From Parcubacteria group bacterium Gr01-1014_20 (lineage in GTDB: Bacteria > Patescibacteriota > Minisyncoccia > UBA6257 > 2-01-FULL-56-20), in assembly GCA_007376265.1 (NCBI GenBank), contig VMFW01000007.1, positions 1-43,173 of the forward strand: 43,173 nt of DNA. Direction: 5' to 3'. A program made the position numbers and the translations under genes. Below the pieces are notes generated by a model. That model did no database searches and was not told the origin of the DNA. It saw only the letters and a list, made by a program, of their open reading frames with translations. Shown one piece after another: positions 1 to 43,173 of the stretch. Position 1 is the stretch's first letter, and the number at the start of each line of letters is the position of its first letter.

Positions 1-1
1 A

Positions 2-1102
2 GTCATCGGGATTATCGGAATCCTATCGACCGTAGTTCTTCTTACCCTTAACCCCACCGAACTCTTGAAACAATCCCGAGATTCAACGAGAATCGCGGAA
101 TTAACCTCGCTCGACAAAGCCATTGGTTTTGCCTCATCCCAAAACCCAGATTTGGTTTTGGGGACGGCTAATACGGTGTACCTTTCGCTATCTGACAACG
201 ATGGGACGCCGGATTGTGATGATTATTTGGCTTCTTTGCCTCCCATTGTTTCGCCGTGGCAATATCGATGTGTGGCGGAATCTAACTTACGAAAGATTGA
301 TGGCAGTGGTTGGTTACCAGTAGATTTCACCTCCCTCACAATCGTGCCTATTGATACTCTGGCAGTTGATCGGGTGAATACAGCAATTTCAGGTTTGTAT
401 TACAGCTATGTGGTTGGTAATGGAACTTGGGAATTAAACGCACAGATGGAATCTAAAAAATATCAGTGGCAAGGGCAGGCAGACGTGGAGAGTACAGATG
501 GGGGAAACACCATAGTTCTTTTTGAGAAGGGGAATAATCTTAATATTATGCCGAAGGAGGCGAATGCACGGTTTACGACTATTCTACGGATTCCCACTGC
601 CGTTGGTGACTGTGAAAATATTAACCCCCAGACCGGTGTTCAATTCAATGCTTATTTTCCGAGGTGGACCATACCAGGTTCGAAGAGGGTGGCGGTGACT
701 AACTTGTGGCATTGGCAGTGGGACAGCAGTTTGGGTGTGGGCGAGACTTTAACCATGGCCCTTTATAAAGACAATAATCCAAAAAAGAGGATGTCTGACT
801 TTGTGACGATCAATGGCAATGGAATAGCTCAGAGTTGGATGTCTGGCACTTTGTCTTCTCCAGTAGAAGTTAACTTGGGTTCAACTTATATTTTTGGAAT
901 TGGAAATGATGAGGGTGGGCAGGCCTATAGTTTATCGGTGGAGGCCGGCGGGCTTGGTGGGTGTTCTAACTATCCTCCGAATACGACTACCACGACTGGG
1001 TACGTAGATGGCAATACAGCAGTACTTTCCGATACTGTGACGGGTACTGGTTTTGGCGGCGCTCAAATTGGAATTGTTGGTATCAGTTACGCTGAGAATT
1101 AA
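2..1102 (+). CDS. Type IV pilin-like protein with long C-terminal domain (5'-truncated by window edge)
   Basis: Frame of ORF 65..1102 is open back to base 2: VIGIIGILSTVVLLTLNPTELLKQSRDSTR, a pilin hydrophobic helix plus the NP..L.Q.RD..R pattern also seen in the pilin at 17303. The TTG at 65 is probably not the real start. Confidence 0.8.
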   Translation, partial: VIGIIGILSTVVLLTLNPTELLKQSRDSTRIAELTSLDKAIGFASSQNPDLVLGTANTVYLSLSDNDGTPDCDDYLASLPPIVSPWQYRCVAESNLRKIDGSGWLPVDFTSLTIVPIDTLAVDRVNTAISGLYYSYVVGNGTWELNAQMESKKYQWQGQADVESTDGGNTIVLFEKGNNLNIMPKEANARFTTILRIPTAVGDCENINPQTGVQFNAYFPRWTIPGSKRVAVTNLWHWQWDSSLGVGETLTMALYKDNNPKKRMSDFVTINGNGIAQSWMSGTLSSPVEVNLGSTYIFGIGNDEGGQAYSLSVEAGGLGGCSNYPPNTTTTTGYVDGNTAVLSDTVTGTGFGGAQIGIVGISYAEN

Positions 1103-1113
1103 TAATTTTGGAC

Positions 1114-1142
1114 TTGAATTTATTTAGGATTGATTGTAAGTT
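1114..1142 (+). promoter_or_regulatory. Sigma70-like promoter for tRNA-Thr/prfB
   Basis: TTGAAT-17 nt-TAAGTT about 90 nt upstream of the tRNA. Confidence 0.4.
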
Positions 1143-1233
1143 TTTACGGTGTCCGACCGCTTATCGTTTACAGACAATTATTTTCCCGTCACCAAGGTTT
1201 TACCGATCCATTTGGCGGGCAGATAGTCGCAGT

Positions 1234-1306
1234 GCCACCTTAGCTCAGTTGGTAGAGCAATGCTTTCGTAAAGCAAAGGTCCGCGGTTCGAATCCGCGAG
1301 GTGGCT
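1234..1306 (+). tRNA. tRNA-Thr(CGT), CCA not encoded
   Basis: Acceptor GCCACCT/AGGTGGC; D arm GCTC-AGTTGGTA-GAGC; anticodon loop TT-CGT-AA; T arm CGCGG-TTCGAAT-CCGCG. Confidence 0.95.
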
Positions 1307-1307
1307 C

Positions 1308-2279
1308 ATGGATTACAAAGAACAGTTAGAAAAGGATCGGGTTTTGGCGGATCAAAAAATCAAGGAATTGGGTGAGTTGAATGATTTGGTTAATCGTTTT
1401 TATGAAGTAGATAGAGAGATTTTACAGTTAAGTTCCTGCGATTTCGCTATGGGCGAATCCTTCACTCAATCAGAGGATTGGCGAGCCAGGTTTTTTGAAG
1501 TGAGGCGGAAATTCAGACAGTTGGAGATTCGGGAGATTTTTAAAGGGCCATACGATAAGCGGTCGGCGGTTTTGGGTTTTTACCCTGGGGCCGGCGGGGA
1601 AGATGCCGGAGATTGGACCAAGATGCTTTTTTCCATGTATTCCAAATACGCGGAGCGGCAGGGTTGGCGGGTGAATGTTTTGGATGATAATCCGAACCGA
1701 GTGACGACGGAGGTGAGGGGCGAGTATGCTTACGGGTATTTAAAAGGCGAGGCTGGGGTTCACCGGCTGGTTCGAACCTCTCCCTTTTCCGCCAAACAAC
1801 TTCGGCACACTTCTTTCGCTTTGGTTGAGGTTTTACCGGATTTACCGGAGCTAGAAGAATCAAAGTTTCAGATTCCCGAAGGCGATTTAAAGTTTGAGTT
1901 TTTTCGATCTTCTGGTCCGGGAGGACAAAACGTAAATAAGGTGGAAACGGCGGTGAGAGTAATCCACATTCCAACGGGACTGACGACTAGTTCGCAGGTG
2001 GAACGGTCGCAGGTGGCAAACAGGGAAAAAGCGTTGAAAGTTTTGAAGGCGAAGCTGTTTGATTTGATGGAAAAGCAAAAAGTGAAGGAGTTGGGTGAGC
2101 TTCGTACAAAAGTTAAGCCCGAATGGGGGAGTCAGATTCGGTCATACGTTTTGAATCCTTACAAACTAGTTAAAGATCATAGGACTGAAGTTGAGACGAG
2201 TAATGTGGATAGGGTTCTAGAAGGTGATTTAGAAATGTTTATCGAGGCTGAGGTTGAATGGGGAAATAAAAAGGTTTAG
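1308..2279 (+). CDS. prfB: Peptide chain release factor 2 (short N-terminus, no programmed frameshift)
   Basis: GAGG..A.DW, GEAGVHRLVRTSPF (SPF motif of RF2), SSGPGGQNVNK, WGSQIRSY. Confidence 0.92.
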   Translation: MDYKEQLEKDRVLADQKIKELGELNDLVNRFYEVDREILQLSSCDFAMGESFTQSEDWRARFFEVRRKFRQLEIREIFKGPYDKRSAVLGFYPGAGGEDAGDWTKMLFSMYSKYAERQGWRVNVLDDNPNRVTTEVRGEYAYGYLKGEAGVHRLVRTSPFSAKQLRHTSFALVEVLPDLPELEESKFQIPEGDLKFEFFRSSGPGGQNVNKVETAVRVIHIPTGLTTSSQVERSQVANREKALKVLKAKLFDLMEKQKVKELGELRTKVKPEWGSQIRSYVLNPYKLVKDHRTEVETSNVDRVLEGDLEMFIEAEVEWGNKKV

Positions 2280-2358
2280 TTTTTGCGTTTGCGGTCATTT
2301 TTGATTATTTCTGGTAAATGTTAGAATTAACGCTCGGGTATTTTGATATAAATCATCA

Positions 2359-3042
2359 ATGATTGCCTTCCAAAACGTTTTTAAAATTTACAATAGCCAT
2401 TCAGTGGCGCTTGAGGATATTGCTTTTCAGGTGAGTCCGGGGGAGTTTATATCGCTCGTGGGTAGATCTGGGGCCGGGAAGTCGACTGTGATTAGGCTGC
2501 TTATTGGAGAGGAAAAACCAACCAAGGGGAGGATATTTTTTGGTCAATATGAGGTTAACAAGTTAACCGATAGGGAATTGCCGGCGTTTCGGCGTCATGT
2601 AGGAGTGGTTTTCCAAGATTTTAGGCTTTTACCCATGAAAAGCGCCTATGAGAATGTAGCTTTCGCACTTGAAGTGGCTGGGCGACCCCAAAGGGAGATC
2701 AGCGATTTGGTGCCACAGGTACTAGATATGGTTGGGCTGGGAGATAAGGGTAAAAACTTTCCTCATGAGCTCTCCGGCGGAGAGAAGCAAAGGGTGGCGA
2801 TTGCGAGAGCTATGGTGCACCGACCGGAGGTTATTATCGCGGATGAGCCGACCGGAAACCTAGACCCATTTCATACGATGGAAATTATTAATTTATTGCT
2901 TAAAATCAATCAATTGGGAACAACCCTGGTTTTAGCCACGCATAATAAGGACATTGTGAACGGTCTGAATAAGAGGGTAATAACTTTGGACCACGGGCGT
3001 ATAATAAGGGACGAGGAGAAGGGGAAGTACATACTAGTATGA
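2359..3042 (+). CDS. ftsE: Cell division ABC ATPase FtsE
   Basis: Walker A GRSGAGKST, GVVFQDFRLL, LSGGEKQRV, ADEPTGNLD; directly upstream of ftsX. Confidence 0.92.
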   Translation: MIAFQNVFKIYNSHSVALEDIAFQVSPGEFISLVGRSGAGKSTVIRLLIGEEKPTKGRIFFGQYEVNKLTDRELPAFRRHVGVVFQDFRLLPMKSAYENVAFALEVAGRPQREISDLVPQVLDMVGLGDKGKNFPHELSGGEKQRVAIARAMVHRPEVIIADEPTGNLDPFHTMEIINLLLKINQLGTTLVLATHNKDIVNGLNKRVITLDHGRIIRDEEKGKYILV

Positions 3043-3076
3043 GACATGAAGCGTGTAGTATGAAACATGTAACACA
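3035..3076 (+). repeat. Degenerate 7-mer tandem array at ftsE/ftsX junction
   Basis: TAGTATG AGACATG AAGCGTG TAGTATG AAACATG TAACACA; a 14-nt unit recurs 21 nt later with one mismatch. Confidence 0.7.
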
Positions 3077-3085
3077 AATAAGGAA

Positions 3086-3994
3086 ATGATCACGAAACTT
3101 TCACGAATAATACATTTTGGACTTCAGAATTTTTGGCGAAACGGCTTGCTTTCGACCGGAACGGTGGCGATTACGCTCTTGGCGCTGATGGTTTCTTTGG
3201 GTTTACTTCTTTTCGGCGTGGTGACGGACGCGGCGATCGCTTCGGTACAGGATAAAATTGACATCAGTGTTTACTTTAAAACCAGCACTTCTGAAGATCA
3301 GGTTTTGAGCATCAAACAGGTACTAGAGGCGCTGCCGGAGGTTAAAAACGTGGATTACGTTTCGCGAGACCAAGCAATGGAAATTTTCAAAACGGAACAC
3401 CAGGGAGACGAATCTATTTCACAAGCCATCAATATTTTAGGAAGCAACCCACTTGAAGCTTATTTAAACATTCGAGCCCATCGGCCGGATCAGTATGCGC
3501 TTATCGATGAGAATTTGAAAAACCCAAGTATCGGCCAGTATGTTAGTAGTAGGAGTTATAGTGAGAATCAGTTGGTAATCGATCGGCTTTCAAGGATTAT
3601 CTCAAATGTGAACTTGGGAGGATTTGCGTTAACAATAATTCTCGCGCTAGTAGCCGGACTGATTGTTTACAACACGATTCGTTTGGCAATTTATTCTGGT
3701 CGGGATGAGATTGGGATAATGAGGGCGGTGGGCGCTTCTAACTTCTTAGTTCGAGGGCCCTTTATGGTAGATGGGATTCTCACCGGAACACTGGCGGCGG
3801 TTTTGAGCTTGATTATTGCCGCGCCGGTCTTGAGTTTCTTGTCCTCTAAATTGGGCGGTTTTGTCCCCGGCTTGAATATTTTTCAGTATTTTTATACGCA
3901 TATTTTTGGTTTATTGGGATTGCAATTATTGTTTGGAGTTGGAGTTTGCACGATTTCGAGTTTTCTGGCAGCTCGGCGGTATCTAAAAAATTAG
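3086..3994 (+). CDS. ftsX: Cell division permease FtsX
   Basis: Four-TM topology with extracytoplasmic loop; NTIRLAIYSGRDEIGIMRAVGAS..VRGPF motif. Confidence 0.92.
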   Translation: MITKLSRIIHFGLQNFWRNGLLSTGTVAITLLALMVSLGLLLFGVVTDAAIASVQDKIDISVYFKTSTSEDQVLSIKQVLEALPEVKNVDYVSRDQAMEIFKTEHQGDESISQAINILGSNPLEAYLNIRAHRPDQYALIDENLKNPSIGQYVSSRSYSENQLVIDRLSRIISNVNLGGFALTIILALVAGLIVYNTIRLAIYSGRDEIGIMRAVGASNFLVRGPFMVDGILTGTLAAVLSLIIAAPVLSFLSSKLGGFVPGLNIFQYFYTHIFGLLGLQLLFGVGVCTISSFLAARRYLKN

Positions 3995-4048
3995 GGCGGT
4001 GAGTTGGGGTTTTGAGGGAAATTGGGCTGGGTTTAAATCTGATTAACT

Positions 4049-4564
4049 ATGGTTAAAAAAATTTTGTTTTGGTTGATTTTTTTGGGAGCGCTGATCGGGC
4101 TTGTTCTTATTTTGTCGAAGAACACTACTAATTTACCAGAGAAAGTTTTAGATCCGGAAGACGCGACTTATTTAATTGACGAAACCCCGATAACCCTTAC
4201 GGACGGTCTTTTTGAGGGTCTGGTGGCGGTGGATTCAGCGGCCGTTGAGCGGTGGCAGATTTCTAAAAAAATTGAGGGCGATTTGAATGGAGACACGAAG
4301 AGTGACTGGGCTGTGGTTTTGTACGGAAACACTGGGGGGACGGGAACTTTTTACTATCTAGCGGCTGTAGTGGGTAGCGGCGAGAGTATCCCGGCGGTTT
4401 TTGTGGGTGATCGGATTTCGATAAGTTCTTTAATGATAGAGGATGGGATCGTCAAGTTGGTCTACGAGGATCGAAACGAGGGAGAGCCTTTAGCGACAGA
4501 GCCGACAGTCGAGAAAAAGCTTTTGTACCGGCTTGAAAATGGAGAACTTGTTTTAGAGGGATAG
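4049..4564 (+). CDS. Membrane-anchored hypothetical protein
   Basis: N-terminal TM; GDLNGD and GGTGTFYYL segments; acidic composition. Confidence 0.7.
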   Translation: MVKKILFWLIFLGALIGLVLILSKNTTNLPEKVLDPEDATYLIDETPITLTDGLFEGLVAVDSAAVERWQISKKIEGDLNGDTKSDWAVVLYGNTGGTGTFYYLAAVVGSGESIPAVFVGDRISISSLMIEDGIVKLVYEDRNEGEPLATEPTVEKKLLYRLENGELVLEG

Positions 4565-4659
4565 GGGCGGGAATGGTGCCGAGGGAAGTGGAGTTTTGAA
4601 CTTTTTGTTTTTTTGTTACAATTACCCCTCAAAGGTCAAAAACAACAAAAAGAAAAACT

Positions 4660-5133
4660 ATGAATAAAAATTTAATTGTGGGATTGGTGGTTGTGGTTTT
4701 AGTCGTACTTGGCGTTGCTTTTTTCTCGACTAATAAAACGGAGGCTCCAGGAGATGAAGTTGGCACTTCGACTGAAGGGACAATGATGGGGGACAAAGAG
4801 GATGGCGCTATGATGGATGATAAGGAGAAGATGATGGGTGAAGGGGAGATGATGGCGAGCGTTAAAGAGTTTACGGTTGAAGCGCGAAGTTTTAAGTTTT
4901 CGGTTTCAGAGATGAGGGTGAAGAGTGGCGACACGGTTCGAGTGGTTTTTAAAAACGCCGAAGGATTTCATGATTGGAAGTTAGATGAGTTTGGCGTTAA
5001 GACCAAACAGCTTCAGGCTGGTCAAGAAGAGACGGTTGAGTTTAAGGTTGATAAAACTGGAACGTTTGAGTACTACTGTTCGGTTGGTCAACACAGAGCG
5101 AATGGAATGAAGGGGAGATTGATTGTTGAGTAG
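4660..5133 (+). CDS. Cupredoxin (plastocyanin/azurin-like) domain protein with Met-rich linker
   Basis: Signal anchor; FHDW...YYCSVGQHRANGMKG type-1 copper ligands (H, C, H, M). Confidence 0.85.
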   Translation: MNKNLIVGLVVVVLVVLGVAFFSTNKTEAPGDEVGTSTEGTMMGDKEDGAMMDDKEKMMGEGEMMASVKEFTVEARSFKFSVSEMRVKSGDTVRVVFKNAEGFHDWKLDEFGVKTKQLQAGQEETVEFKVDKTGTFEYYCSVGQHRANGMKGRLIVE

Positions 5134-5164
5134 TTTTTTTTAAAATTCCCCATGGGGTGATTTT

Positions 5165-6187
5165 CTAGAATTGAACAATGGAGCCGTTGGCCGGATCCAT
5201 GTAAATGGTGGTTTTGGCTGATTTTTTTATTCCCGTGATTTCCCAGAAGAGTGGTCCGTTTTTGCTTACGAGCTCGATTGAGAGAACTTTTTCAAGAGAG
5301 CTGCCGGAGATCGCGATTTCGATAGCGCGGGTGGCAGGAGTGGCAAGCCCGGTTTCACTTAGCTCCACTCGGCCGATTTTAAAGATGTCGCCAATAAGCT
5401 CGATTTGCGTGGCCGATCGGAAGGAAAAGCCCTCTTGAACATCGCCGTTTTCGTCCATACCAATTTCGCGACTAATGTAGTCGACGCCACTGCTCATAAG
5501 TATCTGGCCACCACTTCGAATTTGGGCGATGATGTTGGATTGACTCGATATTTCGAGAAATGGGAAGAAGATATAGCTTCCATTCCCGCTAACGTGGAGG
5601 GATTTATCAACATCGAAATCAAACGTGATCGCCATGGTGTCGCCAGCGTTGACTTTCACCTGGAGGGGAAACCGAATGGTGTCGGAGGGCAGTTTGGCGC
5701 CGCCGGTCGTGCCATCGAATTTAACAACAGCCACATCTTTAATCGTGAGCCAGATTTGGTCGTAGGTTTCTTTTGCTAAATTGCCCTCAGTTAAGAAGGC
5801 TAACGAAGCCGACCGTCTTAGTTCAAGTAAGTCTAACTTTTTTAATACCACCGGAACGCTCAACCAACCCTTGGTCGGACTGTGCATTTTTACCTCAGAG
5901 ATTGTGACAAAGATGGATTTGATGTCGGCCGTATTTACGGCGGCATCTGTAACGGCAAAGATGACTCGACCAGTTGAGGCGGAGGGTTTGGATGGGGTTA
6001 TGGTTGTTTTGGGTGGGGTGGGGGTGGCTTTTGGCTGTTCCTCGTCGATTGTCACAGCCCCAGTGCTAGTTGATTCCTGGGGTTCTTGGTCTAACCCTGG
6101 GTTTTCCGGCCGATTAATAAAAGACAGGCCCAATAAGAAAATGACGACTATTACTAGTCCGCCGATAATTAGATTGTTTTTGTTCAT
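5165..6187 (-). CDS. Membrane-anchored DUF4382-like protein, possible C-terminal PepSY-like domain
   Basis: VIFAVTDA...VTISEV..H...LDLLEL and ITFDFDVDKS pattern. Start moved to ATG 6187 (MNKNN), which follows TGCTATAAT. Confidence 0.6.
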   Translation of the reverse strand: MNKNNLIIGGLVIVVIFLLGLSFINRPENPGLDQEPQESTSTGAVTIDEEQPKATPTPPKTTITPSKPSASTGRVIFAVTDAAVNTADIKSIFVTISEVKMHSPTKGWLSVPVVLKKLDLLELRRSASLAFLTEGNLAKETYDQIWLTIKDVAVVKFDGTTGGAKLPSDTIRFPLQVKVNAGDTMAITFDFDVDKSLHVSGNGSYIFFPFLEISSQSNIIAQIRSGGQILMSSGVDYISREIGMDENGDVQEGFSFRSATQIELIGDIFKIGRVELSETGLATPATRAIEIAISGSSLEKVLSIELVSKNGPLFWEITGIKKSAKTTIYMDPANGSIVQF

Positions 6188-6254
6188 GGGGATATTATAG
6201 CATTTTGCCACTTTTGCTGATGCCGAGTTTTAGTTTATAATTTAACTAGTATTT

Positions 6255-6959
6255 ATGAACGAGCTCCTTTTTTTTCTGGCGGTTTTTATAGATTTTTGTT
6301 TTGTGTTTCTCTTTTTCCACCTTGGCGTCAAAGTGGGACGCCGGCTTTTTGTTGGTATTATTATTAACCTAATTTTGGTGGCCGTTTTTGGTGGCAAGCT
6401 CATCTCGCTTTTTGGGTTTACCACCAATGTCGGTAATATTTTCTATGCGGCGGTTTTTTTGGGTGTGCAGCTTACACTCGAGTACTACGGGCGGAAAGAC
6501 GCTATTCGAAGTGTTTGGGTTAGTTTCTTTGCGGTTAACTTTTTTGTTCTGATGGGACAAGTTGTTCTTGGGTTTCAGGTTGAACCGATGAGCGGTGAAC
6601 TTGCAAGTGCGCTCAGGGTTGTTTTCGGAGTTGTTCCTCGGGTTACGATTGCTTCGCTTTTTGGTCTCATTTTGTCTCAATACGCAAACATTTACATCTA
6701 TGATTTTGTTCGTCGGAGGGTTGGCGAGGCACGGTTATGGCTTAGGTCACTTACGGCTGTGTTAGTGGGCCAACTGGTGGACAGTTTAGTGTTTTTCTCG
6801 ATTGCTTTTTTAGGGGCTCTGGAATTTGGCACGGTTCTACAGGTAATGATTGTCGGTTTTGTAATAAAGGTGTTGATTGGGGTGATGGCGCTCCCATTTT
6901 TGCATATGAGTCGACTGTACGCGCCAGTGATTGAAGCGGAGAGGGGGGGGATTAGCTGA
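6255..6959 (+). CDS. Queuosine precursor transporter (VUT/YhhQ family)
   Basis: Multi-TM; EYYG, PRVTIASL..LILSQY and WLRSL..VLVGQLVDS.VF..IAF family motifs. Confidence 0.8.
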   Translation: MNELLFFLAVFIDFCFVFLFFHLGVKVGRRLFVGIIINLILVAVFGGKLISLFGFTTNVGNIFYAAVFLGVQLTLEYYGRKDAIRSVWVSFFAVNFFVLMGQVVLGFQVEPMSGELASALRVVFGVVPRVTIASLFGLILSQYANIYIYDFVRRRVGEARLWLRSLTAVLVGQLVDSLVFFSIAFLGALEFGTVLQVMIVGFVIKVLIGVMALPFLHMSRLYAPVIEAERGGIS

Positions 6960-7097
6960 CCATCCATGCTTTTTGGGTTTGGCATCGACAGACGTTCGGC
7001 CGGTTTTTTGGTTGACGCTCTGCGTCTTTTTTTGATACTCTTTGGTTGGAAAAAGACAGCTGTTTGAAAATTAATCCTTGGAATGAGGAGGGTAGAA

Positions 7098-7538
7098 ATG
7101 GGTCTTTTCGGTTTTGGCCGAACAAGAGATGCCGAGATTCGGAAGATTTTTCGGGATCACATTGTGAATACCAGAAAATGCGCCTACGAACTTAGGACAA
7201 TTTTTGGCGCTTCGGCTACAGATTTTCAGTTAACCCCCGAGCGTATTAGTCGGATCGAGGAGATGGAGCATGAAGGCGATCGACTGACTCATCAGCTTAA
7301 CCTTATTATGAACGATGCTTTCATTACGTGGATTGAAAAAGATGACATCCATCACCTCATAATTGAGCTAGATGAGGTGGTGGATAATATCAAGAAGGTC
7401 GTTTTGCACGTTCGCGCCTATGGGATTAGCGCCGGTCGGCAGGAGGCTTCTGATTTTTGCGGAATTATTACGAGAATGACGGAACTTCTGACCGTGCTTG
7501 TCGAAATGCTCGATAAGCCAAACATTCTCCACGCCCAG
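7098..7538 (+). pseudogene. DUF47 (Pit accessory, PhoU-like) gene, 3'-truncated
   Basis: EHEGD...FITWIEKDDI..L..ELDEVVD motif; SD AGGAGG before ATG 7098; similarity stops near 7538. Confidence 0.75.
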
Positions 7539-7641
7539 GTGGGATATTGTCGGCAAAGTCGTCTTTGCCTGGGTCCTAACCTTTCCCGTTTGCGGGGGGA
7601 TTGCTTTTCTAATTTCGTATTTAATCAAGCAACTTATGTAG
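7537..7641 (+). pseudogene. C-terminal remnant of a Pit/PHO4 inorganic phosphate transporter
   Basis: The +1 frame reads RWDIVGKVVFAWVLTFPVCGGIAFLISYLIKQLM*, matching the Pit C-terminal W..V..I..AW..T.P helix; followed by a terminator. Confidence 0.75.
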
Positions 7642-7646
7642 AAACT

Positions 7647-7676
7647 AAAACGAGCTCACAGGAGAGCTCGTTTTTT
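7647..7676 (+). terminator. Rho-independent terminator
   Basis: AAAACGAGCTC-ACAGGA-GAGCTCGTTTTTT. Confidence 0.8.
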
Positions 7677-7706
7677 AGTAATTGGCGATTAGAGTATAAT
7701 GAAGCT

Positions 7707-8306
7707 ATGACTAGCGATAGGAGAGAAATCGTAGTCTTTGGGGGAGGATGTTTTTGGTGCACGGAGGCGGTATTTCAGGGGCTAAAAGGGGTAATTTCGG
7801 TAATGCCTGGATATGCTGGGGGCCCCTCGACGGGCGATCCGCCAGTTAGTGGACCAACTTACGACGAGGTGTGTTCGGGCAAGACTGGGCATGCCGAAGT
7901 TATAAAAATTGAGTTTAATCCAAGTGAGATTTCTTATAAAGATCTTTTGACTGTATTCTTTGCGACTCATGATCCAACTACGCCCAATCGGCAAGGCAAC
8001 GATGTGGGAACGCAGTATCGATCGGTTATTTTTTACACCAATGACAATCAGAGACGACAGGCCGAGGATTTTATAGCAGGACTTAATAGTCCGCATTTGA
8101 CGGGAGAAAGAATTGTGACGGAGATAAAACCGCTCAATAAATTTTACGAAGCGGAAGCAGATCACCGCGACTACTACAAAAAAAATTCGGCGGCGCCGTA
8201 CTGTCAGGTGGTCATAAATCCAAAGCTCCAAAAGATGCAGGAAAAATTTTATCGTTTAGTTAAGAAGTCTAAAGAAAAAGGGGCTGGTGGGGGGATTTTG
8301 GGCTAG
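7707..8306 (+). CDS. msrA: Peptide methionine sulfoxide reductase MsrA
   Basis: GGGCFWC, GYAGG..PTY..VC.G.TGHAE, HDPT..NRQGND.G.QYRS; ATG 7707 lies 6 nt after TATAAT. Confidence 0.92.
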   Translation: MTSDRREIVVFGGGCFWCTEAVFQGLKGVISVMPGYAGGPSTGDPPVSGPTYDEVCSGKTGHAEVIKIEFNPSEISYKDLLTVFFATHDPTTPNRQGNDVGTQYRSVIFYTNDNQRRQAEDFIAGLNSPHLTGERIVTEIKPLNKFYEAEADHRDYYKKNSAAPYCQVVINPKLQKMQEKFYRLVKKSKEKGAGGGILG

Positions 8307-8352
8307 GGCGGGGAATTAGGAAGGGTAGGAGATATCTGCTATACTTGACGTA

Positions 8353-9672
8353 TTGATGAATAATTCTTCTGGATTTACTGGATTAGGGATTGCTCCCGGG
8401 ATTTTAGCGGTTTTGGCGCGGCATAAATTTGTTCAACCGACGCCGATTCAGGCCAGATCCATTCCTGTTGCGCTTGAAGGCAAAGATTTGGTGGGGATTG
8501 CTCAAACGGGAACGGGGAAGACTCTGGCTTTTGGCATTCCGATGGTTCAGAGGATTTTACAGAAACAGGGAACGGGGCTAATTGTTTTGCCAACAAGAGA
8601 ATTGGCGATGCAGGTGAGGGATGCTTTGCAGATGGTGGGCGGATCGTTAGGCATTAAGACCGCACTTTTAATTGGGGGCGCGCCGATGGGTCGACAGGTG
8701 GCAGAGATTAGGCGCCGACCAGAAATTGTGATCGGCACGCCAGGAAGGATTAACGATCACCTAGAACAGAAGACACTGACGCTTTCGAGTGTGAAAATCT
8801 TGGTGCTGGATGAGGCGGACAGGATGCTCGATATGGGTTTTGCGCCGCAGTTGAAGCGAATCATGAAGTTTGTTCCGACTGAACGACAGACCGTGCTTTT
8901 TTCGGCGACGATGCCGCCGGAAATTATGAATATGGCACGGATGTTTATGAAGCTCCCTGTGCAGATTGAAATTGCGCCACCCGGAACGGCGGCCGCGAAT
9001 GTCACTCACGAGGTTTTTGTCCTCGGTCGTGATCAGAAACCAGCGCTTCTCAACAAGTTGCTTTCAGACTATAGAGGATCGGTTTTGGTTTTTACTCGCA
9101 CTAAATTCGCTGCTCGGAAGGTGGCGCTCGCCGTACGAAACTTTGGCCACACCGCGAACGAATTGCATTCGAATCGATCGTTAAGCCAGCGGCGAGAGGC
9201 GCTTGAGGGTTTTAAGAACGGTCGGTATCGGGTTTTAGTAGCGACTGATATCGCCGCTCGGGGCATTGATGTGACGGGGATTGAGCTCGTGGTTAATTAT
9301 GATTTGCCAGATCAGGCGGAGGATTATGTCCACCGGATTGGCCGGACGGGCCGGGCCGGAGCTTCTGGCCACGCCATCTCTTTTGCCACGCCCGACCAGA
9401 GGGGCGACTTACATTCAATTGAGAGATTACTTAAAAAATCTTTGCCGCTCGCAAGACTGCCGGATTCTTTGCCGAGGGTAGCTTTCGAGCCGAGGCGACC
9501 CTTCGAAAACAAACCGAGAAGCTTTCAGTCACGATCACAGGGTCCTAGCCGATCATCAAGTCAGTCTAGATCACGTGGTTATCATTCAAGCGGTCGGGGT
9601 GAGGGGAGCAGCTTTTCGAGTCGACCTCCGAGACGGAGTGGTTTTTCTGGGCGGAGATTTGGAGGCAGATAG
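8353..9672 (+). CDS. DEAD-box RNA helicase (RhlE-like)
   Basis: Q motif PTPIQ, AQTGTGKT, PTRELA, DEAD, SAT, HRIGRTGRAG; R/S/G-rich tail. Confidence 0.93.
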   Translation: MMNNSSGFTGLGIAPGILAVLARHKFVQPTPIQARSIPVALEGKDLVGIAQTGTGKTLAFGIPMVQRILQKQGTGLIVLPTRELAMQVRDALQMVGGSLGIKTALLIGGAPMGRQVAEIRRRPEIVIGTPGRINDHLEQKTLTLSSVKILVLDEADRMLDMGFAPQLKRIMKFVPTERQTVLFSATMPPEIMNMARMFMKLPVQIEIAPPGTAAANVTHEVFVLGRDQKPALLNKLLSDYRGSVLVFTRTKFAARKVALAVRNFGHTANELHSNRSLSQRREALEGFKNGRYRVLVATDIAARGIDVTGIELVVNYDLPDQAEDYVHRIGRTGRAGASGHAISFATPDQRGDLHSIERLLKKSLPLARLPDSLPRVAFEPRRPFENKPRSFQSRSQGPSRSSSQSRSRGYHSSGRGEGSSFSSRPPRRSGFSGRRFGGR

Positions 9673-9679
9673 GTTCCTC

Positions 9680-9708
9680 TTGCGATTCAAAGATATTAGT
9701 GGTATTAT
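9680..9708 (+). promoter_or_regulatory. Sigma70 promoter of typA leader
   Basis: TTGCGA-17 nt-TATTAT with extended -10 TG. Confidence 0.6.
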
Positions 9709-9726
9709 ATTTTTGCTTCAATAAGC

Positions 9727-9748
9727 GCCCTTTCGGGCATTTTTATTT
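9727..9748 (+). promoter_or_regulatory. Short hairpin plus T-rich tract in typA leader (possible attenuator)
   Basis: GCCC-TTTC-GGGC followed by ATTTTTATTT, just downstream of the promoter. Confidence 0.35.
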
Positions 9749-9754
9749 ATCTAA

Positions 9755-9907
9755 ATGGAGTTAAGGAACATAGCTATAATTGCGCAAGTAGACGTCGTCC
9801 CGTCGGAACGAGACTCCTTAAAACCCAGCGGTTTTAATATTTCCGCTACGGGAAAACTCCCGTTTTCCCGACCCCTTTCCCGTCAACGTGCGCTAAAATT
9901 TATTTAA
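9755..9907 (+). other. Upstream ORF (50 aa) starting with a recoded copy of the TypA N-terminus
   Basis: MELRNIAIIAQVDVVPSERDSLKPSGFNISATGKLPFSRPLSRQRALKFI*; same frame as typA, joined by TAA-AAA-ATG. Confidence 0.8.
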
Positions 9908-9910
9908 AAA

Positions 9911-11722
9911 ATGGAACTTAGAAATATTGCAATTATTGCTCACGTTGACCACGGCAAGACCACTTTGGTTGATGCGCTCTTGAAGCAGTCGGAAAATTTT
10001 AAGATCAAGTCCGACGGTTTAAAGGAGCTCATTATGGATTCAAACGATCTTGAAAGAGAGCGGGGGATTACGATTTTTTCCAAAAACGCTTCTATTCATT
10101 ATAAGGATGTGAAGATTAATATCGTGGACACTCCCGGTCACGCGGATTTTGGGGGCGAGGTGGAACGAATAATGAGAATGGTGGACGGAGTTTTGATACT
10201 GGTTGACGCGAAAGAAGGGCCGATGCCGCAGACAAAGTTTGTGCTACGAAAAGCAATTCAAGCCGGACACAAGATTATTTTAGTGATTAACAAGATTGAT
10301 AAACCTCACGCGAGGCCGGAGTGGGTACTAAATGCTATGTACGATTTGTTTTTAGAATTGGGCGCGAGTGAAGCCCAGATTGAATTTCCAATTATTTACG
10401 CCTCGGCGATTCAGGGGAAAGCCGGGATGACAGCGAATTTGGCCGAGATGGAAAACGTGGAAACGATTTTTCAGCAAATCGTGAGTTTTTTCTCTCCGCC
10501 AGTGATTGATGAAGCTAAGCCGCTTCAGATGCTCACCGTGAACTTGGCCTACGATAACTATAAGGGCAAGTTGGCGGTGGGCCGACTTTACGCGGGGACT
10601 ATTAAAAAAGGCATGGTGGTCGCGCACATTAATCGAGCGGGAGAAATTAAAAAAGGAGAAATTAGTTCGGTAATGATTTTTGAGGGTTTGAATCGGGTGG
10701 ATGTTTTAGAGGCTAGGCCTGGAGACATTGTGGCGGTGGGAGGAATTTCTGACATTTCCATCGGTGAGACGATTGCGGACATCAAAAATCCGATTGCCTT
10801 GCCAATTATCGAAATTGACGAGCCGACGATCAAGATGACATTTGGGGTGAATACCTCGCCTTTTAAGGGGAGAGAGGGAGAGTTTACGACTTCAAGAAAG
10901 ATCAAGGAACGACTAGATAGGGAACTCGAGACGGATGTGGCCCTTACTATTCTCTCGACCGGTTCGGCGGACCGATGGGTTTTGGCTGGCCGCGGCGAAC
11001 TTCATTTGGCGATTTTGATTGAAAAGATGAGACGAGAGGGGTACGAGATCGAGGTTTCGAAACCCCAGGTGATTTTTAAGGAAGTCGACGGGAAGAAGAT
11101 GGAGCCGATGGAGCTCACCTCAATCGAGGCGCCGGAGAAGTATTCTGGGATAATAATCGAAATGATGGGCAAGCGGGCGGCGACGATGAAAGATATGCAC
11201 GTGGATGGAGGTAACGTGTATATGGATTTTATGGCGCCAATGAGAGCGCTCATCGGTTCGCGCGGTGAATTTTTAACTAACACCAAAGGCACGTGTATTA
11301 TGAACAGTATTTTTTTGGGTTATGAGGAGTACAAGGGAGAGATCGGCGGGGAGGCGCGCGGTTCCCTCGTCTCAACCGAAACCGGAGTTTCCAATAATTA
11401 CGGATTAGTAAACGCGCAAGGCCGGGGCAAGCTTTTTATGGGCGATGGCGTTCAAGTTTATGAAGGTATGGTGGTGGGGCAGAATGCCAAGGCGGGAGAT
11501 ATCGCGGTCAATATTTGTAAAACCAAACAACTCACAAATTTCCGAGGAAAAAACGAGGGGCTTCAAGATCAACTGGAAGTGCCGCTGACGTTAACCTTAG
11601 AAGATGCCTTGTCTTATATCGGTGATGATGAGATGGTGGAAGTGACGCCGAAGAGTGTTAGGATTCGGAAAATTTTTCTCACTGAAAACGAAAGGAAGAA
11701 TTCTAAGAGACAGAGTCAATGA
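9911..11722 (+). CDS. typA: Translational GTPase TypA/BipA
   Basis: RNIAIIAHVDHGKTT, DTPGHADFGGEVER, GRGELHL, YEGMVVG, EVTPKSVRIRK. Confidence 0.97.
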   Translation: MELRNIAIIAHVDHGKTTLVDALLKQSENFKIKSDGLKELIMDSNDLERERGITIFSKNASIHYKDVKINIVDTPGHADFGGEVERIMRMVDGVLILVDAKEGPMPQTKFVLRKAIQAGHKIILVINKIDKPHARPEWVLNAMYDLFLELGASEAQIEFPIIYASAIQGKAGMTANLAEMENVETIFQQIVSFFSPPVIDEAKPLQMLTVNLAYDNYKGKLAVGRLYAGTIKKGMVVAHINRAGEIKKGEISSVMIFEGLNRVDVLEARPGDIVAVGGISDISIGETIADIKNPIALPIIEIDEPTIKMTFGVNTSPFKGREGEFTTSRKIKERLDRELETDVALTILSTGSADRWVLAGRGELHLAILIEKMRREGYEIEVSKPQVIFKEVDGKKMEPMELTSIEAPEKYSGIIIEMMGKRAATMKDMHVDGGNVYMDFMAPMRALIGSRGEFLTNTKGTCIMNSIFLGYEEYKGEIGGEARGSLVSTETGVSNNYGLVNAQGRGKLFMGDGVQVYEGMVVGQNAKAGDIAVNICKTKQLTNFRGKNEGLQDQLEVPLTLTLEDALSYIGDDEMVEVTPKSVRIRKIFLTENERKNSKRQSQ

Positions 11723-11727
11723 TTTCT

Positions 11728-11754
11728 GTCCGTAGAGTCTAGCGAGTAAGGGAC
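11728..11754. repeat. Degenerate small palindromic element
   Basis: GTCC-GTAGAGTCTAGCGAGTAAG-GGAC; shares GTCCGTAG..TAGCGA with the element at 28074. Confidence 0.4.
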
Positions 11755-11797
11755 CAAATGGAGCGGTTTTTTTGCGCTAATTTGGAATGTTTTTGTT

Positions 11798-11826
11798 TTG
11801 ACACAATCCATTTGTTTCTGTAATAT
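11798..11826 (+). promoter_or_regulatory. Sigma70 promoter of pilus cluster 1
   Basis: TTGACA-17 nt-TAATAT. Confidence 0.7.
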
Positions 11827-11862
11827 TCCAAACATATTACGCGGGTCTTTTGCCCCCACAAC

Positions 11863-13083
11863 ATGATTGCCTCCCACACTCAAAAAGAGCTTGAACAGGG
11901 CCCACAGCTATCAATAATTAAGTTTGTTGGTTGCTTGCTTGAGGATGCCTATCATTTGCGGGCATCGGACATCCACCTCGATCCCGAAGACGAGGAGGTT
12001 AAGGTGCGTTTTCGCATTGACGGAGTCCTCTACGATACCAACTCTTTTAACCGAACGATGTATTCCGAGGTTCTTTCACGCATTAAAATTATCGCTCACT
12101 TGCGTACTGATGAGCATCAGGCCCCACAGGATGGCCGGTTTCGTTACTTTTTACAAAAGGACGGCCGGCCAATCGATGTGCGGGTTTCTATCGTCCCCAC
12201 TTTTTATGAAGAAAACGCGGTCATGCGCTTGCTCGTGGATCAAGCCGAAGAATTTTCTTTGAAAAGCCTTGGTTTTAGCGAAGACAATCAGAAAAAAATT
12301 CTTCGCGCGATTCAGAAACCTCACGGCATGATTCTTGCGACTGGCCCAACTGGTTCCGGAAAAACCACCACTCTCTACACGCTCATCAAGATTTTAAACA
12401 CCCGAAGGGCTTCGATCATCACGATCGAGGACCCGGTAGAGTACTCAATTCGGGGTATCAATCAAATTCAGGCTAATCCGAAAGCCGGACTCACTTTTGC
12501 GAACGGCCTGCGTTCGATTCTTCGACAGGACCCTAATATCATTATGGTAGGTGAAATTCGAGATTCGGAAACAGCGGGGATCGCTGTAAATACGGCTTTA
12601 ACCGGGCATTTACTACTTTCAACCCTGCACACCAACGACGCGATTACGACCCTCCCGCGTCTCATCGATATGAAAATTGAGCCTTACCTCATCGTTTCAA
12701 CGGTGAACGTTGCGATTGGTCAGCGGTTAGTAAGAAAGATATGCCCCGATTGTAAAGAGGAGAGGAAGATTACGCCGGCGGAAGCCAAAAGCTTAGCCGA
12801 AGTTTTTCCAACCGGTATTAACCCCACGCAAAGCCAAATATTTTACGCTGGAAAGGGGTGCGAAAATTGCGTGGAGAGCGGCTATCGGGGCCGGATCGGA
12901 GTTCACGAAGTTTTACAGGTGGACGCAAATATTCGCGAGGCGGTGCTTCGAAAAGCCAATGCGGATGAAATTCGTAAGATCGCGGTAAAACAGGGAATGA
13001 CCACAATGTTTGAGGATGGTTTACAAAAAGCTAAGGCGGGCGTTACTACCATAGAGGAGGTGTTACGGTTACTGCATGAATAA
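11863..13083 (+). CDS. pilB: Type IV pilus/T2SS assembly ATPase (PilB/GspE family, lacks long N-domain)
   Basis: ASDIH, PQDGRF, GPTGSGKTT, TIEDPVEY, LRQDPNIIMVGEIRD, tetra-Cys motif. Confidence 0.9.
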   Translation: MIASHTQKELEQGPQLSIIKFVGCLLEDAYHLRASDIHLDPEDEEVKVRFRIDGVLYDTNSFNRTMYSEVLSRIKIIAHLRTDEHQAPQDGRFRYFLQKDGRPIDVRVSIVPTFYEENAVMRLLVDQAEEFSLKSLGFSEDNQKKILRAIQKPHGMILATGPTGSGKTTTLYTLIKILNTRRASIITIEDPVEYSIRGINQIQANPKAGLTFANGLRSILRQDPNIIMVGEIRDSETAGIAVNTALTGHLLLSTLHTNDAITTLPRLIDMKIEPYLIVSTVNVAIGQRLVRKICPDCKEERKITPAEAKSLAEVFPTGINPTQSQIFYAGKGCENCVESGYRGRIGVHEVLQVDANIREAVLRKANADEIRKIAVKQGMTTMFEDGLQKAKAGVTTIEEVLRLLHE

Positions 13084-14133
13084 ACTTTTCCAGCGACTTT
13101 CAACCCAGGAAAGGGTGATGTTCGCGAAGCGACTTTCGATTCTAGTTAAAGCCGGCATCCCCTTGCTCGAAGGCGTGAAGATGTTGAAGAATTCGGCAAC
13201 TTCTCGGGCGGCGATTGCAATTTACTCCCAGATCGTTTCGGATGTAGAGCGCGGGAAATTTTTAGCCTCGAGCTTAGAGTCCCTTAAGCATGTTTTTGGT
13301 GACTTTGCCGTGAATGTGATTCGGGTGGGAGAGATGAGTGGCACCCTGGAGGGGAATTTGAATTATCTGGCCGAGGAGTTAAAAAAGAAGCAAGAGTTGA
13401 AACGGAAGGTGGTGGGGGCGCTCATCTATCCGGCCATTGTGGTTACGGCTACGATTGCTTTAAGCATACTTCTAACGGCTTTTATTTTTCCCAAAATTAT
13501 GCCGATTTTTGATAGTTTCAAATTCGAATTGCCGTTTACTACGAGAGCGCTTATTTTTGTGAGCGGCGTTTTTTTGAAGTACGGAATTTATATCCTTTTG
13601 GGTTTTGTCGCGCTGGTTGTCCTCTTTATTTTCCTGCATCGGTTGCCCAAGTTTAGAATGGCGATTGATGGATTCATTTTAAAAATTCCAATTTTTGGTC
13701 GGCTGGCGCAAAGTATCATATGGCCAATTTTTGCCGCACGTTGGGACTCCTTCTCAAAAGCCAAATCTTGGTGGTTGAGGCGGCGAGGATTACCGGTAAT
13801 ACTATCAGCAACCGCGTTTACAGGCGAGAGGTTCATGCGCTCTCGAAAAGCCTTCTAAGGGGTGAAAAGATCTCTACTCACCTGGAACGCCATAAAAAGA
13901 TTTTCCCGCCCATTTTGATTCAAATGGTGGCCGTGGGGGAGAAGACCGGGAACTTAAGCGAGACCCTGCTTTTTGTGTCGGAACTGTATGAAAATGACGT
14001 GGATATGCTTACCAAGAATTTATCGACTAGCCTGGAGCCAATTCTTATGATTATCATGGGGGCAGTGGTGGGTTTTATCGCCGTTTCAATTATCACCCCA
14101 ATTTATGAAGTCACCCAACATATTAACCCTTAG
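13076..14133 (+). pseudogene. pilC: PilC/GspF platform protein, frameshifted near 13714
   Basis: ORFs 13076..13858 and 13720..14133 are consecutive parts of a PilC. Adding one T at CAA AGT [T]AT CAT ATG GCC AAT restores QSYHMANF, colinear with the paralog at 38089 (DINMANF). Confidence 0.85.
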
Positions 14134-14136
14134 GTT

Positions 14137-14228
14137 GGAATAAGGAATCATGAATTAGGAATAGTGAATAAAAACGGTATGAAGCTCAATTTGAAAACTA
14201 TAATTCATAATTCGAAATTCAGTATTCA
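14137..14228. repeat. Inverted pair of degenerate 7-mer arrays around a pilin start
   Basis: GGAATAA GGAATCA TGAATTA GGAATAG TGAATAA (14137-14171) and TAATTCA TAATTCG AAATTCA GTATTCA (14201-14228). Confidence 0.85.
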
Positions 14229-14667
14229 GGGTCGGGGAGGTTTTACCCTGATTGAGATAATCGTTGTGATCACGATTGTGGTAATTCTCGCCGGTTTGGG
14301 TCTTTGGGTTGGCATGGATGCTTATCGGGGCTATTCCTACCGCTCCGAACGTGATGTTTTAGTGAGTGTTTTGCAAAAAGCGCGGTTGGCTTCTATGGTA
14401 AACATTAACGAGGCCAAGCACGGTGTGCACGTAGAATCAAACCGATACACCGTTTTTCAGGGAGAAACCTATCTTACCCGCGACGCTAATTTTGACCAGA
14501 TTATAACCCCGGGTGGCGCTGTATGGTTAGACAGCCCATTTCCCCTACCACAAGACGTAATTTTTGATCAGTTGAGCGGTGTTTCTTCACCTATTACATT
14601 AACAATCACAGACAGTATAAAGAGTAGCGATATACAAATAAACAATGAAGGTCAAATTAGCTGGTAA
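14179..14667 (+). CDS. Minor pilin (FimT/GspH-like)
   Basis: Prepilin motif GG|FTLIE plus hydrophobic helix; start may be GTG 14164 or ATG 14179. Confidence 0.85.
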   Translation: MKLNLKTIIHNSKFSIQGRGGFTLIEIIVVITIVVILAGLGLWVGMDAYRGYSYRSERDVLVSVLQKARLASMVNINEAKHGVHVESNRYTVFQGETYLTRDANFDQIITPGGAVWLDSPFPLPQDVIFDQLSGVSSPITLTITDSIKSSDIQINNEGQISW

Positions 14668-16258
14668 AAATAGAGGGGGGCAGGCCCTCCTTCGTCACAG
14701 GGCTACGGACGGGCAGGCGGCGCTCGAAATGTTAATCGCGCTCGGGGTTTTAGTTTTCGTCACTTCGGCTGCGATTACAGTGACTTTCGGGAGTCAGTCA
14801 ACATCGGTTGATACAGAGACAAATAGCGAAGGGCTTCTCATTGCTCAGAAAACGCTCGAGGATGTCCGCGCTGTTTCTAAACAAGATTTTAACTTAGTGA
14901 ACCCGACGTTGTCGTCGCAAGTCAATGGTCCCTTAACGTACACGATTTCATTGGGTGTGGAACAAATAGACCCTTTTACAAAAGTGGTCACGAGTACGGT
15001 TACCTGGCCTGTGGGAGGGCGGACGCAAAATGTGCAACTAACCACTTTATTTACTAACCCGAGCGCGTTGGGAGGAGGTGATACCTGCGGCTCTGTTTTA
15101 TCAGGAGACTGGACACATCCTCAAAAAATAGAATACGAATTTGGAGCTCAAATTTTAAATGATACGTCAAGCGGTTTTCCTGTTACTTCAATACAGACAT
15201 TCAATAAAAAAATGTACGTAACGGTTAATAATGATAATGGAAATAATGATGACACCTTTTTCATATTAGATATCCAAGATCCAACAATAATGCCGCCGGT
15301 CTTAGGTCAGCTGGACAATAGTCCTGCCCCAAACGATATAAGTGAAGGTTTAAACGCAGTTGCGGTTGATGGCGGAGATTATGCGTATGTTGCAAATGCC
15401 TACGATAGTTCGCCCGAAAGTTGTTTAGAAGATGATAATTGCGCTCAACTACAAGTAATCGATATCAATGACTCCGCGAACCCATTTATCGCTAAAAATT
15501 TTAAAATTCAAAGCGTCACAACGGGTAATAAACTAGCATCGGGCCAAAGTATTTTTTACAAAGACGGTATTGTGTATTTGGGATTAGCGAAAGCGGGTAA
15601 TGGAAATGACGAATTTTTTGTCATAGACGTCGGTGGGGGACCAGGTGGCGGGAGTCCCACGAATCCAGTTATTTTAGATAGTGAAAAAATAGACAACGGA
15701 GTTAATTCAGTTTTTGTAAGGGGAAATTATGCCTATGTTGCATCTCCAAATGACGAAGAGCTAAAAATTTTTAAAATTAGTGGGTCTGGCTCAATAACAC
15801 AAGTTGGCGGTTTTGACGCGCCAGGAGGCGGAGGTAATAACGGAAACGGCAAGAGTCTATATTTAGTTGGCACTAAATTGTATTTCGGAAGAACTTTATT
15901 AAATGGTGATGAGTTGTACGTTTTAAATAATACTGATCCAGAAACGGCAGATTTGCCAATTTTCGGTTCCAAAAACATTCAGGACGGAGATGATGGTCAG
16001 CCACCCGCTCCCGACAACACTACTGTAAATGGTGTAATTGTCAGAGATTATCTGGGATTTTTAATAACCAACGGGGAGTTCCAAATTTGGAAAGTTGACG
16101 ATCCCGTAAATATTGCAAGATACGCAACCCCGCTTATTTTGCCACCCGGATCTGGAAATCTACAAGGTACGGCTACAGACTGCGAGGGAAATTATATTTA
16201 TGTAGGATCAATGGGTTCAAATGATAAAGGATATATTTCTGTGATTACGGGACAATGA
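14645..16258 (+). CDS. Large minor pilin/adhesin with LVIVD-like beta-propeller repeats
   Basis: GQ|AALEMLIAL prepilin-like motif; repeats such as VNSVFVRGNYAYVA and LNAVAVDGGDYAYVA. Confidence 0.75.
   Translation: MKVKLAGKNRGGQALLRHRATDGQAALEMLIALGVLVFVTSAAITVTFGSQSTSVDTETNSEGLLIAQKTLEDVRAVSKQDFNLVNPTLSSQVNGPLTYTISLGVEQIDPFTKVVTSTVTWPVGGRTQNVQLTTLFTNPSALGGGDTCGSVLSGDWTHPQKIEYEFGAQILNDTSSGFPVTSIQTFNKKMYVTVNNDNGNNDDTFFILDIQDPTIMPPVLGQLDNSPAPNDISEGLNAVAVDGGDYAYVANAYDSSPESCLEDDNCAQLQVIDINDSANPFIAKNFKIQSVTTGNKLASGQSIFYKDGIVYLGLAKAGNGNDEFFVIDVGGGPGGGSPTNPVILDSEKIDNGVNSVFVRGNYAYVASPNDEELKIFKISGSGSITQVGGFDAPGGGGNNGNGKSLYLVGTKLYFGRTLLNGDELYVLNNTDPETADLPIFGSKNIQDGDDGQPPAPDNTTVNGVIVRDYLGFLITNGEFQIWKVDDPVNIARYATPLILPPGSGNLQGTATDCEGNYIYVGSMGSNDKGYISVITGQ
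14678..14718. repeat. 33-nt in-frame palindromic insertion with 8-nt direct repeats
   Basis: GGGCAGGC-CCTCCTTCGTCACAGGGCTACGGAC-GGGCAGGC; stem GCCCTCC...GGACGGGC. Confidence 0.75.
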
Positions 16259-16731
16259 TAAATCGACAAGGTTACACCCTAATTGAAATAATTATATACA
16301 TGGCGCTCTTCTCTTTCGTGATCGGTGGGTTTCTTTTGACTACTTATTCCATCATTGAGAGCAGTGGCCATCTCCAGAGCAGGGCAATAATTGATGAGGA
16401 GGGGACTTTCCTATTGAGGAAAATTGACTGGGCCCTGAATGGCGCCACTCAAGTTGTGATACCTTGCACGAACACTCTAACCATCACTAACCCCACTTTA
16501 CCCCCATTAGAGAACCCGCTTCTTTTTACGTTTAGTTCTCCGAATATAACCCTGGCTCGGGGTGGTGGAAGCCCGGTAAGGGTTAATAGCGATAGCATAG
16601 CTGTTACCAACCTCCTTTTTACCTGCACTGCTCCTTCGGCTGGTAAACCCGCTAAGGTGCAGGCGCTCTTCACCCTTTCAAGTTTGGGGAGAAGTCTAGA
16701 ATTTGATAGCACCAAGTACTTGAGGCAATGA
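16255..16731 (+). CDS. Minor pilin (PilW/GspJ-like)
   Basis: QG|YTLIEIIIY prepilin motif; ATGA overlaps with both neighbours. Confidence 0.85.
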   Translation: MINRQGYTLIEIIIYMALFSFVIGGFLLTTYSIIESSGHLQSRAIIDEEGTFLLRKIDWALNGATQVVIPCTNTLTITNPTLPPLENPLLFTFSSPNITLARGGGSPVRVNSDSIAVTNLLFTCTAPSAGKPAKVQALFTLSSLGRSLEFDSTKYLRQ

Positions 16732-17135
16732 GCATAACTTCCAAAGATGGCTTTATCGCCCTAACTTCGGCCGTGGTCATCGCGGTTCTCTTGCTTGCCA
16801 TCACTCTTTCCTTAGGCCTCACGGGTTTTTTTGCTCGTTTCAACATCCTTGCAGCAGAATACAAAGAACGAAGTTTGTCGCTGGCTGAAGGCTGTGCGGC
16901 GAGCGCTCTTTTAAAACTTGAGGTTGATTCAACTTACACTGGAAACGAAACTATTACGGTAGCAAATTCAACCTGCGATATCCTTACTATCATTCCAACT
17001 GCTAATCCAATCGTAGTTAGAGCCAGAGCCACGTTTCCCCAAAATACTGTCGAAAAGACGTTTACCAACCTGGTGGTCACGGTTAGCAATCCTGACTTGG
17101 ATATTATTTCTTGGAAGGAAGTACCAAATCATTAG
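16728..17135 (+). CDS. PilX/GspK-like minor pilin
   Basis: DG|FIALTSA (no E5), LAEGC..ALL.L motif, C-terminal ISWKE. Confidence 0.7.
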   Translation: MSITSKDGFIALTSAVVIAVLLLAITLSLGLTGFFARFNILAAEYKERSLSLAEGCAASALLKLEVDSTYTGNETITVANSTCDILTIIPTANPIVVRARATFPQNTVEKTFTNLVVTVSNPDLDIISWKEVPNH

Positions 17136-17232
17136 CTCTTGCAACAAATATGATAAAATGCTAAAAAAGCACTTATTGCTGAAAGGTCGAGAGGATGAAT
17201 AGAAAATGATAATAAGGACGGAGTTTAGGTAA

Positions 17233-17258
17233 TCCCTCGTCGCCGAGGCTTCTTGGGA
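17233..17258. repeat. Small palindromic element upstream of the major pilin gene
   Basis: TCCC-TCGTCGCCGAGGCTTCTT-GGGA; core resembles CTTCGCTAAGGCTAC of the 28074 element. Confidence 0.55.
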
Positions 17259-17302
17259 CGATAGATTTTCTAAATTTATCCTTCATAATAAAATCTAATC
17301 GA

Positions 17303-17797
17303 ATGAATAAAATCAATAAAAGAGGGGGCTTTACCCTTATCGAAATCTTGGTGGTTATCGGCATTATCGCTGTGTTAGCGGCTGTGGTCTTGATCGCTAT
17401 CAATCCAGCTCGTCAATTTGCACAAGCACGGGATTCGCAGCGCACGAGCAATGTTAATGCGATCTTGAATGCAATAGGTCAGAGAATAGCTGATAACAGA
17501 GGTACCTTTGGTGGTACTTTTGCGGGCTTAGCTTGCCCTGCACTTCCAGTTCCTGGCCTTGCAGATGTCACACTTAGTATTCTTACTGATACTAGTGCAG
17601 CGGACGCAGACTCTGTGGGTTTAGGCTGTCTGGCCCCAACCTATATGTCTGCTATCCCTACTGACCCTACGGCTTTTGCAACTCCGGACACTGGGTACGA
17701 TTTGAGAATTGAAACTATTGCTGAGGGTGGCAGACTTACACTTATTGCTCCCGCTAATGAAGTAGATACGACAACTGACATATCCGTCACACGGTAA
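17303..17797 (+). CDS. Major type IV pilin-like protein
   Basis: GG|FTLIEILVVIGII, NPARQFAQARDSQR, IPTDP; own upstream region and terminator. Confidence 0.88.
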   Translation: MNKINKRGGFTLIEILVVIGIIAVLAAVVLIAINPARQFAQARDSQRTSNVNAILNAIGQRIADNRGTFGGTFAGLACPALPVPGLADVTLSILTDTSAADADSVGLGCLAPTYMSAIPTDPTAFATPDTGYDLRIETIAEGGRLTLIAPANEVDTTTDISVTR

Positions 17798-17814
17798 ATT
17801 CCGGTTTCACTAAC

Positions 17815-17843
17815 AAAAAACTCCCGTGATGGGAGTTTTTTTT
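17815..17843. terminator. Bidirectional Rho-independent terminator
   Basis: AAAAAACTCCC-GTGAT-GGGAGTTTTTTTT between convergent genes. Confidence 0.85.
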
Positions 17844-17885
17844 CTTTAAGAAATTGGACGAGTTGGGGGGGTTGGGTAACTAAAT

Positions 17886-18212
17886 CTAGGTTGAATATCC
17901 ATAGAAAATACAGACAAAGATTAGGATGGCGATAAGGATCATGAAACCAACGGTGTAGATGGCGAGCTTCACGGCCTCTGGTTTTTTACCGTCCAGATAC
18001 CACACGAGTGGCCGGCCGAAGATGATAATTCCCATCGCGGCGGCGGAGACGACAAAGAGGGTCAAAAAGGCAATTATGGGGAGAGCGCTATCGCTACCCT
18101 CGCTTGGGCCGAGGATCCGCTCGATGTTAGACATGACGGTGGCGACTAGGGCGATGTAGGCAGTAGCTCCGAGTGCGTTTATTAGGGCGTATTTGAATAT
18201 TTCTTTTTTCAT
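17886..18212 (-). CDS. Small three-TM membrane protein
   Basis: Three hydrophobic helices, ATG start. Confidence 0.7.
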   Translation of the reverse strand: MKKEIFKYALINALGATAYIALVATVMSNIERILGPSEGSDSALPIIAFLTLFVVSAAAMGIIIFGRPLVWYLDGKKPEAVKLAIYTVGFMILIAILIFVCIFYGYST

Positions 18213-18255
18213 TCCTCAATTATTAACCCTGATGGTCTAGGAGTCAAATTTTTGA

Positions 18256-18287
18256 ACATTCTAACATTCTTGAGAACGTTAGAATGT
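18256..18287. repeat. AT-rich 15-bp inverted repeat
   Basis: ACATTCTAACATTCT-TG-AGAACGTTAGAATGT (one mismatch), no T tract. Confidence 0.75.
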
Positions 18288-18289
18288 CG

Positions 18290-18874
18290 CTATTCGCGTC
18301 TTTTTTTGTCGAGCCAGCCTGGAGTCGGGATAAAAGTTATTTCTTGCCAGTCGTCGATTTCTTCTTCGGTGACGTCGAAGTGTTTGATGTAGACAGTTTC
18401 AACGCTTCCGTGTTCGGCGTTTTTCCAGTCAAACCCCAGCTTTTGAGTTACGCCTTTCACCTCGTTTTCGGTGGGAGCTTCGATTTCGATGAAAGGTGGT
18501 ACCCAGGGCCAGGTGTCGATTGTGATTTCAGTATTTCCAAGCTGCCATTTTTCTCGCTTGGTTTCTTGATAGGCGACGAATTTGAGTTTAGCGTTTTCGA
18601 GAATGCCGCAGGTTTTATCAAAATCACTGACGTCAACCGATATTTCTTTGGTTCCATGGAGGGTGCGATCGATAAGTCTTTTGTAGCTTAGGGTGATTTT
18701 GTCGCCCTCATCTCGCACGCGGATCCAATCGTTTTGTTTTTCTGTCGGATGTTCAAAAACTTTCCGTCGCATCAGACGTTCGGGGTGGATAAGTTTAGCT
18801 CCGACTTCTTCGAGTTTCTTCCTGACGTTTTCTTTATCAATATCCAAGAACTTGGCTTCGATTTCGGTTTCCAT
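18290..18874 (-). CDS. CYTH domain protein (class IV adenylate cyclase/triphosphate tunnel family)
   Basis: EIEAKF (ExExK), WIRVRD, TLSYK, KRE.W, FIEIE. Confidence 0.88.
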   Translation of the reverse strand: METEIEAKFLDIDKENVRKKLEEVGAKLIHPERLMRRKVFEHPTEKQNDWIRVRDEGDKITLSYKRLIDRTLHGTKEISVDVSDFDKTCGILENAKLKFVAYQETKREKWQLGNTEITIDTWPWVPPFIEIEAPTENEVKGVTQKLGFDWKNAEHGSVETVYIKHFDVTEEEIDDWQEITFIPTPGWLDKKRRE

Positions 18875-18875
18875 T

Positions 18876-19850
18876 TTATTTCTTCGCGATTTTTTTTGTT
18901 TTTATGGCGTTGAGGATTTTCTTGACGGCATCAATAGATTTGTCATCGAGGATCGAGATGGCGATGGCGTTTTTCTGGATTTTTTTCAAAACGGTCAATT
19001 TTTTCTTTATCTCAGCGGGAGTGGCCACGTCGCTTTTGGATAAGAAAAGGTACTCTGGTTTTTTGAGAAGCGCCTTATTGAAGAGCCCCAGTTCCTTACG
19101 GATGGTTTTGTAATCTTTGGCCGGACTCTCGGACTCCGCGGAGATGAAGTGAAAAATAATTTTGGTGCGCTCGATGTGGCGCAGAAATTTGATGCCGAGG
19201 CCTTTGCCGACAGAGGAGCCTTCGATTAACCCGGGAATGTCAGCCAAGATTAGTTCGTAGTAAACGCCGAGGTTAGGCTCAAGAGTGGTGAAGGGATAGT
19301 TGGCCACTTTGCTTTGGGCCTTGGTTAGTTCATTCAGAAGACTCGATTTGCCAATGTTTGGAAAGCCCACGAAGCCGATGTCGGCTATGAGTTTTAACTC
19401 TAGGCGAAATTCAAACTCCTCGCCGGGAAGGCCGGGTTGGAATTGGGTGGGGCTAGTGTTTGTCGGTGAGCGAAAATGAAAGTTACCCTTACCGCCGTGG
19501 CCGCCTTTGGCCAAGACTACTCTCTCGCCGATTTGGGTGATCTCCTCTACTTCGGCGTTTGTTAAATTGTGAATGACGGTGCCAACGGGAACTTTGAGGA
19601 TTAAATCTTTGCCGTCGTGACCGTCGCGGAACTGGTCGCGCCCGTAAAGACCATCTTCGGCTTCGAACTCTTTTTTATGGCGGAATTGGTTTAGAGCGCT
19701 CAAATCAGAAACACCCGTGACGATAACACTCCCGCCGTTGCCGCCACTACCGCCCACCGGCCCTAAACTCATCATGGTCTTATTAAAAGACACCGAGCCC
19801 CGTCCGCCGTGGCCGGCTTTGACTTTGATTTTGACGTCGTCGATTAACAT
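18876..19850 (-). CDS. obgE: GTPase ObgE (no C-terminal domain)
   Basis: Gly-rich Obg fold, GFPNIGKSS, YPFTTLEPNLG, DIPGLIEG, GLG.KFLRHIER. Confidence 0.95.
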   Translation of the reverse strand: MLIDDVKIKVKAGHGGRGSVSFNKTMMSLGPVGGSGGNGGSVIVTGVSDLSALNQFRHKKEFEAEDGLYGRDQFRDGHDGKDLILKVPVGTVIHNLTNAEVEEITQIGERVVLAKGGHGGKGNFHFRSPTNTSPTQFQPGLPGEEFEFRLELKLIADIGFVGFPNIGKSSLLNELTKAQSKVANYPFTTLEPNLGVYYELILADIPGLIEGSSVGKGLGIKFLRHIERTKIIFHFISAESESPAKDYKTIRKELGLFNKALLKKPEYLFLSKSDVATPAEIKKKLTVLKKIQKNAIAISILDDKSIDAVKKILNAIKTKKIAKK

Positions 19851-19902
19851 AAACTTTGGTTCTATATTAACTCAATTTTTGATTATTCGTAACTGTTGTT
19901 TC

Positions 19903-19931
19903 TTGACTATTCTTGCCAAAAAAGGTAGACT
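19903..19931 (+). promoter_or_regulatory. Sigma70 promoter of nadA
   Basis: TTGACT-17 nt-TAGACT. Confidence 0.65.
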
Positions 19932-20009
19932 GTTGCCTGATAGTCGGATCGGAACACTTGAAAATTTAACATTGGATTGATTTCAATAACCCTTAGGAGG
20001 GAGTCCGAT

Positions 20010-21179
20010 ATGACAACCAGGGAGTTGGCGGCTCGACGTTACGAAATGTTTAATCGTTTAGCTGGGGACCTATATCCCGGGCGATATACCGAGGAATCGT
20101 GCCTGGTTCTCGCCGAACTCGAAATCGAGATTCGGAGATTGGCCGAGGAGAAGCACTCGCTCATCGTCGCCCACAATTACCTTCTTCCTGAAGTTCAGGA
20201 GGCGGCAGACAAGGTGGGTGATTCGCTGGGCTTAAGTTTCCACGTGAGAGACTCGGGCGCGGAAAGGGTGGACTTTGAGAGCGTGTTTTTCATGGGCGCT
20301 ACCGCGAAAATTATTGCCGGAGACAAAACGCGGGTCTTCGTGCCCGACAAGCCGGAGGTTATCTCCTGCTCTTTGGTTTTGGGTACGGACTATGAGGTTT
20401 TGCACGCCTGGAAGAGAGCCAATCCGGATGGACTTTTGGTCACGTACATCAATAGCGACGCCTATACGAAGTCGATCAGTGACTTTATCACCACCTCGCG
20501 TAACACCGACAAGATCATCGCGCATGCCTTGAGGGAATATCCTGGGCGGAAGATCTTGGTTCTCCCGGATAAGTATCTGGGTTTCGTCATGAAGATAAGA
20601 GCGCTCAGGATCTTGAAAAATCAGGGAATCAAGGTTGATCCGGATTTGATCGAGATCTACACTCACGAAAAGTTTCCGTTTCACGCTTCCTGCTACGTGC
20701 ATGAGAAGATTGGTGAGATGGGGCTTGAGGTGGCGCTTTCGAAACATCCGGAGGCGGAAGTAATGATTCATCCAGAGTGCGGATGCGCTTCTTCGTGTTT
20801 GATGAAGCTTGAGGCGGGAATTGTGCCGCGGGACAGGTTTTACTTCTTGTCGACTGAACAGATGGTGGAGCAGGCAAAAGAATCTCCGGCCGAAGAGTTT
20901 ATTGTGGCCACCGAAATGGGGATGATCTACCGGCTTCGAAAAGAAGTGCCCGAAAAGAGATTCTTGCCGGTTTCAAATGGAGCCGTATGCGATTTCATGA
21001 AGGAGTGCACCCTGCCTAAGCTCGCGCGTTCGCTTCGCGAGAATCGGTTGGAAATCATTTTGTGCGATGACTGCTGTGACCCGCAAAGTCCGTATCAGGA
21101 TGAGAGCGTGGTTCACATTCAGAAATCAGTCGCCGAAAAGGCCAAACTTGGCATCGAGAGAATGCTTTCGATCCAGTAG
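20010..21179 (+). CDS. nadA: Quinolinate synthase A
   Basis: IVAHNY...VGDSL.L, VFFM..TAKI, CSL, YINS, PDKYLG, CYVHE, HPEC, VATE.G, C..MK; SD AGGAGG before ATG 20010. Confidence 0.9.
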   Translation: MTTRELAARRYEMFNRLAGDLYPGRYTEESCLVLAELEIEIRRLAEEKHSLIVAHNYLLPEVQEAADKVGDSLGLSFHVRDSGAERVDFESVFFMGATAKIIAGDKTRVFVPDKPEVISCSLVLGTDYEVLHAWKRANPDGLLVTYINSDAYTKSISDFITTSRNTDKIIAHALREYPGRKILVLPDKYLGFVMKIRALRILKNQGIKVDPDLIEIYTHEKFPFHASCYVHEKIGEMGLEVALSKHPEAEVMIHPECGCASSCLMKLEAGIVPRDRFYFLSTEQMVEQAKESPAEEFIVATEMGMIYRLRKEVPEKRFLPVSNGAVCDFMKECTLPKLARSLRENRLEIILCDDCCDPQSPYQDESVVHIQKSVAEKAKLGIERMLSIQ

Positions 21180-21200
21180 CATCAGCAACTTTATGTTTTT

Positions 21201-21231
21201 AAAACCCCAGGCTTTGAGTCTGGGGTTTTTT
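21201..21231. terminator. Rho-independent terminator
   Basis: AAAACCCCAGGCT-TTG-AGTCTGGGGTTTTTT. Confidence 0.8.
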
Positions 21232-21254
21232 GTTTTTTCCGGTTTGCGAGCGCG

Positions 21255-21641
21255 CTATTCCTCCCAGTGGGCTTTGAAGTTTTTAATCTCTTCCACTAGT
21301 TTTTCGGCGGACTGGCCTTTGTAGCAGATGGCTCGATCATCAACATACACATAGGCGATGGGTTTCCCAGGGTTTTCGCCCTCTCTTTCTGGGTTGCGGT
21401 TGAAGTAATCAACGGGGATGTCATGCTCGGCGCAGTATTTTTGGATGAGTTCGTTGCCGCGAGTGGAGTAGATAAGAATTCTGTGACCTTCGGACTTCAG
21501 CACACGGATGGCTTTGACTACCTCATCATTCGGTTTTTCGGTGTGGCTGACACCTTTGAAACCATGGTATCCGGCGATTACTCCATCGAAGTCGAAGGCG
21601 TAGACACGCTTTTTTTCGCCCTCTTTTTCCACGTTAGACAT
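21255..21641 (-). CDS. Small HAD-superfamily hydrolase
   Basis: FDFDGVI, IYSTR, KP.AYVYVDDRA. Confidence 0.8.
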   Translation of the reverse strand: MSNVEKEGEKKRVYAFDFDGVIAGYHGFKGVSHTEKPNDEVVKAIRVLKSEGHRILIYSTRGNELIQKYCAEHDIPVDYFNRNPEREGENPGKPIAYVYVDDRAICYKGQSAEKLVEEIKNFKAHWEE

Positions 21642-21649
21642 TGTTTGAT

Positions 21650-22855
21650 TTAATTTTTACCGTCGTTATTGAACTCGTCCCAGAAGGCTGGGTCAATATC
21701 GCCGTCGGCTTTGAAGAAATAAACGCCTTTAAGGTTGTATTTTTTGGCGAGGTTGATTTTGTCCTTCATTGAGGAGGCGTCGCTAAACGAAACTAATCGC
21801 ATGACGGCCGCGGGATTGGTTTGAGCAGCCAAAACGGCGGGCTTTGTGGACGAGATGGTAAAAGTAAGACCCTGGGAGACGGTGTAGGAGGTGCTCGTCA
21901 CATACACAAAACTTAACTCACCGGCGCTGTTTCGGGCTGAGGTGGCGCCGACTTTTTGGGCGAGCTCGATGGCTTTGGGGTACGTGGTTGCGCCCACTCG
22001 TTTGTAGGTGGTCACGCCGTCTTTCCAAGAAATTTCAAAAATATAGCCGTAGGTGGGGATGCCCAAAATCACTTTTTTAGCGCTGATAGTGGGGATGGTT
22101 TGGTTGATAACTTTTTCCACCCACTCGGGATCGGCCACTGGCATATAGAGATCCGAACCGCCTTTTTTGGCGTTAAGATCAAGGTCGATTCGGCCTTGGT
22201 CATAAGCCATAATCTTTACCTCATCACAAAATTCGTTGATCTTCGCGTAGTTGTTAGCGTAGGCTAAATCTTTCGGGATGACCCGAAATTGAGACGCCCT
22301 AGGAGTGCGGCCTTCGATGGTGCAGCTAAGTTTTTTGCCGAAGGCGTGCAGTTTGTAGGCAAGGCCCTCGATGAATAAAGAAAAATAGGGTTCGGTTTCG
22401 GCATCTTTATCTTCGTAGTCGATGTCGATGCCGTCGTAATTTTTAGTTTTGGCGAGGTTCGCGATGTTTGTGGCATGCTGGCGTCTCCGGGTGGTGTTCG
22501 ATAGGAGTTTGTGGATAGCGGTGCCGTCAAGCAAAGCGACACTTGGCACGATTTTGACTTTGATGGCCCGGACCACGTTTAGCCAATCGGGCCAGAAGCC
22601 ACTTTCCATTTTCATTTTGTCAATTAGCGTGCCGTCCGCGTTAACTTCGTATGAAAAAGGGCTGATGGCGGTAAATTTTGGCAAGCGAAGAGAGAGTTCC
22701 ATCGCACCCTCGGCTTTTTTCCAGAATGGAAGCCAGGCGCCATAAGTGAGCGGGGGATTGGTGGCGGCGAGGAGTGAGTCCGGAAGGATAAGGGCTGCAA
22801 GAATTAGGCCAAGAAGGATAAGCTTATAGGTTTTTTTTAGGTGTTTAGTAAACAT
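21650..22855 (-). CDS. Secreted glycoside hydrolase family 18
   Basis: Signal peptide; DGIDIDYE catalytic motif, IMAYD, KVILGIPTYG. Confidence 0.88.
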   Translation of the reverse strand: MFTKHLKKTYKLILLGLILAALILPDSLLAATNPPLTYGAWLPFWKKAEGAMELSLRLPKFTAISPFSYEVNADGTLIDKMKMESGFWPDWLNVVRAIKVKIVPSVALLDGTAIHKLLSNTTRRRQHATNIANLAKTKNYDGIDIDYEDKDAETEPYFSLFIEGLAYKLHAFGKKLSCTIEGRTPRASQFRVIPKDLAYANNYAKINEFCDEVKIMAYDQGRIDLDLNAKKGGSDLYMPVADPEWVEKVINQTIPTISAKKVILGIPTYGYIFEISWKDGVTTYKRVGATTYPKAIELAQKVGATSARNSAGELSFVYVTSTSYTVSQGLTFTISSTKPAVLAAQTNPAAVMRLVSFSDASSMKDKINLAKKYNLKGVYFFKADGDIDPAFWDEFNNDGKN

Positions 22856-22891
22856 AGATCAATGACCATATATTAACGTAAAAAAGCATTA

Positions 22892-22920
22892 TTGACAAGT
22901 GTATTTTTTTGTGATATAAT
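22892..22920 (+). promoter_or_regulatory. Consensus sigma70 promoter
   Basis: TTGACA-17 nt-TATAAT, then SD AAGGAGGT. Confidence 0.8.
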
Positions 22921-22949
22921 CCCGAAAGACCCTTGAAAGGAGGTGTGAC

Positions 22950-23561
22950 GTGGAGAAGGAAACGTTTGGTTTTCTTTCGGGAGCGATTGTGGTTGCGAGT
23001 ATCGTGCCTTATGCCGTGCGAGCCTATCAGGGAAAGGTTAAGCCCAACCCGATGACGTGGCTCTTGTGGACCATGATTGGTTTTTCGCTTTTGGTTACCT
23101 ATCGTGACTCGGGAGCGGAAGCGAATATCTGGCCGGCGGTGTTCGGTTTTACCAATCCGTTTTTGATCGTGGTCTTCCTCATCAAGAATCGCTCGCAGTG
23201 GAAGAAGTTCGAAAAGTTTGAGTACTTTTGTTTGTTTTTCGGACTGGTTTCACTTGCGATGTGGATTTACATGCGGGAAGAAAGAGCGTTCGTGCAGTAC
23301 GCGCTCTTTATGGCAATCGTAGCAGATGCATTTGCGGCGATTCCGACGATTGTTTTTGTCTGGCGGTTCCCGGCGGAAGAGAGGCCTTTCGCTTGGGGAA
23401 TGTACGCGGTTGGTTATGGCTTGGGAGTGTTCGCCATTTCCGAGCACACAGCCTCCAACTACATTCTGCCGATCTACATGTTCTTCGGTGCTCTCTCGAT
23501 TGCTCTACCGCAAGTGATTTACCGCTTGCGAAAGCGTTCACCTCTTACCGAGTGGATATGA
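22950..23561 (+). CDS. Multi-pass membrane protein of unknown function
   Basis: About seven TMs with an internal two-fold pattern (PY....KPN..TW / PT....P.EE..FAW); strong SD and GTG start. Confidence 0.75.
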   Translation: MEKETFGFLSGAIVVASIVPYAVRAYQGKVKPNPMTWLLWTMIGFSLLVTYRDSGAEANIWPAVFGFTNPFLIVVFLIKNRSQWKKFEKFEYFCLFFGLVSLAMWIYMREERAFVQYALFMAIVADAFAAIPTIVFVWRFPAEERPFAWGMYAVGYGLGVFAISEHTASNYILPIYMFFGALSIALPQVIYRLRKRSPLTEWI

Positions 23562-23592
23562 AGCCGTTCCGATTTTCTGGGGCGGCTTTTTT
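23561..23592 (+). terminator. Rho-independent terminator
   Basis: AAGCCGTTCC...GGGGCGGCTTTTTT. Confidence 0.7.
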
Positions 23593-23630
23593 AGTTTCAG
23601 TTTTTATGGATTTTAAGATATGATTACACT

Positions 23631-24473
23631 ATGAAAAAAGAGCAAAATTTAGCGGGAATTGATAGTTCTAGCGCTTGGGATGTGCCACCGCTTCGGGAAG
23701 CAGTGATTGACTCAGATGGTTCTGCGTGGGATAGGAAAACCGAAGAAATTATCGAGAAATACAAACGAATTATTGTTTTAAGGGGGGCGGGCTCTGTGAA
23801 TGGCATTGACAAAAAAGCTGCCGACGAGCTTTTGGAGAAAGATTTGCTTCCGAGGATAAAGCGCGAATTGGAATCTGGAGCGGTAGCGATTATGTTTGAT
23901 GGAGATTCGGATAGCCCTGATAAGCCAGACGTAGGATATATAATGGGACGCTTAAGGGATGAGCTGAGGCAGGAGTTGGATGACAGCGTATTGTTTGCAA
24001 CTGCCCAAAAGAAAAGCTGGTATTATCCGGCCGAACCGGGCACGAATTTGGCAAATACTCACGGACTTCAGTACGAAACCTACGTTTTTGAAGACGGGAA
24101 ATTCCCGGGTGAGCATAATAGGTTTACACAATCAGAAAGGCTCGTAAACGCCGACGGTTATGAGCAGTGGTATATTGGTGCTTCTGGCCCCATTGCTTCG
24201 GAACAGCTTCAAGACTACAATGCAAAAATTGAGGGTGATAAAAAACATCGGGTAGTAGTATTTCGTGCCCCGTTGAATGAAGCCCTAAGTGACGATATTG
24301 CGAAAAAACTTGAGGCGGCTAAGGTTTCTCAAGATCAAAGCAAAATTACGAAACTTGAAGGAGCGTTGGAGCAACGGAAACACAAGTATGGGGTGCCCTG
24401 GGATGATAGTGGTAACCCGATAGTGGATGCTAGTAAGTATCCCCACTTGGAGTTTGAGTTTGTGACTAAATAA
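23631..24473 (+). CDS. Hypothetical alpha/beta protein
   Basis: 280-aa ORF with globular composition; TATGAT 6 nt before ATG. Confidence 0.7.
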   Translation: MKKEQNLAGIDSSSAWDVPPLREAVIDSDGSAWDRKTEEIIEKYKRIIVLRGAGSVNGIDKKAADELLEKDLLPRIKRELESGAVAIMFDGDSDSPDKPDVGYIMGRLRDELRQELDDSVLFATAQKKSWYYPAEPGTNLANTHGLQYETYVFEDGKFPGEHNRFTQSERLVNADGYEQWYIGASGPIASEQLQDYNAKIEGDKKHRVVVFRAPLNEALSDDIAKKLEAAKVSQDQSKITKLEGALEQRKHKYGVPWDDSGNPIVDASKYPHLEFEFVTK

Positions 24474-24584
24474 CCATTCGGTGATTGTATTTAAAAACCT
24501 CCTTGGGTTTTTGCCAAAAGGAAGAGTTTTGTTTTTCTATTGAAAAAACAAGCAAATACAAGTAGATTTAGAAGGTTAAATTAT

Positions 24585-24655
24585 TGCCGGATCATCTAAT
24601 GGTAGGATAGCGGACTCTGAATCCGTTCATCTTGGTTCGAATCCAAGTCCGGCAG
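24585..24655 (+). tRNA. tRNA-Gln(CTG), CCA not encoded
   Basis: Acceptor TGCCGGA/TCCGGCA; anticodon arm GCGGA-CT CTG AA-TCCGT; T arm CTTGG-TTCGAAT-CCAAG. Confidence 0.95.
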
Positions 24656-24691
24656 CATTGCTCGCAAATCGGTGAAGTATACTATCAAGAT

Positions 24692-25111
24692 ATGGAAGAA
24701 GTTAAAAGTGGATTCTATCGGGTAAGTATTAAAGGGCTCATTCTTGATGAGACTGGTAAAAAGTTTGCCGTGATTCTTGAAGATAATGGCTTGTGGGAAT
24801 TGCCTGGCGGGGGACTGGATTGGGGAGAATCGATCGAGACGTGCCTGAAACGGGAAATTTACGAAGAGATGGGCTTGGAGGTGACGGAGGTTAACCCAAC
24901 GCCGTTATACTACCTAACCGGCCAAAACATGAAAGGCCGGTGGACTTTTAATTTAGTGTTTGAGACAAGGGTGAAGGACTTTAACTTTACTCCTTCGGAA
25001 GAGTGCCGCGAGTTGAGGTTCATATCGCCAGAGGAGGTGGATTCCATTAACGCTTTTAGAACAGTTAAGGAGCTGGCGGTGTTGTTTGGGAATAGAGGTA
25101 AGCATGAATAA
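24692..25111 (+). CDS. NUDIX hydrolase
   Basis: PGGGLDWGE....LKREIYEEMG; start moved to ATG 24692 to clear the tRNA. Confidence 0.88.
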   Translation: MEEVKSGFYRVSIKGLILDETGKKFAVILEDNGLWELPGGGLDWGESIETCLKREIYEEMGLEVTEVNPTPLYYLTGQNMKGRWTFNLVFETRVKDFNFTPSEECRELRFISPEEVDSINAFRTVKELAVLFGNRGKHE

Positions 25112-25751
25112 AATGGAAATAGACAAAACCAATCAAGAAAAAAGATTTAAGGCGGTGGTGTTTGATTTTGGCGGGGTGATTGAGATTAATGATGGGGAAG
25201 ACATTTTAAGTTCGGTGGCCGGGATGCTTGGTTTGTCGATCGAGCAGTTGAAGAAAACTTACTTTGAACACAACCACCTTTCGAATGTGAAGAATATGAA
25301 CTGGGTGGATATGCTCATGGAGGTGGTAAGGGAGTTTGATAAAACTAAAGAGACCGAGGACAAGGTGAGAGAAGCAGTGAGAGACCATATGGCGAAGGGC
25401 ACGACTAATACCGAGCTTTTGTCTTTCCTCCCGAAACTTCGGAGTAGGGGCTTTAAGACGGCAATTTTTAGCAACAACACTTCCGAGCTTAGAGATAAGT
25501 TGGCCGAGATGGGGATAGTTGAAATGTTTGATGAGGTCGTGGTTTCAGCCGAGATCGGTTTTCAAAAACCCCACAAGGCGGCGTTTGATGTTTTGTTTGA
25601 AAAGTTGGGGTTGACTCCCCAAGAAGTGATTTTTATAGATGATTCAGCGAAAAGCTTGGAGAAGGCGGCGGAGATCGGTTACTTTCCGATTCGTTTTGAA
25701 AGTAATGAGCAACTTAAGAGTGAGTTTAAAAAGCTTGGGATTTTTGTGTAG
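25104..25751 (+). CDS. HAD family phosphatase (YihX-like)
   Basis: FDFGGV, FSNN, QKP, FIDD. Confidence 0.88.
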   Translation: MNKMEIDKTNQEKRFKAVVFDFGGVIEINDGEDILSSVAGMLGLSIEQLKKTYFEHNHLSNVKNMNWVDMLMEVVREFDKTKETEDKVREAVRDHMAKGTTNTELLSFLPKLRSRGFKTAIFSNNTSELRDKLAEMGIVEMFDEVVVSAEIGFQKPHKAAFDVLFEKLGLTPQEVIFIDDSAKSLEKAAEIGYFPIRFESNEQLKSEFKKLGIFV

Positions 25752-26849
25752 ATGAAAAAAAATAAAATTAGAGTTGGGATACTTTTTGGAGGTAAGTCAG
25801 CCGAACACGAAGTTTCTCTTCAGTCGGCAAAAAATGTTGTTGACGCAATTGATAAGGAAAAATATGAAGTGGTTTTGATCGGGATTGATAAGTTTGGAAA
25901 GTGGCTTCTTCCAAACAAAGCCCAGTTTCTTTTAAACGCAAGTGACCCTAAGCTCATAAAACTAAATAAAGAAAATGTGGAAAGCGTGGCGCTCGTGCCG
26001 CAGAGCGGTGGGGAGCTAACTAATCTATCGAGTGAGGGAACGGTGGCCGGAGTGGATGTGGTTTTTCCGATTTTACACGGTCCCTTTGGAGAAGATGGTA
26101 CGGTTCAGGGTTTGCTTAAACTAGCGGGGGTGCCATTTGTTGGCGCTGGCGTGCTTGGTTCAGCGGTCGGAATGGATAAGGATGTAATGAAGCGACTTTT
26201 GCGTGACGCCGGTCTTCCAATTGCAAACTTTCTTGTTTTCAAACAAGGAGATAACTTGGACTTTGAGGAGGTATCAATTAAACTCGGGCTGCCCTTTTTT
26301 GTGAAGCCGGCGAATTTGGGTTCATCAGTGGGCATTAGCAAGGTGCGGAATCGGGAAGATTTTAGAAAAGCGATTGACGAGGCATTTCAGTATGATATTA
26401 AGATTGTTATTGAAGAGTTCGTGGATGGTCGAGAACTTGAGTGCGCGGTGCTTGGAAACGAGAAGCCGATGGCTTCGGGAGTGGGAGAGATAATCCCAAA
26501 CCATGAGTTTTATTCCTATGAAGCTAAATATGTTGATGAAAATGGGGCACGGTTGGAAGTGCCGGCAAAAATTCCTTCGGAAATTAACGAGCGGGTGCAT
26601 GAGCTCGCCGTAAAGAGTTTCAGGGTTTTGGAATGCGAGGGGTTGGGCCGGGTGGATTTTTTCCTGAAAAAGGATGGCGATTTGGTGGTTAGTGAAATTA
26701 ACACAATCCCGGGTTTTACTAAGATCAGCATGTACCCGCGACTATGGGAGGCGAGTGGCGTTTCCTATACAGAGCTCATTAGCAGTTTGATTGAGCTGGC
26801 TATTGAACGGTTTCAAAGGGAGCAAAAGTTGAGGTTTTCGAATGGCTAG
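25752..26849 (+). CDS. ddl: D-alanine--D-alanine ligase
   Basis: GGKSAEHEVSLQSA, LHGPFGEDG, KPANLGSSVG, FYSYEAKY, EINTIPGFT..SMYP. Confidence 0.96.
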   Translation: MKKNKIRVGILFGGKSAEHEVSLQSAKNVVDAIDKEKYEVVLIGIDKFGKWLLPNKAQFLLNASDPKLIKLNKENVESVALVPQSGGELTNLSSEGTVAGVDVVFPILHGPFGEDGTVQGLLKLAGVPFVGAGVLGSAVGMDKDVMKRLLRDAGLPIANFLVFKQGDNLDFEEVSIKLGLPFFVKPANLGSSVGISKVRNREDFRKAIDEAFQYDIKIVIEEFVDGRELECAVLGNEKPMASGVGEIIPNHEFYSYEAKYVDENGARLEVPAKIPSEINERVHELAVKSFRVLECEGLGRVDFFLKKDGDLVVSEINTIPGFTKISMYPRLWEASGVSYTELISSLIELAIERFQREQKLRFSNG

Positions 26850-26914
26850 GGCGGTTTGGCGCAATGATAAAACCGACTTGCGTTTATGGTGGGTGAGTTT
26901 TAGTATCTAGGAGA

Positions 26915-27196
26915 ATGGAAATAGATTCATCGGAATTGGAAAAATACGTCAGGTCTTCAGTTGTTGCGATAAGTAACGGTGTTAGGGGTACTGACTTTAA
27001 GGTAATCAAGCCAATACTTTTTGATTTGGCAGTCATCAACACGATAGAGGGGGCTGGGGAGTTTAAGATTTTTATTGCGAAAGCTGATGGCAGGTTAAAA
27101 TCAGATGAGACTAGCCGTATAAGATTTGAGGTACAACCTATTTCAGAGGTCCGCCCGTATAAACCCAGTCGCCCCAAAGAAAACCCTGCCCTATAA
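26915..27196 (+). CDS. Small hypothetical protein (Trypco2-like pattern)
   Basis: L..YV......I..GV...I.FDLAV...G.F.I...SRIRF.V pattern, recognised by eye. Confidence 0.5.
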   Translation: MEIDSSELEKYVRSSVVAISNGVRGTDFKVIKPILFDLAVINTIEGAGEFKIFIAKADGRLKSDETSRIRFEVQPISEVRPYKPSRPKENPAL

Positions 27197-27200
27197 ATTT

Positions 27201-27788
27201 ATGGAAGACGTCAAAAAGCAAGACAAGCGTAGTTTGCCTGTATATTGGTCTGATTTCCTTATGGAGGAATTTTCCAAAGAGACAGATCGTGCCGCTGTAA
27301 TTCTAACAGTTTCGCTATTTGAAAATGCCCTATCTTCTTTGCTGAAAGCGTATTTAGCCCCAATAAATAGCAGTAGTGACGAGTTATTTGATGGGCCGAC
27401 GGCGCCGTTATCTGAATTTAGTTCAAAAATTCAGATATCATATAGGCTAGGACTGATCAGTCAGAAATTTGCTCAAGATCTCCATGTGATTAGAAAAATT
27501 CGGAATGAGTTTGCGCATAATGTGCACGGCTCGAGCTTGAAGGAGGGAAGAGTTAAGGATCTTTTAACTAATCTTGTTTGTTCTTCTGATATTGTTAAAA
27601 ATGAAAGGACTAATGGTAATAGTGTTTACCCAAAAGGACCGCGAGGAGAGTTTTTAACCGTGGCAAATATAGCGCTTTTTTATTTGAATCAGCAGGTTGA
27701 AGGTATATCTACTAGGCAGATTCGAGAGAAAGAAATCGAGTGGATATATTTTTGGAAACCAGAAAAACAGGAGAAGAAGACTGGTTAG
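27201..27788 (+). CDS. MtlR-like / HEPN-fold protein
   Basis: ETDRAAVI...E..L..LL, LF....PL..FSSKI..SYRLGLI, IRKIRNEFAH (Rx4H). Confidence 0.75.
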   Translation: MEDVKKQDKRSLPVYWSDFLMEEFSKETDRAAVILTVSLFENALSSLLKAYLAPINSSSDELFDGPTAPLSEFSSKIQISYRLGLISQKFAQDLHVIRKIRNEFAHNVHGSSLKEGRVKDLLTNLVCSSDIVKNERTNGNSVYPKGPRGEFLTVANIALFYLNQQVEGISTRQIREKEIEWIYFWKPEKQEKKTG

Positions 27789-27812
27789 CTCGGATTAAGA
27801 TACTTTTTTTTC

Positions 27813-28052
27813 TTGTACTACCTTTATATAATTCAATGCGAAGATGGGAATTTATACACCGGCATCACCACAGACGTTCGGAGGAGGTTTTTAGAACACA
27901 AAAAAGGTTTGGGCGGGCACTACACGCGAGCCCATAAGGTGAAGAAAGTTCTTTATGCCGAAAAAGTTGGCACGCGAAGCCAGGCTTTGAAGCGCGAGGC
28001 CGAGATTAAGAGCTGGCGTCGCGAGAAGAAACTGGGATTAACTAGAAAATGA
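27813..28052 (+). CDS. Small GIY-YIG nuclease (UPF0213-like)
   Basis: YLYIIQC.DGNLYTGIT.D..RR..EH..G.G..YT, ALKRE..IK; start uncertain (TTG). Confidence 0.85.
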   Translation: MYYLYIIQCEDGNLYTGITTDVRRRFLEHKKGLGGHYTRAHKVKKVLYAEKVGTRSQALKREAEIKSWRREKKLGLTRK

Positions 28053-28073
28053 AAAGCCAGATAGTATCGTTGT

Positions 28074-28103
28074 CCCCGTCCGTAGCCTTAGCGAAGGCTG
28101 GGG
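28074..28103. repeat. Small palindromic element downstream of GIY-YIG gene
   Basis: CCCCGTCCGTAGCCTTAGCGAAGGCTGGGG; reverse complement CCTTCGCTAAGGCTACGGACGGG matches the 14689-14713 insertion. Confidence 0.7.
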
Positions 28104-28171
28104 CGATGTGTCCAGGGAAAAAAACCACCGATCTATTTCTACGATGACATGCGTTCTTTTTAGCAATCACC

Positions 28172-28996
28172 CTAGAGCTTCAGTAAGTAGTGATTGGTGG
28201 GATGGTACACAAATCCGGCACTTCGATACAAATGGTTTGCTACCTCTCTATGTTGGCCACTCGTTAGTTCGATAACTTCTACGCCCTGTTTTTTAGCCCA
28301 GTGAATCAGCTCGTTTAATATGGCTCGCCCGATGCCCCGACCTCGGTGCTTTGTATCAACAACCATATCTTCGATGACGGCTTGCTTTCTCAAGAGTGTC
28401 TGCCGAACGAATATCCATCCCATGCCCACAAGTTTTTTCCTGCGACGAATGCTTACAATATGGCCATTCAGAATGGCGTGGTAGAGGGCGTATTCTCCTA
28501 CGTAAGCGGAGGGGTCGAGTTGTCGGACCAACCCCCGCAACTCTTCTATGTCAAACTTTCCAAATTGCGCTTTGATAAATCTGACGATGTTGCGATTTGA
28601 GTCGAAAGCTACTAAGCGAGGATCCAGCCTACTAATCGTAGTAAATTTGTAGGAGCCATTCTCGTTGTTTAGTTTTATATCTTTCTTCCCAATGTCCGCT
28701 AAAAACGCATGGCTCAATACTGCAAACTTCCGCTTCTGCCACGATGCCTCTCCGGGAAAAGTATTTACAAAGAGGAGGCGGGGCCGTACGCCGAGCTCCT
28801 CTTTTAACTCTCTTCGCATCGCCTCTTCCGGTTTTTCAAGCGATTCCATATAGCCGCCCGGCAGATCCCATTTGCCCTTGTGTGGCTCCTGACTTCTCCG
28901 AAGGAGTAAGAGCTTGCCGTTGCGGATGATTATTGCCGTTGCGGTGCATCGGGGATTGTTAAATTTACACAGCTCACATTCTATGGTTCGAGACAT
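28172..28996 (-). CDS. NUDIX hydrolase fused to GNAT acetyltransferase
   Basis: PGGY......EEAMRRELKEELG, then IEDMVVD..HRGRGIG and LY...GF; ATG 28996 lies 6 nt after TATAAT. Confidence 0.85.
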   Translation of the reverse strand: MSRTIECELCKFNNPRCTATAIIIRNGKLLLLRRSQEPHKGKWDLPGGYMESLEKPEEAMRRELKEELGVRPRLLFVNTFPGEASWQKRKFAVLSHAFLADIGKKDIKLNNENGSYKFTTISRLDPRLVAFDSNRNIVRFIKAQFGKFDIEELRGLVRQLDPSAYVGEYALYHAILNGHIVSIRRRKKLVGMGWIFVRQTLLRKQAVIEDMVVDTKHRGRGIGRAILNELIHWAKKQGVEVIELTSGQHREVANHLYRSAGFVYHPTNHYLLKL

Positions 28997-29079
28997 AATT
29001 CGATTATATCGTGTGAGACATTGTTTTCCAAATTTGCGGCTACCCGATATAATGTATTTTGCGAGAGAGAAAACCATCT

Positions 29080-30564
29080 ATGACATTTAACTCACTAGAG
29101 TTCGTAATCTTCTTTCCAGTAGTCACCGTTCTTTATTTTTTATTGCCGCACCGTTTACGTTGGCTCTTGCTCCTTGTTGCTAGCGTCGTTTTTTACATAG
29201 CATTCATCCCGGCGTATATTTTTATTCTTGCGGCGCTCATCGTAATAGATTACTGGGCGGGCATCTTGATCGAGAGATCGTCCGACAAAAAACAGAGGAG
29301 GTTATTCTTAATACTAAGCGTTATTTCGACTTGCCTCGTGCTTTTTATTTTCAAATATTTCAATTTTTTCAACTTTAATCTCGGGACCCTTGCCTCTTTT
29401 CTCCACTGGAACTATCCGATTGGCGCCCTCTCGATACTTTTACCCCTCGGTCTTTCTTTTCATACGTTTCAGAGCCTAGCTTATGTTATTGAGGTATATC
29501 GGGGAAGGCAGAAGGCGGAATATAACATCGGTATCTACTCGTTATATGTCATGTTTTATCCCCAATTAGTTGCGGGGCCAATTGAGAGACCACAGCATCT
29601 CATCCCCCAGCTCTATCAAGAACATAGATTTGAATATAAACGGGTTGTAGACGGCCTCAAAAGAATGCTTTGGGGGATGTTTAAGAAAGTTGTTATTGCC
29701 GACAATTTAGCGTTTCTCGTCGACCAAATCTACAGTAACCCTCATGGTTATGCGGGCCTAGAACTCATATGGGTTACAATGATCTTCGCTATCCAAATTT
29801 ATGCCGATTTCTCCGGTTATGTTGATATCGCCATTGGCAGCGCGAAGGTAATGGGTTTCGACTTAGTGGAAAACTTCAGAAACCCTTACCTCGCAAATTC
29901 GATTCTCGATTTTTGGAGACGATGGCACATTTCCCTTTCGTCTTGGTTCCGGGACTATGTTTATATTCCCCTTGGCGGCAACCGCGTTCTCGAGTTACAC
30001 TGGTATTCCAATATACTAATCGTTTTTCTTTTGAGTGGCCTTTGGCATGGCGCCAGTTGGACTTTCATTCTCTGGGGAGCGCTGCATGGAGTTTACATAG
30101 TTTTTTCAAAAACAACGCAGGGAATCAGAGAAAAAATCGCCCAGGGTATTGGCTTGAACTACTTTCCGAAACTTCGCTCCTTTATGCAAATCGTCACTAC
30201 ATTTTCCCTAGTATCTTTTGCGTGGATATTTTTTAGAGCAAATAGTATTTCTGACGCATGGTACATCGTTTCGCACCTGTTTGCGGGCGGCTGGGAAAGC
30301 ATTCCGCGATCTTTGGCAGGCAATTACCTTGTGAACGCCTTAGTGCTGTCGCTCTACGATACGCGTTTTGTTATTCTTCTCTCGGCAATTTTCAGCGCGT
30401 TGTATATGTGGCGACACATTCAACGACGCGGCGGCGCTTACAACTTCTTTTTCCACAGTCCCTCCATATTTTTGCGATGGTCTACCTATTTAACCATAAT
30501 TTGGGCGATCTTTTCGGTCGGCGTCTTGAGTGGGTACCGCCCGTTCATCTATTTCGCATTCTAA
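29080..30564 (+). CDS. MBOAT O-acyltransferase (AlgI/PatA-like)
   Basis: FKY.NF, PLGLSFHTFQ, FYPQLVAGPIER, YADFSGY, FWRRWHISLS.WFRDY.YIPLGG, GLWHGA. Confidence 0.92.
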   Translation: MTFNSLEFVIFFPVVTVLYFLLPHRLRWLLLLVASVVFYIAFIPAYIFILAALIVIDYWAGILIERSSDKKQRRLFLILSVISTCLVLFIFKYFNFFNFNLGTLASFLHWNYPIGALSILLPLGLSFHTFQSLAYVIEVYRGRQKAEYNIGIYSLYVMFYPQLVAGPIERPQHLIPQLYQEHRFEYKRVVDGLKRMLWGMFKKVVIADNLAFLVDQIYSNPHGYAGLELIWVTMIFAIQIYADFSGYVDIAIGSAKVMGFDLVENFRNPYLANSILDFWRRWHISLSSWFRDYVYIPLGGNRVLELHWYSNILIVFLLSGLWHGASWTFILWGALHGVYIVFSKTTQGIREKIAQGIGLNYFPKLRSFMQIVTTFSLVSFAWIFFRANSISDAWYIVSHLFAGGWESIPRSLAGNYLVNALVLSLYDTRFVILLSAIFSALYMWRHIQRRGGAYNFFFHSPSIFLRWSTYLTIIWAIFSVGVLSGYRPFIYFAF

Positions 30565-30568
30565 GCAC

Positions 30569-31498
30569 ATGAAGCGTTTTGTACTAAAATGCATCGTATT
30601 CTTCGTCATCAATCTTGCGTTTGTTTTGCTACTCTACATTACGAATAACAATTTCAACATTTATAATCATGCTATTACCGAATCGAATTTTTTGACGATT
30701 CCCCAAAACGCGAATTACGACTTTATCATCCTCGGGACCTCGCATGCCAGACAACTCTCGGTTGGCGAGAGGCAGCGACTAATTGAGGAGGGCGTTGGGA
30801 TGAACTTTATGAACATCGCCGGATCAGGGCTTGGTATTCTGCCGGAGAAAATTTATCTCTCCTACTTTTTTCAAAGGCAGAACAGCGTCAAAGACGTGGT
30901 GTATGTTATCGACCCCTTCGTGTTTTACTCGCCACAATGGAACGAGGAGATAACGTTTGACAACGAACCATTTCGCATAACACTCCTTTCGGCGTTAGTC
31001 GAAAACCGCTTTTCGACGAACACCATCATGGGTTACGTGGGCAACTTTTTGCGTTGGCCTCCATTCGCTGGATTTGATCCTATTTGGGATAATACAAGTA
31101 CAAGCACACTGGAAAAAGAAGTGGGCTTGTCGAATTTAAAAGAGGCCATCGATCGCGAGCATAGCGCTCTTTACCCCGATGGTTTCGAAACTTCTAACTT
31201 CAACAAATATACGGCGCACCTCAAGAGCATCATTGACATGAGTAAATCGCACGGTGCCCGCGTAATCTTTATTATTCCGCCGACTCTATGGGATTTTGAC
31301 CCGGGAAAACAAACGACAAAAAACTTGTTGATTAATTATCAAAAAAGTGACGGGGTGGGATTTTACGACCTATCGGGCTCTCTAAAAAATCCTAAATTCT
31401 ACTCCGACAGCAGTCATTTCAATACAAAAGGAGCGGTTTATTTTTCAACGTACTTTTTGAAACAAATTCTGACTGAAACCCGCGCTACGAAACCCTGA
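30569..31498 (+). CDS. Membrane-anchored SGNH-like partner of MBOAT
   Basis: N-terminal TM; ILGTSHA block I and FYSDSSHFN (DxxH) block V; 4 nt after the MBOAT stop. Confidence 0.7.
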   Translation: MKRFVLKCIVFFVINLAFVLLLYITNNNFNIYNHAITESNFLTIPQNANYDFIILGTSHARQLSVGERQRLIEEGVGMNFMNIAGSGLGILPEKIYLSYFFQRQNSVKDVVYVIDPFVFYSPQWNEEITFDNEPFRITLLSALVENRFSTNTIMGYVGNFLRWPPFAGFDPIWDNTSTSTLEKEVGLSNLKEAIDREHSALYPDGFETSNFNKYTAHLKSIIDMSKSHGARVIFIIPPTLWDFDPGKQTTKNLLINYQKSDGVGFYDLSGSLKNPKFYSDSSHFNTKGAVYFSTYFLKQILTETRATKP

Positions 31499-31551
31499 TT
31501 TTCCCAGCAATACGCGGGATTCTTTGTGGTGCTGGAAGATTAATAAAAATG

Positions 31552-31839
31552 CTAGTCTTCAACTCCTAGCTCGAGGAGGCGGTTGTTAACGGCGGCGAGA
31601 CGGTCGCGGATAGGGTTTAAGGCGTCTCTTTCAAACGTAGAGTCTAGTTGTTCTTCAAGCTGGCTTCTCACCGCGAGGAGATTTTCTTTAGATCTTTCTT
31701 GTAGCGACTCGACGAACTTTTGGAGTTCTTCTTTTTCCTGGTCCGCTGTCAGCTTAGCAGCGTCTCTCTCTTTTTCCCACTCCTCTCGACTGCTATCACC
31801 CCCCGCTTGATCGGGGCCAACTTTTTCAAATGGATTCAT
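31552..31839 (-). CDS. Small acidic helical hypothetical protein
   Basis: 95-aa E/K/L-rich ORF; TACAAT 7 nt before ATG. Confidence 0.65.
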   Translation of the reverse strand: MNPFEKVGPDQAGGDSSREEWEKERDAAKLTADQEKEELQKFVESLQERSKENLLAVRSQLEEQLDSTFERDALNPIRDRLAAVNNRLLELGVED

Positions 31840-31964
31840 AGTTTAAATTGTACTAAACTAGGGTTTTTACTCAAGACGTTCTTAGTAAATAGGTTCTGAG
31901 GTATTTTTTGTGCTACATTTATCAGTACTAAATGAATGAAACCAGGGGCAAAACTGTAAACGTG

Positions 31965-33422
31965 ATGCCGCAAGGCAACGTGATTATTCGCTTTAATAAG
32001 GTGTCTTTCGAGTACGGCAATAAGCCGATTTTGAATGAGGCGGATTTTTCGGTGCGGGAAGGCTCGAAGATTACGCTTATGGGTCAGAACGGGGCCGGGA
32101 AGAGCACGATTTTTCAACTGATTGCCGGGAACTTGAAGCCGGAGATGGGGGCGATTTCGGTGACTAAGGGGCTGACCATGGCCACGGCGCGGCAGGTGAT
32201 TCAAAGGGATGAGGCGGAGCTCACCGTGCAAGAATTTTTTGAAAAGGCGTTTGATATGAAGATTTATGATATTGAGCCGAGGATTAAGAAGGTTTTAGGC
32301 GTGGTTCATTTGGTCGTGCCTCACGATAAGGTTTTGAAGGACTTATCGGGTGGCCAGCAGGCGCGGGTGCTTCTGGCGCAGGCGCTCATTCAGAACCCGG
32401 ACATCCTTTTGCTCGATGAGCCGACGAATAATTTGGACAAACAGGGGATTGCGCATCTCACCCAATTTCTTAAAGACTACAACAAAACCTGCATCGTGAT
32501 TTCGCACGACGCGGACTTTTTGAATTCGTTTACGCACGGGGTTTTGTATTTAGATGTTTTTACGAAAAAAATCGAACAGTACGCCGGGGACTATTTGAAA
32601 GTGGTTGAAGAGATCAAGGCTCGACTCGAACGGGAACGGATGAAAAATGTTCGACTCGAGAAAGATATTCAACACCGGAAAGACCAAGCGGGATTTTTCG
32701 CCCAGAAAGGCGGCCACATGAGGGATGTGGCTAGGAAAATGAAAGAGAAGATTGAAGAGCTCGAGGGGGATATTGTTGAGGTTCGACGGGAAGACAAGGC
32801 GATTCGGAACTTTGTGATTCCTTGCCAGGCGGGCCTCGTGGGGCAGATTTTGGAGTTGAAGTCTGTTTCGATTATGAACCTCGGGACCCACAAGCCGATC
32901 ACTAAAAAAGTGGAGGTGGTTTTGAAGAGAAAGGAGCGTCTACTTCTCTCTGGCCCGAATGGAATTGGAAAGACAACCTTGCTTGAAAAACTGGCAAGCG
33001 GGCACGCTAAAGGCGAGCACGTGGCGCACGGCGTTCACATTGGCTATTACCGGCAGGATTTTTCGACATTAGATTTTGAGGAGACGGTTTACGGGACGCT
33101 CGCGAACGCCATGAAAGATGGCACCGAACAGGAACTGCGTTCTTGCGCCGCCGGTTTCCTATTAGATTCGGATATTTTGAAAGCTAAAATTGGCTCGCTT
33201 TCGGAGGGACAGAAAGGACTGGTAGCTTTCGCGAAACTTTCTCTTGAGCGGCCGGGGCTCTTAATTCTTGATGAACCGACCAACCACATCAATTTTCGCC
33301 ATATCCCGGTGATTGCGCAGGCTCTGGACCGTTACGAAGGCGCAATGATACTTGTGAGCCACGTGCCCGAGTTTGTGAAGCAGATTCGGATTGATTACAC
33401 GCTTGATCTCGAAAGTCTTTAA
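31965..33422 (+). CDS. ABC-F family ATPase
   Basis: Two ABC domains (GQNGAGKST/LSGGQ/LDEPTN and GPNGIGKTT/LSEGQ/LDEPTN), no TMs; start 31932 or 31965. Confidence 0.9.
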   Translation: MPQGNVIIRFNKVSFEYGNKPILNEADFSVREGSKITLMGQNGAGKSTIFQLIAGNLKPEMGAISVTKGLTMATARQVIQRDEAELTVQEFFEKAFDMKIYDIEPRIKKVLGVVHLVVPHDKVLKDLSGGQQARVLLAQALIQNPDILLLDEPTNNLDKQGIAHLTQFLKDYNKTCIVISHDADFLNSFTHGVLYLDVFTKKIEQYAGDYLKVVEEIKARLERERMKNVRLEKDIQHRKDQAGFFAQKGGHMRDVARKMKEKIEELEGDIVEVRREDKAIRNFVIPCQAGLVGQILELKSVSIMNLGTHKPITKKVEVVLKRKERLLLSGPNGIGKTTLLEKLASGHAKGEHVAHGVHIGYYRQDFSTLDFEETVYGTLANAMKDGTEQELRSCAAGFLLDSDILKAKIGSLSEGQKGLVAFAKLSLERPGLLILDEPTNHINFRHIPVIAQALDRYEGAMILVSHVPEFVKQIRIDYTLDLESL

Positions 33423-33488
33423 GAGCTTTACAAGACCAGTGTTTTTTGTATATTGGGAGTAGCTCAAGGGGAAAGGAGGTGTTTCAAA

Positions 33489-33728
33489 ATGCCGAACATT
33501 TTGGGAGGCGATAGTACACATCCCGCGTACATGCCTCGAAGGTTGACTAGTCGCGAGGTCTTGATTGGAGACAGTCTTTACAGCATAGTCGGCAACGGTC
33601 GAAAGATGAGAGTTTCGTTTGAGAATGTGAACGGTTCATGCTGGAGCTGTTCAGCGAATGATTCTAGTTTACCGGTCCAGGTCCAGGCGAGAGTTAGGCT
33701 TCTTAAGAAAGCATGGATGGGAAGGTAG
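33489..33728 (+). CDS. Small hypothetical protein
   Basis: Strong SD AAGGAGGT before ATG 33489; upstream TTTACA-16-TATATT; downstream terminator. Confidence 0.6.
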   Translation: MPNILGGDSTHPAYMPRRLTSREVLIGDSLYSIVGNGRKMRVSFENVNGSCWSCSANDSSLPVQVQARVRLLKKAWMGR

Positions 33729-33751
33729 CTTCCTTTATCAATCAAATTTAT

Positions 33752-33777
33752 AAACCAGCGCTAAGGCACTGGTTTTT
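33752..33777 (+). terminator. Rho-independent terminator
   Basis: AAACCAGCGC-TAAG-GCACTGGTTTTT. Confidence 0.65.
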
Positions 33778-33826
33778 CTTTGTAGACTTGATTTTTGGGA
33801 GCGAGAAGAGGAAAATCGAAGCAAGA

Positions 33827-34249
33827 ATGACCTGTCCATTTTGTGAGGTTTTGGTGAGCAAAAAAGAGCGGGTTTTAGTTGAAAAGCTGCATGTCTTTGT
33901 GATGTTGAGCGATCCGCGACTTATGCCCGGACACCTTTTAGTAATTCCAAAGAGGCATGTGGAAAAACTTAGCGAATTGCTGGAAGCTGAACGAAAAGAG
34001 CTTTTTGATGTTGTGATTGAAGCAGAAGAAAAAATTTTAAGAGAAGTAGCTTCGGGATGTGATATCGGTCAGCACTTTAGGCCGTTTATTTACCAGAACA
34101 AGCTAAAAGTGAACCACCTCCATGTTCATCTTAGACCAAGGGAGTTGAAGGACGAGCTTTACGAGAAATCGCAAATATACGAAAAAGATGTTTTTAAGGA
34201 TTTAAGTCAGGAAGAGTTTGATAGATTTAAGAAAGTTTTTAATAACTAA
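33827..34249 (+). CDS. HIT family hydrolase
   Basis: MTCPFC, PGHLLVIPKRH, VNHLHVHL.PR. Confidence 0.9.
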   Translation: MTCPFCEVLVSKKERVLVEKLHVFVMLSDPRLMPGHLLVIPKRHVEKLSELLEAERKELFDVVIEAEEKILREVASGCDIGQHFRPFIYQNKLKVNHLHVHLRPRELKDELYEKSQIYEKDVFKDLSQEEFDRFKKVFNN

Positions 34250-34848
34250 TGGAAAACCCAAACAAAAATAGCGAATCTGGTCCGAGTGGAGATAAGTTTG
34301 TAAAGAACATTCGTTTCAATTTAGAGTCAGGCACTTTGCTTTTAGATTTGGATAAAAATAAAACCGATCCAGAGAAGGTAAGGGGTTTTGCCGAAGAGCG
34401 AGGTCTTTTAGAGAAAGACGAAGCTCATGTGACAGTTATCGGGAGCGATACGGCTGAGCAGATTATGGCCCGCTTGGGTGATCTTCCCCGGGGCGAGAAG
34501 GAGGAGATTTTAGCTAAGATAAGGGCAGTGGTTGAGAGCATTGATTGGCAATTTGTTTTTAAGCCAGAATATTACTATATAAAGAAAGAGTATGACGATC
34601 CCGATCCGACTGATTCGAGTAAAATAATTCACGAGGTTCGAGAGTCGGTGATTCAGTTAGCGGAAACAGGGAATTTGGCGGAGTTTTACGCAAAACTAAA
34701 AGAGGTAACCGGCTTGGAGCTGGAGGTTCCGATGCCGCATGTAACCTTGTTTACCACAAGCACGCGGGAGGATAAAAGGAAGCGGGGGATTGGAATTTAT
34801 TCGGAGAGGGATTTTGACGAGTTAAAACCGGAGCGGATAGAAATCTAG
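34249..34848 (+). CDS. 2H phosphoesterase-like protein
   Basis: Two HxT motifs (AHVTVIG, PHVTLFT) about 105 aa apart; TAATG coupling to the HIT gene. Confidence 0.65.
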   Translation: MENPNKNSESGPSGDKFVKNIRFNLESGTLLLDLDKNKTDPEKVRGFAEERGLLEKDEAHVTVIGSDTAEQIMARLGDLPRGEKEEILAKIRAVVESIDWQFVFKPEYYYIKKEYDDPDPTDSSKIIHEVRESVIQLAETGNLAEFYAKLKEVTGLELEVPMPHVTLFTTSTREDKRKRGIGIYSERDFDELKPERIEI

Positions 34849-34903
34849 AGGCGAATTGCAAGTCATTGCTAAATCCATGGGAAAGGAGTAGGATTGAGGT
34901 ACT

Positions 34904-35146
34904 GTGAATCTATCTAATAAACATGTGGTTTCGCTCGTGGAACTCAACAAAAAGCTAGATGTGGAAGCTAGGCGTTTGGTTAAGGGAAGAGAAGAGGGTA
35001 TTGTGAAATACGTGAGCAAAAAGGCTAATCTACTCGGCAATTCCACGATGGTTTTTAAAAACAAAACTGGAGTGGAGGTGACAATGGCTTTTCGGCTGAA
35101 CAAGGACGGTGATGTAAGGTTCGCCTACGAAAACCAGTTGGCGTAA
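34904..35146 (+). CDS. Small basic hypothetical protein
   Basis: SD GAGGT, GTG start, followed by terminator. Confidence 0.55.
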   Translation: MNLSNKHVVSLVELNKKLDVEARRLVKGREEGIVKYVSKKANLLGNSTMVFKNKTGVEVTMAFRLNKDGDVRFAYENQLA

Positions 35147-35170
35147 AAACGTTCGCTGGGAACAGACTAT

Positions 35171-35200
35171 AACCGCCTGGATTTGTTTCGGCGGTTTTTT
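35171..35200 (+). terminator. Rho-independent terminator
   Basis: AACCGCC...GGCGGTTTTTT. Confidence 0.7.
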
Positions 35201-35222
35201 GTTGAAATGGTAGAATGGGTGC

Positions 35223-35978
35223 GTGACTTTAACATCGCTAAACACTTGGGGCGCGAGGGCAGGAAAGGAAAACCTGCTCAAATTTTTTAAAGACCACAGG
35301 GACACGGATGTTTTTTGTTTGCAGGAGATTTGGAATGGGGGAGAACACATGGAAGGAAAAATGGCGGGTGGGGCGAAGCTCAAGAATATCACCTTCAGGC
35401 TTTTTGAGGATATCGGAAAAACTTTAACCGGACACATTGGATTTTTCCGACCACATTTTGGTGATCACTACGGATTGGCTATTTTCGTAAAAAAGGATTT
35501 GAAAATTTTGGAAGAGGGGGAGATTTTTGTTTATCGGGAGCGGGGTTATTTTTCGTCGGAGGAGCCGGGAAATCACGCGCGGAACATTCAATTTGTGACG
35601 CTTCGGATGCCCCAGGGAGTTCGAACGATGGTTAACTTTCATGGTCTTTGGAACGGCGGAGGAAAATTTGATAGTCCGGAAAGGCTCACGCAGTCAGATA
35701 AAATTGTGGAATTTTTAAAAAACCTGACTGACCCCTTCGTGCTTTGCGGAGATTTTAACTTGCTTCCAGAAACGAAGAGTTTGAAGAAGCTTGAAGTTTT
35801 TGGTTTGAGGAATTTGATCAAGGAGTATGGATTCAGTTCGACCCGGACGAAGTTTTACACCAAAGAACACAGATTTGCCGATTACGCTTTGGCTAGCAAG
35901 GGGATCCGAGTGAAGGATTTTAAGGTTTTGCCGGATGAGGTCTCAGACCATTCGCCGCTATACCTGGACTTCGAGTAG
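35223..35978 (+). CDS. Endonuclease/exonuclease/phosphatase (EEP) family protein
   Basis: SLN, DVFCLQE, NFHG, CGDFN, DY, SDH.P. Confidence 0.9.
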   Translation: MTLTSLNTWGARAGKENLLKFFKDHRDTDVFCLQEIWNGGEHMEGKMAGGAKLKNITFRLFEDIGKTLTGHIGFFRPHFGDHYGLAIFVKKDLKILEEGEIFVYRERGYFSSEEPGNHARNIQFVTLRMPQGVRTMVNFHGLWNGGGKFDSPERLTQSDKIVEFLKNLTDPFVLCGDFNLLPETKSLKKLEVFGLRNLIKEYGFSSTRTKFYTKEHRFADYALASKGIRVKDFKVLPDEVSDHSPLYLDFE

Positions 35979-36023
35979 TATTGAATCGCCAAGCGATTCC
36001 AATCAGTTATACTTAGGTAGGAG

Positions 36024-36045
36024 GTCCCTCGCGGTCGTTCGGGAC
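36024..36045. repeat. Small palindromic element in 5' region of DUF1003 gene
   Basis: GTCCC-TCGCGGTCGTTC-GGGAC. Confidence 0.45.
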
Positions 36046-36089
36046 AATTGATTTTCTAATCTCGTCCCTCGATAACAAAATCTAATCGT

Positions 36090-36620
36090 ATGGAAGACCA
36101 AAACCATTTGAAAGAGCCCCACCATCCTTCTGAAGCGAGCAGGAGGATTGTTCGGAGTTTGAAGGCGAAGGCAGACGCGCGGCGAACCAGGTCTGAGAAG
36201 TTTGCCGATTGGCTGACCAGTCGGTTGGGAAGCGTTAAGTTTTTACTCGCGAATGTGACCTGGTTTGGGGTGTGGATTGTTTTGAATACCGGACTGATTC
36301 CTGGCATTACTCCTTTTGATCCATACCCATTTGGGTTTTTGACCATGATCGTGTCTTTAGAGGCGATCATGCTCGCGATCGTTGTCTTAGTTTCCCAGAA
36401 TAGAGCCATGAAAGTGGATGATCTTCGAGAGGAAATTGATCTTCAGGTGGATATAATTACCGAGCAGGAAATCACCAAACTCATGAGCCTGGTTATTCTG
36501 CTTCTTCAGAAAAACGGGGTGGATATTTCAAAAGATATGGAACTTCAAGAGATGCTCCAGCCGACTGATACCGGAAAGATTCAGAAGATTTTAGAAAAAC
36601 AGGCTTTTTCCGAGCATTAG
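36090..36620 (+). CDS. DUF1003 membrane protein
   Basis: AD......GS..F.....F..WI..N, FDPYPF..L...VSLEAI....VLVSQNR. Confidence 0.88.
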   Translation: MEDQNHLKEPHHPSEASRRIVRSLKAKADARRTRSEKFADWLTSRLGSVKFLLANVTWFGVWIVLNTGLIPGITPFDPYPFGFLTMIVSLEAIMLAIVVLVSQNRAMKVDDLREEIDLQVDIITEQEITKLMSLVILLLQKNGVDISKDMELQEMLQPTDTGKIQKILEKQAFSEH

Positions 36621-36669
36621 GATTGGCCTTAAACGTGGTATAATTAAGCAATAATTCCAATTTAACTTT

Positions 36670-38016
36670 ATGGCATTTTTTGGGGGAAAACATGACGATA
36701 AAGCTCACGCCGAAGAAAAAGCAACGAAGGTGGAGCCGGGCGACAAGGTTGAAAAAATTGTTGAGGATAAGAAGTCATTAGGCAACGTTGCTTCACTCAA
36801 GCTTGAGATTGAAAAGCAGATTACGAAACCACTCGAGGAAGTTTCGATTGTTAATCTAGTCAATCTATTCATTTATTACGCTTTTATAGCGAGAGCGTCG
36901 GATGTTCACCTTGAGCCGATGGCGGATAAGATTAGGGTGCGTTTTAGGATCGACGGTGTGCTTCAGGATATTTTTGACAAGATTGCGATTACGAAATCTT
37001 TGCACCGCGAGCTCATCAGTCGCATTAAAGTGATGTCCGGGCTCCGGACCGATGAACATTTCACGCCGCAGGATGGAAGGTTTAAAGTAGAGCCGGATCA
37101 TGTGGGATCGATTGACGTGCGCGTTTCGATTATGCCGACCTATTACGGAGAGAACGCGGTTCTTCGACTGCTCGCTGAAACCCACACGTTCACCCTCGAG
37201 GATTTGGGGTTTTTGCCGGATGAGCTTAAAAAAGTGGAGAAGGCTATCCGGAAGCCCTACGGGATGATTTTGGCTAACGGCCCGACTGGTTCTGGTAAGA
37301 GCACCACGCTCTACACGATTTTGAAAAAACTGAACGTGCCCGGGATTTCAATTATTACCGTTGAAGATCCAATTGAATACTCACTTGAAGGGACCACTCA
37401 AATTCAGGTGGATACCAGGGTGGGTTTAACATTTGCCGGAGGGCTTCGGTCAATCTTGAGACAGGATCCGAACATTGTGATGGTGGGTGAAATTCGAGAC
37501 CAGGAAACAGCCTCGATCGCGGTTAACGCCGCTTTAACCGGACACTTGATGCTCTCGACACTCCACACTAATGATTCCGCCACCACTTTCCCGAGGCTGA
37601 TTGATATGGGTGTGCCGCCGTTTTTGATTGCTTCAACCGTCAATATTGCTATGGGGCAAAGGCTCATAAGGATGCTTTGCGAAAACTGTAAGAAAGAAAG
37701 GCAACTTAGCGAAAGCGAAATTCAGAGCCTTAAGGAAATTATTCCAAGCTTTGATTTTTCGAAACATAAAAAGTTTTTCATGACTCAAGGATGCGCGAAG
37801 TGTGGCAGTAGTGGATATAAGGGCCGGACGGGTATTAGGGAGGTGCTTGAGGTTAACGATGAGATTAGGCAGCTCATTATGAATCGGGCGAACTCTCAGG
37901 AGATTAAAAACGCGGCGGTTAAGAACGGAATGATGACGATGCTTGAAAACGGTATTCAAAAGGCGATTGCCGGGGTGACAAGCCTGGAGGAGGTTCTCCG
38001 GATTATCCACGAGTAG
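36670..38016 (+). CDS. pilB: Type IV pilus assembly ATPase (PilB/GspE family), cluster 2
   Basis: ASDVH, PQDGRF, GPTGSGKST, EDPIEY, LRQDP, tetra-Cys. Confidence 0.9.
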   Translation: MAFFGGKHDDKAHAEEKATKVEPGDKVEKIVEDKKSLGNVASLKLEIEKQITKPLEEVSIVNLVNLFIYYAFIARASDVHLEPMADKIRVRFRIDGVLQDIFDKIAITKSLHRELISRIKVMSGLRTDEHFTPQDGRFKVEPDHVGSIDVRVSIMPTYYGENAVLRLLAETHTFTLEDLGFLPDELKKVEKAIRKPYGMILANGPTGSGKSTTLYTILKKLNVPGISIITVEDPIEYSLEGTTQIQVDTRVGLTFAGGLRSILRQDPNIVMVGEIRDQETASIAVNAALTGHLMLSTLHTNDSATTFPRLIDMGVPPFLIASTVNIAMGQRLIRMLCENCKKERQLSESEIQSLKEIIPSFDFSKHKKFFMTQGCAKCGSSGYKGRTGIREVLEVNDEIRQLIMNRANSQEIKNAAVKNGMMTMLENGIQKAIAGVTSLEEVLRIIHE

Positions 38017-38088
38017 GCGACCCAGGATGTGATTTTGGGCACATGTCGCATAGCAGAAAGATAATTCTTCCCGGTTTTTAAAAATTTT

Positions 38089-39171
38089 ATGGCTGGCAAA
38101 TTACGACTACATAAGTTTTCATTTTTTGAACATCTTTCGGTTCAGGAAAAAATAAATTTTGCGCGCCATCTTTCAATAGTGGTGAAAGCGGGTTTGCCGA
38201 TTTATGAGGGACTAAAAGTTATTCGCCGGCAAATTACCAATAAGACCCTAATCGAAGTGGTAGATGGCTTGATTGTGGACTTAAATAAGGGCCAGTCTTT
38301 GGCTGACAGTCTTGAATTTCACCGACACATTTTCGGAGATTTTTTTATCAATATCATAAGGGTGGGTGAGACTAGTGGAACTCTTTCGCAAAATCTTCTT
38401 TACCTGGCTGAAGAGCTAAAGAAATCGAAGGACCTGGCTGGAAAGATTAAGTCGGCGATGATTTATCCGCTTGTGATACTTGTAGCGACGGTGGCTATCA
38501 CCGGGTTTCTGACATTTTTCGTTTTCCCGAAAATTTTGCCAGTTTTTTCAGGGTTGAACGTTGAATTGCCATTTACCACCCGCCTCCTGATTCAAGTGCT
38601 CGATTTTTCTAAAACGTACGGTCTTTACTTTCTTGTCGGAGCGATAGTTTTTATCGTGGGTTTTCGCTTCGCGCTTAGGTTGCCGGTTTTCAGGTACTTT
38701 TTCCATCGATCACTTTTTTTTGTACCGGTTTTGTCGTCCCTTATTATAGATATTAATATGGCTAATTTTACTAGAATTTTGGGGCTACTCTTAAAAAGCG
38801 GAGTGAGAATTGTTGAGGCCACGATGATTACGAGTTCAACCATAAGCAACATGGTCTACAGTCGAGCGCTTGCAAAAGCGAACGAGGAAGTTAAGAAAGG
38901 CGTTCCTTTCGCGCAATATTTATCGGAGAATAAGAAATTTTTTCCACCGCTTCTAACTGGCATGATCGAAATCGGTGAAAATACAGGAAACTTGGAGGAG
39001 AATTTGTTTTATCTAGCCCAGTATTATACGGAAGAAATTGACACTCGGATTGCTAACTTGACCAACATGCTTGAGCCGATCCTCCTCCTTTTTATGGGCG
39101 TTTTCGTTGGTTTCGTAGCCCTTTCAATTATTACGCCGATGTACTCTATCTCGCAGGGATTGTCTAAGTAG
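38089..39171 (+). CDS. pilC: PilC/GspF platform protein, intact
   Basis: Two GspF domains (GETSG.L and GENTGNLE), SAMIYP, LEPILLL. Confidence 0.9.
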   Translation: MAGKLRLHKFSFFEHLSVQEKINFARHLSIVVKAGLPIYEGLKVIRRQITNKTLIEVVDGLIVDLNKGQSLADSLEFHRHIFGDFFINIIRVGETSGTLSQNLLYLAEELKKSKDLAGKIKSAMIYPLVILVATVAITGFLTFFVFPKILPVFSGLNVELPFTTRLLIQVLDFSKTYGLYFLVGAIVFIVGFRFALRLPVFRYFFHRSLFFVPVLSSLIIDINMANFTRILGLLLKSGVRIVEATMITSSTISNMVYSRALAKANEEVKKGVPFAQYLSENKKFFPPLLTGMIEIGENTGNLEENLFYLAQYYTEEIDTRIANLTNMLEPILLLFMGVFVGFVALSIITPMYSISQGLSK

Positions 39172-39175
39172 GTTG

Positions 39176-39279
39176 TGAATAATGAATCTTGAAACACAGG
39201 TCATAAAACACGAAAGACAAAGGCGTTTATAATCATGAAAGATATATTTTGAGACATGTCATATGGTTTGGGTTACATG
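39176..39279. repeat. Degenerate 7-mer array before a pilin gene
   Basis: TGAATAA TGAATCT TGAAACA CAGGTCA TAAAACA CGAAAGA (39176-39217); weaker reverse-type units near 39257-39279. Confidence 0.65.
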
Positions 39280-41034
39280 AGGCGGGGCCTAACTTTCATA
39301 GACGTTATTATCAGCGTGGCGATTTTGTCTTTGCTTTTTGGAGGAATTTATCTTATCTATTTTTCTATCTTGGATGTGGTGACGGGATTAGACTTCAGGT
39401 CGGCGGCGACTTCAGCGCTAAATAGACAATTGGAGCTCATACGTAACCTGCCTTACGACAAAGTGGGGGTGGTAGGAGGAGTTCCTTCCGGGGTGATTCC
39501 GTCCGAGCAGACAATCGCGGTTGGGGATTTGGCTTTTACGATTAAGGCTTTGATTAGAAACATCGACGATCCTTTTGATGGGGTCTTGGGTGGAAATCCC
39601 AATGACACGGCACCCGCGGACTATAAACTCGTTCAGCTGGAGGTTAGCTGTTCGGCTTGCGCTCGATTTGTACCTCTGATTCTGACTGGAACGGTGGCGC
39701 CAAAAAACTTGGAGGGCGCCAGCAATAATGGATCGCTTTTTATAAACGCAATTGACGCGAACGGGTTTGCGGTAGCTCAGGCGGATGTGCGGGTGGTCAA
39801 CGCGAGCGTCACGCCCGCAATTGACTTAACTGATGCGACAAACTTGAGTGGAGTTTTGCAACTGGTGGGCGTACCGACCAGCACTCAAAATTATCAAATT
39901 GTTGTTAGCAAGCCAGGTTATTCCAGTGACCAGACCTATGTGATTGGGGAACCGTCGAACCCAAACCCATTAACACCTCCGGCGACGGTGGCAGCACAAA
40001 CAGTTACCACTATTACTTTTACGATTGATAAAGTGAGCACGCTTAAAGTCGACACAGTAAGTTCTCTTTGTGTCCCGGTGGGAAACAAAAATTTTTCAAT
40101 TAGCGGAATAAAACCGATAGGTATAAATCCAGACGTGCTTAAGTTTTCGACGAGCACGACTACCAACGCAAGCGGCACAAAAACTTTTTCAAATTTGGAA
40201 CTGGATACATACTCACTGGCTTTAAACGAGGCCGCATATGATCTTTTAGGTACAATTCCGCTGACCCCATTTATCGTTAATCCTAGTTCTACTTACGATT
40301 TTAAATTTGTCCTGACTCCGGCGGAGGCGCGATCACTTTTGGTGACCGCAAAGAGTCTTTCGGGGGGGCAGCCGATATCCGAGGCGGTCGCAACGCTGAC
40401 TAAGTCTGGATTTTCGGAAACTCTCGTGACGGGAAGGAACTATTTAAAGTTTACCGATTGGTCTCTAGGAGGTTATAGCAATCAGGACGGAGGGATTGAG
40501 CCGGATGACCCAGCGGGCGCTTTAAAACTTGAACTTAATGCTTCTTCAACTTATACGACCTCAACCGTGAGTTGGCTCGAGTCGAACACGATTGATTTCG
40601 GATCGACATCTTCGACTTTTTATTTGATAAGCTGGAATCCTGGGTCACAGTCACCGCTAACTGGGAGCGACAGTTTAAAGTTCCAAATCGCCACGAACAA
40701 CGACCAGGTAAGTTGGAACTATATAGGGCCGGATGGGACAAGTGGCAGTTACTACACTCAAAGCAGTTCAACGATTAGCTCTTCGAACAATTCGAAAAGA
40801 TATATGCGCTACAAAGTTTTTATGAAAACCGATGACGAAAACACAACTCCCGAACTTTATGATTTAAGAATCGATTTTGGCGGAGCTTGTGTGCCTTCAG
40901 GTCAAGCGCTTTTCGGTAATTTGGGATTGGGGGACTACACACTGGAGGTAGCTGCCACCGGGTTTCAGATTGTGACAAGTTCGGTCTCGATTACCGGAAA
41001 TTGGCAACAAGCTGGTGTGGAGATGACTCCTTGA
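39256..41034 (+). CDS. Large minor pilin with carboxypeptidase-regulatory-like/beta domains
   Basis: RG|LTFIDVII prepilin-like motif, LELIRNLPY, YQIVVSKPGYS repeats; start 39256 or 39277. Confidence 0.78.
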   Translation: MSYGLGYMRRGLTFIDVIISVAILSLLFGGIYLIYFSILDVVTGLDFRSAATSALNRQLELIRNLPYDKVGVVGGVPSGVIPSEQTIAVGDLAFTIKALIRNIDDPFDGVLGGNPNDTAPADYKLVQLEVSCSACARFVPLILTGTVAPKNLEGASNNGSLFINAIDANGFAVAQADVRVVNASVTPAIDLTDATNLSGVLQLVGVPTSTQNYQIVVSKPGYSSDQTYVIGEPSNPNPLTPPATVAAQTVTTITFTIDKVSTLKVDTVSSLCVPVGNKNFSISGIKPIGINPDVLKFSTSTTTNASGTKTFSNLELDTYSLALNEAAYDLLGTIPLTPFIVNPSSTYDFKFVLTPAEARSLLVTAKSLSGGQPISEAVATLTKSGFSETLVTGRNYLKFTDWSLGGYSNQDGGIEPDDPAGALKLELNASSTYTTSTVSWLESNTIDFGSTSSTFYLISWNPGSQSPLTGSDSLKFQIATNNDQVSWNYIGPDGTSGSYYTQSSSTISSSNNSKRYMRYKVFMKTDDENTTPELYDLRIDFGGACVPSGQALFGNLGLGDYTLEVAATGFQIVTSSVSITGNWQQAGVEMTP

Positions 41035-41039
41035 TAATG

Positions 41040-41123
41040 CAAACCACGAATCCTGAAACATGAAAAACAGAGTATTAAACACCAAAGTGACTCAAGGCTT
41101 GAAATTCGAATTTCGTGATCATC
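41040..41123. repeat. Degenerate 7-mer arrays across a pilin start and leader
   Basis: CAAACCA CGAATCC TGAAACA TGAAAAA CAGAGTA TTAAACA (41040-41081); reverse-type GGCTTGA AATTCGA ATTTCGT (41096-41116). Confidence 0.6.
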
Positions 41124-41728
41124 AGGGTTTTTCGCTTATCGAGGTGGTGATTGTAGCGGCTTTGGCGGTCGGGGTACTTTTTGTGATTGTTTCTCTTCGA
41201 GGAAATGTTGGAAATTTAGAAAATATTATTACTCAGAAACTAGCGTCAAGACAGGACATTGAGCAAGTTTTTCAGATTATGACTACCGAGATTAGGTCGG
41301 CTAGCCAGGCTTCGAATGGGGCATACGCGATTGGGGCGGCGACGACAAGTTCCTTTTCTTTTTACAGCGATGTAGATGGCGATAAAATTTATGATAAGGT
41401 TAGATATTTCTTAGCAACGAGCACGGCGGTGACAAGCACCGTTTACCGGGGAGTAATCAAGCCGACCGGAAATCCGTTGCAGTACGCAACTTCGAGCGAG
41501 ATGGTTTCAACGGCCATTAAAAACTTTGTTAAATCAACTAGCACCAATTTTTTTGAGTACTATGACGCAGATTACACTGGCTCGGAGCCGGCGATGACGT
41601 CAACTCAAGACATTACAAAAATTAGAATTGTTAAGGTTTCAGTTTATGCGGATGTGACTCCCGGAAAGGCGCCGAAACCGGTTTTCTTTTCAAGCTTTGT
41701 TTCAATTAGGAATTTACGTTCCAACTAG
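41060..41728 (+). CDS. Minor pilin (PilW/GspJ-like)
   Basis: QG|FSLIEVVIV, EIRSA, C-terminal VSIRNL. Confidence 0.85.
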   Translation: MKNRVLNTKVTQGLKFEFRDHQGFSLIEVVIVAALAVGVLFVIVSLRGNVGNLENIITQKLASRQDIEQVFQIMTTEIRSASQASNGAYAIGAATTSSFSFYSDVDGDKIYDKVRYFLATSTAVTSTVYRGVIKPTGNPLQYATSSEMVSTAIKNFVKSTSTNFFEYYDADYTGSEPAMTSTQDITKIRIVKVSVYADVTPGKAPKPVFFSSFVSIRNLRSN

Positions 41729-41740
41729 TAAATCTTCGAG

Positions 41741-43173
41741 ATGACCTTTAACAAGAAACACAATTTCAAAAGAGAGGGGCAGTTGTCGCTTGAAGTGATT
41801 TTCTTTGCCGCGGTGGTGCTTATCATTATGACTGGTTTTATTTTCTGGGCGCTCTCTTTTCTGAAGCTTTCGGTTCGGGTTTTTTATAAAACCATGGCTT
41901 TTTCGGTAGCCGAGGGTGGAATTGAATATTATCGTTGGCACTTGGCTCACAATACTACAGACTATTGGGATGGGCAGGGATCAACCAGTACGGGTCCGTA
42001 CACCCATGATTACTATGATAAAAATGGCCAGAAGATCGGAAGTTTTAGCTTGGAGATAACGCCACCGCCGACTGGATCAACGATCGTTACCGTACGTAGC
42101 ACTGGCCGAGTTATAGCTGATAGTTCCGTGGATAAGGTGATTGAGGTAAGGATGGGTATCCCCTCGTTTGCTAAGTACGCATGGGCTATCAACGGAGATG
42201 TTAATTTTGGAACGGCGGCCGAGGTTTTTGGGCCGGTTCACTCAAACGGTGGGCTTCACTTTGACGGGTTGGCTCACAATTTGGTTACGAGTGCTTTAAC
42301 ATCTTACGATGATCCCGACCACCAAGAACCAGGGACTGATCCACTGGAATTTTCAGTGCATACTCATAGAGCGCCAGTTGACCCATTGCCGCCGGCAGCG
42401 GTGCCGAGCCGCACAGACGTTTTTCAGGTTGGCCGACAGCTTTCGGTACCGGCGGTAGATTTTCCGGGTTTGACTCAAGACCTAGCGCAGATTCGAGCCG
42501 ATGCCTCGAGTACCGGTTTCTATCGGCCTTCATCCACGGCCTTTGGTTACGACATGCTTTTTAAGACTAACGATACTTTTGATTTATTTCGGGTAACTGC
42601 CCTAGTTCCGCCGGGAAGTTGTACGAGCTCCCAAAGCTATTGGGGGACTTGGAGTATCCAATCCTCAACTCTACTCGGCAACTATCCTTTTCCGACCAGC
42701 GGCTTGATTTTTCTTGAAGATAACGTTTGGGTTCGGGGGCAGATTAATACCGCCCGACTGACTTTGGGGTCCGGTCGTTTTCCCAACCAACAATCCACCT
42801 GGTCGAGTATCACCATAAATAATGATTTACTTTATACGAATTATGATGGCCAAGATACCATCGGTTTGATTTCACAGAATAATGTTAATATCGGTTTAGT
42901 GAGCGAAGATGATTTGAGGGTGGACGGAGCACTCATTGCTCAAAACGGAAGAGTGGGTCGCCACTCTTATAGTCAGTCGGCCTGTGGGTCAACGCGGAGT
43001 AGGGCGCTCTTCACTTCCTATGGGATGTTGGGTTCAAACACTCGCCCTGGATTTTATTATTCGGCTACTAACGGTTATCAGGCAAGAAATTATATCTATG
43101 ATGCCAACTTACTATATGGACCGCCGCCTAGTTTTCCGCTCACCAGCGACAACTACACCCAGATTTCGTGGGA
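41741..43173 (+). CDS. PilX-like large minor pilin (3'-truncated by window edge)
   Basis: Not in the ORF track because it has no stop. MTFNKKHNFKREG|QLSLEVIFF...AEGGIEYYRWHLAH; the last bases read GPPPSFPLTSDNYTQISW in the same frame. Confidence 0.8.
   Translation, partial: MTFNKKHNFKREGQLSLEVIFFAAVVLIIMTGFIFWALSFLKLSVRVFYKTMAFSVAEGGIEYYRWHLAHNTTDYWDGQGSTSTGPYTHDYYDKNGQKIGSFSLEITPPPTGSTIVTVRSTGRVIADSSVDKVIEVRMGIPSFAKYAWAINGDVNFGTAAEVFGPVHSNGGLHFDGLAHNLVTSALTSYDDPDHQEPGTDPLEFSVHTHRAPVDPLPPAAVPSRTDVFQVGRQLSVPAVDFPGLTQDLAQIRADASSTGFYRPSSTAFGYDMLFKTNDTFDLFRVTALVPPGSCTSSQSYWGTWSIQSSTLLGNYPFPTSGLIFLEDNVWVRGQINTARLTLGSGRFPNQQSTWSSITINNDLLYTNYDGQDTIGLISQNNVNIGLVSEDDLRVDGALIAQNGRVGRHSYSQSACGSTRSRALFTSYGMLGSNTRPGFYYSATNGYQARNYIYDANLLYGPPPSFPLTSDNYTQISW

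What the first reader, a model, noticed from the sequence alone, without database searches (positions are those of the whole stretch)
9755..9949. In-frame uORF that repeats TypA's own N-terminus with synonymously recoded codons
Seen: ATG GAG TTA AGG AAC ATA GCT ATA ATT GCG CAA GTA GAC (9755, MELRNIAIIAQVD) versus typA ATG GAA CTT AGA AAT ATT GCA ATT ATT GCT CAC GTT GAC (9911, MELRNIAIIAHVD). 12/13 residues match but only 3/13 codons are identical; 10 of 11 base differences fall in synonymous codons. The copies are exactly 156 nt (52 codons) apart, and the uORF ends TAA-AAA-ATG. A recent tandem duplication would be near-identical in DNA, so both copies have been under protein-level selection at some time. 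Inferred options: (a) a leader peptide regulating a ribosome-associated GTPase; (b) the scar of an element that inserts into the G1-motif codons of typA and brings a replacement 5' end; (c) splicing or ribosomal bypass between the matched GAC codons, which would give a full-length TypA.
Basis: partly seen in the sequence, partly recalled or inferred. Interest (0 to 1): 0.85.

Follow-up and report, generated by a model that had tools for sequence, protein, structure and literature searches.

The report
Tiny mobile element before typA
The extra copy of the TypA start is the footprint of a tiny, protein-less, hairpin-rich piece of mobile DNA that lands at the ends of essential genes and tRNA genes in ultra-small groundwater bacteria, leaving a second copy of the gene end beside an intact gene.

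Summary
Observation confirmed. The 13-codon upstream copy of the TypA start (9755-9793) and the real start (9911) flank a 117-nt insert. Its 110-nt core (9786-9895) is one copy of a dispersed, ORF-less, hairpin-rich repeat: about 13 copies in this 0.9-Mb Patescibacteria genome, and hits in 49 of 151 sampled genomes of its class.

Well-preserved copies share one layout: a relic copy of a gene end, three hairpins (two with compensatory changes), an inverted near-exact copy of the 10-18 target bases at the break, a spacer, then the intact gene end. Targets are tRNA 3' ends and ends of housekeeping genes (typA, an S9-like gene, an HMA/copper gene). Close relatives have typA without the insert.

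Reading (b), a mobile-element scar, is supported in essence. A leader peptide (a) and bypass or splicing (c) are not: most relatives lack the copy, its spacing is not kept in frame, and TypA is complete from its own ATG. Which copy was imported is unresolved.

No transposase, nuclease, integrase or reverse transcriptase tracks the element, so its mobilisation is unknown. No paper describing it was found. This scan had already noted the same kind of element on other DNA.

The parts
9680..9708 (+). Promoter-like site (extended -10) upstream of the typA leader. Probably the native typA promoter, now also upstream of the relic start.
   Evidence: the only promoter-like match in 9600-9960. Similar -10-like boxes precede the leader hairpin in relatives (read by eye).
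9726..9749 (+). Short G+C hairpin plus T-run directly before the (relic) start. In empty-site relatives the same hairpin and T-run directly precede the typA ATG.
   Evidence: G005, G004, G021 and others. The simple terminator scan did not call it.
9742..9793 (+). Left direct repeat (copy A): 8 nt of upstream flank, a few unmatched bases, and the relic typA start 9755-9793 (MELRNIAIIAQVD).
   Evidence: It lies where the native start lies in empty-site relatives.
9782..9793 (+). Inner 12 nt of the relic (X_el): an altered copy of the AHVD codons. It forms an imperfect inverted repeat with 9882-9893.
   Evidence: The same His-to-Gln change occurs in G001. The relic's inner end is altered in 40 of 45 family copies.
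9755..9907 (+). 50-codon ORF from the relic ATG through the whole element, stopping 3 nt before the typA ATG. A by-product of the insertion, possibly kept open.
   Evidence: it is the only one of three frames open through the element. No family match for the peptide.
9794..9817 (+). Variable hairpin H0 at the element's left edge.
   Evidence: It differs in sequence between copies but is usually a hairpin that begins with a shared short junction motif.
9818..9837 (+). Hairpin H1: 8-bp stem, 4-nt loop.
   Evidence: 4 of 8 pairs change on both sides, and 97.5% of cells are paired.
9849..9870 (+). Hairpin H2: 9-bp stem, 4-nt loop.
   Evidence: 1 pair changes on both sides, and 97.8% of cells are paired.
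9871..9881 (+). Nearly invariant C/T-rich tail of the core.
   Evidence: invariant columns.
9882..9893 (+). Inverted arm (rcX): reverse complement of the native AHVD codons of typA, with 1 mismatch to 9938-9949.
   Evidence: Family-wide, the complement of this arm differs from the local native target at 32 of 635 nt.
9894..9910 (+). A+T-rich spacer between the arm and the live start. It holds a second copy of the 8-nt flank motif and the stop of the relic ORF.
   Evidence: Spacers of the family are not copies of the outer flank (4 of 38 at p<=0.05).
9911..11722 (+). typA (603 aa), intact. Its first 39 nt (9911-9949) are the right direct repeat (copy B), and 9938-9949 is the native target sequence.
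   Evidence: TIGR01394 TypA_BipA 843.6 bits (cut-off 757.3), profile 1-593 on residues 3-596.

Best explanation
SHOWN. The upstream 'uORF' is the left half of a gene-end duplication made by the insertion of a small, ORF-less, structured element between the typA leader and typA.

In the orientation of the core, the family layout is always the same:
- a relic copy of a gene end whose inner 10-12 nt are altered;
- a variable hairpin;
- two conserved hairpins with compensatory changes, and an invariant tail;
- a near-exact inverted copy of the native target bases at the break;
- a 9-65-nt spacer;
- the intact gene end, with the gene body beyond it.

The gene end may be a 5' end (typA, an HMA/copper gene, a glycosyltransferase-like gene) or a 3' end (tRNAs, an S9-like gene, a pilC-like gene). 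The polarity therefore follows the DNA, not the direction of transcription. The element is present or absent at the same site among close relatives, and it is spread over a third of the sampled genomes of the class.

INFERRED (about 35-40% for this mechanism).
- It is a non-autonomous, site-specific mobile element that acts as folded DNA.
- Its inverted arm, complementary to the target, selects the site, and the altered relic arm pairs with it imperfectly.
- Strand joining is done by host or unlinked enzymes not yet identified.
- One copy of the duplicated gene end travels with the element from genome to genome. That is why the two copies differ almost only at synonymous sites.

INFERRED for typA expression. 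Transcription still starts at the native promoter. Ribosomes that start at the relic ATG read through and unwind the element, stop at TAA one codon before the real ATG, and reinitiate.
For: Repeat family.
- The 64-nt core recurs 3 times in the genome by BLAST and about 13 times with covariance model R1 (14 hits at E<0.01, two of them the halves of one copy split over contig ends).
- It is found in 31 of 61 relatives by BLAST, 49 of 151 genomes of the class and 11 of 151 of the phylum sample.

Layout.
- Seen: - 38 of 57 copies in other genomes and 10 of 14 hits in the own genome have a direct repeat of the left flank within about 110 nt to the right.
- The 7 ARAGORN-called tRNA neighbours in the own genome all lie on that side with their 3' end facing the element.

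Structure.
- H1 and H2 are 97.6% paired. There are 36 cells changed on both sides against 11.5 +/- 2.7 in shuffles (0 of 500 reach it). Pairing falls to 25-58% when partners are slid.
- In 61 copies: 946 Watson-Crick, 8 G.T and 16 A.C of 983 stem cells.

Arms. In 45 of 48 preselected copies, the complement of the inverted arm differs from the native target at 32 of 635 nt and the relic at 166 of 635. The relic is worse in 40 of 45.

Mobility.
- Empty typA sites occur in the same-genus genomes G005 and G004 and in other relatives. Filled sites are G000, G001 and G009 (3 of 30) and L150 (1 of 80).
- Recurrent targets in different families: the S9-like 3' end in G000, G172 and G198; the HMA 5' end in G000 and G189.

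Foreign-allele signature.
- Three typA pairs show 20 synonymous against 3 non-synonymous codon differences, and all 3 fall in the inner arm.
- Relics of 3' ends also differ synonymously, e.g. AGA against CGG for Arg (by eye).

Read-through. The relic ORF is the only open frame through the element in 4 of the 5 cases computed, stopping 6-27 nt before the true start (3 nt in G000). G009 also reads through.
Against: - No enzyme was tied to the element. In the class sample, Y1 transposase occurs in 25 of 49 element-positive against 64 of 102 negative genomes, and large serine recombinase in 23 of 49 against 52 of 102 (counted by hand).
- The four highest-copy genomes (8-25 copies) have no Y1, no large serine recombinase and no reverse transcriptase. 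They have 1-2 GIY-YIG hits and one tyrosine recombinase each.
- No excised form, empty allele or junction was seen in reads; only contigs were on hand.
- Two measures do not exceed shuffles: pairs with a change on both sides (5 against 4.5; 266 of 500 reach it) and further pair types (9 against 12.2).
- Copies are related, so the shuffle controls overstate.
- The sample was preselected for copies with a direct repeat, and the relic window can run into the first hairpin, which inflates its mismatch count.
- About a third of copies (19 of 57) show no nearby direct repeat.
- In tRNA cases the two copies, including 7-15 nt of non-conserved flank, are nearly identical. That fits a locally made duplication better than an imported gene end.
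- Guidance by the inverted arm is an inference from sequence only.
- The read-through and reinitiation idea has no expression data.
Confidence: 0.6

Rival explanations
1. Nuclease-driven homing. An unlinked site-specific nuclease (for example one of the tiny stand-alone GIY-YIG proteins) cuts the conserved target in element-free alleles. Double-strand-break repair then copies the element, with its spare gene end, from a filled allele. The ORF-less copies would be miniature derivatives of nuclease cassettes.
For: - The own genome has five stand-alone GIY-YIG genes of 86-109 aa.
- The one at C15:40335-40535 lies between a relic tRNA-Asp 3' end, carrying the same altered T-loop variant and the same junction motif as ORF-less copies, and the intact tRNA-Asp.
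- Another follows tRNA-Ala directly.
- Synonymous differences between the copies are what co-conversion between diverged alleles gives.
Against: - GIY-YIG copy number does not follow the element. The genomes with 8-25 copies have 1-2 GIY-YIG hits, against 6 in G000.
- The intact copy B restores the full native target next to the gene body, so filled alleles would stay cleavable.
- No nuclease ORF lies in or beside the typA element.
Confidence: 0.18
2. Passive hitch-hiker. The element has no insertion machinery and spreads between related genomes by DNA uptake and homologous or homology-facilitated recombination. The conserved gene body serves as one arm and the relic as the other.
For: - No dedicated enzyme tracks it.
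- Targets are among the most conserved sequences of the genome.
- The two copies look like alleles of different lineages.
- A type IV pilus ATPase-like gene sits just downstream of typA in the window (by sequence only).
Against: - It does not explain the conserved, covarying hairpins.
- It does not explain the inverted arm that matches each local target or the sharply defined outer edge of the duplication.
- It does not explain how new targets are colonised.
- Arms of 15-50 nt at 72-90% identity are poor substrates for RecA-type recombination (established knowledge, not tested here).
Confidence: 0.12
3. Decayed attachment-site scars. The duplications are attL/attR remnants of larger integrase-borne islands (serine or tyrosine integrases that target tRNA T-loops), from which the cargo has been deleted.
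For: - Direct repeats of a gene end that keep the gene intact are the hallmark of such islands.
- The genome has two large serine recombinases and one tyrosine recombinase.
Against: - The same conserved 110-nt core with covarying stems sits at unrelated targets (tRNAs, typA, an S9-like gene, HMA) in many families. Independent deletions would not give that.
- No association with large serine recombinases: 23 of 49 against 52 of 102, and 0 of 4 in the highest-copy genus.
- No copy with cargo between core and gene was found among 57 copies.
Confidence: 0.06
4. Regulatory leader peptide. The upstream ORF evolved to regulate typA, a ribosome-associated GTPase, through translation of a peptide that mimics its own N-terminus.
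For: - The ORF keeps its ATG and frame, and ends one codon before the typA ATG.
- It stays open through the element in 4 of the 5 cases computed.
Against: - It is present only where the element is: 3 of 30 and 1 of 80 typA loci.
- The rest of the peptide is simply the translation of the conserved hairpins.
- No family match.
- Untranslatable 3'-end relics show the same synonymous pattern.
Confidence: 0.03
5. Ribosomal bypass or RNA splicing joins the matched GAC codons to give a hybrid TypA.
For: Matched GAC codons lie 156 nt apart and in frame in G000, and 165 nt apart in G001.
Against: - TypA is complete from its own ATG.
- The spacing is 287 and 178 nt in G009 and L150, not multiples of 3.
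- No stop codon follows the take-off codon.
- The hybrid would carry Gln in place of His. His is kept in the AHVDHGK motif of all 30 typA loci read.
- No intron or other family in Rfam.
Confidence: 0.01

Closest known systems
Genomic islands and prophages that integrate into the ends of tRNA or protein genes and carry a substitute gene end (tyrosine or serine integrases)
   Same: Site-specific at a gene end. Direct repeats made of the gene end. The gene stays intact. tRNA T-loop region as a favoured site.
   Different: Here the whole insert is 117-290 nt with no integrase or any ORF. A conserved structured core and an inverted copy of the target are part of it. There is no association with integrase families.
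Free-standing homing-endonuclease cassettes that duplicate a gene terminus (mitochondrial mobile ORFs such as the Allomyces atp6 case; phage T4 Seg-type GIY-YIG genes). Recalled; the papers were not read here.
   Same: A foreign-looking, synonymously different copy of a gene end beside a relic. Presence or absence among close relatives. A GIY-YIG cassette with the same relic type exists at tRNA-Asp in this genome.
   Different: The typA element and most family members have no nuclease gene. GIY-YIG copy number does not track the element.
REP/REPIN elements with RAYT, and IS200/IS605-derived miniature hairpin elements (PATEs)
   Same: Short, ORF-less, hairpin-forming dispersed repeats thought to act as folded single-stranded DNA and to be moved in trans.
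   Different: Those depend on a Y1 (HUH) transposase and make no long target duplication. Here 24 of 49 element-positive genomes, including the highest-copy ones, lack a Y1 homolog. The arms are target-specific, and 15-50 nt of target are duplicated.
CTX-phi and other IMEX elements, and integron attC sites: folded single-stranded hairpins used as recombination sites by host Xer or IntI recombinases. Recalled.
   Same: Two inverted, imperfectly matched target-like arms about 90 nt apart that could fold into a stem mimicking the target duplex. No recombinase of its own. The highest-copy genomes keep one tyrosine recombinase.
   Different: Targets here are many unrelated sequences (T-loops, AHVD codons, S9-like and HMA gene ends), not a dif or attI site. 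No test of Xer action was possible.
Bacterial MITEs and intragenic palindromic elements (Correia, RPE, ERIC)
   Same: Small non-coding insertions tolerated in or beside genes, sometimes read through in frame.
   Different: MITEs have element-specific terminal inverted repeats and a short fixed target duplication. Here the inverted arms copy the local target and the duplication is long and variable.
Phage T4 gene 60 translational bypass element (bioRxiv 10.1101/2022.08.31.505936; search listing and abstract only)
   Same: A mobile-element-associated insert near the start of a gene, with matched codons on both sides.
   Different: There is no stop after the take-off codon, the gap is 156 nt rather than 50, and there is an independent start codon downstream. 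The in-frame spacing is not conserved.

Membership tests
TypA/BipA translational GTPase (the downstream gene) | Full-length match to the TypA equivalog model above its cut-off | tested here: met
   TIGR01394 843.6 bits (cut-off 757.3), profile 1-593 of 594 on residues 3-596.
Regulatory leader peptide / uORF | Conserved presence upstream of the gene in relatives, independent of other features | tested here: not met
   3 of 30 and 1 of 80 typA loci, always together with the element.
Programmed translational bypass (T4 gene 60 type) | Matched take-off and landing codons | tested here: met
   GAC at 9791-9793 and 9947-9949.
Programmed translational bypass (T4 gene 60 type) | Stop codon directly after the take-off codon; short gap; no independent downstream start (features recalled) | tested here: not met
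   The next codon is GTC. The gap is 156 nt. TypA starts at its own ATG. The spacing is not in frame in G009 and L150.
Known RNA families (introns, ribozymes, omega/HEARO RNAs, sRNAs) in Rfam 15 | Match to a covariance model | tested here: not met
   only four chance-level matches (E 5-10, 11-16 bits against gathering scores of 40-140).
MITE | Element-specific terminal inverted repeats | tested here: not met
   The inverted arms copy the local target and differ between targets.
MITE | Short target-site duplication of fixed length | tested here: not met
   Direct repeats of 15-50 nt, median 20.
REPIN/RAYT and IS200/IS605 miniature elements | Y1 (HUH) transposase or TnpB in genomes that hold the repeats | tested here: not met
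   Y1 in 25 of 49 positive genomes and 0 of 4 in the highest-copy genus. No TnpB-type domain in the own genome.
IS110-type elements with bridge RNA | DEDD transposase gene | tested here: not met
   None in the own genome. Other genomes were not tested.
Integrase-borne island at a gene end | Direct repeats made of the gene end, with the gene restored | tested here: met
Integrase-borne island at a gene end | Integrase gene within the element | tested here: not met
   No ORF fits: the typA repeats lie only 117 nt apart and family spacers are 9-65 nt. No association with serine recombinases.
Free-standing homing-endonuclease cassette | Nuclease ORF in the cassette | tested here: not met
   None at typA. 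One related cassette with a GIY-YIG ORF lies at tRNA-Asp.
Retroelement (retron, group II intron, DGR) | Reverse transcriptase in genomes that hold it | tested here: not met
   0 of 4 highest-copy genomes have an RVT_1 match. G000 has one, elsewhere. The A/B differences are not restricted to adenines (by eye).
IMEX / CTX-phi-like or integron attC-like folded-hairpin site | Inverted, imperfect arms able to fold into a target-like stem | tested here: met
   (arms pair in the minimum-energy fold).
IMEX / CTX-phi-like or integron attC-like folded-hairpin site | Recombination by Xer or IntI at a dif or attI-like target | not testable with these tools
   One tyrosine recombinase is present per genome where tested. 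The targets are unrelated sequences, which speaks against protein-only recognition.

The most novel reading that the evidence does not exclude
The element is a protein-less, self-targeting piece of mobile DNA. Folded as single-stranded DNA, its inverted arm base-pairs with the most conserved stretch of a gene end (tRNA T-loop, GTPase G1 codons). Ordinary host replication, repair or the single Xer-type recombinase then completes the insertion. That would make it a programmable, nucleic-acid-guided insertion system that needs no transposase of its own and protects its host gene by duplicating the gene end.
Probability: 0.25. Interest if true: 0.9.

Novelty: new variant of a known kind. Interest (0 to 1): 0.72.

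Why it matters
If the reading holds, a third of the sampled genomes of this Patescibacteria class carry a small mobile element of a kind not found in three full-text searches. It has no gene of its own, sits at the ends of essential genes and tRNAs, and keeps a faithful inverted copy of each local target.

This matters in four ways.
- It explains a recurrent annotation puzzle: decoy starts, duplicated tRNA ends, and contig breaks at gene ends in CPR genomes.
- It gives a marker of gene flow between these uncultured bacteria.
- It poses a clear mechanistic question: who moves it, given that none of the usual enzymes co-occurs?
- A target choice set by a short complementary arm would be of interest as a programmable insertion principle.

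For typA itself, the insert puts a structured 117-nt block and a 50-codon ORF in front of an important translation factor, apparently without harm.

Tried and rejected
- **Rfam** on 9500-10100: nothing above chance.
- **Public runs.** No RNA holder was listed, and only assembled contigs were on hand. Contigs of the best holder break inside the repeat and at the conserved G1 codons. No contig without the insert and no joint across it was seen. This says nothing on expression or mobility. The core region has summed contig depth 750-2055 against 16 for the flanks in that run.
- **Phage and plasmid collections:** no match.
- **Candidate partners rejected as obligatory:** Y1 transposase, stand-alone GIY-YIG, large serine recombinase and reverse transcriptase. 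TnpB and IS110 are not in the own genome.
- **Spacer as a diverged extension of the duplication:** 4 of 38 at p<=0.05, which is chance level.
- **A promoter inside the spacer:** not called by the simple scan.
- **Strand of folding from wobble pairs:** 8 G.T against 16 A.C, too few to decide.
- **Which copy is foreign.** Copy A differs from the G005 start at 9 of 39 nt and copy B at 4 of 39. However, 39-nt windows of typA between these genomes range from 26 to 39 matches, so this is not decisive.
- **Synonymous/non-synonymous table for all protein targets:** The non-typA cases are therefore read by eye.
- **Literature.** Searches found no paper on such an element in CPR bacteria. Supplementary files were not consulted.
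Full report
**1. The observation**

The window has an ATG at 9755 that opens a 50-codon ORF ending at 9907. typA (603 aa) starts at 9911. The first 13 codons of the two ORFs give MELRNIAIIAQVD and MELRNIAIIAHVD. Three codons are identical, nine are synonymous and one is not, with 11 base differences. The starts lie 156 nt apart. The ORF stops one codon before the typA ATG.

The downstream gene is TypA beyond doubt and is complete from its own ATG. TIGR01394 scores 843.6 bits against a cut-off of 757.3, with profile positions 1-593 on residues 3-596.

**2. What lies between the copies**

A BLAST search of 9740-9915 against the window's own genome (0.91 Mb, 20 contigs, 99% complete) found the central 64 nt three more times at 78-91% identity. 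All three lie next to tRNA-type genes. Each is flanked on one side by a second copy of the tRNA's 3' end.

A covariance model (R1) built from 20 copies finds 14 hits at E<0.01 in the own genome. Two of these are the halves of one copy split over the ends of contigs C11 and C7. Their neighbours are:
- seven tRNA genes called by ARAGORN (Arg x2, Met, Gln, Leu x2, Ser), each with its 3' end facing the element;
- one tRNA-like 3' end that ARAGORN does not call;
- typA;
- the 5' end of an HMA/copper-type gene;
- the 3' end of an S9-like ribosomal protein gene;
- two unclear places.

**3. The layout**

Read in the orientation of the core, the order is always the same:
- a relic copy of the gene end;
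- a variable hairpin;
- hairpin H1, a short conserved linker, hairpin H2 and a nearly invariant C/T-rich tail;
- an inverted copy of the 10-18 target bases that border the break;
- a spacer;
- the intact gene end, with the gene body beyond.

In the window these parts are 9742-9793, 9794-9817, 9818-9881, 9882-9893, 9894-9910 and 9911 onward.

The gene may be hit at its 5' end and lie on the same strand as the core (typA, HMA, a glycosyltransferase-like gene). Or it may be hit at its 3' end and lie on the other strand (tRNAs, the S9-like gene, a pilC-like gene). The polarity is therefore tied to the DNA, not to the direction of transcription.

A direct repeat of the left flank was found within about 110 nt to the right in 38 of 57 copies from other genomes and in 10 of 14 own-genome hits. 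The rest showed none. One of these (L018) has a relic of a different tRNA from its neighbour.

**4. Structure**

On 20 copies, H1 and H2 are 97.6% paired. There are 36 cells changed on both sides against 11.5 +/- 2.7 in shuffles, and none of 500 shuffles reaches that. Pairing drops to 25-58% when partners are slid.

Two other measures do not exceed the shuffles: the number of pairs with any double change (5 against 4.5) and the number of further pair types (9 against 12.2). The copies are related, so these controls overstate.

On 61 copies the stems hold 946 Watson-Crick pairs, 8 G.T, 16 A.C and 13 other. So few wobble pairs, with no clear strand bias, fit hairpins that matter at the DNA level better than an RNA. 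This is an inference. Rfam has no family for it.

**5. The two arms**

I took 48 copies, preselected for having a direct repeat. In 45 of them the intact gene end and the inverted arm could both be placed. There, the complement of the inverted arm differs from the local native target at 32 of 635 nt, and the relic differs over the same positions at 166 of 635. The relic is the worse match in 40 of 45. The relic window can run into the first hairpin, which inflates its count.

In typA the relic's last four codons carry the same His-to-Gln change in G000 and G001, and a Val-to-Leu change in G009.

The duplication has a defined outer edge (ungapped repeat 15-50 nt, median 20). The spacer (9-65 nt, median 40) is not a diverged copy of the outer flank: 4 of 38 reach p<=0.05.

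**6. Relatives**

Among 30 typA loci of related genomes, G005, G004, G021 and most others have the leader hairpin and T-run followed directly by the typA ATG. G000 and G001 (same genus, typA 89% identical in DNA) carry the element. G009 (another genus) carries a longer insert of about 240 nt that shares only the end of the core and the arm. Model R1 does not detect it.

Among 80 named typA loci from public genomes, one (L150, a Ca. Colwellbacteria MAG) has the element with the same layout. The two sets may overlap.

The names (Ca. Jorgensenbacteria, Paceibacteria, Parcubacteria group) place the host in the Patescibacteria.

| Sample | Genomes with the core |
|---|---|
| Relatives, by BLAST | 31 of 61 |
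| Class sample, model R1 | 49 of 151, up to 25 copies |
| Phylum sample, model R1 | 11 of 151, eight of them outside the class |

The same targets recur in different families: the S9-like 3' end in G000, G172 and G198, and the HMA 5' end in G000 and G189.

**7. Why the copies look 'recoded'**

In the three typA pairs computed, 20 codon differences are synonymous and 3 are not, and all 3 fall in the arm. In L150 I read five synonymous differences and one codon indel (by eye).

Relics of 3' ends cannot be translated, yet they show the same pattern, for example AGA against CGG for the same arginine of the S9-like gene in G172 (by eye). The pattern therefore cannot come from selection on an upstream peptide. 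It means that the two copies descend from two functional alleles, so one copy, or part of each, came from another lineage.

Which one came from elsewhere is open. Copy A differs from the start of G005 at 9 of 39 nt and copy B at 4 of 39. G001's copy A is 37 of 39 identical to G000's copy B. But 39-nt windows of typA between these genomes vary from 26 to 39 matches. In tRNA cases the two copies, including 7-15 nt of unconserved flank, are almost identical. That would fit a duplication made on the spot. The history may be mixed.

**8.

(b) is right in essence.

(a) fails as the origin. The ORF occurs only with the element, its tail is the translation of the hairpins, and it has no family match.

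One thing is worth keeping. In 4 of the 5 cases computed, the ORF from the relic start is the only one of three frames open through the element, and it stops 6-27 nt before the true start (3 nt in G000). G009 also reads through. The exception is the HMA gene of G189. The only promoter-like site is the native one upstream of the relic. I therefore propose, as an inference, that ribosomes starting at the relic unwind the element and reinitiate at typA.

(c) fails. The spacing is 156, 165, 287 and 178 nt, the codon after the take-off GAC is not a stop, and the hybrid would replace the His kept in the AHVDHGK motif of all 30 typA loci read.

**9. Who moves it**

The own genome has one tyrosine recombinase, two large serine recombinases, one Y1 (HUH) transposase homolog, one reverse transcriptase, five tiny stand-alone GIY-YIG genes, and no TnpB or IS110 transposase.

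One GIY-YIG gene lies between a relic tRNA-Asp end of the same altered type, with the same junction motif, and the intact tRNA-Asp. It is a possible autonomous cousin.

On the same 151 genomes none of these families follows the element (counted by hand):

| Family | Element-positive (49) | Element-negative (102) |
|---|---|---|
| Y1 transposase | 25 | 64 |
| Large serine recombinase | 23 | 52 |

The four genomes with 8-25 copies have no Y1, no large serine recombinase and no reverse transcriptase. They have 1-2 GIY-YIG hits and a single tyrosine recombinase each. The element is not in the phage or plasmid collections. Public runs gave only contigs, which break at the repeat.

**10. Verdict**

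The finding is a real and non-trivial feature: one insertion of a widespread, ORF-less, structured element that targets gene ends. That it is an insertion of a dispersed repeat with presence or absence among relatives is shown. That it acts as folded DNA, chooses its site through the complementary arm and is moved by host or unlinked enzymes is my preferred inference, at about 35-40%. The main rivals are nuclease-driven homing and passive spread by recombination.

Three full-text searches found no description of it. Earlier notes of this scan describe the same kind of element at rnhA, fusA, rpsL and tRNA genes in other genomes. I had reached the mobile-element reading before seeing them, and I tested the layout, the GIY-YIG lead and the serine-integrase lead myself.

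Noticed in passing
window 9680-9754, and typA loci L040-L063: In many relatives typA is preceded by a -10-like box, then a short G+C hairpin with a T-run, then the ATG within 5-25 nt. This looks like a conserved terminator-like leader directly before the start codon of a translation factor.
   Followed up: partly
L043 (G003, same genus), upstream of typA: A different small insert sits at the typA start: a remnant start (MELRN...), then a palindromic block of about 65 nt, then a new start (MKQELRN...). The typA start seems to be a hot spot for more than one family of small elements.
   Followed up: no
G000 contig C11 end (1-60) and contig C7 start (8-122): One element copy at the 5' end of an HMA/copper-type gene is split over two contig ends. 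These repeats break the assembly, and the two contigs are probably adjacent.
   Followed up: no
G000:C6:65880-66131 (L070): The element copy with the best model score sits beside a sequence ending in a perfect tRNA-like T-arm and acceptor end, which ARAGORN does not call as a tRNA. Its identity is unknown.
   Followed up: no
window 27813-28052 (+); also G000 C19:2248-2469, C15:40335-40535, C11:61801-62013, C18:22003-22206: Five stand-alone GIY-YIG mini-genes (79-109 aa) in a 0.9-Mb genome. Two lie directly beside tRNA genes, one with a relic tRNA end. The one in the window has no NCBIfam match and no flanking repeat was seen.
   Followed up: partly
L023 (G036:C15), about 1418-1700: An element copy precedes a start that reads like an EF-G-type GTPase up to the AHID codons and then continues with unrelated sequence. 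It is possibly a relic stacked on a further insertion.
   Followed up: no
window 9828-9881 in runs X1-X3: Contigs matching the core sum to 750-2055 depth in the best holder, against 16 for the unique flanks. They also occur in runs of a second groundwater study, so the core is abundant across these communities.
   Followed up: no
L018 (G002:C8): An element whose relic and inverted arm match one tRNA sits next to a different tRNA. Either the intact partner was lost, or the unit with its relic moved.
   Followed up: no
G000:C17:74300-74893: A single reverse-transcriptase gene (open frame 329 aa), not near any element copy. Its type (DGR, retron or other) was not examined.
   Followed up: no
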